Positions 1 through 40,042 of a stretch of 40,042 bases of DNA are shown one piece after another. The notes beneath the pieces were generated by a model. That model made no database searches. It had not been told where the DNA came from and saw only the letters and a list, made by a program, of their open reading frames with translations. This DNA is from a virus, in the IMG/VR virus record IMGVR_UViG_3300029770_000022. One strand, 5' to 3'. Within the stretch, counting starts at the first letter, position 1. Each line of letters begins with the position of its first letter. The translations under genes and the position numbers were made by a program.

Positions 1-180
1 GCGGCCTCTGCGACGGGCTATCGGGGCGCGGCCTCTGCGACGGGCTATCAGGGCGCGGCCTCTGCGACGGGCTATCAGGGCGCGGCCTCTGCGACGGGCA
101 CTCGGGGCGCGGCCTCTGCGACGGGCTATCGGGGCGCGGCCTCTGCGACGGGCTATCGGGGCGCGGCCTCTGCGACGGGC
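1..180 (+). repeat. 27-bp coding tandem repeat, 6 full units plus a partial; continuation of the array at 39583..40042
   Basis: Unit is gcggcctctgcgacgggcNNNcNgggc, read directly. It translates in frame 1 as AASATG-x-x-G. Confidence 0.95.
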
Positions 181-381
181 GAAGCGTCGGTCGCTATGGC
201 ATCCGGATGTGATGGCCGTGTAATGGGCGCTATCGGCTGCGCGATCTTCGCCGTGGAGCGAGGGAAATTTGATGGCAATACATGGCAGATTGTCTCCGCC
301 GCAGCCGGAATCGTGGACGGCGTAACGCTCAAAGAAAAGACGTGGTACAAGTGCGTCGGCGGGAAATTTGTGGAGGTGTGA
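1..381 (+). CDS. 3' part of the repeat-containing protein whose 5' part is 39214..40042
   Basis: Frame 1 is open from nt 1 with stop TGA at 379-381. Translation: (AASATGxxG)n then EASVAMASGCDGRVMGAIG...KCVGGKFVEV. Confidence 0.85.
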   Translation, partial: AASATGYRGAASATGYQGAASATGYQGAASATGTRGAASATGYRGAASATGYRGAASATGEASVAMASGCDGRVMGAIGCAIFAVERGKFDGNTWQIVSAAAGIVDGVTLKEKTWYKCVGGKFVEV

Positions 382-384
382 CGG

Positions 385-1143
385 GTGACGCATCTGAGCC
401 TGTTTAGCGGCATCGGAGGGCTGGATCTGGCGGCGGAATGGGCCGGGTTTGAAACCGTCGGACAGTGCGAATTTGCAGACTATCCGACAAAGGTACTGGA
501 AAAGCACTGGCCGGACGTGCCGCGCTGGCGCGACATCCGGACTTTGACAAAGGAGAGCTTCTATGAGCGAACAGGACTACGAACAGTTGACGTTATTTCC
601 GGCGGATTCCCCTGTCAGCCGTTCTCCGTGGCAGGAAAGCAAAAAGGAAAATGGGATGATCGTTACCTATGGCCTGAGATGCTCCGAGTTATCCGAGAGC
701 TGCGCCCGCATTGCGTTGTCGGTGAGAACGTTGCTGGACTTGTTCGAATTGCGCTTGAAGAAATACTTTCCGAATTGCAAAGCATCGGCTATGAAGCAAG
801 GGCCTACAGTTCTACGGCTCATGATGTCGGAGGACTGCACAAGGGAGAAAGAATTTTTATCGTGGCCGCGCCCGACTACGGGAGCACCGCTTTGCGGAGG
901 GACGCACAATTTCCGGCAGATGGTGATATTGAGGGACGAAGGAATAATCACGGAAGAGGAGAGGAGAAACCTAACTTGTGGAAGCGGTGGGAGAACGAAC
1001 CCCGCCCTTATGGAGTGGCTAATGGGATTCCCCATCGGGTGGACAGACTTAAATGCCTCGGAAACGCAGTAGTCCCGCAGCAGGCATATCCGATCTTCCG
1101 CGCATTGCGGGAGGAATTAACGAGGATGGAGGAAACAACATGA
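385..1143 (+). CDS. DNA (cytosine-5) methyltransferase, alpha-like polypeptide lacking TRD and motif IX
   Basis: GTG start 4 nt after the upstream stop. Motifs: FSGIGG (I), GFPCQPFS (IV), ENV (VI), HKGERIFIV (VIII-like), LGNAVVPQ (X). Only about 45 aa separate VIII and X, and no GFPxxW motif is present. Confidence 0.9.
   Translation: MTHLSLFSGIGGLDLAAEWAGFETVGQCEFADYPTKVLEKHWPDVPRWRDIRTLTKESFYERTGLRTVDVISGGFPCQPFSVAGKQKGKWDDRYLWPEMLRVIRELRPHCVVGENVAGLVRIALEEILSELQSIGYEARAYSSTAHDVGGLHKGERIFIVAAPDYGSTALRRDAQFPADGDIEGRRNNHGRGEEKPNLWKRWENEPRPYGVANGIPHRVDRLKCLGNAVVPQQAYPIFRALREELTRMEETT
563..1072 (+). CDS. Nested alternate-frame ORF inside the C5-MTase gene; beta-like polypeptide carrying a motif IX-like segment
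   Basis: AGGAG (551-555) lies 7 nt before ATG 563. The 169-aa ORF has a balanced, protein-like composition, unlike other alternate-frame ORFs here. It contains LSWPRPTTGAPLCGG and NPALMEWLMGFPIGWTDL, the latter matching the C5-MTase motif IX consensus. Confidence 0.6.
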   Translation: MSEQDYEQLTLFPADSPVSRSPWQESKKENGMIVTYGLRCSELSESCARIALSVRTLLDLFELRLKKYFPNCKASAMKQGPTVLRLMMSEDCTREKEFLSWPRPTTGAPLCGGTHNFRQMVILRDEGIITEEERRNLTCGSGGRTNPALMEWLMGFPIGWTDLNASETQ

Positions 1144-1502
1144 TCAAAGAAGAAATCGTAAAGGCGCTGCGGTATTGCGCCGACGGGGAGTCTTGTGCTG
1201 ATTGCATCTATTGCACCCTTGGATTGCCGCATCTCCCGTGCTATCAAAAGGACACCGATGCCGCCGACCTGATCGAGGCACAGGCGGCGGAGATCGAGAA
1301 GCTGAAAGCGCAGGTGCCGAGGTGGATTCCGGCAGCGGATAAGATTCCACCGGATCAAGAGGAAGTGCTTGTGCTGACGCAGAGCAAAAACGGAGTGCGG
1401 AATGTGGATAAGGGCTACTGGGCGATTGACCATTTTATCCATCGCGGCCGATCGGAGGTCACGCACTGGATGCCGCTGCCGGAGGAGGAGGCGTTGGCGT
1501 GA
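1140..1502 (+). CDS. DUF551-like phage protein with an N-terminal Cys-rich/coiled module
   Basis: ATGA overlap with the MTase stop, GGAGG upstream. The C-terminus (WIPAADKIPP...VLVL...THWMPLPEEE) resembles DUF551. The N-terminal ~60 aa are paralogous to 2276..2464. Confidence 0.7.
   Translation: MIKEEIVKALRYCADGESCADCIYCTLGLPHLPCYQKDTDAADLIEAQAAEIEKLKAQVPRWIPAADKIPPDQEEVLVLTQSKNGVRNVDKGYWAIDHFIHRGRSEVTHWMPLPEEEALA
1257..1319 (+). repeat. 63-bp direct repeat, copy A (61/63 identical to 2387..2449)
   Basis: gatgccgccgacctgatcgaggcRcaggcggcggagatcgagaRgctgaaagcgcaggtgccg, read in both places. Confidence 0.95.
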
Positions 1503-2185
1503 CAAGTAGCATAACGTACAATATGGACTGCATGCAATACATGAAATTGCAGCCAGATAAGGCGTTTTCACTCGCGGTTGTAGACCCACCGTATTTTAGC
1601 GGCCCAGAAAGAAGAGGATACTACGGAAACAAGGTAAGCAAAATAGGGGTTCACAGAAGCTATAAACGCTCCCCAAAGTGGGAAGTTCCAGGGGCGGCTT
1701 ACTTTGATGAACTCTGCAGGGTAGCGCAAAAAATCATAGTTTTTGGGTGCAACTACTACAAATACAATTTCCCTCCTGGGCGAATTGTCTGGGACAAATG
1801 CAACGGGGGAAACAGCTTCAGCGACTGCGAGCTGGCCGCAACAAACTGCCATGAAAGCGTTAGGCTGTTCCGCTATATGTGGAATGGCATGATGCAGGGA
1901 AAAAGTATTGAAGATGGAGCCACCATGCAGGGCAATAAGAGAAAAAATGAAATAAGAATACACCCAACGCAGAAACCTGTTGCACTGTATGCTTGGATAT
2001 TCAGCCGCTATGCAAAGCAGGGGGATAGAATCCTTGATACACATTTAGGGAGTGGATCAAGCAGGATTGCAGCATGGGATGCAGGGGTGGATTTCGTCGG
2101 GATTGAACTGGACAAGTATTATTTCGAGCTGGAAGAAAGAAGATTTGCCGAGTATTCTTCGCAAATGAGAATATCGGAACTGTGA
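1499..2185 (+). CDS. DNA N6-adenine/N4-cytosine methyltransferase (DPPY type, PF01555-like)
   Basis: GTG start 7 nt after GGAGGAGGAGG. Motifs: VVDPPYF catalytic motif, HPTQKP, LDTHLGSGSS AdoMet motif. GC is visibly lower than in the flanks. Confidence 0.85.
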   Translation: MTSSITYNMDCMQYMKLQPDKAFSLAVVDPPYFSGPERRGYYGNKVSKIGVHRSYKRSPKWEVPGAAYFDELCRVAQKIIVFGCNYYKYNFPPGRIVWDKCNGGNSFSDCELAATNCHESVRLFRYMWNGMMQGKSIEDGATMQGNKRKNEIRIHPTQKPVALYAWIFSRYAKQGDRILDTHLGSGSSRIAAWDAGVDFVGIELDKYYFELEERRFAEYSSQMRISEL

Positions 2186-2210
2186 GAAATGAAAACCAGG
2201 AGGACAAAAA

Positions 2211-2279
2211 ATGAAAAAAAGATTTGCAATCGTGGTGCTGGCGCTGGCCGAGCATATCAGGAAGGCGGCGGAGACATGA
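2211..2279 (+). CDS. Possible 22-aa micro-ORF (MKKRFAIVVLALAEHIRKAAET) translationally coupled to the next gene
   Basis: Perfect AGGAGG (2198-2203) lies 7 nt before ATG 2211. Its TGA overlaps ATG 2276 (ATGA). Confidence 0.25.
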   Translation: MKKRFAIVVLALAEHIRKAAET

Positions 2280-2464
2280 CCAAAGAAGAAATCGTGAAGA
2301 CGCTGCGGGCGTGTGAAGAGCATGACTGTAGTTCTTGCAAGTACCGGTTGAGAAAAGAGCCATTTTGCGTAGATGCGCTAATACGGGATGCCGCCGACCT
2401 GATCGAGGCGCAGGCGGCGGAGATCGAGAGGCTGAAAGCGCAGGTGCCGGGGGTGGAGGTATGA
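2276..2464 (+). CDS. Small Cys-rich/coiled protein, paralog of the N-terminal module of 1140..1502
   Basis: MTKEEIVKTLRACEEHDCSSCKY...AADLIEAQAAEIERLKAQVP. Shares the 63-bp repeat. The start is chosen over ATG 2189, which lacks an SD. Confidence 0.6.
   Translation: MTKEEIVKTLRACEEHDCSSCKYRLRKEPFCVDALIRDAADLIEAQAAEIERLKAQVPGVEV
2387..2449 (+). repeat. 63-bp direct repeat, copy B
   Basis: See copy A at 1257..1319. Confidence 0.95.
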
Positions 2465-2769
2465 AGGTCTACATAGCCGGTAAGATCACCGGGGATCCGA
2501 ACTACAAGGGGAAATTTGCCGCAGAGGCAGAGAAAATCCGCGCGGCGGGGCACATTGCCCTGAATCCGGCGGAGCTGCCGGAGGGAATGGAGCCGGGCGA
2601 CTATATGCGGATTTGTTTTGCGATGATTGACGTTGCGGACGTGGTGGCGTTTCTGCCGGGGTGGCAGGAAAGCAGCGGGGCAAATGTAGAATGGTCGTAT
2701 GCCTGCTACTGCCGCAAGCGCGTGATCGGCAGCGCATACGTCGAGGATTGGGCGACGGTGGAGGTATGA
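2461..2769 (+). CDS. DUF4406-like (nucleoside 2-deoxyribosyltransferase-like fold) protein
   Basis: MKVYIAGKITGDPNY...NP...YM...DVVAFLPGWQESSGANVEW matches the remembered DUF4406 consensus. ATGA overlap with the upstream stop. Confidence 0.7.
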   Translation: MKVYIAGKITGDPNYKGKFAAEAEKIRAAGHIALNPAELPEGMEPGDYMRICFAMIDVADVVAFLPGWQESSGANVEWSYACYCRKRVIGSAYVEDWATVEV

Positions 2770-3110
2770 AACAGAGCGGATATCTGAAGCGGCAGGCGGA
2801 TGTGCAGGATCGCCTGCTGAAAATTGGGACGGAGGTCGGGCAGCAGCAGGTCTTTGACGCGCTGGCGCTGGCACTCCGCGATCCGGCGGTCATGGGCGCG
2901 AAAGGCGTACTCGGTCCGGCAAAGGTCAAGACCGTGTGCCAGCGTGTACAGGAGATTGTGCATGAGTTTGCGGATGCATGGTCTCCCGGCCCGGAGCAGG
3001 ACTACCAACAGGACAGGCTTGACCGGGCGCTGAAGGACGTTTTTGGCGGGGATTTGCAGCCGTTTGCAGTGCGATACCCGTTTATCAAAGATCAAAAAAT
3101 CAGGAGGTAA
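2766..3110 (+). CDS. Hypothetical protein
   Basis: ATGA-coupled start after GGAGG. 114 aa, no recognisable motif. Confidence 0.6.
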   Translation: MKQSGYLKRQADVQDRLLKIGTEVGQQQVFDALALALRDPAVMGAKGVLGPAKVKTVCQRVQEIVHEFADAWSPGPEQDYQQDRLDRALKDVFGGDLQPFAVRYPFIKDQKIRR

Positions 3111-3114
3111 ACCG

Positions 3115-3444
3115 ATGAAAAAGTTATTTATTTCGCAGCCCATGGGGGGTAAGACAGACGAGGAGATTCTGGAAGTGCGTGCGCAGGCGATACAGAGTGC
3201 GGAGCGAGTGCTGGGGGAGAAAGTCGAGGTGATCGACAGCTTTTTCAAGGACGCTGTGGTTCCATCGACAGTTTTATCAAGGCCGCTGTGGTTCCTCGGC
3301 GAATCGCTGAAGCTGCTGTCCGGCGCGGATGTTGCCTACTTTGCCGATGGCTGGGAAGCCGCACGCGGGTGCAGAATCGAGCACGAATGTGCCGTTGAGT
3401 ATGGCATCACTACAATTGAGAATTACAGGAGGTTTGAAAAATGA
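3115..3444 (+). CDS. DUF4406-related / deoxyribosyltransferase-like protein (second copy, divergent)
   Basis: AGGAGG lies 6 nt upstream. MKKLFISQPMGGKTDEEI...YFADGWEAARGCRIEHECAVEYGI parallels the GW..S.GA..E pattern. Confidence 0.5.
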   Translation: MKKLFISQPMGGKTDEEILEVRAQAIQSAERVLGEKVEVIDSFFKDAVVPSTVLSRPLWFLGESLKLLSGADVAYFADGWEAARGCRIEHECAVEYGITTIENYRRFEK

Positions 3445-3713
3445 ATTTCAGAGAGGCAAATGTGCCGTGTGTTGGCGAAGCAGCGGTCAGAGAGCCGGAG
3501 AGCGTCATGGAGCTGATCGGAAAATCACACGACATCGAAAAGCGAATTGCTGAAACCTTGAGCCGAATGGAAAACAATCTATTTGGCTGCACGCCAAAAG
3601 AAGAAAAAGAGGAGGAGCCGCGCTGCCTGCGCGACGTGTGTGCAATGCACTTGAAACGCATGGGTGAGATTGATGAGGTGCTGCGGTCGATTGCGGAAAG
3701 GCTGGGCGTGTGA
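3441..3713 (+). CDS. Hypothetical protein
   Basis: CAGGAGG SD, ATGA overlap, 90 aa. Confidence 0.6.
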   Translation: MNFREANVPCVGEAAVREPESVMELIGKSHDIEKRIAETLSRMENNLFGCTPKEEKEEEPRCLRDVCAMHLKRMGEIDEVLRSIAERLGV

Positions 3714-4192
3714 TGGAGAGACTGACGTACTTCAAAAACGGGCACTGGCGGATGAAGATTAACGGCTGCCAGTACAGCGGAGAATTTATTGACCGGCTTG
3801 CTGCCTACGAGGATAGCGGACTGACCCCGGAGAAATGCGCGGTGTACGGGAAAGCGGACAGAGAAGGCCGCTACATCGTCCTGCGAGACGCGGAGGAGGA
3901 AGGGGTTGCAAGGCTCAGAGAGCTTGCTTTGGCCGACAAGGAGGGGCGCGTGGTGGTGCTGCCGTGTGAGGTTGGATCGACCGTGTATACCGAGTTTTGC
4001 GACGAGATAGTTGAGAAGCGCATCGGGCAGTTTCATGTGAACGGCTACACGGAACCGCGCCTCTGGGCAGACATCGACTGCGACTGGACAAGCACGCAGT
4101 GTGTAAGATGGGATTTGGCGATCGGAAAGACAATTTTCTTGACCCGCGCGGAAGCGGAGGAAAAATTGAAGGAGGTGCAGAAGGGTGATTGA
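3713..4192 (+). CDS. Hypothetical phage protein
   Basis: Start ATG 3713 (or GTG 3710). N-terminal MERLTYFKNG...LAAYEDSGLTPE is a pattern common in Firmicute phages. Confidence 0.6.
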   Translation: MERLTYFKNGHWRMKINGCQYSGEFIDRLAAYEDSGLTPEKCAVYGKADREGRYIVLRDAEEEGVARLRELALADKEGRVVVLPCEVGSTVYTEFCDEIVEKRIGQFHVNGYTEPRLWADIDCDWTSTQCVRWDLAIGKTIFLTRAEAEEKLKEVQKGD

Positions 4193-4406
4193 ATTGAAAC
4201 CCTGCCCGTTTTGCGGAGGAACGGCAAAGATGCGGCATGATTCTGATGGCCCCGGCTATTCCTATGTCGAGTGCGAAAAATGCCGCATGAAAAGCGTTCG
4301 ATTTATGCGTGCTTTTGAGAGAGCAAGTGATGAGGCCGCGGCAGATTTTTGGAACAGGAGGGTGAGCGATGTACATTCTGGACAGCGCACAGAAAAGCGT
4401 GATTGA
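4185..4406 (+). CDS. lar: Lar-family restriction alleviation protein
   Basis: GTG start. LKPCPFCGG...CEKC...AAADFWNRR is the Lar signature. Confidence 0.75.
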   Translation: MIELKPCPFCGGTAKMRHDSDGPGYSYVECEKCRMKSVRFMRAFERASDEAAADFWNRRVSDVHSGQRTEKRD

Positions 4407-4665
4407 ATTGAAACCCTGCCCGTTTTGCGGGGGACAAGTTAAGTTCTTGACCATGGACGACGAGTTTAACATTCGCGACGAGGAGTATGAAAAAGACCCG
4501 TGGAGCGGATTGCAGTATGGACTGTACCACGACGTGAAAGATAACGAAGGCTGCCCAATTGCCACACACGTCGACGAAATACTTGGAGTGTATGGCTACG
4601 ACACGAGAGAGGATGCCGCTGATGCTTGGAACGAGATGTGGAACAGGAGGCGCAGAAATGGCTGA
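4369..4665 (+). CDS. lar: Lar-family restriction alleviation protein (tandem paralog with insertion)
   Basis: AGGAGGG upstream of ATG 4369. LKPCPFCGG...AADAWNEMWNRR. The 32-nt segment 4399-4430 is identical to 4185-4216. Confidence 0.7.
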   Translation: MYILDSAQKSVIELKPCPFCGGQVKFLTMDDEFNIRDEEYEKDPWSGLQYGLYHDVKDNEGCPIATHVDEILGVYGYDTREDAADAWNEMWNRRRRNG

Positions 4666-4957
4666 ATACATTGAGCGAGAAGCTGCGATTGACGCAATAA
4701 TGAAGGTGTACGTCAGAACTGCCGGGTACAAGGCGAGAGAACGCATTTTTGAGGCAGAAGAAGCAGTACACCGATTGCCTGCCGCCGACGTTGTGCCGGT
4801 GGTGCGGTGTAAAGATTGCCAGAACTTGCGGCAGAGCGGGACGGGATGGTGGTGCTGCGAGTATGGCGGGACGATCACTCCGCAGGATTATTGCAGCCGG
4901 GCAGAACGTATTACCAACACAGCAGAGCCGCAGCGCGTGCCGTGGGAAGCGGATTAG
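4658..4957 (+). CDS. Hypothetical phage protein
   Basis: AGGAGG lies before ATG 4658. MAEYIEREAAIDAI...VVRCKDCQ. Confidence 0.6.
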   Translation: MAEYIEREAAIDAIMKVYVRTAGYKARERIFEAEEAVHRLPAADVVPVVRCKDCQNLRQSGTGWWCCEYGGTITPQDYCSRAERITNTAEPQRVPWEAD

Positions 4958-4969
4958 GAGGGAGAAAGC

Positions 4970-5161
4970 ATGACAGATAACCAGATCAAGTCCCCAGACC
5001 TGTGTGAGCGCTGCCGGTACTCTGACGAGTTGTGCGAGGCTCCGCGATCCTGCACAGGCTGCAAGCAGCACATCAATGCGCCGACGATCCTTTATCTCTG
5101 CCGGTGCGACACCGTAAAAGACGGAACGGTGTGTAAGTATTTTGAGGAGGCGGAAATGTGA
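4970..5161 (+). CDS. Small Cys-rich protein (possible zinc binding)
   Basis: AGGAGGGAG SD. CxxC...CxxC...CxC pattern in 63 aa. Confidence 0.55.
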   Translation: MTDNQIKSPDLCERCRYSDELCEAPRSCTGCKQHINAPTILYLCRCDTVKDGTVCKYFEEAEM

Positions 5162-5418
5162 AAGAAACGATGGTACTTATCAACCCGCGCAAAGGCGACG
5201 GAAACGGCGTGTGTGACGCGCGAGTTCCGCTGCGTGAGCTTGTCCCAGGCCTGCGGCTGACGCTTCCAGTCAATGGAACTGGCCACAACGATCCCCCGGT
5301 GTCGCATAGATGCGTCGTCCGTCATGTGCATTATGCGCACCACTGGATCCGAGTAGAGTACAAAATGAGCGGTCAGACGCTGTCGGAGTGCTTCAAATTT
5401 GTAGAGGAGGCGAGTTAG
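5158..5418 (+). CDS. Hypothetical protein
   Basis: GTGA-coupled start, 86 aa. Confidence 0.5.
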   Translation: MKETMVLINPRKGDGNGVCDARVPLRELVPGLRLTLPVNGTGHNDPPVSHRCVVRHVHYAHHWIRVEYKMSGQTLSECFKFVEEAS

Positions 5419-5419
5419 C

Positions 5420-5869
5420 ATGTATTATGGCTGCGACATGGGCTATAAAATGGCCGAAAATGATCTTCGCAACTATGCTGCAAACAAGGCCGCAATTATC
5501 AACCTTCGGGAGCAGATTAAAAACTTGGAGGATGAGGCCGGACAGATTCGGAGCGCGACAGCAGATGCAACGCCGGTGCAGGGCGGCGGCTCCACGCGTG
5601 AGGATCGGATGCTGTCTAACATCCATATGCGGGACAAGCTCGCCGGGGCGTTGAAATCTGCGGAATCGGATGTTTCCAGAGTGGAGCGGGCACTTGCGCT
5701 GCTGGATGACGAAGAGCGGCTGATCCTAAACCGGTTCTACATCAATCGACACAAAGACAGCCTTTTCAGGCTGATGGAGGAGCTAGGAATCGAGCAATCC
5801 GCAGTTTACGAGCGAAAAAGCAAGGCCTTCTTCCATTTTCGGAAAGCACTATACCCGGCAGCGCTCTAA
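5420..5869 (+). CDS. Sigma-70 region-4-like transcription regulator (ArpU/RinA-type late regulator by position)
   Basis: GAGGAGG SD. C-terminal ERLILNRFYI...LMEELGIEQSAVYERKSKAFFHFRKAL resembles a region-4 HTH. It sits just upstream of the packaging genes. Confidence 0.55.
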   Translation: MYYGCDMGYKMAENDLRNYAANKAAIINLREQIKNLEDEAGQIRSATADATPVQGGGSTREDRMLSNIHMRDKLAGALKSAESDVSRVERALALLDDEERLILNRFYINRHKDSLFRLMEELGIEQSAVYERKSKAFFHFRKALYPAAL

Positions 5870-5907
5870 AATCCGGAAAAAAACCGGAAGAAATCCGAAA
5901 GGATCTG

Positions 5908-5916
5908 TGCTACAAT
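5908..5916 (+). promoter_or_regulatory. Extended -10 element TGcTACAAT (candidate late promoter; weak -35)
   Basis: Read in the 114-nt gap between the regulator gene and the ParB-MTase gene. Confidence 0.3.
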
Positions 5917-5938
5917 GGTATCGTAAATAATTGCGCAT

Positions 5939-5962
5939 GGCACCGGAGGAATCTTCGGTGCC
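5939..5962 (+). promoter_or_regulatory. Leader stem-loop (10 bp including one G-U pair, GAAT loop) followed by TTT
   Basis: ggcaccggag gaat cttcggtgcc lies between the candidate -10 and the RBS of 5984. Confidence 0.4.
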
Positions 5963-5983
5963 TTTGCTATTGGAGGAAATCGC

Positions 5984-7138
5984 GTGGACGTTAAAAATAT
6001 TCCGCTGGGCAATATTGTCCCATATGCCAAAAACGCAAAAAAGCACGATAAGACGCAGATTAAAAACGTCGCGGAGAGCATCAAGCAGTACGGCTTTGTG
6101 CAGCCGATTGTCGTTGACCGTGATGGCGTGATCGTTATTGGACACTGCCGCGCCCTGGCGGCAAAGCAGCTCGGCATGACGGAAGTGCCGTGTGTCTGCG
6201 TGGATGACCTCACGCCGGAACAGGTGAACGCTCTGCGGCTGGTGGATAACAAGAGCAACGAGAGCGACTGGGACTTCGACCTGCTGGCGGAGGAGCTGCC
6301 TGGTCTTGACCTGTCGGCGTTTGACTTTGATTGGGGGCTGCGAGACGAGCTGGACAATTCCGTAGTGGAGGACGATTATGACCCTGCGCCACCAGCAGAA
6401 CCAAAGAGCAAGCTGGGCGATGTGTATCAACTTGGCAACCATCGGCTTATGTGCGGCGATAGTACGTCTCTGGCAGATGTGCAAAAGCTTGTGGGTGGGG
6501 CACAGATGGACTTGCTCCTCACGGATCCCCCGTATGGCGTCGACTATACCGGGAAAACGAAGAGCGCACTTAAAATAGAAAATGATAGCAAAACAGATGA
6601 TGAGTTTATTGAGTTTCTCAAAAGTGCTTTCTTGGCTGCTGATGCAGTGATGAAGCCAGGCGCTGTGTTCTACATCTGGCACGCCGATTCAAAAGCATAT
6701 GTTTTTAGAATGGCGTGCCAGATGGCGGGGTGGGAAGTTCGACAGGTTCTTATCTGGGTAAAGAACGCAATGGTGATGGGTCGGCAGGACTACCAGTGGA
6801 AGCACGAGCCGTGCTTGTATGGCTGGAAAAGTGGCGCCGGCCATTTGTGGGCTTCAGATCGTAAGCAGACCACTGTGTTGGAATTTGACAGACCGTCACG
6901 CAACGCAGAACACCCTACAATGAAGCCCATTCCACTTTTTGACTACCAAATCAAAAACAACACTAAAGGTGGAGACACAGTGCTTGACTTGTTTGGCGGA
7001 TCTGGGACAACGATTATGGCATGCGAGCAGAACGGAAGGAACGGCTATTGCATGGAGTACGATCCGAAGTATGTCGATGTCATTATTGATCGATGGGAGA
7101 AATTCACCGGTAAAAAGGCGGTGTTGCTGAGTGACTAA
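5984..7138 (+). CDS. ParB-like nuclease domain fused to N6A/N4C DNA methyltransferase
   Basis: GGAGG then GTG start. The N-terminus (KKHD...QYGFVQPIVVD...GHCRALAAKQLG) is ParB-like. Downstream motifs: LLTDPPYG, HPTMKP, LDLFGGSGTT. Confidence 0.9.
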   Translation: MDVKNIPLGNIVPYAKNAKKHDKTQIKNVAESIKQYGFVQPIVVDRDGVIVIGHCRALAAKQLGMTEVPCVCVDDLTPEQVNALRLVDNKSNESDWDFDLLAEELPGLDLSAFDFDWGLRDELDNSVVEDDYDPAPPAEPKSKLGDVYQLGNHRLMCGDSTSLADVQKLVGGAQMDLLLTDPPYGVDYTGKTKSALKIENDSKTDDEFIEFLKSAFLAADAVMKPGAVFYIWHADSKAYVFRMACQMAGWEVRQVLIWVKNAMVMGRQDYQWKHEPCLYGWKSGAGHLWASDRKQTTVLEFDRPSRNAEHPTMKPIPLFDYQIKNNTKGGDTVLDLFGGSGTTIMACEQNGRNGYCMEYDPKYVDVIIDRWEKFTGKKAVLLSD

Positions 7139-7379
7139 TGCGCAGTTTACGGCGAGGAAACTCCTTAAAAAGCATCAAGAGCATCTTACGTCGCACCAAA
7201 TAAAGACGCTCAACGGGCTTATAAAGGCTGGGAATATCGAAGGGGCGCTGAACGGGCTGCACACTATCCTCGCGCGAGAAATTGCCGGAAGAAAGGAGGG
7301 CGCATATGGCAAGACCAAGAAAAGAGATAGATCAAAAGCAGTTCGAGAGCCTGTGTGCTCTCCAGTGCACAATCGATGA
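7131..7379 (+). CDS. Small helical hypothetical protein (end overlaps terS)
   Basis: GTGA coupling to the upstream stop. The N-terminal 55 aa look helical and protein-like. The 3' 74 nt overlap terS. Confidence 0.4.
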   Translation: MTNAQFTARKLLKKHQEHLTSHQIKTLNGLIKAGNIEGALNGLHTILAREIAGRKEGAYGKTKKRDRSKAVREPVCSPVHNR

Positions 7380-7644
7380 GGTGTGCGGCTTTTTTGATAT
7401 CTGCGCAGATACGCTAGAGACATGGTGCAAACGCACATATAAAGAGAGTTTTTCGAAGGTTTTTGCTAAAAAGAGAGGCGCGGGGAAAATTTCCCTCCGC
7501 AGAATGCAATGGAGGCTTGCGGAGAAAAATGCAACAATGGCTATTTGGCTCGGAAAGCAGTACCTCGGCCAGCGGGATGCGCCGGAGGACGCAATCGACA
7601 CCGAAGACACGGACGCATACCTGAAAGAAGCGGGTATTGAATGA
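7306..7644 (+). CDS. terS: Terminase small subunit
   Basis: AGGAGGG SD. MARPRKEIDQKQFESLC...TLETWCKR...MAIWLGKQYLGQ is typical of HTH-type small terminases. Lies directly upstream of terL. Confidence 0.8.
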   Translation: MARPRKEIDQKQFESLCALQCTIDEVCGFFDICADTLETWCKRTYKESFSKVFAKKRGAGKISLRRMQWRLAEKNATMAIWLGKQYLGQRDAPEDAIDTEDTDAYLKEAGIE

Positions 7645-8930
7645 AATCAACGACGCTGCGGCCACAGTTCGGGGAGAAGCACAAGGCGTATATTTACGCC
7701 GCTACCCGCTGCACGATATCCGTCGCCGAGGGCGCCGTTCGCGCGGGCAAAACCATCGACAATATCGCGGCCTTTGCGGCGCTCATCAACAAGGGAACAC
7801 CGGATAGGATCCACCTTGCTACCGGATCGACGGCGGCGAATGCAAAGCTCAACATTGGCGACGCGAACGGCTTCGGGCTTGAGTACCTTTTCCGGGGACG
7901 CTGCCGGTGGACAAAATATAAAGGCAATGAAGCGCTCGTGATTAAATCTCACGGGCGTGATTACGTTGTTATCTTCGCAGGCGGCGCGAAAGCGGACAGT
8001 TTCAAAAAGATTCGCGGCAACTCCTACGGCATGTGGATTGCAACCGAGATCAACCTCCACCACGAGGACACGATCAAGGAAGCTTTTAACCGCCAACTTG
8101 CGTCGAAGGTTCGCCGGGTATTTTGGGACTTGAACCCGTCCTCACCTGGGCACTGGATATACAGAGCATATATAGATAGATTCGCGGAGCAATTCGGCGA
8201 GCGGTATAATTACCAGCATTTCACCATCCGCGATAATGCAACGATCACGCCGCAGCGCCTCGCGGAGATTGAGAGCCAGTACGACCCGTCAAGCATATGG
8301 TACCGGCGGGATATCCTCGGAGAGCGCTGTATTGCCGAGGGCCTTGTCTACCCGATGTTCGATGATTCCTGCGTCGTTGATGCCGCCCATGAGAGCGGAG
8401 GAGAGTATTATATATCCGTGGACTACGGCACGCTGAATCCATTTTCTGCGGGCTTGTGGTGTCTTAAAAATGGGGTTGCGACGCGCATCCGGGAGTATTA
8501 CTATTCCGGGCGCGAGACAAACCGGCAGAAGACGGACAGCGAGTATTATGCGGAGCTGGAAAAGCTGGCGGGCGACCTTCCGATAGAGTGCATTATCATT
8601 GACCCGTCGGCGGCGTCTATGATCACAGAGATTATCCGGCGCGGGAGGTACATCGTCCGCAAGGCCAATAATAACGTGCTGCCGGGAATAAGTTACACGG
8701 CGGCGCTTTTGCAGGCCGGTCGGCTGAAGATCGGGAGCAGCTGCAAGGACGCAATCCGGGAATTCGGCCTGTATAGCTGGGATGATAAGTCGCAGGAGGA
8801 CAAAGTCATCAAAGAGAATGACCATTGCATGGACGACATCCGCTATTTTTCATTTACCGTTCTGCGGCAAAAACTATTTTACGAGATGAGGGATTACCGT
8901 GATGCACTGGAAACGGTGGATGATCAATAA
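7641..8930 (+). CDS. terL: Terminase large subunit (PBSX/Terminase_3-like)
   Basis: Walker A GAVRAGKT, 429 aa, ATGA overlap with terS. Confidence 0.9.
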   Translation: MKSTTLRPQFGEKHKAYIYAATRCTISVAEGAVRAGKTIDNIAAFAALINKGTPDRIHLATGSTAANAKLNIGDANGFGLEYLFRGRCRWTKYKGNEALVIKSHGRDYVVIFAGGAKADSFKKIRGNSYGMWIATEINLHHEDTIKEAFNRQLASKVRRVFWDLNPSSPGHWIYRAYIDRFAEQFGERYNYQHFTIRDNATITPQRLAEIESQYDPSSIWYRRDILGERCIAEGLVYPMFDDSCVVDAAHESGGEYYISVDYGTLNPFSAGLWCLKNGVATRIREYYYSGRETNRQKTDSEYYAELEKLAGDLPIECIIIDPSAASMITEIIRRGRYIVRKANNNVLPGISYTAALLQAGRLKIGSSCKDAIREFGLYSWDDKSQEDKVIKENDHCMDDIRYFSFTVLRQKLFYEMRDYRDALETVDDQ

Positions 8931-9123
8931 ATTTCTCCCGGCGTGGTGCCGGTCGGAGCTGATGGACGAGAATCGGAGGCTCGCGGAAAAGATAGAAAAA
9001 CAGGCGGCATTGATTGACCGCCTGAACGCGTACATTGACGGCTTGCAGGATGCTCTATGCCGCCAGCCGAGAATCATCATTAACGGAGGTGACGCGCATG
9101 GGGATCATGAGCGCAATCTTTGA
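8902..9123 (+). CDS. Small coiled-coil protein between terL and portal
   Basis: 73-74 aa ORF overlapping both neighbours by about 26-30 nt. Confidence 0.4.
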   Translation: MHWKRWMINKFLPAWCRSELMDENRRLAEKIEKQAALIDRLNAYIDGLQDALCRQPRIIINGGDAHGDHERNL

Positions 9124-10492
9124 CGCAAATAAAATCCACAATTTCGAACAGGCGTTCGGCGCGAAAGACCTGACCACGCCGGAGATGCGTGCAGCCATCG
9201 TCGATTGGTATGCGTTGTATTACAACAGTGCACCGAGCGATAAAGAGGATCCATGCCAGCGGCTCCCCGTTGCGATTGTGTCCAAGATTTACAAGGCCAT
9301 GTTTGGCGAGTATGCAACGCAGGCGAAGGACGAGTTCGTGCTTTCCCTCTTGGACGAGCTGTCTGCACAGCGCAAGGCCGCAACGCAGCAGATGCTGACC
9401 GGCGGGCAGTGTTTCCTCAAGCCGGTTATTGGCGACGGGGGGATTACCTTCGGCATCGTCAACCGGCAGAATTATATTCCGCTGGCCAGAGATGCGCACG
9501 GGAATATTACAGACATCGGAACGGCGGAGATCACCGCAGTCGGGAAGACGATATATACGCTTCTCGAGCGCCGGACGGTGGATGCACGTGGATATCTCAC
9601 AATTGAGAGCCGCCTGTTCCGGTCGGAAAGCCGGGGCATCCTCGGAACGCAGATTCCGCTTGCAACGCTCGATAAGTACGCGGAGCTTGTGCCGGAGCTG
9701 CGATACAGTGAGCCGGTCGGCTCTGTAGGCCTTATCCCGCTGCGCAGCCCTGCGGAAAACTGCGTAGACGGTTCTCCGGATGCGGTATCTGTTTATGCTG
9801 CTGCGGTTGGGCTGATTCACAACATCAACCGTAACGAGGCGCAGCTCAACGTTGAGTTTGAAAACGGCGAAAGCCGCCTGATCGTGCCGGATACAATGCT
9901 CCGGAGGCGACCGGACGGCACGCGGGGGCTGGATGCGCATGTATTTGTCGGTGCGCCGCCTGACGTGGACGGGAAGAGCACAATTACCCCATTCTCTCCT
10001 GGCCTGCGAGAACAAAATTTCCTCGCACGGAAAACTGAGTACCTGCGCAATATAGAGAGCCTGATCGGCCTCAAGCGCGGGCTTCTGTCCGATGTCGAGG
10101 TTGCAGAGAAAACCGCGACGGAGATCACGAGCAGCGCAGGCGAATACAACCTGACAGTTATTGACTTTCAGGGGCAATGGGAAGCCGCCGTCCGCGAGGC
10201 GGTTCGCGTATGCGACATCCTCGGGCGCATTTACAAACTGCACAGCGGCACGATTGACCCCGACAAGGACGTTGCGATCTCGTGGGGCAATGGGGTCCTC
10301 TATGACGAGGATCAGACTTGGGCGGACTATAAGGCGATGGTGTCGGCCGGTTGGCTCAAGCCGGAGATCGCACTCGGCTGGTATTTTGATATGCCTACAG
10401 AGAAGGAAAGCGACCTTGCGAAGATACGCGAACGGTATATGCCGGAAGCAGAAGAAATTGACGATGAAGGAGGAACTGACGATGGGCGGTAG
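9098..10492 (+). CDS. Portal protein
   Basis: GGAGGTG SD before ATG 9098. 464 aa, immediately after the terminase. Called on position and size; acidic C-terminus. Confidence 0.8.
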   Translation: MGIMSAIFDANKIHNFEQAFGAKDLTTPEMRAAIVDWYALYYNSAPSDKEDPCQRLPVAIVSKIYKAMFGEYATQAKDEFVLSLLDELSAQRKAATQQMLTGGQCFLKPVIGDGGITFGIVNRQNYIPLARDAHGNITDIGTAEITAVGKTIYTLLERRTVDARGYLTIESRLFRSESRGILGTQIPLATLDKYAELVPELRYSEPVGSVGLIPLRSPAENCVDGSPDAVSVYAAAVGLIHNINRNEAQLNVEFENGESRLIVPDTMLRRRPDGTRGLDAHVFVGAPPDVDGKSTITPFSPGLREQNFLARKTEYLRNIESLIGLKRGLLSDVEVAEKTATEITSSAGEYNLTVIDFQGQWEAAVREAVRVCDILGRIYKLHSGTIDPDKDVAISWGNGVLYDEDQTWADYKAMVSAGWLKPEIALGWYFDMPTEKESDLAKIRERYMPEAEEIDDEGGTDDGR

Positions 10493-10889
10493 AGGATCGA
10501 GCGGCGGAGTTGGCTCGAATGCATTTAAGGGGAGCCGGGACGGGGCGATCCTCGGCGGTAAACCGAGGGAGATCGAATCGTACCAGAGAGAGGCGCGAGG
10601 ATGGAGCCCTGCGTATAGTAAGGATGAAATCCTGGAGGCTAAAACAGATGGATACGGGAATTTGACTTTCACTTATGCAAGAGCGGACTCTTACGAAAAG
10701 ACGGCGAAAACAAACCGAACCGTGTACACGAAGTATACTCTACAAGCCGGTGCCGTAAACGGAGAAACCTTCGGTATAGATTGGAGCAAAGTGCAATCCA
10801 TTTCCGGGCAGACATACGGATTGCGGGATGCGGCCAAAAAGGCGGGGCTTTCTTGGGATGGCACAAGAAAGCAGTGGCGCCGTAAATGA
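10482..10889 (+). CDS. Gly-rich N-terminus protein with a DUF5710-like C-terminal motif
   Basis: GAAGGAGGA SD. MGGRGSSGGVGS... and a C-terminal GQTYGLRDAAKKAGLSWDGTRKQW (pattern AK..G..WD...K.W). Confidence 0.6.
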   Translation: MGGRGSSGGVGSNAFKGSRDGAILGGKPREIESYQREARGWSPAYSKDEILEAKTDGYGNLTFTYARADSYEKTAKTNRTVYTKYTLQAGAVNGETFGIDWSKVQSISGQTYGLRDAAKKAGLSWDGTRKQWRRK

Positions 10890-11527
10890 TAAACTTTGAG
10901 AATCTGGACAAGGCAGTATTTCCCGGCGACGGCCCATATTGCATCCCGGAGATCGCGCCAACGGAAATATATCCACATGGGGTGGAGTTTATCCCCATGA
11001 ACTATGCGCAGAGCACAAAAGACCCAGCGGGGAAGGTTGTGCACTGCTTTGTGGATGATTATCAGTTCATTCGGTACTGGAATCAGCCGGATAAATACAT
11101 ACCGCGATTGTCGCAATTCGCTGGCGTGTGCGCCCCTGATTTCTCGACCTACACAAATATGCCGCTCGCAATGCAGATTTATAACCACTATAGGAAGCAC
11201 TGGCTTGCGGCATACTGGCAGCTCCACGGGCTGACGGTTTATCCGACGATCTCGTGGAGCGACGAGAAAAGCTATGACTGGTGCTTTGACGGGGAACCTA
11301 TCGGCGGTATTGTCGCGGTTTCAAGCGTCGGGACACAGATCGGAAAAGAAAGTCAGCGACTTTTCCTGCGCGGATATGAAGAGATGATGAAACGACTTGA
11401 CCCGAAATGGGTCATTTTTTACGGTATCGTTCCGCCAGAATGCGACTGGAATGTGATACGCGTAAGGCCATATCAAGATGAAATCAAGAAACGGAGTCCT
11501 GCCAATGCTTCGCGCGGAAGAGATTGA
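10886..11527 (+). CDS. DUF4417 domain protein
   Basis: HCFVDDYQF..YW..P..Y...L..F......PDFSTYTNMPLAMQIYNHYRKHWLAAYWQ matches the remembered DUF4417 consensus. Confidence 0.7.
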   Translation: MINFENLDKAVFPGDGPYCIPEIAPTEIYPHGVEFIPMNYAQSTKDPAGKVVHCFVDDYQFIRYWNQPDKYIPRLSQFAGVCAPDFSTYTNMPLAMQIYNHYRKHWLAAYWQLHGLTVYPTISWSDEKSYDWCFDGEPIGGIVAVSSVGTQIGKESQRLFLRGYEEMMKRLDPKWVIFYGIVPPECDWNVIRVRPYQDEIKKRSPANASRGRD

Positions 11528-13091
11528 AGCCCTGCGAGATGCTTCGACCGATCTTCTTCGGCCTGTGATCGAATACCTCCTGCGGGATATTGCCGAGCGT
11601 GTCGCAAAGGCCGGGCAGCTCACTGCGACTGCGCAGTATGAAACGTGGAAGTTGCAGCAGCTCGGCGTGTCACAGCGGGATTTGCGTACTTACCTCAAAA
11701 AGGCGCTCAAGGTATCGAACGCCAAGCTAAAGCAGCTTCTCACGCAGAGTGCCGAGGCTGGCTATAATTACGACCTGAGTTCCCTGCCGACGGTGCGGGC
11801 GATCCCGTTTGAAGAAAACGAGGCCGTGCAGCAGATTGTCCGGGCGGCAATTGCACAGACGCAGGGAACGCTTGAGAACCTCACGCAGACCCTCGGCATG
11901 GTTGACCCTTACGGCAATGTGAATCCGCTGCGCGACACCTACCGCAAGTGCATGGATTACGCCTTTGAGCAGGCGTCCAGCGGCGCGGCAGATTATAATA
12001 CAGCCATCCGGGAGGCCACGCGCAACCTCGCCGCCAAGGGCGTGGAATTCATCGACTACGAATCCGGTGTTACGACGAGCTTGGAGGCGGCGGTGCGGCG
12101 GAACATCATGGGTGCGCTCGGCATGATACAGGAGCAGATCAGCCAGTACAACCACGACCAATACGGTGCGACCGGCTGGGAGATCGACGCGCACAGCAAC
12201 TCCGCGCCCGACCACGAGCCGATACAGGGCAAGCAGTACACGGACGCGGAATATGAGGTGCTGAATAACAGCCTCGTGCGCCGCATCGGTACGCTGAACT
12301 GCGGCCACTCTGCGCACCCGATTGTGTACGGCGCAAGTGCCCCGCAGTACACGCCGGAAGAGCTGGAAGAAATGCGGCAGAAAAACGAGACGGGCATCAA
12401 CTTCCGGGGCAAGCATTACACCGGCTACGAGGCCACGCAGAGGCAGCGGAGGCTTGAGCGTGCGATTCGTGCGCAGAAGCGGAAAATTCTGATTGACAAG
12501 GCCATCGGCGATTCGGAAAAGCTGGAAACCGACCAGATCAAGCTGCAACTTTTACAGCAGGATTACAAAGCCTTTTCCAAGGCTGCGGGTCTGCGCACAC
12601 AGCACGAACGGCTTGAAAAGGTGGGGTTTGCATGGAAAGAGGCCACGGAAGCAAAAAATACGTATCAATCTATTGCAAAGCAAGCGAATTCGATGTATGA
12701 TACAGGCAGTGAGGCCGGGAACATCGCCGCATGGCAACGCGACAAGCCAATCCGTGAGAGTATACGCGCCGACAAGCAACGGCTGATCATCAATCAGGAA
12801 AAGCAGTCCCGGCACATAAAAGGGACGGACGGATATGTGCAGGGCCGAAGCTATGTTACAGTAGACAAGGACGAATTGCAAGCTATCGTAAACCAATATG
12901 CAGGAACAGGAGAAATCCAGCGCTCTGTAAAGGGTGTGTTCATGCAGAAGGAAATTATTACGATAGACCGCCAGATTGGTGTAAGCATAAACCCAGAAAC
13001 CCTAGAAGAAACGCCGACAAATCGAGCATATATACACTATAGCAAATCTGGCTCACACGTTGTGCCGACGGCGAAGGAGATGAAGAAATGA
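11478..13091 (+). CDS. Head morphogenesis / minor capsid protein (SPP1 gp7 / Mu F-like) with a C-terminal polymorphic-toxin-type-50-like domain
   Basis: Position after the portal, 537 aa; alternative start ATG 11505. The last ~98 aa (12795-13088) read QEKQSRHIKGTDGY..GRSY...AGTGE...IG...T..AYIHYSKSGSHVVP, resembling the Ntox50 consensus. Confidence 0.75.
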   Translation: MKSRNGVLPMLRAEEIEALRDASTDLLRPVIEYLLRDIAERVAKAGQLTATAQYETWKLQQLGVSQRDLRTYLKKALKVSNAKLKQLLTQSAEAGYNYDLSSLPTVRAIPFEENEAVQQIVRAAIAQTQGTLENLTQTLGMVDPYGNVNPLRDTYRKCMDYAFEQASSGAADYNTAIREATRNLAAKGVEFIDYESGVTTSLEAAVRRNIMGALGMIQEQISQYNHDQYGATGWEIDAHSNSAPDHEPIQGKQYTDAEYEVLNNSLVRRIGTLNCGHSAHPIVYGASAPQYTPEELEEMRQKNETGINFRGKHYTGYEATQRQRRLERAIRAQKRKILIDKAIGDSEKLETDQIKLQLLQQDYKAFSKAAGLRTQHERLEKVGFAWKEATEAKNTYQSIAKQANSMYDTGSEAGNIAAWQRDKPIRESIRADKQRLIINQEKQSRHIKGTDGYVQGRSYVTVDKDELQAIVNQYAGTGEIQRSVKGVFMQKEIITIDRQIGVSINPETLEETPTNRAYIHYSKSGSHVVPTAKEMKK

Positions 13092-13285
13092 CGAAATTAT
13101 TCGAATATTTCGGGAAGAATATTGCTATTGTTGATGCAGAAGGCACAAAATGGCAAGGCCACGCTGCGGCATACACACCGGCCATCGACAGCGAGAACGG
13201 AGAAGAAGAAATTGCCATCCAAACAAAGAATGGATTGATTGGGTTTTCTGCGTCCGATATTGACAAAATCGAATATGCAGATTAG
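13088..13285 (+). CDS. Small acidic protein, ATGA-coupled to the toxin-like domain gene (candidate cognate inhibitor)
   Basis: 65 aa, followed directly by a terminator. Confidence 0.6.
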   Translation: MTKLFEYFGKNIAIVDAEGTKWQGHAAAYTPAIDSENGEEEIAIQTKNGLIGFSASDIDKIEYAD

Positions 13286-13313
13286 GGACTATGAACTGTC
13301 ATAGTCCTTTTTT
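13286..13313 (+). terminator. Rho-independent terminator
   Basis: GGACTATGA actg TCATAGTCC followed by TTTTTT. Confidence 0.8.
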
Positions 13314-13335
13314 GCATCCGTTTGGAGTAATTAAC

Positions 13336-13452
13336 ATGATGGATCTATACTTGAAATGCCGAATCATCGGATGGATAATCCGGCTCGGGATTCTGGCAAT
13401 CGCAATCTTGGCCGTGGTTGCTTACGGGATATACCTCGTTAAAAATCGCTGA
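13336..13452 (+). CDS. 38-aa single-pass membrane micro-protein (moron candidate)
   Basis: GGAG lies 8 nt before the ATG. MMDLYLKCRIIGWIIRLGILAIAILAVVAYGIYLVKNR. Bracketed by two terminators. Confidence 0.45.
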   Translation: MMDLYLKCRIIGWIIRLGILAIAILAVVAYGIYLVKNR

Positions 13453-13485
13453 GGTCAACTCAGCGGAACAACTGAATGATGATTT

Positions 13486-13516
13486 AAGGCACTGTGTAAA
13501 ACACGGTGCCTTTTTT
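13486..13516 (+). terminator. Rho-independent terminator
   Basis: GGCACTGTG taaaa CACGGTGCC (one G-U pair) followed by TTTTTT. Confidence 0.8.
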
Positions 13517-13541
13517 CATACCCATTTGGCCTATCTGCGGG

Positions 13542-13584
13542 CCTAAAACGCAGGACGGCGGGAGCTGGCGACCTCCTAAAACGC
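13542..13584 (+). repeat. Two copies of CCTAAAACGC spaced 33 bp apart, upstream of the scaffold/capsid genes
   Basis: Copies at 13542-13551 and 13575-13584, read directly. Confidence 0.6.
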
Positions 13585-13606
13585 CTAGCCGGGAAAGGAA
13601 AAAACA

Positions 13607-14161
13607 ATGAAAACGGAATTTTTACAGAATTTCAAGGTTGGCGATCAGGCTCTTCCGAAGGAGATCATTGACGCAATCCTCGCCGAGAATGGCAGGGACA
13701 TTGAGGCGGCGAAAAAGCCGTTTGCGGACTATGAATCTGTCAAGGAGCAGCTCAAGACCGCCAAGGAAGGGCTGAAAGCCTTTGAGGGCGTGAGCGTGGA
13801 GGACTTGCAGGGCAAGATCACCACACTCACCAAGCAGCTTGCCGACAAGGACAAGGCATGGCAGGCAAAGCTCGACGGGATGGCCTTTGATGGACGCATC
13901 AAGGACGCGATCACCGCCGCCAATGGCAGGAACGCCAAGGCAATCGCAGCGCTGCTTGACGTGGATGCCCTCCGCGCCAGCAAGAACCAGGACGGCGACA
14001 TCAAGGCCGCTCTGGAATCCCTCAAGAAGGAAAACGGCTATCTGTTTGAAGATGATCCCCCGGCGCGTTATGCGTCCGGCACGGGCACGCAGCAGATGAC
14101 CGGTCAGAACGATGCTCCGGACTCTCTCGCCGGAGCGTTACATGCAAAATACGACAAATAA
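13607..14161 (+). CDS. Scaffolding protein
   Basis: 184 aa, coiled-coil, K/E/A-rich, immediately upstream of the capsid gene. Confidence 0.75.
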   Translation: MKTEFLQNFKVGDQALPKEIIDAILAENGRDIEAAKKPFADYESVKEQLKTAKEGLKAFEGVSVEDLQGKITTLTKQLADKDKAWQAKLDGMAFDGRIKDAITAANGRNAKAIAALLDVDALRASKNQDGDIKAALESLKKENGYLFEDDPPARYASGTGTQQMTGQNDAPDSLAGALHAKYDK

Positions 14162-14179
14162 GAAAGGATGATTTAACAA

Positions 14180-15178
14180 ATGTCTATTACTCTCGCAGAA
14201 GCCAAGGTCGGCATGGCCGACAAGGTCGATCAGATGATCGTCGACGAGTTCCGCCGCAGCTCCCTGCTGCTGGACAAGCTCGTTTTTGACAACGCAATCT
14301 CCCCCGGCACGGGCGGCTCCACGCTGACCTATGGTTACATCCAGCTCAAGACGCCCTCCACCGCTGCCGTCCGCGAGATTAACAGCGAGTACACCGCAGG
14401 CGAAGCAAAGCGCGAAAAGAAGACCGCAAGCGCCGTCATTATGGGCGGCTCCTTTGAGGTCGACCGTGTGCTCCAGAACACCTCCGGCGCGGTTGACGAG
14501 CTGGCTTTCCAGGCTCAGCAGAAAATCAAGGCAACCAGCAACTACTTCCACAATCTCGTTATCAATGGCATTGCAGCAGCCTCCGGCACGGGATATGTAC
14601 CCAAAACATTCGACGGCCTGCGCAAGCTGCTTGATGGATCCTCCAACAGCTTTACCACGGATATCGACCTCTCCGATGCGGCAAAGGTGACCAGCAACGC
14701 CAACGCTTTCATCGATCAGCTCGACCAGCTCGTTCACGCGATCGACGGCGATACCTCCATGCTCCTGATGAATGGTGATATGCTGCTCAAGGTGCGCGCT
14801 GCGGCTCGCCGCGCCGGATACTACGAGCGCACGAAGGACGACTTCGGCCGCGTTGTTGAAACCTTCGCTGGCATCCCGCTGATGGACTGCGGCAAGTACT
14901 TCAACGGAACCAGCTCCGTCGATGTTATCGGCACGTCCACGGCCAGCGCAAGCGCAGCCGGTACTTCCAGCATTTATGCTGTCAATATCGCGCTCGACGG
15001 CTTCCACGGCATTTCCCCGGTCGGAACTGGCGTGATCAACTCCTACATGCCGGACATGACGGCCCCCGGCGCAGTCAAGAAGGGCGAGGTCGAGCTTGTT
15101 GCTGGCGTAGTCCTGAAGAACACGCTCAAGGCGGCGGCTCTGAACGGTATCATTCTGAAGCCGAAAACTGGCGGCTAA
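14180..15178 (+). CDS. Major capsid protein (HK97-fold type by context)
   Basis: 332 aa, follows the scaffold gene. Very high GC3: 31/40 in the first 40 codons by hand count. Confidence 0.8.
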   Translation: MSITLAEAKVGMADKVDQMIVDEFRRSSLLLDKLVFDNAISPGTGGSTLTYGYIQLKTPSTAAVREINSEYTAGEAKREKKTASAVIMGGSFEVDRVLQNTSGAVDELAFQAQQKIKATSNYFHNLVINGIAAASGTGYVPKTFDGLRKLLDGSSNSFTTDIDLSDAAKVTSNANAFIDQLDQLVHAIDGDTSMLLMNGDMLLKVRAAARRAGYYERTKDDFGRVVETFAGIPLMDCGKYFNGTSSVDVIGTSTASASAAGTSSIYAVNIALDGFHGISPVGTGVINSYMPDMTAPGAVKKGEVELVAGVVLKNTLKAAALNGIILKPKTGG

Positions 15179-15195
15179 AGCTGGAGGTAACGCCC

Positions 15196-15555
15196 ATGAC
15201 GGATTTTGAATTTTATCGCACCCAGTACATGGGCGATTCCATCGCCGAAGCCGATTTCCCTCGCCTGATTCGTCGGGCGGGGGAAACGCTTGCCCGCTAT
15301 AAACGTATCTATTCCGTCACTTCCCCTCAGGAGGATGCGGAGGCTATGGCGGCGTGCGCTATGGCTGATGCTCTGGCGTACTATGACGCAGCTTTAAACG
15401 GCGCTGGCGGCGCCGTCAGCTCGGCAAGCATCGGAAGTGTGTCCGTCAGCTATGCAGGCGCAGCAAGCGCGGCGGACCTGTCACAAAGTGCGCAGGAAGC
15501 GGAGCTTTTCCGCTGCGCTTGCCTGTATCTGGATATCTACAGGGGGTGCTGCTGA
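15196..15555 (+). CDS. Head-tail connector / head completion protein
   Basis: 119 aa. Called on position after the capsid gene. Confidence 0.55.
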   Translation: MTDFEFYRTQYMGDSIAEADFPRLIRRAGETLARYKRIYSVTSPQEDAEAMAACAMADALAYYDAALNGAGGAVSSASIGSVSVSYAGAASAADLSQSAQEAELFRCACLYLDIYRGCC

Positions 15556-15923
15556 TGTTGTCCCTTCGACAGCGCGGCCCAGTGGATTACCGGCTCTGCA
15601 CGCAGACGGTGACCGTGTACCACAAGGACGGAGACGCCTACACGCGTACTGTATACGACCGCGCTTTTCTGGATTTCAAGAAAACACAGAACGTAGACAA
15701 GACAGGCAGCAGCGAGAGCAATTCCTTTTTGCTCGTCATCCCGTGCGACCATCAGACGGTGCACGTTGGGGACAAAGTTTTGCTCGGGATTGGCGCGGAG
15801 ATCACCACGCGGGAAGCTTGGGCGGCTTTCGTCCCTGTCAAAGTGCCCGGTCTGTGCGTGGTCAAGTACGTCGATCCCAAATACTGGCGCGGGGATATGG
15901 TGCACATCGAGGCGGGAGGTTGA
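15555..15923 (+). CDS. Head closure / neck protein
   Basis: TGATG coupling, 122 aa. Call is position-based. Confidence 0.5.
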   Translation: MLSLRQRGPVDYRLCTQTVTVYHKDGDAYTRTVYDRAFLDFKKTQNVDKTGSSESNSFLLVIPCDHQTVHVGDKVLLGIGAEITTREAWAAFVPVKVPGLCVVKYVDPKYWRGDMVHIEAGG

Positions 15924-15924
15924 T

Positions 15925-16386
15925 ATGCCGACCTACATCAGAATCAACACAAAAGGCATAGATAATCTTGTACGGCGGCTCGGCTCACAGCAGCTCGCGC
16001 AGCGGGCGCAGATCGCAATGACGCGAGAAGTCGACAAGCGCATCGGACGGTATATGGCTTTCCGTACCGGTGTGATGTCCGGCAAAGCAAAGCGCATGAT
16101 TTCCCCCTCGCAAATCCTCGTTGATACGCCATACGCGCGGTATCAGTATTACGGCAAGGTGATGGTCAACTCCAAGACCGGCAAGGGGCCGCGCGTGATT
16201 CCCGGCGTTGGTTTCCGCTGGCCGAAGGGCGCGATTCTCAAGGTCACGGACAGGCCGTTGCAGTATGACACCAGCAAAAATGAAAAAGCCGGCCCTTATT
16301 GGGACAAGGCGCTCATGGACAACGAAAGCACCGAAATCTGTGAATCCGTTGCAAATGAGATTATCCGTGCGGCAAGGGGGGAATGA
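15925..16386 (+). CDS. Neck/tail-attachment protein (HK97 gp10-like)
   Basis: GGGAGG SD. The DTPYARYQYYG motif is typical of this family. Confidence 0.55.
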   Translation: MPTYIRINTKGIDNLVRRLGSQQLAQRAQIAMTREVDKRIGRYMAFRTGVMSGKAKRMISPSQILVDTPYARYQYYGKVMVNSKTGKGPRVIPGVGFRWPKGAILKVTDRPLQYDTSKNEKAGPYWDKALMDNESTEICESVANEIIRAARGE

Positions 16387-16835
16387 CCATGACAGCGCTT
16401 GAAAAAGTCCGCGACTGGATTGCCACTTATCCCGGTTATAGTTCCCTTGACGGCCTGAGCGTTGACTACACCGACGCAAAGCCGGACAACGGTGGCTTGA
16501 TGCCGGGAGGCTTGACGGAGATCAGCCGAGCGGAGGACATTCTCGGGAATATCGTCGTTACCAACCAGTACAGCTTCACGCTGTACTTTCTTTTTGCCAA
16601 ATCGCCGGGGGATGACATCGGCGCGGAGGCAAATGCGCAATGGCTGCTTGCATTTCAGGATTGGGTGCAGGAGCAGTCCATCCGGCGCACCGCTCCCGTC
16701 TTTGGGGACGATGCGCGAAAAGAAACCATTAAGGCGCAGAATGGCACTCTCATCGGCGCAGACGAGGAAGGAACCGCCTGCTATACCGTGCAGCTCACTG
16801 CGCAGTTTATCAAAAAATTTGAATACGGAGGTTAA
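16383..16835 (+). CDS. Tail completion / tail terminator protein
   Basis: ATGA coupling, 150 aa, upstream of the major tail gene. Confidence 0.5.
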   Translation: MTMTALEKVRDWIATYPGYSSLDGLSVDYTDAKPDNGGLMPGGLTEISRAEDILGNIVVTNQYSFTLYFLFAKSPGDDIGAEANAQWLLAFQDWVQEQSIRRTAPVFGDDARKETIKAQNGTLIGADEEGTACYTVQLTAQFIKKFEYGG

Positions 16836-16838
16836 AAA

Positions 16839-17333
16839 ATGATCGAAAGAAAGCTTATGGCGCACTACATTGACGCTGGCTTCGGCGGCGACGGCGGCGG
16901 CTCTTATACTCCGTCCTATGTCCGGCTGGGCAAGGATCTTGAGGAATACAACGTCGAGCTGAACCCCGACACCGAAACCAGCAAGAACATTCTCGGTGAA
17001 TCCACCTTCAAGCACAAAGGCTATGAGGTGTCTGCTGATGCGGATCCCTACTATGCAGAAAAGGGCGATGCGCTCTTCGCGAAGCTTCAGGAGATTGTCG
17101 ACAACCGCTCCACCGGCGATGCCTGCAAGACCACCGCTGTGGAAGTGCACCTTTGGGAAGCGGAGACATCCGGCGCGTTCCCGGCATACCGCGAGGATTG
17201 CTATGTCGTGCCGACGTCCTACGGCGGAGACACGTCCGGTTATCAGATCCCGTTTACGGTCTACTACACCGGCAACCGCGTGAAGGGTACGTTCAACCCT
17301 AAAACCAAGGCTTTTACCCCGGCAGAAACTTAA
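16839..17333 (+). CDS. Major tail protein
   Basis: 164 aa. Called on its position before the chaperones and tape measure. Confidence 0.7.
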   Translation: MIERKLMAHYIDAGFGGDGGGSYTPSYVRLGKDLEEYNVELNPDTETSKNILGESTFKHKGYEVSADADPYYAEKGDALFAKLQEIVDNRSTGDACKTTAVEVHLWEAETSGAFPAYREDCYVVPTSYGGDTSGYQIPFTVYYTGNRVKGTFNPKTKAFTPAET

Positions 17334-17348
17334 AAGGAGGTCGCAAAA

Positions 17349-17777
17349 ATGGCAGAAACCATGAAGCTTACTGTTGATACCGGCGCGATCACAATCGAGC
17401 TGGTCGACGAGAAAGGGCGAGACATCGGCACCTTTGATTTTAATCCTGCCGACTCCAACATTATCCGTCGGTATAAAGAGGTTGTCGAGCGATTTGGCGG
17501 GATCGCACAGCGCATCCGTGACGCGGGAGGGCTTGGAGAGGAGGAGGTCTGCAAGGTGTCCGACGAAATCGCGGAACAGATTGATTATCTCCTCGGTTAC
17601 AACGTGTCAGAGCAGGTGTTCTGCCGTCTTGGAGCCCTCACGATCACCGGGAACGGTGACCTTTACTTTGAACGAGTGCTTGACGGTATCGCGGATGTGA
17701 TCGAGAAGGTCACGAACAAGCGCGTCGAGAAAAAGCTCGAGCGAGTCCGAAAGGCGACCGAAAAGTACAGTAAATGA
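17349..17777 (+). CDS. Tail assembly chaperone
   Basis: 142 aa acidic protein directly before the Gp15-like gene and the tape measure. Confidence 0.6.
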   Translation: MAETMKLTVDTGAITIELVDEKGRDIGTFDFNPADSNIIRRYKEVVERFGGIAQRIRDAGGLGEEEVCKVSDEIAEQIDYLLGYNVSEQVFCRLGALTITGNGDLYFERVLDGIADVIEKVTNKRVEKKLERVRKATEKYSK

Positions 17778-18331
17778 CAAACCGCTGGGAACTTCCCACG
17801 TCGCTCGATGTCGGCGGCGTGGGAGTCCCTATTCGCACGGATTACAGGGCAATCCTCGACATCCTTGCACATTTTAACAGCCCTGAATATGAAGAAGATG
17901 AGAAACAGCTCATTTGCCTGAAAATCCTATACAAAGAGGAAATACCGCCTGCGCATCAGGCAGAAGCGATACAGCAAGCCATTGCATTTATTGATGGCGG
18001 CGAAAAAAAGGAGTCCGGGGCAAATCCGCGCCTGATGGATTGGGAGCAGGATGCACCAATCCTTGCGCCGGCGCTGAACAAAGCACTAGGGATGGAAATC
18101 CGGTCCGTCCCGTATTTGCATTGGTGGACGTTGCTCGGAGCGTATATGTCTATCCGGGAGAGCCTGTTTTCTGAGGTGGTGTCCATCCGGCAGAAAAAGG
18201 CAAAGCACAAAAAGCTAGAAAAGTACGAACAGGAATTTTACAGGGAGAATAAATCCCTGATTGATATTCAGCCTCGGTTATCTGCCGAGGAACAGGCGGA
18301 GATTGACCGCCTGAATGAGATGCTGAAATGA
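17774..18331 (+). CDS. Bacteriophage Gp15-family protein (tail assembly)
   Basis: WELPTSLDVGG...IRTDYRAILDIL...YLHWWTLLGAYM matches the remembered Phage_Gp15 pattern. Confidence 0.65.
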   Translation: MTNRWELPTSLDVGGVGVPIRTDYRAILDILAHFNSPEYEEDEKQLICLKILYKEEIPPAHQAEAIQQAIAFIDGGEKKESGANPRLMDWEQDAPILAPALNKALGMEIRSVPYLHWWTLLGAYMSIRESLFSEVVSIRQKKAKHKKLEKYEQEFYRENKSLIDIQPRLSAEEQAEIDRLNEMLK

Positions 18332-18341
18332 GGTGGGGCGT

Positions 18342-21300
18342 ATGCCACAAGCAGACGGTAGAATTGTAATTGAGACATCCCTGGAATCCGGAGGGATAAA
18401 GGCAGGCGCCAGAGAAATCGCTGCCGCCTGCAAGAATGCGGCGCAAACCGCTGCACAGATGGGCGGCAAGGCGCAGGTCGCGATCGAAAAGGCGGCGAAC
18501 GCCGTTTCCCGGCAAAACGCGGCATATGCACAGCAGTTGCGCAAGGTGGATGCGCTGCAGAAAAAGCTGGCTCAAATGGAGAAGGAGCCGGTAAAGTCCG
18601 AGAAATATGCAAAAGCAACAGATGAAGTTGAACGATTAACAGTCGCTCTGGCAAATGCACGGAAGGAACGCAACGAACTGCTTGATTCCGGGGCCGACCC
18701 AGATGCCTATCCGGCAGTTGGCGCAGCCGCAAGGGTTGAAATGATCAAAAAAGAGCTGGTGCAAGCGAAAGCTCTAAAGGCGGAACTTGAGAGCAAAGGA
18801 ACCGCCTACGTCCCGCAGGACACCTCCGTCGTCACCGCGCAGCTCCAGCGGGAGGAAGCAAAGCTTGCACAAATGAATGCAGCGCTCGGAACAAGCTATG
18901 CGGCGCTCGGTCAAAAAGTCGCAAAATACACCGGAGAAGCTGCTCAGGGAGAGGCGCAGACGCATCGGTTCAAGAAAGCTATGCAGGGGCTTTCGCGTGG
19001 AATTGGCCAGGGGGCGCTTCGCGGGCTTTCTTCCGTCGGGAAAAAGCTCAAAGGGTTAGTTTCCAGCTTGATAAAGGGGCGCAAGAGCGCCGGTAAAATG
19101 AATAGCTCCTTCAAAGGAGGGATTGGTACCATCCTGAAATACGGGATCGGTATACGATCGCTGTATGTACTTTTTAACAAGCTGCGCGGAGCGATGAAGG
19201 AAGGAATAAACAATCTGGCAAAGCAAGACTCCGCGATGAATGCCAGCCTTTCTTCCCTCAAATCATCTCTGACACAGTTAAAAAACTCGATTGCGGCGGC
19301 GTTTTCCCCGGTCATCACTGCTGTCGTCCCCATCCTAAACACACTGATTGGCAAACTGGTTGATGCTACAAACGCAATCGGTATGTTCCTCGCTGCGATT
19401 TCTGGACAGACGACGTACAAAAAGGCAACGGCGGCGCAGGAGGATTATGCGGCATCCTTGGAGGGAACAGCCTCCGCTGCAAAGGATGTGCAGCAGAATC
19501 TCTCTGGTCTCGACGAGATCAATACGTGGAACAATGCAAAGAGCGGAGGCGGCGGCTCGTCCGGCGGCTTTGAAAATGCGGAGATATCAAACGAGATCAA
19601 CGACATTGCTGCCATGATAAGAAAGGGCAAATGGGACGAGCTTGCAAGTGCTCTTGCGGATAAGATAAACGGGCTTGTTCTATCCGTCGACGCGAAAGAG
19701 GTCGGAGGCAAGATCGCAAGCGTTATCAACAGCGGCGCGAAGATCGCATCGTCGTTTTTGGAGCGGGCCAGCTTCGACCTGATCGGGGATAAAATTGCAG
19801 CGACGATTGTCGCGTCCGTCGAGCGGATCGACTGGTCCCGCCTTGGTGGGCTTTCCGTCGCCGGAGTGAATATGCTGATTGATTTTGTCGATGGCCTGAC
19901 GCGGAGAATGTCAGCCATCGGGAAAGACGGGAGAACCGGCTGGAAGAAATTCGCGGACGCGGTATCTGATTTTGTAAATAGCGCCATAAAATCAATCAAA
20001 CTTTCGAAGTTTGTGAAGGCAACCTCCAGCTTAATCAAGGGGCTTAACGATTTGATCTCATCCGCCATCACAAAATTGGACTGGCGCGGATTTGCCGGCA
20101 AGATCGCAGACGCCGTCGGAAATATCGACATCAGCGGAATCATTGGTGGTGCGACGAAGGTTTTTAGCAAGCTTGTCGTTGGCCTGAACGGACTGCTCAA
20201 GGGTCTTTTGGATGGCCTTGACTGGTTCTCGCTTGGCGAGGATGTCACCCACGCAATCAAGCAGCTCCTTGAAAATATTGACTGGGTGCAGCTGCTGTGG
20301 GATGCAGCCATCATCCCGATAAAGACAGCATGGGGCATCTTAAAAGGCATAGCAGGAGGCATCGCCGGAATCTTTACCTCGAGCCAGGAGCCAGTGCAGT
20401 ACGTAACAGACGAGCTGCTCGACGTGCAGAATCAGGTGGAGGCGGTCAGAAGAGGCTCTGAGGACTTACACGATTATCTCTCAAATCTTGATCTATCTGT
20501 CCAACCCGAAAAACTCGGCAAACTCGAGCATGCACGCGATCTGGTAAACGAGATTTTTACTCTTAATGATAAGCAGTATAAAACCAACGAGGAGATTGAA
20601 GAGCTAAAGGCAAAAATTGAACTGTTAAACGACCTTGACCTTGACGGGGTACGGTTGGAATTTAATGAAACCTCGAAAAGCGTCACAGGAACCAAAGAGG
20701 CGGTGCTCGGCACAATCGACGCGCTTAAGAAGCAATATGAGCTTGAGGCCAAAAAGGAAGTCCTTGTGGATCTGTACAAAAAGCAGTGGGAGGCCAAGCA
20801 GAGACTGACAGAAGCGGAAGAAGCTCACACAAAAGCGCAGGAAATCGCGGACGCAAAGCTTGACGAGTGGAAGCAAAAGGAAAAGGAAACGCAAGCCCTC
20901 TACGAAAAACGCATTGCTCTCGGCGAAGAGTATAACGAGGCACTGAAAAAGAATGAGCTTGGTACGCGTGACTGGCGCGGAGAGATGGACGCTCTCGACT
21001 ACGCCTACAACAAATCCATTGAGTCGCAAACAAAGCTAAAACAGGAATACAAAGACACCCTGCCGTACCTCAACGAAACCCGCGACGCGCTGAAAGGCGC
21101 AACGGATGACTATAACACCCTTGGAACATCCATAGACAACGTTGCGCAAAGTATGACCGACACAATGCGGGAGTCTGGCGCAACTGCGGGCCGCGCATGG
21201 GTCGAAGAGTTCGAAAAGAACAGCCGTCAGTTAGGTACGGTCTTAAAAAAAGTGGCTGACGGCATTTATTTTGACCTTACGACATCCGGTGGGCGCATTT

Positions 21301-21857
21301 CGCTCAAGACCCGTACTATTTCGGCGTATGCCGAAGGTGGCGTCCCGCAGTCCGGGCAGCTTTTCGTTGCGAATGAAGCAGGCCCCGAGTTGGTCGGCAA
21401 CATTGGCGGGAGGACTGCCGTTGCAAACGCAGCGCAGATCGTCGAGGCTGTTGCAAAGGGCGTTGCGAGAGCCGTCAGGCAAGCGCTCGCCGAAAGCGGG
21501 ATATCCTCTTTTGTGCGGGAAGCTGCACGGAAGCTGGATAGCCTTACAACCTCTGTCATTCGGCTGCCGCGCAACTCCGCCGAGATCGGAATCCCGCGAA
21601 TCCGCATGCCGCTTATGGCCAGCGGGAGTGTTATCCCACCGCAGGCAATCTACAGCGCACGACTCGCGCAAAAAGGCGGCGAACAGGAGGCGGATGTTAT
21701 CCGCCGCGTTATCCGCGACGAGGTCAAAAGCGGCGGTGCCGTGTATCAGTTTGTCGCGCAGCTTAACCGGCGTACGATCTTCCAGGAGATGATCGACGAG
21801 GCGAAGCTCCGGCAGGCCAGCAGCGGCATGAATCCGTTCCTGCTTGGGAGGGCGTAA
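18342..21857 (+). CDS. Tape measure protein
   Basis: 1171 aa, helical and Ala/Lys-rich with Gly-rich membrane-like segments. The longest gene of the tail module. Alternative start GTG 18333. Confidence 0.9.
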   Translation: MPQADGRIVIETSLESGGIKAGAREIAAACKNAAQTAAQMGGKAQVAIEKAANAVSRQNAAYAQQLRKVDALQKKLAQMEKEPVKSEKYAKATDEVERLTVALANARKERNELLDSGADPDAYPAVGAAARVEMIKKELVQAKALKAELESKGTAYVPQDTSVVTAQLQREEAKLAQMNAALGTSYAALGQKVAKYTGEAAQGEAQTHRFKKAMQGLSRGIGQGALRGLSSVGKKLKGLVSSLIKGRKSAGKMNSSFKGGIGTILKYGIGIRSLYVLFNKLRGAMKEGINNLAKQDSAMNASLSSLKSSLTQLKNSIAAAFSPVITAVVPILNTLIGKLVDATNAIGMFLAAISGQTTYKKATAAQEDYAASLEGTASAAKDVQQNLSGLDEINTWNNAKSGGGGSSGGFENAEISNEINDIAAMIRKGKWDELASALADKINGLVLSVDAKEVGGKIASVINSGAKIASSFLERASFDLIGDKIAATIVASVERIDWSRLGGLSVAGVNMLIDFVDGLTRRMSAIGKDGRTGWKKFADAVSDFVNSAIKSIKLSKFVKATSSLIKGLNDLISSAITKLDWRGFAGKIADAVGNIDISGIIGGATKVFSKLVVGLNGLLKGLLDGLDWFSLGEDVTHAIKQLLENIDWVQLLWDAAIIPIKTAWGILKGIAGGIAGIFTSSQEPVQYVTDELLDVQNQVEAVRRGSEDLHDYLSNLDLSVQPEKLGKLEHARDLVNEIFTLNDKQYKTNEEIEELKAKIELLNDLDLDGVRLEFNETSKSVTGTKEAVLGTIDALKKQYELEAKKEVLVDLYKKQWEAKQRLTEAEEAHTKAQEIADAKLDEWKQKEKETQALYEKRIALGEEYNEALKKNELGTRDWRGEMDALDYAYNKSIESQTKLKQEYKDTLPYLNETRDALKGATDDYNTLGTSIDNVAQSMTDTMRESGATAGRAWVEEFEKNSRQLGTVLKKVADGIYFDLTTSGGRISLKTRTISAYAEGGVPQSGQLFVANEAGPELVGNIGGRTAVANAAQIVEAVAKGVARAVRQALAESGISSFVREAARKLDSLTTSVIRLPRNSAEIGIPRIRMPLMASGSVIPPQAIYSARLAQKGGEQEADVIRRVIRDEVKSGGAVYQFVAQLNRRTIFQEMIDEAKLRQASSGMNPFLLGRA

Positions 21858-21858
21858 T

Positions 21859-22239
21859 ATGGCGCAGAATTACATCACGATCAACAGCGTCAAGATCAAG
21901 CAGCCGGATGAAGGGCTTGGCTATTCTTTCGAGACAACCTACACGAGCGATTCAACGCGCGTGCAATCCGGTGCGATGCACGCGACACCGATGTTCACGG
22001 TGGAATCCTTCTCTTATGCAGCGTCTTATCTGACCATAGCGGAAATGCAGACCATCTTGCAGAAGGTCGCAAAGGGCGGGAATTTCACGCTACACTACTT
22101 CTCCCCGTACTATGGGCAATGGCGGGACGATACCTTCTACGTTGGCAAAGGCTCGCTTGAAATCGGCAGGCTGACGGAGGACGGGGAGTATTTTGACAGT
22201 CTTTCGTTTAACATGGTGGGGGTGAATCCGATTGGTTAA
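21859..22239 (+). CDS. Small distal-tail-position protein
   Basis: 126 aa, immediately after the tape measure. Shorter than a classical Dit. Confidence 0.45.
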   Translation: MAQNYITINSVKIKQPDEGLGYSFETTYTSDSTRVQSGAMHATPMFTVESFSYAASYLTIAEMQTILQKVAKGGNFTLHYFSPYYGQWRDDTFYVGKGSLEIGRLTEDGEYFDSLSFNMVGVNPIG

Positions 22240-24070
22240 TGTTTCCGCCGAGTTCAAGAACCTCATGAAGCAGCGGACGGACTTCCTTCCGGAGGCAACC
22301 GTCACATTCTCGGATGCATCCACGCTGGATCTCACGCCCGCGAATTTTACAATCAGGAATAACGGCTATACCGACGGGGCAGGCTCAAACGGCCTACCCC
22401 TCGGCGTCCTGATCGGCCGGACGATCTCAATCGAGCTGGACAACCACGACGGGAGTCTGTCCGAGCACGACTTTTTCGGGGCGTCGATTGCCCTTCGGCT
22501 GCGCTTCCAGGTCTCCGCCAGTGTGGAAAAAATTGCCGTCGGCACTTTTACCGTGCTTACGCCGCAGACCGGCGGAGAAACAATCACCGTCACGGCGACG
22601 GATGCATCGTGGCGCACGGACAAGACCTACACGACAAGCGCGACCTTCCCCGCGACGCTCGGAACGTTGCTTTCCGATGCCTGCGATTCCTGCGGTATTC
22701 CCTATCAATCGCTGACCTTCAAAAACAGCTCGTTCCTTGTGGATGCTCCGCCGGAGGGAGATTACACCTTCCGGCAGATCATCGGCTATATCGCCTGTAT
22801 CGCTGGCGGCAATGCCCGCATCAACCGGCAGGGCTATATGGAGATCATATCCTATGATTTTGATCATACGGCATACCACGATTTGACCGACTGGATCAAT
22901 CTCACCCTTGACACCTCGGATATCACCCTGACGGGGCTTAAAACGTCCAAGACGACCACAAATGAGGATGGCAAGGACGTGCGGGAGGACGTTCTGCAAG
23001 GCGCTGACGGTTACGTTCTCGCCGTCACAAATCCGCTGATTCTGGGAAAGGAATCCGAGGCTCTCGGGCTGATGGCCGCAAATCTTGTTGGAAAGAGCTT
23101 CCGTAAATTTTCCGGGGATTATATCGGCTATCCGATTGCGGATTTTATGGACGCTGTAAAAATCACAGACCGGAAGGGGAATGCCTACTGGTCGGTAATT
23201 ACGGACATAGATTTCGTGATTTCCGGTATGACCACCCTCTCAAATAGCGCGTTGTCTGCGGTGGAAAACGCTGGGACATATCCCAGTGCGGAGAGCAAGG
23301 CGGTGATAGCCGCTCGGAAGCTCGTCGCGCAGGAGCGCACGGCAAGAGAAACGGCGATTGCACAGCTTAACACGCTGCTTGCGCAATCCTCCGGCATGTA
23401 CACCACGAGCGTCCCGCAGGAGGACGGATCGACAATCTACTATCTGCATGACAAGCCTACACTCGCAGAATCTAAAAACGTGATGAAGCTCACCGCCGAC
23501 GCAATCGGCTTTTCCACCGACGGCGGTGAAACATATCCATTCGGCCTTGCGGTCAACGGCGATACAATCACGCGCATCCTTTCGGCTGTCGGCGTCAATG
23601 CCGAGTGGGTTAAGGTCGGTGCATCGTCCCTCCCGGATTCCATCGACGACCTCTCGTCGCAGTTGTCCGTGATGCTGGAATCCTTTACGTCGCAGTTTTC
23701 CCGCCAGCAGGAAACGATTGACGGGCTACAGACGGATATGACCACAATCCAGCAGAACGCTGACAAAATCACCCTGCAAGTCCAGAAAATTGTTGATGAC
23801 GGCGTCGACAAAGTCACCACGACCACCGGCGTCACGGTGGACGGCGATGGATTGCACGTCGGAAAAGACGGCGAGGAAATGGAAACCGTCGTCGATTTCG
23901 ACGGTATGGAGATCAACCGAAATGATACCACCATACTCGCGGCAAAACCGTCCGGTGTTGAGGCCGAGAATGTCACCGTGCGGACGTATCTGACCATCGG
24001 GCTGCACGCCCGGTTCGAGGACTATTCCAACGACCGCGACAGCGCCAGGACGGCATGCTTTTTCGTTTAG
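22232..24070 (+). CDS. Tail-associated (Tal / tail tip) structural protein
   Basis: 612 aa, TTG start (alternative ATG 22266). The N-terminal region is typical of prophage tail proteins, and the C-terminus is coiled. Call is position-based. Confidence 0.65.
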   Translation: MVNVSAEFKNLMKQRTDFLPEATVTFSDASTLDLTPANFTIRNNGYTDGAGSNGLPLGVLIGRTISIELDNHDGSLSEHDFFGASIALRLRFQVSASVEKIAVGTFTVLTPQTGGETITVTATDASWRTDKTYTTSATFPATLGTLLSDACDSCGIPYQSLTFKNSSFLVDAPPEGDYTFRQIIGYIACIAGGNARINRQGYMEIISYDFDHTAYHDLTDWINLTLDTSDITLTGLKTSKTTTNEDGKDVREDVLQGADGYVLAVTNPLILGKESEALGLMAANLVGKSFRKFSGDYIGYPIADFMDAVKITDRKGNAYWSVITDIDFVISGMTTLSNSALSAVENAGTYPSAESKAVIAARKLVAQERTARETAIAQLNTLLAQSSGMYTTSVPQEDGSTIYYLHDKPTLAESKNVMKLTADAIGFSTDGGETYPFGLAVNGDTITRILSAVGVNAEWVKVGASSLPDSIDDLSSQLSVMLESFTSQFSRQQETIDGLQTDMTTIQQNADKITLQVQKIVDDGVDKVTTTTGVTVDGDGLHVGKDGEEMETVVDFDGMEINRNDTTILAAKPSGVEAENVTVRTYLTIGLHARFEDYSNDRDSARTACFFV

Positions 24071-24081
24071 GAGGTGAGATT

Positions 24082-26157
24082 GTGGCGAACATCCAAACCA
24101 ATACCCGGAATACCTACTATGCCATCCTTGTCCTGACCGAGCAGAGCCAGAGCAACGCGGCAAACTCCACCACGCTGGCCTACACGCTCACGCTCTACAA
24201 CGGCAAGACCAGCTTTTCCGGCTATACCATCGGCTACCGCGTCAAGATCGACGGCGTACAGGTGGCATATCACGATAACACCGGCAACCAAACCTCCATG
24301 GGCTGGAACGAGAGCAAGCTCCTCGTGTCCGGCACGACCACCGTTGTGCATAATGATGACGGTAACAAGACCGTATCGGTCGAGATCGAGGTCTGGACGG
24401 ACAGCAATCCGTACCTGCCGATCTACATTTCCGGCTCTGGGCAAGTCAAGCTGACGCAAATCCTGCGCGAGAGCACGATCTCGGCCACGGATGCCAACAT
24501 CGGCGCAGTGTCCATGATCGCGGTCAACCGCAAATCTGCGGCCTATACGCACTCTATCCGTTACACCTTCGGAAGCCTTTCTGGCTATATCACCGCAGAC
24601 GGCGGCGTGTCCGCGTCCGAGGTCAAGCTGTCCTCCACCTACATCGGCTGGACGCTTCCGGAGAGCTTCTACGCGCAAATCCCGAACGCGAAGTCGGCCA
24701 AGTGTACGCTGACCTGCAAGACCTACTCCGGCAGCACGCAGATCGGCAGCGCCAAGACCTGCACGCTGACCTGCGTCGCAGCGGAGAGCGTTTGCGCGCC
24801 TCAAATTACGGCCAGCGTGGAAGCCTCTGACGAGCTTACCCCGACGCTAACCGGCAGCAGCACCAAGCTCATCCGCTACTGCTCCGATGCGCTTTGCACC
24901 ATCTCCGCAACCGCCCGTAACAGCGCCACGCTCAAGCAGAAGCGCATTGCCGGTCAGGTAATCGACGGCACGTCCCGCACGATCTCGGCGATTGAGGCGG
25001 ATGCGGTAACGTTTGATGCAACGGACAGCCGAGGGTATACCACCAGCGTGACGTTGTCGGTCGATCTCGTCCCGTATGTCAAGCTGACCTGCCGCGCCTC
25101 GACAACGCGCGAAACCCCGACCGGGGACAAGGTGATGCTATATATTAGCGGCAGCTGGTATAACGGCTCCTTCGGGGCAGCGGATAATACGCTCACGCTC
25201 AAATACAAGGTGGATGGCGCATCCGCATGGACGGAGGTCACGCCTACCCTCACCGGCAACACCTACAGCGCACAGGTGGAGCTGACCGGCGTCAGCTATA
25301 ACGAAACGCATACACTCTCCGTTGCAGCTGCGGACAAGCTCTCGACGGTGCAGGTTAGCGACACCATCAAGCGCGGTGTGCCGGTCTTTGACTGGGGAGA
25401 GCATGATTTTGAATTCCATATTCCGGTCTACTTCCAAGGGCAAACCTTAGAGGGAATGTTAGCTCTGAACGGCGATGCAATAACCGGAGTCCTGCCTATC
25501 ACAAAGGGCGGCACGGGTGCTAAAACGAAGGCAGATGCCCTGGCAAACCTGAAAGCCCTCCCTCTGGCTGGTGGCGCTATGGACGCGGGCAGTAAGATTA
25601 CCCATCCGGGCAATAGTTCAGCGTGGGCTGGCGGCAGAGATCTCGCTATCCTGAGACGGCCAGATGCAGTAAGAAACAGAGGCCTGTATTATCCTGTGGT
25701 ATCGTCAAAAACAGTCGATGGCGACTGGACAATAGGGACGCTGGATAATGGACTTTTCCTCAATTACACCAGTGATACAGCTTATACCAACTGGACAGGT
25801 AATACACATCAGTTTTTGTTGAATAGTGATGGAAACTTTTATTGGCCGGGAGGCGCACAAGTCCTGGTGAATGGAACACTAGGGGCTAGTGCTAGTTCAG
25901 TTCTTAGTGCTAATTTCGACGGTCGCATTTTTAAGAATCTGCTTGTAATGATACGCTCTATTTCCTATAGTGGTGACAAATATAGTTCCTTTGTATTTCC
26001 GACGATTGCGGGCGTGTGGGGACTGTTTTTGCCGACCAGCAATGACTACTATCGAGCGGCGATGACCATAAGCGGCAGCGGGGCGAGCATGTCATGCATG
26101 TTGCAACTGGACAGCAATGTGACCGGCGTGACTGCCATGATTTATGCGACTGCGTAA
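24082..26157 (+). CDS. Receptor-binding / tail fibre protein (DUF859-like N-terminus, GGTGA hinge, low-GC distal domain)
   Basis: AGGAGGTG then GTG 24082. LPITKGGTGAKTKADALANL motif at about 25491-25551. GC drops to about 42% in 25741-25800 by hand count. Confidence 0.7.
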   Translation: MANIQTNTRNTYYAILVLTEQSQSNAANSTTLAYTLTLYNGKTSFSGYTIGYRVKIDGVQVAYHDNTGNQTSMGWNESKLLVSGTTTVVHNDDGNKTVSVEIEVWTDSNPYLPIYISGSGQVKLTQILRESTISATDANIGAVSMIAVNRKSAAYTHSIRYTFGSLSGYITADGGVSASEVKLSSTYIGWTLPESFYAQIPNAKSAKCTLTCKTYSGSTQIGSAKTCTLTCVAAESVCAPQITASVEASDELTPTLTGSSTKLIRYCSDALCTISATARNSATLKQKRIAGQVIDGTSRTISAIEADAVTFDATDSRGYTTSVTLSVDLVPYVKLTCRASTTRETPTGDKVMLYISGSWYNGSFGAADNTLTLKYKVDGASAWTEVTPTLTGNTYSAQVELTGVSYNETHTLSVAAADKLSTVQVSDTIKRGVPVFDWGEHDFEFHIPVYFQGQTLEGMLALNGDAITGVLPITKGGTGAKTKADALANLKALPLAGGAMDAGSKITHPGNSSAWAGGRDLAILRRPDAVRNRGLYYPVVSSKTVDGDWTIGTLDNGLFLNYTSDTAYTNWTGNTHQFLLNSDGNFYWPGGAQVLVNGTLGASASSVLSANFDGRIFKNLLVMIRSISYSGDKYSSFVFPTIAGVWGLFLPTSNDYYRAAMTISGSGASMSCMLQLDSNVTGVTAMIYATA

Positions 26158-26169
26158 GGGGAGGGAAAA

Positions 26170-26535
26170 ATGAAAATTGAGACGGACAAAAACGGATATG
26201 TAAAAAACTATGTTATTGTCGGCGAGAGTTCTGCGTGCGGAACGGAAACGGAAATGCCGGAGGGATTTGGAGCGGACAACTACGCGGCTTACAAGCTGAT
26301 GGACGGTGCACTGGTGCTGGATGCGGACAGGCTTGCTGCCTTGCAGCTTGCAGAAAGGCAGAACGCGATCCGCGCGCGTCGAGAGCGCGAGTGCTACTCA
26401 GTGATCAACCGGGGGCAACTATGGTATGAGGGCGTCAGCATCGCGCATCTTGTTGAGCTGCGCAAGTGGTACAAGGCATGGTTGGACGCACCGGCGACGC
26501 TGATCATCCCGGACAGGCCTGCTTGGCTGGATTGA
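26170..26535 (+). CDS. Tail-fibre-associated protein (assembly chaperone-like)
   Basis: 121 aa downstream of the fibre gene. The C-terminus reads ...KWYKAWLDAPATLIIPDRPAWLD. Confidence 0.45.
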   Translation: MKIETDKNGYVKNYVIVGESSACGTETEMPEGFGADNYAAYKLMDGALVLDADRLAALQLAERQNAIRARRERECYSVINRGQLWYEGVSIAHLVELRKWYKAWLDAPATLIIPDRPAWLD

Positions 26536-26933
26536 TTGCACAATCCGGGGCAATCTCGGCGCGGTATGCCGCTGAGGGTGTCCAAATTGGGCATCCTACA
26601 ACGCAGAAAGGAGGGAGCAATACGGAAGTAGTAGACTGGATTATCCGCGTGGGGGCACTTGCCGGTGCGATTGCGGCGATTGTCGCGCTTGCCAAAAAGG
26701 TGATCGCGCCGCTCAAGGACATGAGCGCGAAGATTACGGACATTTCCGCCCGGACGGAAACAATCGAAAAGCACGACAAAGAGCAATATCTCGGCATTTT
26801 GCGTCTGACGATCATGTCGGAAGGGATGCCGATCTCCGAGCGCTTGATCGCCGGGGAGAAGTACATCAATGCAAGCGGCAACGGCGCCGTCAAGCACTAT
26901 TATCAAGAGTTGGTCAAAAATCACACAAAATAA
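26532..26933 (+). CDS. Membrane-anchored protein upstream of the holin; start codon uncertain
   Basis: One TM segment (WIIRVGALAGAIAAIVALA), then a helical region. The only in-frame candidates are TTG 26532, GTG 26649, or ATG 26466, which overlaps the upstream gene by 70 nt. Confidence 0.4.
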   Translation: MIAQSGAISARYAAEGVQIGHPTTQKGGSNTEVVDWIIRVGALAGAIAAIVALAKKVIAPLKDMSAKITDISARTETIEKHDKEQYLGILRLTIMSEGMPISERLIAGEKYINASGNGAVKHYYQELVKNHTK

Positions 26934-26946
26934 GGAGGATAATGAA

Positions 26947-27150
26947 ATGAAACTGAGCAACAAGGTCTATGACGTCCTGAAATACATCGCCCTAATCGTC
27001 CTTCCGGCGCTGGGTACTCTGTATTTCGCCCTTTCCGGTATCTGGGGGCTTCCCTATGGCGAGGAAGTCAAGGGCACAATCCTCGCCGTTGACACCGCTC
27101 TCGGCGCGATGCTGTGCATCAGCTCCGCTGCTTACAAGAAGGAGCAGTAA
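26947..27150 (+). CDS. Holin (Dp-1 family)
   Basis: GGAGG lies 8 nt upstream. KLSNKVYDVLKYIALIVLPALGTLYFALSGIWGLPYGEEV matches the Phage_holin_Dp1 consensus. Confidence 0.85.
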   Translation: MKLSNKVYDVLKYIALIVLPALGTLYFALSGIWGLPYGEEVKGTILAVDTALGAMLCISSAAYKKEQ

Positions 27151-27174
27151 GTAATCCGAAAGGAGGAGAATCAA

Positions 27175-27921
27175 ATGGCAAAAGCAAGCGAGATCATGAA
27201 ACTCGCAAAGTCTTATGTCGGTACGAAGGAAAGCCCAGCATATAGCAACAACGTCATCTTCAACACCCACTACTACGGGCATGAAGTCAGTGGCGGGAAT
27301 TATGCGTGGTGTGTCGTATTCGTTTGGGACACCTTCCGCATGGCAGGCGCGTCCAACCTGTTCTGCGACGGAAAAAAGACCGCGTGGGTCGATACCGTCC
27401 GTGACTGGGCAAAATCCAAGGGGCTGGTAGTCTCGAAAGATCAGGGGCGTCACGGCGACCTTGCCCTTTTCGATTGGAACCACAACGGTAGCGGCGACCA
27501 CATTGGATTTATCGACGCCAAAAACGCGGACAGCAGCTATCAGACCTGTGAGGGCAATACCTCCGTCGATAACAATTCCAACGGTGGCGAAGTCCAGATC
27601 AGAACCCGCTATCCGTCTGAGATCATGATGATCATCCGTCCGCAGTACGAGGCGGAGGAAATCAGCCCCACACCCACACCGACAAAGGAGGAAACAGTCA
27701 AAATGGAACTGAGAATGCTCAAGCGCGGCATGAGCGGCAACGACGTGCGTGCGGCCATGCTGCTGATGAAGGACAAGGGCTATTATCCCTGGAATATCCC
27801 GGCGACGGACAAGTTGTTCGGCGCGAAGATGGAGCAGGGGCTGAAAAAGATGCAGGCCGAGCACAACCTCGGCGTGGACGGCATGATCGGCCATAACAGC
27901 TGGACGTATCTGCTCAAGTAA
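27175..27921 (+). CDS. Endolysin: CHAP peptidase domain plus C-terminal peptidoglycan-binding domain
   Basis: NYAWCVVFVW (catalytic Cys context), GDHIGFI (His), a PTPTPT linker, and a C-terminal ...GVDGMIGHNSW PG_binding_1-like motif. Confidence 0.85.
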   Translation: MAKASEIMKLAKSYVGTKESPAYSNNVIFNTHYYGHEVSGGNYAWCVVFVWDTFRMAGASNLFCDGKKTAWVDTVRDWAKSKGLVVSKDQGRHGDLALFDWNHNGSGDHIGFIDAKNADSSYQTCEGNTSVDNNSNGGEVQIRTRYPSEIMMIIRPQYEAEEISPTPTPTKEETVKMELRMLKRGMSGNDVRAAMLLMKDKGYYPWNIPATDKLFGAKMEQGLKKMQAEHNLGVDGMIGHNSWTYLLK

Positions 27922-28169
27922 TGGCACCGCAAGCGCGGCTTCGCCTCCCACCCGAGCTGGACAGCCTGACCAAGGGCGAGATGACGCGAGCGATTGACCA
28001 GGCGAATGTTGGCGCAGAAAATGAGAAGATTGCCAGATTGTACTTTGTGGACAGAATTCCGCAGGTGGACATTGCCGCCGAGCTTTACCTCGGGAGGGCT
28101 ACCGTCCAGCGGCGCTTGCCGGGCATTCTACAAAAAATCGAGATTGCGTCAAAACGCCTGAAGAACTAA
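27921..28169 (+). CDS. Small sigma-70 region-4 / LuxR-like HTH protein
   Basis: TAATG coupling to the endolysin gene. IARLYFVDRIPQVDIAAELYLGRATVQRRL. Confidence 0.6.
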   Translation: MAPQARLRLPPELDSLTKGEMTRAIDQANVGAENEKIARLYFVDRIPQVDIAAELYLGRATVQRRLPGILQKIEIASKRLKN

Positions 28170-28172
28170 CTT

Positions 28173-28204
28173 TTCCCACCCTTCGGGGTGGGAATTATTT
28201 ATTT
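28173..28204 (+). terminator. Rho-independent terminator
   Basis: TTCCCACCC ttcg GGGTGGGAA followed by TTATTTATTT. Confidence 0.85.
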
Positions 28205-28306
28205 GATGCGCAAGTGATGCCGAAGTGAAGCACAGAGCGAGGGGGGAAATGGTAATCTCTACCTATGAGGTGGCCACCTTAAATCTTTTTTCAGGAGGAA
28301 ACTCAA

Positions 28307-28897
28307 ATGGTAGAAATCGAAAAGACCGGCGGCAACTATGCCTCCAAGGGGCTAGCAGGAACCGCGCTCGGCTTCGGCATTGGCGGCGCTGCGCTTGCTC
28401 TGGCAAACGGCGGGCTTGGACTTCTCGGTGCAAGCCGCACGATGGGCGCTGCCCCATACGGCGGCGGTTGCAGCGAGAACACGCCCGTCAGCCGTTACGA
28501 GCTGGGGCAGGAGCAGAAGATCGCGGAATTGCAGTCCCAGATCGCACTCCGCGACGCCAACACCTACGGCGATCAGAAGATGCTTGAGATGTACAAGTAC
28601 ATCGACGGGCAGTTGAAGGACGTGCGCTCTGCACTCTGCTCGCAGGCCGTACACAATCAGCGCACGGAGGACAGCTTCGCGCTGGTGCGGCAGGACGTGG
28701 AATGCGTCAAGAAGGAGTGCCTTGCTGCGGTTGATCGCGAGGCTGAACGCCGCTGCTGTGGCGACAACTCCATCGTGACATACGCAAACGCAACCTTTTA
28801 CCCCAAGCAGGTCGCGGACGTCACCACCGGAACCGCCACAACGGCGCAGACGCTCTACAACCCGATCCCGAAGTGCGGGGGCTGCTGCTGCAAGTAA
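28307..28897 (+). CDS. Glycine-zipper membrane segment + coiled coil + Cys-rich tail protein (unknown function)
   Basis: CAGGAGG SD. GLAGTALGFGIGGAALALANGGLGLLGA, then a heptad-like region, then RRCCGDN...KCGGCCCK at the C-terminus. Confidence 0.65.
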   Translation: MVEIEKTGGNYASKGLAGTALGFGIGGAALALANGGLGLLGASRTMGAAPYGGGCSENTPVSRYELGQEQKIAELQSQIALRDANTYGDQKMLEMYKYIDGQLKDVRSALCSQAVHNQRTEDSFALVRQDVECVKKECLAAVDREAERRCCGDNSIVTYANATFYPKQVADVTTGTATTAQTLYNPIPKCGGCCCK

Positions 28898-28953
28898 GCG
28901 CAAAAAGGGGCGGCAGTAGCCGCCCCGAGCCTTAAAACAGGAGGTTATACACT

Positions 28954-29301
28954 ATGGCAAAGATGGAAAACGTTCAGTCTGGCATTGCGAGATTTATCGA
29001 CCGCGACATTGCTCCGAGCCTCTCCGGTTGGGACAGAGTGATTATTGCGGCAGGCGGAGGCATTCTGGCCGCACGTTTGCCGGAAATCCTCGCGCAGTAC
29101 GCCGAGAGACCGATTTTCGCGGCGATGCGCATCTATGACCCTGAAAGCCGAGAGGTGGACATTGATGCCCTCTATCAGGCCGCAAAGCCGTATATGGGCA
29201 CCGATCCGCTGCCGCTCAAGATTCCGGCGCTGAACGTCACAATAAAAATGGGCAAGAAGGAAATCGACACCCTTTACACCTACATCAAGGAGGAGCTATA
29301 A
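28954..29301 (+). CDS. Hypothetical protein
   Basis: GGAGG SD, 115 aa. Confidence 0.6.
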   Translation: MAKMENVQSGIARFIDRDIAPSLSGWDRVIIAAGGGILAARLPEILAQYAERPIFAAMRIYDPESREVDIDALYQAAKPYMGTDPLPLKIPALNVTIKMGKKEIDTLYTYIKEEL

Positions 29302-29610
29302 ATGAAAACGATAGAGCTTTTGATGGATCACATCGAGGACGAGCTGAACGATGCCTGCACCTATGCAAAGCTGGCGCTGGAATATAAGGGCACGGACCCG
29401 GAGATGGCAAACCTTTTCTACAAGCTTTCCGGGGAAGAAATGTCGCACATGACCGCTCTGCACAACTGCGTAGTGAGCCATATCGACGCCTACAAGCGCA
29501 CTCACGGCGAAGTACCAGAGGCCATGCGGGCCGTGTATGATCACCTGCACAAGCGCCAGGTTGACCGTGCGGAGAGAATCGAAATTATGCAAGCAATGTA
29601 CAAAAAGTAG
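29302..29610 (+). CDS. Ferritin-like / four-helix-bundle small protein
   Basis: Starts 1 nt after the upstream stop. Paired EDELNDA and EEMSHM helices suggest a di-metal-type bundle (weak call). Confidence 0.5.
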   Translation: MKTIELLMDHIEDELNDACTYAKLALEYKGTDPEMANLFYKLSGEEMSHMTALHNCVVSHIDAYKRTHGEVPEAMRAVYDHLHKRQVDRAERIEIMQAMYKK

Positions 29611-29622
29611 CCCACCATAATG

Positions 29623-29655
29623 ATATTGCCGCCCCAAAGGCGGCAATATTTTTTT
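29623..29655 (+). terminator. Rho-independent terminator
   Basis: ATTGCCGCC ccaaa GGCGGCAAT followed by ATTTTTTT. Confidence 0.85.
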
Positions 29656-29665
29656 GCAGGGGGGG

Positions 29666-29694
29666 TTGACGTGATTGTAATCGTAATATATACT
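29666..29694 (+). promoter_or_regulatory. Sigma-70 type promoter TTGACG-17-TATACT
   Basis: -35 at 29666-29671 and -10 at 29689-29694, 76 nt upstream of ATG 29771. Confidence 0.6.
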
Positions 29695-29770
29695 ATAACT
29701 GTAACGCATAAGCAACGACAACCGCGGAAAAATTAAGCCCCCGCAAGAAATTATCAGGGAGGATGCAACA

Positions 29771-30079
29771 ATGTCAAACATGTCGAACGACGAAATCAAA
29801 GCCCTCGCAGAGATTTTCGCTTTGTGTTACAAGGCGACCAATAGCCGAAACGATGCAGACTTAGGTAGTGCTATGGTATTCCCGTTCCGGTATGCGACAC
29901 AGTACGTCAGAAAACTGCATATGCTCGGCAAGGCAACGCCGGAGCTGGAGGACAGAATTCGCAAGGCTTACGACAGAGTCCATTATGTGCCGGACGATAT
30001 GTCCAAAGGTGTCCCAACCTCACAACAAGGCGTTTGGATGCAGGAGTTCTACCGCGTCAAATTTGAGAACGCCGAATAA
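29771..30079 (+). CDS. Hypothetical protein with its own promoter (moron)
   Basis: GGGAGG SD, 102 aa. Isolated between a terminator/promoter pair and the integrase end. Confidence 0.6.
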   Translation: MSNMSNDEIKALAEIFALCYKATNSRNDADLGSAMVFPFRYATQYVRKLHMLGKATPELEDRIRKAYDRVHYVPDDMSKGVPTSQQGVWMQEFYRVKFENAE

Positions 30080-30257
30080 ATTATTTGTTGCTTGTGCTTG
30101 CAGTTTCCGGCGGAACATGATATGATTGAAACAGCTCAATGGGCGCGCTCCCGCAGTCACCCTTCCTCGCGAAGGGTGTGGATTGAAATACTGTCTAATA
30201 CATTTGAGCATCCTACCATGAATTGCCAGGGTTTCGTATCCTCGGCAATTTTCACAG

Positions 30258-30292
30258 GAAAAAGCCCCCTCCGCTGCTTACGGAGGGGGCTT
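30258..30292 (-). terminator. Terminator of the integrase transcript (12-bp stem)
   Basis: AAGCCCCCTCCG ctgctta CGGAGGGGGCTT. A T-run follows on the minus strand. Confidence 0.75.
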
Positions 30293-30295
30293 GAC

Positions 30296-31873
30296 TTATC
30301 TTCGCAATAGAAATCCGATTGCTCCATTCAGAATTATGAGTTTCCCGTGTTCGGATAAGTCTGTAATTGGCAGGGCATTTGATGATAAATCCGAACAGGC
30401 CGCCCACCCGGTAGCATCGATCATGTCGATGTAACTTACCTGTTTGCAATCCTTGACATTAAAGAAAATAGCTACTCGATCATCATACAGATATACCGCA
30501 TTTACAAATATTTCGACTATTTTTTTCCGGTACTCGTCGTCCATCAGATCCCCGCGCCGCATTGACCGGAGCCATTTGGCAACATCATCTTTCTTGATCT
30601 CGACACGGCTGGCAATGCGCAGGGAGGATAAGTCATCCTCCAACTGTGCGCGGTATTGCTCCGCTTCCTCAATTCTCGCATTGATGCGCTTGACGGCGGC
30701 ATCTGCCGAGGTCTTGATCAGTGCGTCGACAAGCTTATCTAATTCTGCATCTGCGTCTTTTATTTTCTTTTCCAGGCGCTTTATTCCGGACGCATCAAAG
30801 CTTTTTTTGTATTCTGCTACAACGGCGTCGGCAATCTCCTCGATGCGGGAATCCGTTAGGACATACTCCGTTATCTGCTCTGCGATGTACCACTCTAAAA
30901 AGTCCTTGCGCTCGTTTTTCTTTTTACATCCGTGGCGCTTTTTCTTCTCGGCGCAGGCGTAGTAATTGTAGACTGTTCCGGATTTGCTTTTTCCGCTCTC
31001 GCCGACCATTGGTGCTCCGCAGTGCCCGCAGAAAAGTTTCCCGTGTAGGATATATTCGACCTTTGCTTTTTCGTGTCCCGGCGCTCTTGCCTTCAGCGCA
31101 AGGCGCTTTTTTGCGCGCTCCTTCAGCTCCAGCGGCACGATTGGCGGGTATAGGTCTGCCACAACAAGCTCGTCCTTAAACAAAAATGCCCCGGCGTACT
31201 TGTCATTTGCTATCATCCTGGCAATAGCATTCATGGTAAAATCCGCGCCCTTGCGCGTGTGATATCCTCTGCTCTTGCACTCATTTATGATCTCTCTCGA
31301 GGGTCTCCCCTCGGCGTATGCCTCGTGGATAAACCTTACAACCTCCGCTTCCCTGTCTACGATAACATACCGCTTTCCTTGTAGGCGATACCCATACGGA
31401 GCCATGCCCCCGAGAGAAAGCCCCTTCTCCGCATTCTGCCGCATCCCGCGCCGGACATTTTGCGATAGCTGGCGGCTGTATTCCTCGGCCATGGCTTCAA
31501 GGATGGCCTCAAGCAGGATGCTCTCATTCCCCTCGTCGATGCCCTCCGTTACGGAGAGGACGCGAACGCCGTATTTACGCAGCTCTTTTTTGTAGATTGC
31601 GCTGTCGTAACGGTTGCGGGCAAAGCGGTCGAGCTTCCAGACAAGAATGTACTGGAAGGTCTTTTTCTTTGCGTCGGCAATCATCTGCTGGAACGCCGGT
31701 CTCGTTTCTGCATGCCTGCCGGAGATTGCCCGGTCGGCATACTCCTGCACCACGCGGAAGCCCCGCTGCGCGGCAAACTCGCGGCACGTCTTTACTTGTC
31801 CTTCAATGGATTGATCGTTCTGCCCTGCTGAGCTGTATCTGGCATAAACGACAACATCTGCAAGCGTATCCAT
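30296..31873 (-). CDS. int: Large serine recombinase (integrase)
   Basis: N-terminal resolvase domain VVYARYSSAGQNDQSIEGQ...LVWKLDRFARN, a recombinase domain, a CGHCG...C...C zinc ribbon, and a C-terminal coiled coil. 525 aa. Confidence 0.9.
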   Translation of the reverse strand: MDTLADVVVYARYSSAGQNDQSIEGQVKTCREFAAQRGFRVVQEYADRAISGRHAETRPAFQQMIADAKKKTFQYILVWKLDRFARNRYDSAIYKKELRKYGVRVLSVTEGIDEGNESILLEAILEAMAEEYSRQLSQNVRRGMRQNAEKGLSLGGMAPYGYRLQGKRYVIVDREAEVVRFIHEAYAEGRPSREIINECKSRGYHTRKGADFTMNAIARMIANDKYAGAFLFKDELVVADLYPPIVPLELKERAKKRLALKARAPGHEKAKVEYILHGKLFCGHCGAPMVGESGKSKSGTVYNYYACAEKKKRHGCKKKNERKDFLEWYIAEQITEYVLTDSRIEEIADAVVAEYKKSFDASGIKRLEKKIKDADAELDKLVDALIKTSADAAVKRINARIEEAEQYRAQLEDDLSSLRIASRVEIKKDDVAKWLRSMRRGDLMDDEYRKKIVEIFVNAVYLYDDRVAIFFNVKDCKQVSYIDMIDATGWAACSDLSSNALPITDLSEHGKLIILNGAIGFLLRR

Positions 31874-31884
31874 TTTTTGTCTCC

Positions 31885-32304
31885 CTAATTAAGATGATCT
31901 CGTATCCATCCGATGTTCGGATGCGCAACATCATACAACAGCATGACGATGATAAACACGGTAAGGCAAAGACACAAGACAACCGTAAACCGCAGCCACC
32001 TGTTTTGCATTTTGAGCATATGCGAGTATCTTGCCTCAATGCGGCGGACCCTCGCATCAAACACCTCTTCCATCCTTTGCCGCTCTGATACAGGCGCATC
32101 ATCGTCCAGTGTTCCGACCTCGCAACCGACAACGTCTGCGATTGCGAGAATGGTTTGCAGTGTAGGGCTGCTGTCTGCATCGTTGCGCAGCGTCCTGTCA
32201 ACCGTTGTCTTGGATAGCTGCGCGGCATCTGCGATCTGCTGGTTTGTCAGCCCTCGGAGATCCTTTTGTGCAACAATGCCAGCAATGATATCCTGTACAT
32301 TCAT
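31885..32304 (-). CDS. XRE-type HTH protein with a C-terminal transmembrane anchor
   Basis: LTNQQIADAAQLSKTTVDRTLRN HTH. C-terminal LRFTVVLCLCLTVFIIVMLLY TM segment. Ends 12 nt before the integrase ATG. Confidence 0.65.
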   Translation of the reverse strand: MNVQDIIAGIVAQKDLRGLTNQQIADAAQLSKTTVDRTLRNDADSSPTLQTILAIADVVGCEVGTLDDDAPVSERQRMEEVFDARVRRIEARYSHMLKMQNRWLRFTVVLCLCLTVFIIVMLLYDVAHPNIGWIRDHLN

Positions 32305-32457
32305 TTTTGACACGCCCTTTTGTGCAGTATTTTTTATGGGTATCAAACATCCTTTTTTGGCTACCGGGAACCGCAAAAATGAGCATTGCAGTTCTAGCAT
32401 CTGGGTGATAGGCTGGAGTTGGCCAAAACACCCGCAGCGCGGAAAGGAGGTATTATA

Positions 32458-32634
32458 ATGCAATCCATCCACATTATTTCCGATCACGGCAAAGTGAGCG
32501 TCATCATCGACGGCGCGAAGCTGGATCGGCTGCATAGCTTTTCGGTCGATTACGTAGAGGGTGCGCCGCTGCTGTTCTCCTGCGTCGCGGATATAGGGGA
32601 GAAACCAGACGGCGCGCCGAAGATTGTGCACTAA
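32458..32634 (+). CDS. Small hypothetical protein
   Basis: AAAGGAGG SD before ATG 32458, 58 aa. Confidence 0.45.
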   Translation: MQSIHIISDHGKVSVIIDGAKLDRLHSFSVDYVEGAPLLFSCVADIGEKPDGAPKIVH

Positions 32635-32641
32635 GTTAATA

Positions 32642-33448
32642 CTACCGTTTGATTTCCAGTAATGATAATTCCTTCAGCACCTCGTCAACGGTATCAAACG
32701 ATTGCAGCCCATTATCATCTTCTCGACCAACCCACCTGAGAAGGAAAGATGCTTTCGACATTGATATGTAGGCAACTGATTGCTCATAATATTCAATATA
32801 TGCGTTGGCGGTAGGAGCTCCTTTTTCTTCACTTTGCAGTGCAGCAAAAAATCGTGACACAGCTTCCGGCGAATATCCATAGGAAAAATCAAATGTAACA
32901 TCGACGAGCACAGTTCCATCGCTTCCCTTGAACGACCCGAAGTAAGACATACCAGCCGTGTCAATGTTGTATTTCTCAATGACTTTTTCTTTATCATCCT
33001 CCATCCCAACAAGATACTCTGCATATTCCTGTTCAAACTCAGACGTTTTTTTCATATCAAAAATTCGACCCGTTTCTTTCATGCCGCAGTTTACTGCGAT
33101 GATATCTCGCATCTCCGTGATCTTGTCGTCTGAATCCATGTGAGAAAACTCGGAAAGAAACTCAATATTTCTGACAACTATACGCTCCGGTTCATTGTCA
33201 TAACCTGTATAATCACCAAGGCGTTTCGATATTGCGGCAAGTTCGGCCTTCATCTCGTCTTTTTCAACTTTGAATGACAGATAGCTGTCAACAATCTCAA
33301 CCGCCCTCGCTCCTGCCTGCTTAACAGTATCACCGGCACAAGAAACAACAAACACATATTTACCTTTACCGGCTGAACATCCGAACGACGAAACCAAGAG
33401 AGCAAACATCAATAAAATTGCGCTGGTGCATTTGATAATCTTTTTCAT
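32642..33448 (-). CDS. Lipoprotein (low-GC lysogeny-module cargo)
   Basis: GGAGG lies 7 nt before the ATG. Signal peptide MKKIIKCTSAILLMFALLVSSFGC with a lipobox Cys. GC is about 37% in 33121-33180 by hand count. Confidence 0.75.
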   Translation of the reverse strand: MKKIIKCTSAILLMFALLVSSFGCSAGKGKYVFVVSCAGDTVKQAGARAVEIVDSYLSFKVEKDEMKAELAAISKRLGDYTGYDNEPERIVVRNIEFLSEFSHMDSDDKITEMRDIIAVNCGMKETGRIFDMKKTSEFEQEYAEYLVGMEDDKEKVIEKYNIDTAGMSYFGSFKGSDGTVLVDVTFDFSYGYSPEAVSRFFAALQSEEKGAPTANAYIEYYEQSVAYISMSKASFLLRWVGREDDNGLQSFDTVDEVLKELSLLEIKR

Positions 33449-33713
33449 ATTTTCCTCCATTTCTGCCCGACGGTGCCGGACTACAATAAATGTTACACAT
33501 ACATAATAACATGTGAAACGCACGATAACACAACATCGTGCGAAAATTGCGAATTTTCTACACTTTACACAATGCAACGCCGGTAAATTTGTACATTTTT
33601 TCGCGCTGCTGCGCGTGCAGAAAAAGCAGTTCGAAATTTGTAGAGAATGGCAATAGTAATTTACAAACGTTTGTTTTATAATTTCAAATACACTGATGCG
33701 GGAGGGAAGAATC

Positions 33714-33824
33714 ATGGAGAAGGTAAAGGAAGAAATGATTGTGGAGGTGACCGATCGACTCAAGGAGGCAAGTCCGGAGGAGGCCTACATGGTACTTAAA
33801 TATTTGATGCTCATCACCGCATAA
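33714..33824 (+). CDS. Possible 36-aa ORF (MEKVKEEMIVEVTDRLKEASPEEAYMVLKYLMLITA)
   Basis: GGGAGGGAAG SD 4-5 nt upstream; followed by the bidirectional terminator. Confidence 0.3.
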   Translation: MEKVKEEMIVEVTDRLKEASPEEAYMVLKYLMLITA

Positions 33825-33834
33825 TGCGCGGTTA

Positions 33835-33877
33835 AAAAATAAGCCAAGGCGATCATTCGCCCTGGCTTATTTTTTTT
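33835..33877. terminator. Bidirectional terminator overlapping the 3' end of the repressor gene
   Basis: AAGCCAAGGCGA tcat TCGCCCTGGCTT (one mismatch), flanked by an A-run and a T-run. Confidence 0.7.
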
Positions 33878-34218
33878 ACAAACTTCTCGATCTCCGGCCA
33901 TGCGTCTTCCGGCAGCTCCAGCAGCGCAGCCACAAAGCGCTTGCGGAAGGATTCGTCGGCTTCGCTCATCAGGTCGTTGACCATGAGGCCGAGCGTTTGA
34001 TTCATGGAGCGCTGGACAAACATCTCGCCCTCTCCGGTGCGGAGCCACAACTCCGATACCCCAAACACACGGCAGATGTCAGCAATCGTCCGGTCGCTCG
34101 GCTCACGCTGGCCGATTTCAATCATTGCAATATAGTTTCGCGACAGCCCGATTTGTTCGGCAAATTCACCCTGTGTCAATTCGGCGGCTTTGCGGATTTG
34201 CTTGATACGTTCGTTCAT
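33853..34218 (-). CDS. CI-like XRE-family repressor
   Basis: GGAGG SD. MNERIKQIRKAAELTQGEFAEQIGLSRNYIAMIEIGQREPS. Divergent from the early operon. Confidence 0.85.
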   Translation of the reverse strand: MNERIKQIRKAAELTQGEFAEQIGLSRNYIAMIEIGQREPSDRTIADICRVFGVSELWLRTGEGEMFVQRSMNQTLGLMVNDLMSEADESFRKRFVAALLELPEDAWPEIEKFVKKISQGE

Positions 34219-34241
34219 GCCTACCACCTCCTTACGTTTGA

Positions 34242-34270
34242 ATAATAGCACGAAATGCTAACTTTGTCAA
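34242..34270 (-). promoter_or_regulatory. Leftward (repressor) promoter TTGACA-17-TATTAT
   Basis: Reverse complement of tgtcaa (34265-34270) and ataata (34242-34247). Confidence 0.7.
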
Positions 34271-34300
34271 CAAACTTTTTGAAAAATCTGCAAATAGGTG

Positions 34301-34329
34301 TTGACATAGAGGCAATCACGTGCTATAAT
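34301..34329 (+). promoter_or_regulatory. Rightward early promoter TTGACA-17-TGcTATAAT (perfect consensus with extended -10)
   Basis: -35 at 34301-34306 and -10 at 34324-34329, with TG at 34321-34322. Confidence 0.85.
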
Positions 34330-34391
34330 GTGTTTACAAGGTCAACAGAAGACCAAAACAAAACAACGCCGAAAGGCAGGAGGAAATGGAA

Positions 34392-34589
34392 ATGAAGGTT
34401 ATCAATAAGAGCGGCAGCGAGATCAACTACGAGGCAGCGGTCAATTACATGGACGACGACATCCGCGAGGACGTGTGCGCCGAAATCGCACCTTGCACGG
34501 AGCAGGAATTCTTCACGGCGTACGAGGAAGCCCACGCGGCAGCGTTCGGCGAGGACTGGTTCCTGAGCGGCAAGAACCCCTGCTATTGA
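34392..34589 (+). CDS. Acidic small protein, first gene of the early operon (not an obvious HTH)
   Basis: AGGAGG lies 8 nt before ATG 34392; ATG 34386 is too close to the SD. MKVINKSGSEINYEAAVNYMDDDIRE... Confidence 0.6.
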   Translation: MKVINKSGSEINYEAAVNYMDDDIREDVCAEIAPCTEQEFFTAYEEAHAAAFGEDWFLSGKNPCY

Positions 34590-34690
34590 TAATTCCTTGG
34601 GCGGCGCTGCCGCCCGGTGTAATGCAGCCGACGCCGGTTCCCAGCCCGGATAAATGCAGAGGACACCAAATTCAAAAGGAGGTGAGGTGG

Positions 34691-34828
34691 ATGTCCGAGG
34701 AAAACAAGCAGCAGATCGAGCGGATTTGCACCGAGGTCAACAAGCTCGACGCAGCCAAGCAGGAAATCATCCTTGCATTTGCGCAGGGACTTGTCTGCGG
34801 CACGAAGCACACGGAAAAGAGCGCGTAA
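34691..34828 (+). CDS. Small hypothetical protein (45 aa)
   Basis: AAAGGAGGTGAGG SD before ATG 34691. Confidence 0.5.
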   Translation: MSEENKQQIERICTEVNKLDAAKQEIILAFAQGLVCGTKHTEKSA

Positions 34829-34856
34829 ACGCATGGACAAACGAATGGAGGCAAGC

Positions 34857-35036
34857 ATGTTTTGTATGATCGCGAAGCGCGGCCCGGATGGCCGGTTCCT
34901 GCCGGGCACGCGCATCGGGGACGAGGAAATCCCCCGAGAAACCATCCTCGACTTTGCCGCTTTTGTGGCGAAGCGGATGCAGACCGGAGACTTTGTAAAT
35001 CAGGCGGCACAGCCCGCCACGGAAAAGGAGGACTAA
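34857..35036 (+). CDS. Small hypothetical protein
   Basis: GGAGG lies 5 nt before ATG 34857; alternative starts at 34833 and 34845. Confidence 0.45.
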   Translation: MFCMIAKRGPDGRFLPGTRIGDEEIPRETILDFAAFVAKRMQTGDFVNQAAQPATEKED

Positions 35037-35039
35037 TCA

Positions 35040-35345
35040 ATGCAAAAGTACGAACTGGCCGTTCCGGCCACTATCGAGGCGCAGGAGCTTCGGGAGCTGG
35101 AACGGCGCACGGATGCCCGGCGTGACCGCGTCAAGGCGGCAGAGCAGCGGGCGGCAATTCTGGAGGGCAAACTCCGGCAGGAGCGGGAAGCGCACCGGCG
35201 CGAAGTTGAGGGCTTGGCGACCTTCGTCACGGTGGTGACGCTGATCGTGGCCTGCGGCGTATGTGTGTTGGCCGCGCCGATCTGGACGGTGATCTTCCCG
35301 GCGGCTGGATGCCTGGCGGTGATGAGAAAGGCCGGGTGGGTATGA
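35040..35345 (+). CDS. Coiled-coil protein with two C-terminal TM segments
   Basis: Arg/Glu-rich helix, then FVTVVTLIVACGVCVLAAPIWTVIFPAAGCLAV. Confidence 0.55.
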   Translation: MQKYELAVPATIEAQELRELERRTDARRDRVKAAEQRAAILEGKLRQEREAHRREVEGLATFVTVVTLIVACGVCVLAAPIWTVIFPAAGCLAVMRKAGWV

Positions 35346-35491
35346 AAGCAATCGTAAAAAAGAAAGTTCCCACCGGCGCGGGCACGCCGACGGGAACAAA
35401 CGGAAATGGAGTTACCATTATCTTATCAAAAGACGGTGTCCGTGTCAACTACCTGTGGAAAAAATTTCCGGAGGAGGTGGACGAGCCGTGA
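35342..35491 (+). CDS. Small hypothetical protein (49 aa)
   Basis: ATGA coupling. Confidence 0.4.
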   Translation: MKAIVKKKVPTGAGTPTGTNGNGVTIILSKDGVRVNYLWKKFPEEVDEP

Positions 35492-35703
35492 CGATGGAGC
35501 AATACCTCAACGAGCACAGCCCCCACGAGGGCGAAGAATGTTCCGAACCTATCCTTTGCGAATACTGCGGTGAGGAGATCACCGGGCAGTTATTTACGGA
35601 CGGCGAAATCAACCTGCACCCGGAATGTGCGCTTGAGTACGTCGAGGAGCAGCTGTCGGACATTGAGATCGTAGAGCACTGCGGTTTCCGGCTGCTTGGT
35701 TAG
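35488..35703 (+). CDS. Small acidic Cys-containing protein (possible zinc ribbon)
   Basis: GGAGGAGGTGG SD, GTGA coupling. CEYCGEE...HPEC. Confidence 0.5.
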   Translation: MTMEQYLNEHSPHEGEECSEPILCEYCGEEITGQLFTDGEINLHPECALEYVEEQLSDIEIVEHCGFRLLG

Positions 35704-35714
35704 GAGGTGCGCAC

Positions 35715-36053
35715 ATGATCCCAAGAGACGAATGGAAGCTCTCACAGCAGGAGCTTGTCGATGCCTTAAAGCCTGCGCTTCCGGGCATCTCCACGACGGC
35801 GGTATCTCTTGCAGAGCGGTCGAAGGTCACTGGCGTACAGTTTACGCCCAAGGCCGTGAAAGCCGCGTATGCGGCCACAGGCCATCTTAAAAAGTCGGAG
35901 AAGCGCCGCAACCCGTACAGGGTGACGCTTTGGATCACAGCAGACATGAAAAAATGGCTGCAATCGCAAGCAAAAGACGGCAATATCAACGATTTCCTGC
36001 GGGGTGTGATCCTGCGGATGATGGAGGAGGTACGCAATGCTGCCGAGAATTGA
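35715..36053 (+). CDS. DNA-binding protein: N-terminal HTH-like plus C-terminal ribbon-helix-helix-like segment
   Basis: LSQQELVDAL...GISTTAVSLAERS, then YRVTLWITADMKKWLQSQAKDGNINDFLRGVILRMM. Confidence 0.5.
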   Translation: MIPRDEWKLSQQELVDALKPALPGISTTAVSLAERSKVTGVQFTPKAVKAAYAATGHLKKSEKRRNPYRVTLWITADMKKWLQSQAKDGNINDFLRGVILRMMEEVRNAAEN

Positions 36054-36294
36054 TAGCGGGGTTGCCTCGTACATTGCTGCGCGCGCAACGGTGACTGTGT
36101 ATTTCCCCGTCGACCTTAAAGGCAATAGTCTCGTATGCTGTGAGCTGTGCCCGCGATACCGGCCAAACTCCCGCCGCTGCGGGCTGAACGATGCGGTCGT
36201 TGAATACCCCGGTAAGTATATCGGGAGCCAATGCCCGCTGGAATTTGAAGAAATGGAGGATAATAATGTTCAATCCGAAAGAGCATCTGATTGA
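36037..36294 (+). CDS. Cys-rich hypothetical protein
   Basis: 85 aa, VCCELCP...C...CPL. Confidence 0.45.
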   Translation: MLPRIDSGVASYIAARATVTVYFPVDLKGNSLVCCELCPRYRPNSRRCGLNDAVVEYPGKYIGSQCPLEFEEMEDNNVQSERASD

Positions 36295-36823
36295 TCTTAA
36301 AGGCAAGGATTACTTGCAGGTGATGTGGCGGCTCGTGTGGTTTCGTGAGGAAAAACCCGCTTGGTGCATCGACACAAGGCTGGAACAGCTTACCGAGAAT
36401 CACGCGGTGTTCTCCGCGAAGATAAGCGACGAAAACGGGGTTCAGAAAGCCTCTGGGTACGGAAGTGAGAGCATCAAAGACTTCCGCGATTTCATCGAGA
36501 AGGCCGAAACCAAAGCAATCGGCCGGGCGCTTGCAATGCTGGGCTACGGGACTCAGTTTGCGCCGGAGCTTGACGAGGGCGAGCGCATCGTTGATTCTCC
36601 CGCCACGCGAAGAAAGGCATCGGCGAAGCTTGAAACCCCGGCACCGCCGAAAAAGGCAATCCTATGCCAAGAGTGCGGGAAAGAGATTGTCGGTGTTGAG
36701 TTTGCCAATGGGGCGAAGCGCACCGCCGATGAACTTGTTCGTGGGAGCCAGAACCTTTTTGGAATTCCGCTCTGCTACTCCTGCACCATGAGAAGGAGGA
36801 AGAATGCGGACGCTCAGGGTTGA
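36266..36823 (+). CDS. Rad52/Sak-like single-strand annealing protein with a C-terminal zinc ribbon (putative)
   Basis: GGAGG lies 6 nt upstream. WRLVWFREEKP...EKAETKAIGRALAMLGYG resembles the Rad52-type motif. CQECG...CYSC at the C-terminus. Confidence 0.5.
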   Translation: MFNPKEHLIDLKGKDYLQVMWRLVWFREEKPAWCIDTRLEQLTENHAVFSAKISDENGVQKASGYGSESIKDFRDFIEKAETKAIGRALAMLGYGTQFAPELDEGERIVDSPATRRKASAKLETPAPPKKAILCQECGKEIVGVEFANGAKRTADELVRGSQNLFGIPLCYSCTMRRRKNADAQG

Positions 36824-37385
36824 GGCTGCAAAGTGGTCAGCGGATGCGGACGGTGAATGGCTTTGCCTGAAATCGTCCCACGCCGCGATCATGGCCGCGC
36901 TGGAATCCATCGACGCATCGAAGAAATACGTCGCGGAAATCAAGCAGGAGCGCAAGGGGCGGAGCCTGAACGCCAATGCTTACTATTGGCGCTTGTGCGG
37001 CGAGCTTTCCGCCGTCCTCCGAATCCCGCCGAACGACATATACCGGCAGCACATCCGGGACGTTGGCGAAAATTACGAAATTATCCGCATTCCGGCGCGT
37101 GCTGTCCAGAGCTTCACGCGGAGCTGGTGCGCGGGTCACGTCGGGCGGGTGATTGAGGATATGGGGGCGGATCGCAATAGCCCGAATTTTAGATACCTGC
37201 AAGTATACTACGGTTCCAGCGACTACGATACGCGCCAGATGTCCCGGCTGATCGAGCTGATGGTCACGGACTGCAAAGCGCACGGCGTGGAAACGCTGAC
37301 GCCGGAAGAAATGGGGCGAATGATGCTTGAATGGGAGAACAAAGGCGCTGCAAATCCCGCAGGCGGTGAAGCAGCGGGTATATGA
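36804..37385 (+). CDS. ninB: NinB/Orf-family recombination protein
   Basis: AAGGAGGA SD. QERKGRSLNANAYYWRLCGELS parallels lambda Orf ERNRSLDQNRKLWACLGDVS. SSDYDTRQMSRLIELMV parallels TSRMRVGEFAELLELI. Confidence 0.65.
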   Translation: MRTLRVEAAKWSADADGEWLCLKSSHAAIMAALESIDASKKYVAEIKQERKGRSLNANAYYWRLCGELSAVLRIPPNDIYRQHIRDVGENYEIIRIPARAVQSFTRSWCAGHVGRVIEDMGADRNSPNFRYLQVYYGSSDYDTRQMSRLIELMVTDCKAHGVETLTPEEMGRMMLEWENKGAANPAGGEAAGI

Positions 37386-37629
37386 GCGCGACTGTGGTTG
37401 CTGCATCTTCTGCGGGGCTCCCGGTGATCCATGGTGTCACTACATAGGGAGAGCGCAGGGAGGGCGCGGAATCGAGGAGAACATCCTGACCATGTGCGAC
37501 GAGCACCACAGAGCATTTGACCAAGGGAACCACGCCCAGCGCATGGTGCTGAAATCCCTCGCAAGGGATTACCTCAAAGCATACTATCCAGGATGGCTGG
37601 AAGAAAATTTGATCTATCGGAGGGAGTAA
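37327..37629 (+). CDS. HNH-type nuclease-like protein
   Basis: TTG start overlapping ninB. RDCGCCIFCG...CHYIGRAQGG...MCDEHHRAFD. Confidence 0.55.
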   Translation: MNGRTKALQIPQAVKQRVYERDCGCCIFCGAPGDPWCHYIGRAQGGRGIEENILTMCDEHHRAFDQGNHAQRMVLKSLARDYLKAYYPGWLEENLIYRRE

Positions 37630-37633
37630 CACA

Positions 37634-38029
37634 ATGTTAAACAAAGTTGTCGTAATGGGCCGCATGGTCAGAAATCCGGAGCTTCGCCGGACGAACTCCG
37701 GCACAGCGGTTGCAAGTTTTACAATCGCCTGCGACCGCGATTTTAAGTCGGATGGCGGGGAGCGCGAGGCGGATTTCATCGAGTGCGTTGCGTGGCGAAA
37801 TACGGCTGAATTCGTCAGCAAGTATTTCACCAAGGGCCGTATGGCTGTGGTGTCCGGACGGCTCCAGACCCGCAACTGGACGAGCAAGGAAGGCAACAAG
37901 CGCAAGGCAACGGAGATCGTCGCGGAGAGCGTCTATTTCGGCGACAGCAAGCGAGAGGAGTTGCAGAACTACGCCGCGCCGCAGGAATCCTTCGCGGAGC
38001 TGCCGGACGATGGCGATATTCCGTTCTGA
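37634..38029 (+). CDS. ssb: Single-stranded DNA-binding protein
   Basis: OB-fold N-terminus MLNKVVVMGRMVRNPELRRT and an acidic tip DDGDIPF. Confidence 0.9.
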   Translation: MLNKVVVMGRMVRNPELRRTNSGTAVASFTIACDRDFKSDGGEREADFIECVAWRNTAEFVSKYFTKGRMAVVSGRLQTRNWTSKEGNKRKATEIVAESVYFGDSKREELQNYAAPQESFAELPDDGDIPF

Positions 38030-38039
38030 GGCGGTACAA

Positions 38040-38813
38040 ATGAAGCGAGAACAATTTACTTTTTACAGGAGCTACTACGAAGCAATCAAAACGCTTCCTG
38101 CGAAAGAACTGAAAACGGCACTTATTGCGATTTGCGCGTATGCGTTGGATGAGGAAACGCCGTCTCTTTCCGGTATCGCGAATTCCGTTTTTGCTTTGGT
38201 TCGCCCGACGTTGGACACTGGACGGAAGAAAGCGGAGAATCGAGCTAACAAATCAGAACGAAGCGGGAAAAACGAAGAACAAAGCAAGAACAAATTGGAA
38301 CAAAACGGAACAAGCGAGAACAAACAGGGACAAACCCGCAAGGAGAAAGAGGGGGAGAGAGAGGGAGAGGTAGAGAGAGAGGACGATATGTCTATATCTA
38401 TTATCCCTGTCATCCCTAGCGCGCGCGAAGCGCCGCCTGTTTCTCCGCCGTCGAAGGCAAGCGCCGCTGTTGGCTATTTTTTGCGCCACATCAACGCAAG
38501 TGCCTCCGGCGAGTGCTTGCGGGAGATGTTGGGCTACGAGCAGAATCTTGGCTCCGACGTGTGCATCTACGCGATGCGCTATGCCATCGACGAGAAAAAA
38601 ACAGCATGGAGCTATATCAGGGCGATATTGGCCGCATATGTCCGCGATGGTGTGAAGTCCGTTGACGATATCAAGCGGCGGGATATGCAGCGGGGGCAGC
38701 GACCGACAGGAAAGAATGCAGCTCGCAATGCGCAGTACAGCACGCATGGTGGCTCGGTGTCAGATTTGGAGCGCAAGGCAATCGAGGCGGCGCTCCGGGA
38801 GGGCGGAGCATGA
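38040..38813 (+). CDS. Replication protein: replisome-organizer-like N-terminus plus DnaD-type C-terminal domain
   Basis: FTFYRSYYEAIKTLP...ICAYALDEE, a low-complexity linker, then ...YAIDEKKTAWSYIRAILAAYVRDGVKS. Confidence 0.7.
   Translation: MKREQFTFYRSYYEAIKTLPAKELKTALIAICAYALDEETPSLSGIANSVFALVRPTLDTGRKKAENRANKSERSGKNEEQSKNKLEQNGTSENKQGQTRKEKEGEREGEVEREDDMSISIIPVIPSAREAPPVSPPSKASAAVGYFLRHINASASGECLREMLGYEQNLGSDVCIYAMRYAIDEKKTAWSYIRAILAAYVRDGVKSVDDIKRRDMQRGQRPTGKNAARNAQYSTHGGSVSDLERKAIEAALREGGA
38277..38333 (+). repeat. Iteron-like array: GAACAA x5 plus GGACAA, phased at 10-11 bp, followed by a polypurine GA tract (38341-38383)
   Basis: Motif starts at 38277, 38288, 38298, 38308, 38318 and 38328, read directly. 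Confidence 0.8.
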
Positions 38814-39217
38814 TCAACTACACGATCATGGGCGAACCACGGACGAAGAAAAACCACCAGAAGATTGTCGGTACTGGGAGACGTTGCCCATGCTGCGGGA
38901 AACCTACAAAACAGTGGATTCAGCAGGGCGATGCGTACAGGCAGTATGCCAAACGGGCTGCGTGGCAGTTTCATCCTGTGCCGGACAAGCCAATCGATTA
39001 CCCCGTGAATTGCTGCTATTTGTTTTACATGGCAACAAGGCGCAAGGTGGACGGGCTGAACCTCGCGGCGGCGCTGGATGATATCCTCGTCGAGCGTGGG
39101 ATATTGGCCGACGATAACTCCCGCATCGTTGCCGGGCACGACGGGACGCGGGTGCTGTACGACCCGAAACATCCGAGAACGGAAATTTACATCACGAAAA
39201 TGGAGGAAAACACATGA
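38810..39217 (+). CDS. rusA: RusA-family Holliday junction resolvase
   Basis: ATGA coupling. MGEPRTKKN...DGLNLAAALDDILVERGILADDNSRIV. Confidence 0.8.
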   Translation: MINYTIMGEPRTKKNHQKIVGTGRRCPCCGKPTKQWIQQGDAYRQYAKRAAWQFHPVPDKPIDYPVNCCYLFYMATRRKVDGLNLAAALDDILVERGILADDNSRIVAGHDGTRVLYDPKHPRTEIYITKMEENT

Positions 39218-40042
39218 GCGAACCAATTATCGCCTACAAGGGCTTTGACAAAGACATGAAATGCCAAGGATTCCAGTTTGCCGAGGGCGAAACGTATCAT
39301 GAGGACAAAGCGGAGCTTTGCAAAAACGGATTCCACGCCTGCACAATGCCGCTGGATGTGCTTAGGTACTATCCGCCGGGCGATGGAAGCATCTACCGGA
39401 TGGTAGAACTGGACGAAGTGTGCGACGAGAAAAGCAATGACAGCAAGATTTGCGCGAAAACGATAAAAATCGGCGCTGAAATCGGGATTCCCGGCCTCGT
39501 CAAAGCACAAATCGAATGGGTCAAGAACACCATCGGTTTCGGCGAGAAGATCAAAAAGGCGAAAGAGTCTCCGGATAAGTATGCGACGGGCGATCGGGGC
39601 GCGGCCTCTGCGACGGGCACTCGGGGCGCGGCCTCTGCGACGGGCTATCAGGGCGCGGCCTCTGCGACGGGCACTCGGGGCGCGGCCTCTGCGACGGGCT
39701 ATCAGGGCGCGGCCTCTGCGACGGGCTATCAGGGCGCGGCCTCTGCGACGGACGATCAGGGCGCGGCCTCTGCGACGGGCTATCAGGGCGCGGCCTCTGC
39801 GACGGACGATCGGGGCGCGGCCTCTGCGACGGGCACTCAGGGCGCGGCCTCTGCGACGGGAGATCGGGGCGCGGCCTCTGCGACGGGCTATCGGGGCGCG
39901 GCCTCTGCGACGGGCTATCAGGGCGCGGCCTCTGCGACGGGCTATCAGGGCGCGGCCTCTGCGACGGGCTCTCGGGGCGCGGCCTCTGCGACGGGCTATC
40001 GGGGCGCGGCCTCTGCGACGGGCTATCGGGGCGCGGCCTCTG
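39214..40042 (+). CDS. 5' part of the repeat-containing protein (conserved phage N-terminal domain, then GxxGAASAT repeats); continues at 1..381
   Basis: ATGA coupling to rusA. KGFDKDMKCQGFQFAEGETYHEDKAELCKNGFHACTMPLDVLRYYPP, possibly the DUF7666 type (from memory). The frame is open to the window end. Confidence 0.8.
   Translation, partial: MSEPIIAYKGFDKDMKCQGFQFAEGETYHEDKAELCKNGFHACTMPLDVLRYYPPGDGSIYRMVELDEVCDEKSNDSKICAKTIKIGAEIGIPGLVKAQIEWVKNTIGFGEKIKKAKESPDKYATGDRGAASATGTRGAASATGYQGAASATGTRGAASATGYQGAASATGYQGAASATDDQGAASATGYQGAASATDDRGAASATGTQGAASATGDRGAASATGYRGAASATGYQGAASATGYQGAASATGSRGAASATGYRGAASATGYRGAAS
39583..40042 (+). repeat. 27-bp coding tandem repeat: partial unit, 16 full units, then 10 nt
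   Basis: Full units start at 39601. Variation is confined to codons 7-8 of each unit. Confidence 0.95.

Follow-up and report, generated by a model that had tools for sequence, protein, structure and literature searches.

This locus poses the question of where a C5 cytosine DNA methyltransferase gene that lacks the TRD and motif IX finds these elements. It lies in the window, by which we mean the whole viral sequence studied (IMG/VR record IMGVR_UViG_3300029770_000022, 40,042 nt). A sequence-only reading had placed there a gene, alpha, at 385..1143 and, wholly within it in the +1 frame, an open reading frame, beta, at 563..1072 with AGGAG 7 nt before its ATG. The coordinates and the AGGAG are present in the sequence as described, and the alpha motifs FSGIGG, GFPCQPFS, ENV, GERIFIV, and LGNAVVP, together with the beta motifs, read as that account had given them. 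Our analysis suggests that one DNA stretch, read in two frames, quite probably specifies both subunits of a C5 cytosine DNA methyltransferase, with beta most likely supplying the DNA-recognition domain that alpha is missing. The features of the locus are:

372..376, + strand: GGAGG, Shine-Dalgarno-like sequence for alpha, 8 nt upstream of the GTG (from the sequence)
385..1143, + strand: alpha gene, 252 aa, GTG start (PF00145 and phrog_363 matches, AF2, Foldseek)
403..420, + strand: alpha motif I, FSGIGG, AdoMet binding (columns invariant or nearly so in alignment A2)
551..555, + strand: AGGAG, Shine-Dalgarno sequence for beta, within alpha codons K56-E57, 7 nt 5' of the ATG (from the sequence)
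563..1072, + strand: beta gene, 169 aa, ATG start, +1 frame, fully within alpha (phrog_1008 match, stop depletion, codon-position shift)
563..850, + strand: N-terminal extension of beta (residues 1-96), overprinting alpha motifs IV-VIII (stop depletion, alpha third-position rate)
604..618, + strand: alpha motif IV, GFPCQ (GFPCQPFS), with catalytic Cys77; DSPVS in the beta frame (aligns to M.HhaI GFPCQ)
724..732, + strand: alpha motif VI, ENV; (V)RTL in the beta frame (sequence, alignment)
844..864, + strand: alpha motif VIII region, GERIFIV (R156 invariant among homologues)
863..997, + strand: beta variable-region (TRD-like) module, WPRPTTGAPLCGG...ITEEERRNL...GG (conserved columns, AF2 helices)
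871..1008, + strand: alpha linker, residues 163-208, read as the WPxP module in the beta frame (pLDDT, substitution rates)
998..1045, + strand: putative motif IX equivalent of beta, NPALMEWLMGFPIGWT (hhalign to canonical IX)
1009..1071, + strand: doubly constrained segment, read in alpha as YGVANGIPHRVDRLKCLGNAV (lead-in and start of motif X) and in beta as MEWLMGFPIGWTDLNASETQ (putative motif IX and tail)
1057..1077, + strand: alpha motif X, LGNAVVP (sequence; C-terminal profile against canonical motif X)

The C5-methyltransferase fold comprises a large domain with motifs I-VIII plus X, along with a small domain holding the variable region and motif IX (PMC3404938, PMC2836561). In terms of profile matches, PF00145 aligns with residues 1-162 of alpha only, which correspond to profile positions 1-161 of 324 (E 2e-35; 122.9 bits against a curated cut-off of 22), and TIGR00675 likewise matches over its N-terminal half only (108.2 against a cut-off of 100.65). 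The phage family profile phrog_363 covers alpha from end to end (E 3e-75), and the C-terminal profile of alpha aligns with canonical motif X (hhalign P = 1.7e-5). The AF2 model is confident for residues 1-165, except for the catalytic loop 79-87, and for the helix 228-251; residues 166-227 have pLDDT values below 50 and are predicted to be disordered, with values of 27-36 in the linker (residues 163-208). With this model, Foldseek found matches to M.HhaI and M.HaeIII that span about 169 of 327 columns. The alpha linkers of relatives are junk-like and variable in length, and the same DNA reads in the beta frame as WPTP modules. Nothing between motifs VIII and X of alpha amounts to a folded or constrained TRD/IX segment, and alpha is not of the single-chain PF00145 type, in which the variable region and motif IX lie between VIII and X. 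The proposal that alpha is without a TRD and motif IX was borne out by the disordered linker and by its lack of selection in the alpha frame, described below.

The beta translation contains LSWPRPTTGAPLCGG and NPALMEWLMGFPIGWTDL and matches phrog_1008 (E 1.6e-19). In the homologue alignment, the residues W101, P102, P104, G107, and C111 vary little or not at all. Across relatives, beta ranges from 153 to 347 codons and holds 0-6 copies of the WPTP-type module. AF2 predicts helices 114-125 and 131-138 at pLDDT 62-75; the mean for beta alone is 50, with residues 1-54 disordered and the N-terminal extension of low confidence, and Foldseek with this low-confidence model returned no matches. In 84 of 140 homologues, a start codon lies 16 codons before PCQ and is preceded by an SD-like sequence; together with the AGGAG and ATG of the window, this lends indirect support to the translation of beta.

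A nested frame of this kind could be a non-functional shadow ORF that follows from the sequence or codon usage of alpha, or from sequencing errors. The +1 frame is indeed fairly open even after synonymous shuffling (mean 90-120 codons), alpha motifs IV and VI are echoed in parts of the N-terminal half of beta (LFPxDSPxS, SxRMxL), and the core of E. coli dcm has just one +1 stop. In the window, the +1 open stretch is 174 codons long compared with a mean of 86.5 in synonymous shuffles of alpha (p = 0.003, the floor of the shuffle test). The comparative evidence is far stronger than this single-sequence test. Across the alpha catalytic core, the +1 frame is stop-free in 85 of 87 independent homologues, compared with 2.1 expected from synonymous-codon shuffles, and the +2 frame in none of the 87; stops in the beta frame of homologues, which had been proposed as a check, are thus absent from the core in all but two. 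Relative to synonymous shuffles, +1 stops per 100 codons number 0.03 against 3.48 expected in the core overlap and 0.05 against 1.24 in the linker, compared with 4.10 against 3.70 upstream of the overlap and 5.93 against 3.46 downstream. The depletion is limited to the nested ORF, where it lies about 100-fold under expectation.

The substitution pattern independently tracks the second frame. Upstream of the overlap, the rates at alpha codon positions 1/2/3 are 0.069/0.031/0.386, whereas in the linker they are 0.366/0.189/0.158 (11 clusters). The linker maximum falls at alpha position 1, equivalent to beta position 3, and selection therefore reads the beta frame there; by the same comparison, the alpha linker is without selection in the alpha frame. 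Suppressed synonymous variation, another proposed check, is evident over the core overlap, where the alpha third-position rate is halved (0.176, compared with 0.386 and 0.441 in the flanks). The segment 1009..1071 has low rates at every position (0.127/0.054/0.167) and near-invariant columns in both frames. Within the window's own clade (13 sequences), the linker rates are 1.35/0.43/0.30, and the third-position drop over the core overlap is small (1.31 versus 1.58), so that the N-terminal half of beta is less constrained than its C-terminal half.

Base composition had also been cited as a sign of double constraint. The GC3 of alpha over 601..1020 is 69/140 (49%), close to the hand count of 68/140, and is 71% upstream of the overlap; the value of 78% given for the capsid gene was not reproduced, as long ORFs in the window have GC3 of 58-69% on the + strand and 42-61% on the - strand. 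The third positions of beta itself have a GC3 of 65%, like a normal gene of the window.

Taken with the conserved WPxP and motif IX blocks, which sit where alpha is unconserved, and with the recurrence of the same geometry in 65 of 80 genomes from many phyla, the confined stop depletion and the linker periodicity, which follows beta and not alpha, refute the shadow-ORF reading, to which we assign next to no probability. Antisense frames show no extra open length: they are no longer than in shuffles, and the antisense ORF 667..1035 was rejected as a by-product. The claim of real dual coding thus holds on the stop depletion and the frame-shifted substitution periodicity, and these sequence comparisons indicate a genuine beta gene that is conserved and that purifying selection maintains in its own frame.

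What beta contributes is suggested by its C-terminus. Its C-terminal profile aligns in register with canonical motif IX (LNPxWVEWLMGFP against LTPrECxRLqGFP; hhalign P = 1.9e-4), the IX-X reference being built from 10 phage C5-methyltransferases and E. coli Dcm. The match is a 26-column profile-profile alignment with an hhalign probability of 48%. None of 200 column permutations reached the observed score of 26.5 (permuted mean 7.9, maximum 20.2), and the reversed alignment scores 9.3. The earlier assignment of motif IX to beta is upheld by this alignment, and we have moderate confidence that beta carries a motif IX equivalent.

The proposed PF00145 and pairwise searches succeeded in part: alpha matched, and the beta C-terminus aligned to motif IX by hhalign, but beta found no match by HMMER. 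In Pfam, neither beta, nor an artificial linear alpha-beta composite, nor the longer beta' proteins matched the IX-X part of PF00145, and sequence searches of the PDB with the beta profile, a distant beta, the 26-column IX profile, and the beta' C-terminus gave spurious repeat-protein matches only; these HMMER-level Pfam and PDB tests have little power, as the clear motif X of alpha was likewise missed. An NCBIfam search with beta gave no match.

A second tie to the methyltransferase chain comes from relatives in which beta runs on in frame through the lead-in into motif X (L179, P0274, P0281, and P0366, corresponding to phrog_1008). The beta' proteins of these motif-X-bearing relatives align collinearly with canonical IX and X, and the continuation into motif X ties beta to the methyltransferase chain. 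In L179, the sole such relative examined at the DNA level, alpha ends after motif VIII, and this alpha is incomplete by itself because motif X resides in beta.

These observations bear on two readings in which beta is real but not a required subunit. By overprinting, beta could have arisen as an overlapping gene unrelated to methylation, for example an anti-restriction or regulatory gene, which would agree with its lack of Pfam, NCBIfam, and PDB sequence matches and with the tendency of overprinted proteins to be novel and disordered. We consider this quite improbable, given the alignment of its C-terminal block to motif IX, the in-frame run into motif X in the four relatives above, and the position of the linker overlap exactly where the small domain of alpha is missing; moreover, in the survey of genome loci beta was seen solely within C5-methyltransferase genes and in a fixed geometry. 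Alternatively, alpha alone could be active, with beta a non-essential accessory that modulates specificity or stability or acts as a DNA-binding partner. Alpha does retain every catalytic and cofactor motif, and beta alone is predicted to be poorly structured. The VIII-X segment of alpha, however, is neither constrained nor folded, and known C5-methyltransferases make all specific DNA contacts via the small domain (PMC3404938). Together with the motif IX equivalent in beta, the presence of X in beta in some relatives, and the L179 alpha that stops after VIII, this leaves the accessory role with little probability.

The two-gene arrangement is not peculiar to the window. A tblastn search with beta finds the same loci as alpha in phages whose alpha identity is only 42-57%, and both frames are open in phage Lily, Bacillus phage yong1, MT838282, phage C72C1, a high-GC Caudoviricetes genome, and the Mycobacterium phages Royals2015 and Rhynn. 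A word-indexed search returned 1030 beta homologues, and a profile search returned 18,690 protein cluster representatives at E <= 1e-3. The beta ORF lies wholly within alpha in 138 of 140 homologues, and the geometry is identical at 65 of 80 bacterial or archaeal genome loci; at most same-geometry loci, motif X is in the alpha frame, 41 nt past the start of IX. The layout had been called unusual for a phage; these sequence surveys instead indicate that nesting is the rule in a large, widespread family, with phage and prophage examples across bacterial phyla that number many thousands.

The middle of the gene varies independently of its ends. In P0203, P0215, P0226, P0234, and P0240, the alpha N- and C-termini are near-identical to those of the window and the middle is different and longer. 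In L030 and L043, the N-terminal part of alpha is fused in frame to the C-terminal part of beta, and poly-G or (AC)n tracts are found where these fusions occur. No single-chain relative with I-VIII, a beta-type TRD, IX, and X in one frame was found among the candidates, all of which were nested, extended beta into motif X, or carried frameshifts at repeat tracts.

The in-frame fusions raise the question of whether the frames are joined in one linear enzyme by two programmed frameshifts, with no separate beta. The sequence-only reading had held this to be impossible, but its argument was flawed: a +1 shift after VIII and a -1 shift after GWTDL would join GWTDL to KCLGNAVVP and restore the canonical order I-VIII, TRD, IX, X. 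It is other evidence that excludes the model, which we regard as highly improbable. Upstream of any possible shift site, about 100 beta codons are free of stops in 85 of 87 lineages, where 2.1 would be expected, and the start codon, at a fixed position, is accompanied by an SD-like sequence in 84 of 140 genes; neither is explained by frameshifting. Furthermore, the core overlap shows constraint at alpha third positions, and the fused variants lie at poly-G or (AC)n tracts. To our knowledge, two efficient programmed shifts within one gene are unprecedented.

The two-subunit reading has precedents, since fragments of monomeric C5-methyltransferases complement one another and M.AquI and M.EcoHK31I are natural heterodimers (PMC3404938, PMC2836561). 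The likeness to M.EcoHK31I, judged by its published layout, had been proposed at the outset, and it stands for the nesting and motif IX but not for the TRD. In both systems there are two polypeptides, with the beta gene fully inside alpha in another frame, alpha carrying I-VIII and X and beta carrying IX (PMC2836561, PMC3404938), the last by alignment in the window. In M.EcoHK31I, however, the TRD is in alpha and a smaller beta has motif IX only, whereas in the window beta holds the whole variable region, IX, and a long N-terminal extension over the catalytic motifs, and alpha has a mere tether in place of the TRD. With the TRD in beta, the window split follows the boundary between the large and small domains.

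M.AquI, with I-VIII in alpha and IX-X in beta, is like the window a natural two-polypeptide split in the variable region (PMC3404938). The window is not of the M.AquI type, as its motif X (1057..1077) is read in the alpha frame. There is a slight overlap between the M.AquI ORFs; in the window's family, by contrast, the 5' half of the beta gene overlaps alpha IV-VIII in the +1 frame. The L179 relative does match the M.AquI division, with alpha' comprising I-VIII and beta' the TRD, IX, and X, and P0274 and P0281 (corresponding to phrog_1008) are beta' proteins of M.AquI-like build.

Compared with the PF00145 enzymes M.HhaI, M.HaeIII, and E. coli Dcm, alpha has the same catalytic large domain, and the order of elements is the same once the beta TRD and IX are placed between alpha VIII and X. 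Those enzymes are single chains, whereas the small domain of the window would be a separate out-of-frame product; its IX-to-X distance has no counterpart in monomeric enzymes because IX and X overlap on the DNA. The multispecific C5 methyltransferases of the Bacillus phages SPR, phi3T, and SPbeta are phage-borne, like the window, and have tandem recognition modules in the variable region. The betas of the window's family with 0-6 repeated WPTP modules resemble this arrangement, although SPR-type enzymes consist of one chain and their TRD sequences are unrelated.

From this body of evidence we infer the translation of beta, the assembly of alpha with beta, the need for both subunits, and the roles of beta in specificity and of its N-terminal extension. 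Alpha would form the large catalytic domain, with motifs I-VIII and the X helix providing AdoMet binding and the catalytic cysteine, and with VIII and X joined by a tether of 45-65 residues whose own sequence is unconstrained. Beta would start within alpha, in the +1 frame, from a separate Shine-Dalgarno sequence and ATG and would form the small domain, a modular variable WPxP target-recognition region followed by motif IX, and its N-terminal extension of about 95 residues is a candidate docking segment. The two polypeptides would assemble non-covalently into the active enzyme, the target sequence being set by beta. Alpha and beta would always be co-inherited and co-expressed, because both come from one mRNA, and the middle of the gene would be exchangeable as a specificity cassette. 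In a phage, and beside a second (N6/N4) methyltransferase, the likely role would be to shield phage DNA from host restriction.

Several wider proposals are more tentative. It is possible, though doubtful, that the large class of short phage and prophage C5 methyltransferases, spread over bacterial phyla, consists not of single-chain enzymes but represents an old two-genes-in-one design with a second-frame specificity subunit and swappable, possibly multispecific, WPTP modules; multispecificity of these modules is conjecture. The architecture of the locus may, in certain lineages, toggle among alpha plus beta, an alpha-N/beta-C fusion, and an off state through slippage at poly-G or (AC)n tracts within the linker, where both frames code. 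The conserved alpha lead-in RVAxGxPxRVD may possibly have arisen as an out-of-frame reading of motif IX.

In terms of annotation, full-text literature searches found no description of the nesting, only a GenBank note on phage Lily; the Paenibacillus phage paper gives Lily gp62 and gp63 merely as two "DNA-cytosine methyltransferase" entries. In PHROGs, phrog_363 and phrog_1008 are both labelled "DNA methyltransferase" and treated as unrelated, with the nesting unrecorded, and phrog_1008 models the longer beta' that includes motif X. Beta is almost never annotated, including in both mycobacteriophage genomes inspected, and in some assemblies the gene caller keeps beta and discards alpha.

The layout of the window is a widespread new variation on split C5 methyltransferases, and in many thousands of genes that bear the label "DNA cytosine methyltransferase" a further gene lies concealed that annotations hardly ever record. 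Because any alpha clone carries beta, activities published for enzymes of this kind cannot separate alpha from beta. The locus is also a long same-strand nested gene, of 150-350 codons and conserved across phyla, in which two conserved motifs occupy the same bases; this motif-on-motif coding and the clean comparative signal make it a strong test case for the detection of dual coding and for ideas on the origin of genes by overprinting. If the two-subunit reading is true, it would add a third to the natural ways in which a C5 methyltransferase is split, the only one of them along the boundary between the large and small domains, and it would offer a natural platform for swaps of the specificity subunit. 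Slippage in the linker, if it occurs as proposed, would be phase variation that hits two overlapping genes at once, and, together with the recognition cassette, this possible phase variation is relevant to the evasion of restriction by phages.

Alpha encodes the catalytic large domain of a C5 cytosine methyltransferase, and a second open reading frame, beta, is nested inside it.

385..1143, + strand: alpha ORF, GTG start, 252 aa; GGAGG at 372..376
563..1072, + strand: beta ORF, ATG start, 169 aa, shifted by +1 nt; AGGAG at 551..555, 7 nt 5' of the ATG

In terms of database matches, every motif quoted in the sequence-only reading is present in the window, and the suggested PF00145 comparison recovers alpha, in the N-terminal half of the profile (residues 1–162 only, profile positions 1–161 of 324), and not beta, for which Pfam and NCBIfam searches returned no match. 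Alpha belongs over its full length to phrog_363 (E 3e-75), and beta is matched by phrog_1008 (E 1.6e-19), labelled "DNA methyltransferase", a model of a longer beta form containing motif X (beta').

Judged by comparative sequence analysis, beta is a genuine gene. A tblastn search with beta lands on the phage loci that alpha finds, even those with only 42–57% alpha identity, and neither frame is interrupted in phage Lily, Bacillus phage yong1, MT838282, phage C72C1, a high-GC Caudoviricetes genome, Mycobacterium phages Royals2015 and Rhynn, and a gut metagenome contig. From a collection of >160 homologous loci, 74 full-length homologues have a +1 frame whose median open length is 74% of alpha, versus 16% for the +2 frame; open-frame length exceeds that of synonymous-codon shuffles (p <= 0.01) in 57/74 for +1 and 0/74 for +2. 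The core, here the stretch that opens 10 codons ahead of PCQ and closes with motif VIII, carries no +1 stop in 85 of 87 representatives (<80% nucleotide identity), as anticipated for a real gene, versus a mean of 3.7 stops in shuffles and 2.1 stop-free genes expected; the +2 frame is stop-free there in none of the 87. The depletion of +1 stops is confined within the borders of the beta ORF.

Table. +1 stops per 100 codons (observed/expected) and substitution rates at alpha positions 1/2/3 (11 clusters of close relatives). Core overlap, alpha motifs IV–VIII; linker, alpha between motif VIII and the lead-in to motif X.
Upstream of overlap: 4.10/3.70; 0.069/0.031/0.386
Core overlap: 0.03/3.48; 0.078/0.044/0.176
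Linker: 0.05/1.24; 0.366/0.189/0.158
IX/lead-in segment: rates only, 0.127/0.054/0.167
Downstream of overlap: 5.93/3.46; 0.165/0.138/0.441

The most telling evidence for beta as a gene is the pattern of codon-position substitutions. The predicted suppression at alpha third positions is seen in the core (0.176 versus 0.386 upstream and 0.441 downstream), where both frames are, on these rates, constrained. In the linker the rate peaks at alpha position 1, which is beta position 3, and selection therefore reads the beta frame there and ignores alpha; the corresponding rates in the window's own clade (13 sequences, 66–94% alpha identity) are 1.35/0.43/0.30. Alpha GC3 over 601..1020 is 69/140 on recount, or 49% as claimed, and 71% upstream of the overlap; beta third positions are 65% GC, and among the window's long ORFs GC3 is 58–69% on the + strand and 42–61% on the − strand.

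An antisense ORF of 122 aa (667..1035, − strand) also lies inside the doubly coding region, with similar ORFs at loci L004 and L030. Antisense frames show no excess open length over synonymous shuffles across the 87 representatives, so this ORF was rejected as a gene and is regarded as a by-product.

C5-methyltransferases comprise a large domain carrying motifs I–VIII and X, plus a small domain with a variable region and motif IX, the latter domain making all specific DNA contacts (PMC3404938). The AF2 model of alpha is confident for residues 1–165, except the catalytic loop (79–87), and for the C-terminal helix (228–251), with pLDDT <50 for residues 166–227. Foldseek matches this model to M.HhaI and M.HaeIII over only ~169 of 327 columns, covering the large domain's N-terminal portion, and canonical motif X aligns with the alpha C-terminus (hhalign P = 1.7e-5). 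A beta C-terminal profile (82 sequences) aligns in register with a IX–X alignment of ten phage C5-methyltransferases and E. coli Dcm, pairing LNPxWVEWLMGFPxGW with LTPrECxRLqGFPd (P = 1.9e-4). The score, 26.5, lies above all 200 column permutations (mean 7.9, maximum 20.2) and the reversed alignment (9.3), supporting the motif IX-like block proposed for beta. The alpha/beta split coincides with the large-domain/small-domain boundary. In longer relatives the alpha linker is junk-like, and the beta frame there encodes repeated WPTP modules followed by NPxWVEWLMGFPxGWT. The N-terminal extension of beta (~95 residues) is kept open and partly constrained; AF2 predicts it to be disordered on its own.

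A second architecture is found at locus L179, in which alpha ends after motif VIII and beta' runs in frame from IX through ~30 residues and a lead-in to motif X.

4292..4984, reverse-complement coordinates: L179 alpha
4524..5690, reverse-complement coordinates: L179 beta', +1 overlap of the catalytic core

Three proteins known from protein records only (P0274, P0281, P0366) have the same build. Because beta' continues into motif X and is collinear with canonical IX and X in profile alignment, beta belongs to the methyltransferase chain. The bases for beta EWLMGFPxGWT necessarily give (G)V(A/V)NG(I/V)PxR(V/M)D in the alpha frame; at 1009..1045, runs of GGG and CCCC let one set of bases specify NP...GFP in the beta frame and EP...GIP in the alpha frame. 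Read in the −1 (alpha) frame, the L179 stand-alone IX segment still gives VVNGVPHRMDNR, and the in-frame lead-in of longer beta' proteins (EPxxxPRVxxGxPNRVDRLK in L179) shows the same pattern. Thus, the conserved alpha lead-in may have originated as motif IX read out of frame. Duplication may have turned the nested form into the one with motif X in beta. Locus L180 (3179..3544) carries a deletion derivative joining motif I (LTHLSLFSGVGG) directly to QLNPDWVEWLMGFP...LGNAVVP, probably a dead remnant of an L179-type gene.

The sequence-only reading had held that two frameshifts could not rebuild a linear enzyme. That argument fails, since a linear VIII–TRD–IX–X chain (TRD, target-recognition region) would result from one shift after motif VIII and another after GWTDL. 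Production of one enzyme in this way is nevertheless unlikely: 100 beta codons upstream of the shift are kept open, a start codon and SD-like sequence stand at a fixed place in 84/140 genes, and the core shows constraint at alpha third positions. Two overlapping genes are thus preferred. Among eight loci with shifted alpha/beta frames, seven have a G7–G10 or (AC)n tract, the latter (AC)6, at the shift site, and L048 has none.

L030: 1196-1204
L046: 1324-1332
L053: 1321-1329
L038: 739-746
L049: 1379-1385
L051: 1577-1586
L043: 1320-1332

Such tracts also occur in 14/140 in-frame genes, mostly in the linker, and the window gene sequence contains none. They reflect either phase variation that affects both overlapping genes together or sequencing errors in homopolymers.

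In its nesting and in where motif IX sits, the locus matches M.EcoHK31I, whose TRD, however, is part of alpha and whose smaller beta polypeptide has IX only. The L179-type architecture shares its motif division with M.AquI and adds the +1 overlap of the catalytic core. No published description of the nesting in this family was found in the literature searched; REBASE and most subscription journals lay outside that scope, and earlier knowledge is possible.

We propose that one mRNA would give both products, beta being translated from the internal SD and ATG, and that alpha and beta would assemble into an active enzyme whose target sequence is set by beta. Assembly is plausible because fragments of monomeric C5-methyltransferases complement each other and M.AquI and M.EcoHK31I are natural heterodimers (PMC3404938, PMC2836561). 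The proposed docking of the beta N-terminal extension on alpha is the weakest step. Five proteins (P0203, P0215, P0226, P0234, P0240) share with the window a near-identical alpha N-terminus (to ~residue 115) and C-terminus around a different, longer middle. This pattern fits specificity cassette exchange and suggests that the segment for alpha VI–VIII and the beta recognition modules is swapped by recombination.

At E <= 1e-3 the beta profile retrieves 18,690 cluster representatives (clustering at 50% identity), and at 1e-10 it retrieves 5,485. Scanning a single genome for each species gave 80 loci, which belong to Bacillota, Bacteroidota, Pseudomonadota, Planctomycetota, Spirochaetota, Chloroflexota, Desulfobacterota, Patescibacteria and a few DPANN archaeal bins. 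In 65/80, PCQ is read in the −1 frame with respect to beta and is covered by the beta open frame, and motif X belongs to the alpha frame, mostly 41 nt downstream of the IX start. Gene callers treat the pair inconsistently: phage Lily is the only one of the phages named above with an annotated nested ORF (gp63, note "g62 internal gene") and the only record to annotate both genes, some assemblies call beta and omit alpha, as at L004 (2155..3084 and 2501..3010), and the two inspected Mycobacterium phage records (L007, L008) annotate alpha alone.

A 27-nt tandem repeat at 1..180 (6.7 copies, 96% matches) encodes the nonapeptide AASATGY(R/Q)G in frame with an ORF ending at 381; the protein bearing the repeat, encoded just upstream of the methyltransferase gene, therefore continues beyond the window's 5' end. 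In relatives L001 and L174–L176, the nested C5 gene is paired with Dam or N6/N4 methyltransferases. Two genes follow alpha in the window.

1140..1502: DUF551 protein (PF04448, E 5e-8), directly downstream of alpha
1499..2185: N6/N4 DNA methyltransferase (PF01555, E 5e-14), following the DUF551 gene

The arrangement of the alpha/beta gene with its DUF551 and PF01555 neighbours suggests an anti-restriction methylation module.

Follow-up and report, generated by a model that had tools for sequence, protein, structure and literature searches.

A MuF-family head protein with a C-terminal Ntox50 domain and a linked, probable Sm-like immunity protein in a temperate siphovirus

Does a phage head protein end in a toxin, and if it does, what is the function of the small gene that follows it? 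These are the questions raised by a locus in the viral DNA of IMG/VR record IMGVR_UViG_3300029770_000022. The window, by which we mean the whole stretch of 40,042 nucleotides analyzed, contains complete head, tail, and lysis modules and carries temperate-phage markers, namely a large serine recombinase (30296..31873 on the minus strand) and a CI/Cro-type HTH protein; it is a temperate siphovirus of the gut. A megablast search of positions 9000-16000 against deposited phages returned no match. A preliminary description had proposed that a gp7-like head-morphogenesis protein of 537 aa ends in an Ntox50-type toxin module and is followed by a translationally coupled 65-aa ORF encoding its inhibitor. 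Both ORFs lie where it had placed them, and the ATGA overlap between the stop of the first and the start of the second is visible in the sequence. The features discussed below are collected in Table 1.

Table 1. Positions of the features of the toxin-immunity locus within the window
Feature	Position	Strand	Description
MuF-family polymorphic toxin gene	11478..13091	+	537 aa: N-terminal head-morphogenesis domain, helical linker, C-terminal Ntox50 domain (predicted RNase)
MuF2 (Phage_min_cap2) domain	11514..12575	+	PF06152; constant part, predicted capsid targeting
Ntox50 (BECR-fold) RNase domain, predicted	12789..13067	+	residues 438-530; Pfam, alignment, AF2 model
Catalytic codons	H446 12813-12815; H520 13035-13037; K523 13044-13046; H527 13056-13058	+	
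Predicted cognate immunity gene	13088..13285	+	65 aa, ATGA-coupled, minimal Sm-like barrel (predicted)
Acidic β2-β3 loop, predicted toxin-binding plug	13178..13210	+	P31-E41, PAIDSENGEEE
Swappable toxin-immunity cassette	12651..13460	+	toxin C terminus from ~aa 392, 65-aa ORF, terminator, small ORF
Intrinsic-terminator-like hairpin and T run	13284..13315	+	directly after the immunity gene
Possible 38-aa hydrophobic ORF	13336..13452	+	inside the cassette; GGAG 8 nt before ATG; gene status uncertain

The C-terminal part of the head protein matches the Pfam profile of Ntox50 (PF15542) over its full length: residues 438-530 align to the whole of the profile (positions 1-92 of 92), with an E value of 7.2e-29 and a score of 100.8 bits, against a curated cut-off of 22.2 bits. 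This HMM search had been suggested together with the original claim of a C-terminal Ntox50 domain, and it places the match far beyond chance; the fold and the catalytic residues agree with it. The motifs on which the claim had been based (QEKQSRHIKGTDGY, QYAGTGE, and IHYSKSGSHVVP) are all found in the 537-aa protein. Structure prediction of the toxin domain alone, also proposed at that stage, gave an AF2 model (pLDDT 95.5) that resembles the two solved Ntox50 toxins. By Foldseek, these were its only PDB matches at E < 1e-3: the C-terminal domain of YxiD (YxiD-CTD, 9v8i_B; E 5e-8, TM 0.80, rmsd 1.5 Å) and MafB2-CT (8hhj_B; E 1e-5, TM 0.68). Alignment to both shows that the histidine triad H446/H520/H527 is kept, as in the solved toxins. 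The conserved N-terminal histidine and the C-terminal H..K...HxVP motif are present as H446 and as H520, K523, and H527-V-V-P530, respectively. H446, H520, K523, and H527 align with H447, H521, K524, and H528 of YxiD, and R445 replaces YxiD K446. Mutation of the aligned YxiD residues abolishes tRNase activity and toxicity (PMC12700104). Because the HMM match, the predicted fold, and the retained catalytic residues coincide, we assign the C terminus of this ORF, by profile and model, as a true Ntox50 domain, which would act as a His-dependent BECR-fold tRNase of the YxiD/MafB2 type.

The N-terminal domain makes the protein a member of the MuF superfamily: PF06152 ("MuF2") covers aa 13-366 (E 7e-71), and the protein falls into PHROG 581, "minor head protein." The description of the protein as gp7-like holds at the level of the superfamily, which unites PF06152 with PF04233, the family of SPP1 gp7 (PMC5576092), but not at the level of the family, since the domain found here is PF06152 and not PF04233. 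MuF polymorphic toxins of temperate phages are known, with Ntox50 among the listed C-terminal domains, for example in the Clostridioides phage phiC2, and the fusion of Ntox50 to phage head-morphogenesis domains mentioned in the preliminary description is documented (PMC5576092, PMC3482391). The toxin type, MuF-Ntox50, was already described in 2012 and 2017; the antidote family was previously unnamed, and the 2012 catalogue has no entry for an immunity partner of Ntox50 (PMC3482391). As in the MuF toxins of Jamet 2017, this temperate siphovirus combines, within its head module, a MuF2 N terminus with a C-terminal toxin domain and a small ORF of <150 aa directly downstream, and the C terminus is polymorphic among near-identical phages. 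The phage phiC2 shows the same three-part layout and carries a homologue of the 65-aa ORF. Unlike the canonical MuF gene, which lies directly downstream of the portal gene, the gene analyzed here starts at 11478, whereas the portal gene ends at 10492. The insertion of ~1 kb between them holds two ORFs, a 141-aa ORF and a DUF4417 ORF (10886..11527), and has no counterpart in three relatives (L023, L025, and L034). Adjacency to the portal gene is a contextual regularity, which the insertion breaks in this phage; it is not structurally required.

Whether the 65-aa family belongs with the toxin or with the head module was apparent from a count of loci ascertained independently of the small ORF. 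The family stands directly after Ntox50 in all 11 of the 11 independently found phage Ntox50 genes and after none of the 10 close MuF2 relatives with other C termini (Fisher p = 2.8e-6). The 65-aa family tracks Ntox50, not the MuF head module, and on the second of these counts we reject a role as a head-module accessory. It also occurs after Ntox50 domains carried by the different N-terminal family PF04233 and after Ntox50 in a split gene; in chromosomal toxin/immunity arrays, Ntox50 and members of the family alternate. These arrays include one natural fusion (P0041), in which a family member is joined to an Ntox50 that is catalytically dead. Two subtypes of the family lie in an orphan island beside a decayed toxin stub, and further orphan copies, with one occurrence in a satellite, are found without any toxin. 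Retrieval of loci for the family with a tight alignment (A1) gave 6 loci. The divergences of the toxin and the small ORF co-vary (Mantel r = 0.81, p = 1e-4), which fits co-evolution of the pair but is also expected for any two tightly linked genes.

The two genes are also exchanged together. In a blastn comparison with a close relative (L031), identity is 95% up to position 12650, absent across the cassette, and 98% from position 13461; in place of the cassette, this phage carries an unrelated C terminus and a 66-aa ORF. Other close relatives show at least five unrelated C termini, each with its own small ORF. Because a phage of 95% identity carries a different toxin and small ORF over exactly this interval, we read the toxin domain and the immunity gene as one exchangeable cassette, which recombination swaps between the constant body of the MuF gene and the scaffold gene. 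After the 65-aa ORF, where a terminator had been noted, lies a terminator-like hairpin (13284-13309) whose 11-bp stem is followed by a T run. Its folding energy is -24.4 kcal/mol (z = -6.0), and none of 200 shuffled sequences folded as well. Promoter-like sites are also found in the cassette.

A pair of genes with its own terminator and promoter-like sites could also serve as an addiction or abortive-infection module inside the lysogen, similar to a type II toxin-antitoxin system. Such a module would stabilise the prophage or kill the cell upon superinfection; its link to MuF would be either incidental or a form of regulatory tethering, and no toxin would be delivered to other cells. Chromosomal prophage remnants lend this some weight, as they retain the pair after all other phage genes have been lost and carry Ntox50 as a free-standing 132-aa ORF with the catalytic histidines kept; moreover, dN/dS is 0.11-0.19 for both genes of the pair. 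However, in at least 19 phage loci Ntox50 and the capsid-targeting MuF domain form a single in-frame fusion within the late head operon. The toxin gene leads the pair, and, unlike type II antitoxins, the small protein lacks a DNA-binding domain. The orphan immunity genes that lack a toxin fit protection from an incoming toxin and not addiction. Among the remnants, the toxin variants strike conserved motifs (AGTG and GRSY) while the small protein is invariant; with 10 variable nucleotides of 396 in the toxin versus 1 of 195 in the small gene and only three haplotypes, this contrast is suggestive and not statistically significant. Judging from the gene order, the MuF fusion, and the toxin-less orphans, a type II toxin-antitoxin system is unlikely, and we consider an addiction role of any kind improbable.

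The product of the 65-aa ORF is acidic, as had been noted (pI 4.37, net charge -7.4), and belongs to PHROG 1865, an unannotated family of 143 clusters with a median pI of 4.4; searches of Pfam and NCBIfam gave no curated family for it. The charges of the two partners are complementary, with a pI of 9.5 for the toxin versus 4.4 for the small protein. The AF2 model (pLDDT 95.7) consists of a helix and five strands, and every one of its top PDB fold matches is a Sm/LSm protein, Hfq-like proteins and YaeO included, the best being an Hfq-like protein from M. jannaschii (TM up to 0.76, rmsd 1.2 Å). When the protein and its family profile were compared with PDB sequences, the LSm matches were sub-significant only, among them weak LSm8 matches from the family profile, and neither YxxD nor MafI2 appeared. 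The depositors of phage OlisA2 independently named a homologue "gemin6," a Sm-fold protein. Between the model strands E21-30 and E41-46 sits an acidic loop, PAIDSENGEEE, which is invariant in close homologues; across the family, 41% of loop residues are D or E versus 17% elsewhere.

With a predicted Sm fold, Hfq-like and LSm proteins as its top matches, and the weak LSm8 profile matches, the 65-aa protein might instead bind RNA, or it might be an assembly or packaging chaperone that helps bring the MuF protein with its toxin into the procapsid; dedicated chaperones are known elsewhere among polymorphic toxins, for instance for the LXG toxins of the T7SS. The model does have the Sm fold, but its net charge of -7 and its acidic conserved surface argue against RNA binding, as does the strongly acidic character of the whole family, whose most conserved surface is the acidic loop and not the RNA pocket. 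Against a loading function, the family occurs where there is no capsid to load, in chromosomal arrays, orphan islands, and a satellite, and close MuF relatives with other toxins, which need packaging just as much, lack it. Either of these functions is, in our view, very improbable as an explanation of the family. Chaperone and immunity roles are not mutually exclusive.

An immunity function can be compared with that of YxxD, the partner of YxiD in Bacillus subtilis 6633 (PDB 9V8I). YxiD belongs to the T7SS LXG toxins and bears an Ntox50 tRNase domain, whose active site is plugged by the acidic β2-β3 loop of YxxD (PMC12700104). The two toxin domains share PF15542, the conserved histidine triad, and the fold, at the TM score and rmsd given above. 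On the immunity side, YxxD is likewise encoded directly downstream, has a Sm-like fold, and carries a strongly acidic β2-β3 loop (~residues 33-46), whose D-[ST]-[DE]-N-G-x-acidic motif is similar in the two proteins; the structural neighbours YaeO (6JIE), LSm8 (4M77), and Hfq are common to both proteins. The systems differ in delivery, by T7SS there and presumably in a phage capsid here, and in size, since YxxD has 110 aa with an extra helix and strand that the 65-aa protein lacks. Members of the YxxD family occur only at LXG loci of Bacillales. Of two profile comparisons, one against a lone YxxD homologue and the other against an alignment of 48 YxxD sequences, neither was significant (hhalign of A2 versus A6: E 0.066, probability 0.8%); hmmsearch gave no cross-hits between the two families. 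We therefore do not claim sequence homology to YxxD, and because YxxD also lies outside the top 50 fold matches of the 65-aa model, the analogy, and with it the loop-plug mechanism that we propose, draws on the fold class and loop chemistry that the two proteins share.

Two further systems can be compared with this one. MafB2-CT of Neisseria meningitidis (PDB 8HHJ) is also an Ntox50 domain; unlike the present system, the toxin is secreted through the MafB N-terminal domain, and its partner MafI2 is an unrelated helical protein that blocks the active site with two helices. Apk2/IapK/Aph1 are the only experimentally tested MuF toxins and are (p)ppApp synthetases (PMC12226406). Like our locus, they join a C-terminal toxin to a MuF N terminus and encode downstream an immunity protein, which occludes the active site and acts on its own partner specifically; for our locus, the occlusion is a prediction. 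They differ in that the toxin is an alarmone synthetase and not an RNase, and in having two immunity genes versus one here.

Because it co-occurs strictly with Ntox50 and not with the MuF part, is swapped jointly with it in a cassette, occurs as orphans and in one fusion, and has a YxxD-like predicted fold and acidic loop, the 65-aa ORF behaves as an immunity gene, and it is very probably the matching antidote of the toxin, as the preliminary description had anticipated. We think it likely that the locus is a MuF-type toxin-immunity cassette, in which an Ntox50 tRNase that enters the capsid is paired with a Sm-like loop-plug inhibitor and delivered with the DNA. The MuF2 N terminus would take a few copies of the 537-aa protein into the procapsid through the portal. 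In the producing cell, the acidic β2-β3 loop of the Sm-like barrel would, most likely, enter the basic active-site cleft and stop tRNA binding in the manner of YxxD, keeping the toxin silent and shielding lysogens. The toxin would then enter a newly infected cell along with the ejected DNA. The toxin-less SPP1 gp7 is the only protein of this kind for which packaging and ejection are known, and both have been hypothesized for MuF toxins (PMC12226406); delivery by injection is a hypothesis for our protein, as it is for every MuF toxin.

What such delivery would achieve could be seen differently. Ntox50 is widespread in phages of four host phyla, which would suit an RNase that benefits the phage itself by attacking the RNA of the host or of rival phages, through shut-off of host translation, counter-defence, or exclusion, with the small protein serving for timing only. 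This differs from our preferred explanation in the purpose of delivery only, the molecular mechanism being equal, and the restriction of MuF toxins to temperate phages fits a benefit to the lysogen somewhat better. We hold a phage-serving RNase to be possible but doubtful.

With the toxin-immunity reading, PHROG 1865 is the concrete family that fills the empty Ntox50 "immunity" cell of the 2012 catalogue. The prophages of the human gut are rich in MuF toxins, but experiments have covered a single enzymatic class of them, the (p)ppApp synthetases, and virion delivery is still hypothetical. The locus offers a compact and clearly delimited pair for delivery experiments, a predicted 117-aa tRNase domain and a predicted 65-aa inhibitor, both with solved structural relatives. 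In practice, it is mostly useful for annotation and for choosing an experimental system; conceptually, an existing model is confirmed. More tentatively, a single ancient class of Sm-like Ntox50 immunity proteins, which neutralise the toxin with an acidic loop that mimics the RNA backbone, may include both YxxD and the 65-aa family as separate branches, and the free-standing chromosomal and satellite copies may serve as a defence against injected toxin in a three-way arms race of phage, host, and satellite. Although we regard this extension as unlikely at present, if it were true, such an arms race could be read directly from gut metagenomes.

Some minor points concern gene annotation. The 38-aa ORF within the cassette has no family match, and gene callers place a 38-39-aa ORF at the matching position in six related loci (L001-L006); another (L008) lacks the region, and the cassette does not depend on this ORF as a fixed component. 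In deposited phage genomes, members of PHROG 1865 are annotated "hypothetical," and RefSeq in some cases lists the MuF-Ntox50 toxin gene under the wrong name, "head maturation protease."

The preliminary description read the end of a phage head protein as an Ntox50 toxin domain and the overlapping small ORF as its immunity gene. Both ORF coordinates and the ATGA stop/start overlap joining them matched the sequence exactly, and the PF15542 search covered all 92 profile positions (100.8 bits against a cut-off of 22.2, Pfam). The 537-aa product is a minor head protein in PHROGs. Its likening to SPP1 gp7 held for the MuF superfamily but not for the family, which is PF06152 rather than the PF04233 of gp7; Jamet et al. 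(PMC5576092) place both in one superfamily.

Features of the toxin locus and its phage setting (nucleotide positions in the window unless residues are stated)
Feature	Position	Strand	Remarks
Toxin gene	11478..13091	+	537 aa
Small ORF	13088..13285	+	65 aa
PF06152 (Phage_min_cap2, "MuF2")	residues 13-366 of 537-aa protein		Pfam E 7e-71
PF15542 (Ntox50)	residues 438-530 of 537-aa protein		Pfam E 7e-29
Terminase	7641..8930
Portal	9035..10492
DUF4417 protein	10886..11527		E 9e-56; also matches part of PHROG 940 "nuclease"
Possible 38-aa hydrophobic ORF MMDLYLKCRIIGWIIRLGILAIAILAVVAYGIYLVKNR	13336-13452		within cassette; GGAG upstream
Scaffold gene	13607..14161
Large serine recombinase	30296..31873	-

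A 2012 catalogue listed Ntox50 as a predicted BECR-fold RNase with delivery through T2SS/MafB, T6SS, T7SS or MuF, and left its immunity entry blank (PMC3482391). The solved members are MafB2-CT (8HHJ) and YxiD-CTD (9V8I), a metal-dependent tRNase in which H447, H521, H528, K446 and K524 are each needed for activity (PMC12700104). The window domain could be aligned to both and carries H446, H520, H527 and K523, whereas K446 of YxiD-CTD is replaced by R445. An AF2 model built on a 112-sequence alignment (pLDDT 95.5) had only two significant Foldseek matches in the PDB, namely 9v8i_B (E 5e-8, TM 0.80, rmsd 1.5 Å) and 8hhj_B (E 1e-5, TM 0.68). Since sequence, motif and predicted fold all fit, we assign the domain to Ntox50, and it is predicted to be enzymatically active.

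The 65-aa product is acidic, as had been proposed (pI 4.37, net charge -7.4; the toxin domain has a pI of 9.5 and a charge of +5), and the anticipated terminator was found 3′ of its gene as a hairpin and T run at 13284-13309 (z = -6.0 against shuffles). The 65-aa product belongs to PHROG 1865, a group of unknown function. An exhaustive profile search gathered 143 clusters (50% identity). Almost all members stand alone and are 63-75 aa long, a few are tandem doublets, and we found no model of this family in Pfam or NCBIfam.

Loci retrieved by the MuF N-terminus alone, and therefore unbiased as to the C-terminus, included 10 relatives with other C-termini (60-96% N-terminus identity), none of which had a family member downstream, and a single one with Ntox50 (L034), which did. 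When deposited phages were instead picked by their Ntox50 match, a family member lay directly downstream in all eight (hosts Clostridioides, Aeribacillus, Campylobacter, Staphylococcus, Streptococcus and Fusobacterium), as it also did where Ntox50 is fused to PF04233 instead of PF06152. A Clostridium perfringens prophage with split MuF and Ntox50 genes has one too. With the window included, the linkage table reads 11/0/0/10 (Fisher p = 2.8e-6). Toxin and small-ORF divergence were correlated (Mantel r = 0.81, p = 1e-4, n = 11), as would be those of any linked genes. This linkage, together with the cassette swapping and the orphan, array and fusion loci described below, supports the small ORF as the probable cognate immunity gene. 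With the Ntox50 assignment, both parts of the preliminary reading are upheld. In the C. perfringens prophage (L035 1856-4567), a NUMOD4/HNH_3 endonuclease gene lies between the MuF2 gene (320 aa) and the Ntox50 ORF (123 aa), so that the toxin gene appears to have been split by a homing endonuclease; the 63-aa immunity gene is intact.

Bacillales LXG loci carry homologues of YxxD, the immunity protein of YxiD, downstream of Ntox50 instead of this family, and no cross-hits between the two families were found. The AF2 model of the 65-aa protein (126 sequences, pLDDT 95.7) has a helix and five strands, and AYTPAIDSENGEEE, invariant in close relatives, forms the β2-β3 loop. Its top Foldseek matches all have the Sm fold: SmE/F/G, LSm8, Gemin6/7, the Edc3 LSm domain, YaeO (6JIE) and an archaeal Hfq-like protein (TM 0.76, rmsd 1.2 Å). 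Family-wide, the loop is 41% Asp/Glu compared to 17% elsewhere, 123 of 126 members have at least three acidic loop residues, and the median pI is 4.4. YxxD shares the fold class, the structural neighbors, and the position (residues 31-41 in the 65-aa protein) and chemistry of the loop, whose motifs are alike by eye (ETDNGLDEDD in YxxD, IDSENGEEE here). Profile-profile comparison with YxxD was not significant (E 0.066, probability below 1%, with only the helix, β1 and β2 aligned), and we therefore keep the protein outside the YxxD family; the likeness fits convergence as well as very remote homology. By analogy with YxxD and from the model, the protein would block the toxin active site with its acidic loop. 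In the deposited genome of phage OlisA2, the homologue had independently been named "gemin6," and the toxin was entered as "bacterial toxin."

The window and its close relative L031 are 95% identical over 9000-12650, share no similarity over 12651-13460 and are 98% identical from 13461 (blastn); the interval in L031 encodes another C-terminal domain together with a 66-aa ORF. In IMG/VR relatives (L023-L033), the same MuF2 scaffold bears at least five further C-terminal cassettes, each with its own 53-67-aa ORF before the conserved scaffold gene. From these breakpoints and cassette types, we conclude that toxin domain and partner are swapped together as a single unit, the hallmark of polymorphic toxin systems. 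One alternative C-terminus, accompanied by a 53-aa ORF, is DUF6883, which a 2026 preprint describes as a BECR RNase. Three had no Pfam match and the small partner ORFs are likewise unannotated. All of the alternative cassettes are candidate new toxin/immunity pairs. An HSHPSG motif in one C-terminus suggests a JAB/MPN-like metallopeptidase.

After the first terminator, the window cassette contains a promoter-like site (13351-13379, 10/12 matches) and the possible 38-aa ORF, followed by a second, stronger terminator (13486-13512). Gene callers called an equivalent of this ORF in remnant loci; it matched no known family, and relative L008 lacks the region. Between flanks that are 95-98% identical to L031, DNA similarity is lost over 14104-15175, in the region of the major capsid gene (14180..15178, SU10_MCP-like); the head module has here undergone a second mosaic replacement, one that affects the capsid protein itself. 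Roughly 1 kb between the portal and MuF genes (10480-11527), encoding the DUF4417 protein and a 141-aa ORF with a Gly-rich N-terminus (MKEELTMGGRGSSGG...) and a weak DUF5710 match, is present in L031 and L022 and has no counterpart in L023, L025 or L034. This stretch resembles a moron or accessory insertion that interrupts the usual portal-MuF adjacency.

Family members also occur outside complete phages. A prophage remnant homologous to window ~12260-13765 (L001-L006, about 5080-6680), seen in many gut-metagenome samples and contigs, is flanked in a gut bacterium by housekeeping genes, among them one for an acetyltransferase, on one side and by a type I-C CRISPR-Cas locus on the other. All that survives in it is a MuF tail fragment, a free-standing 132-aa Ntox50 ORF, an undamaged 65-aa ORF and ~160 bp from the beginning of the scaffold gene. 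Its dN/dS against the window is 0.11-0.19 for toxin and small ORF alike; among only three haplotypes, seven toxin residues vary, some within conserved motifs, and none in the small protein. On the chromosome of a Defluviitaleaceae MAG (L013 4899-6703 and L014), an array runs family-Ntox50 fusion, family, Ntox50, family, family, and the fused Ntox50 has lost its catalytic residues (R/H/E/Y at key positions). ABC-transporter genes flank this array, with HEPN/nucleotidyltransferase pairs nearby. In a Clostridiales MAG (L007 4890-5457), the degenerate C-terminal remainder of an Ntox50 (NMAYVQYSNSDTHGAE) precedes a tandem pair of family genes that belong to different subtypes, with no intact toxin in the island. 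An orphan copy (L040 3004-3204, E 5e-25) is present in Javan475 and Javan504, satellite phages of Streptococcus pyogenes, and the 13.5-kb satellite has no Ntox50; this copy may protect against the toxin of a helper or rival phage. Orphan copies, arrays and fusions of this sort typically mark the immunity genes of polymorphic toxins.

The MuF-Ntox50 architecture has been published, with phiC2 named in Zhang 2012 (PMC3482391) and Ntox50 among the MuF toxin domains in Jamet 2017 (PMC5576092), and the window locus is therefore a further case of a known toxin type. Our additions are modest: a defined, previously unannotated predicted immunity family for phage-borne Ntox50, its predicted Sm-like build with an acidic loop that parallels YxxD, the precise limits of the cassette, and orphan copies in bacterial hosts and a satellite. 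RefSeq labels the MuF-Ntox50 gene of the Clostridioides difficile phages phiC2 (NC_009231.1), phiMMP01 (NC_028883.1) and phiMMP03 (NC_028959.1) "head maturation protease," the GenBank originals have "putative head morphogenesis protein," and neither annotation mentions a toxin domain; the protease label is probably an error being propagated.

SPP1 gp7, which is toxin-less, binds the portal at 1-2 copies per capsid, and delivery of MuF toxins during DNA injection is an explicit hypothesis in the literature. By analogy with gp7, the 537-aa toxin would be packaged and ejected. The window also encodes an SU10-like capsid gene, a tail module, a CHAP endolysin and a CI/Cro-type HTH protein, and is a temperate siphovirus; its relatives were recovered from metagenomes of the human gut and from MAGs of Clostridiales and Oscillospiraceae. 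A fusion of a ParB N-terminal domain with an N6/N4 DNA methylase is encoded at 5984-7138, upstream of the terminase genes; this is the kind of anti-restriction or epigenetic module typical of phages, and it is unrelated to the toxin cassette.
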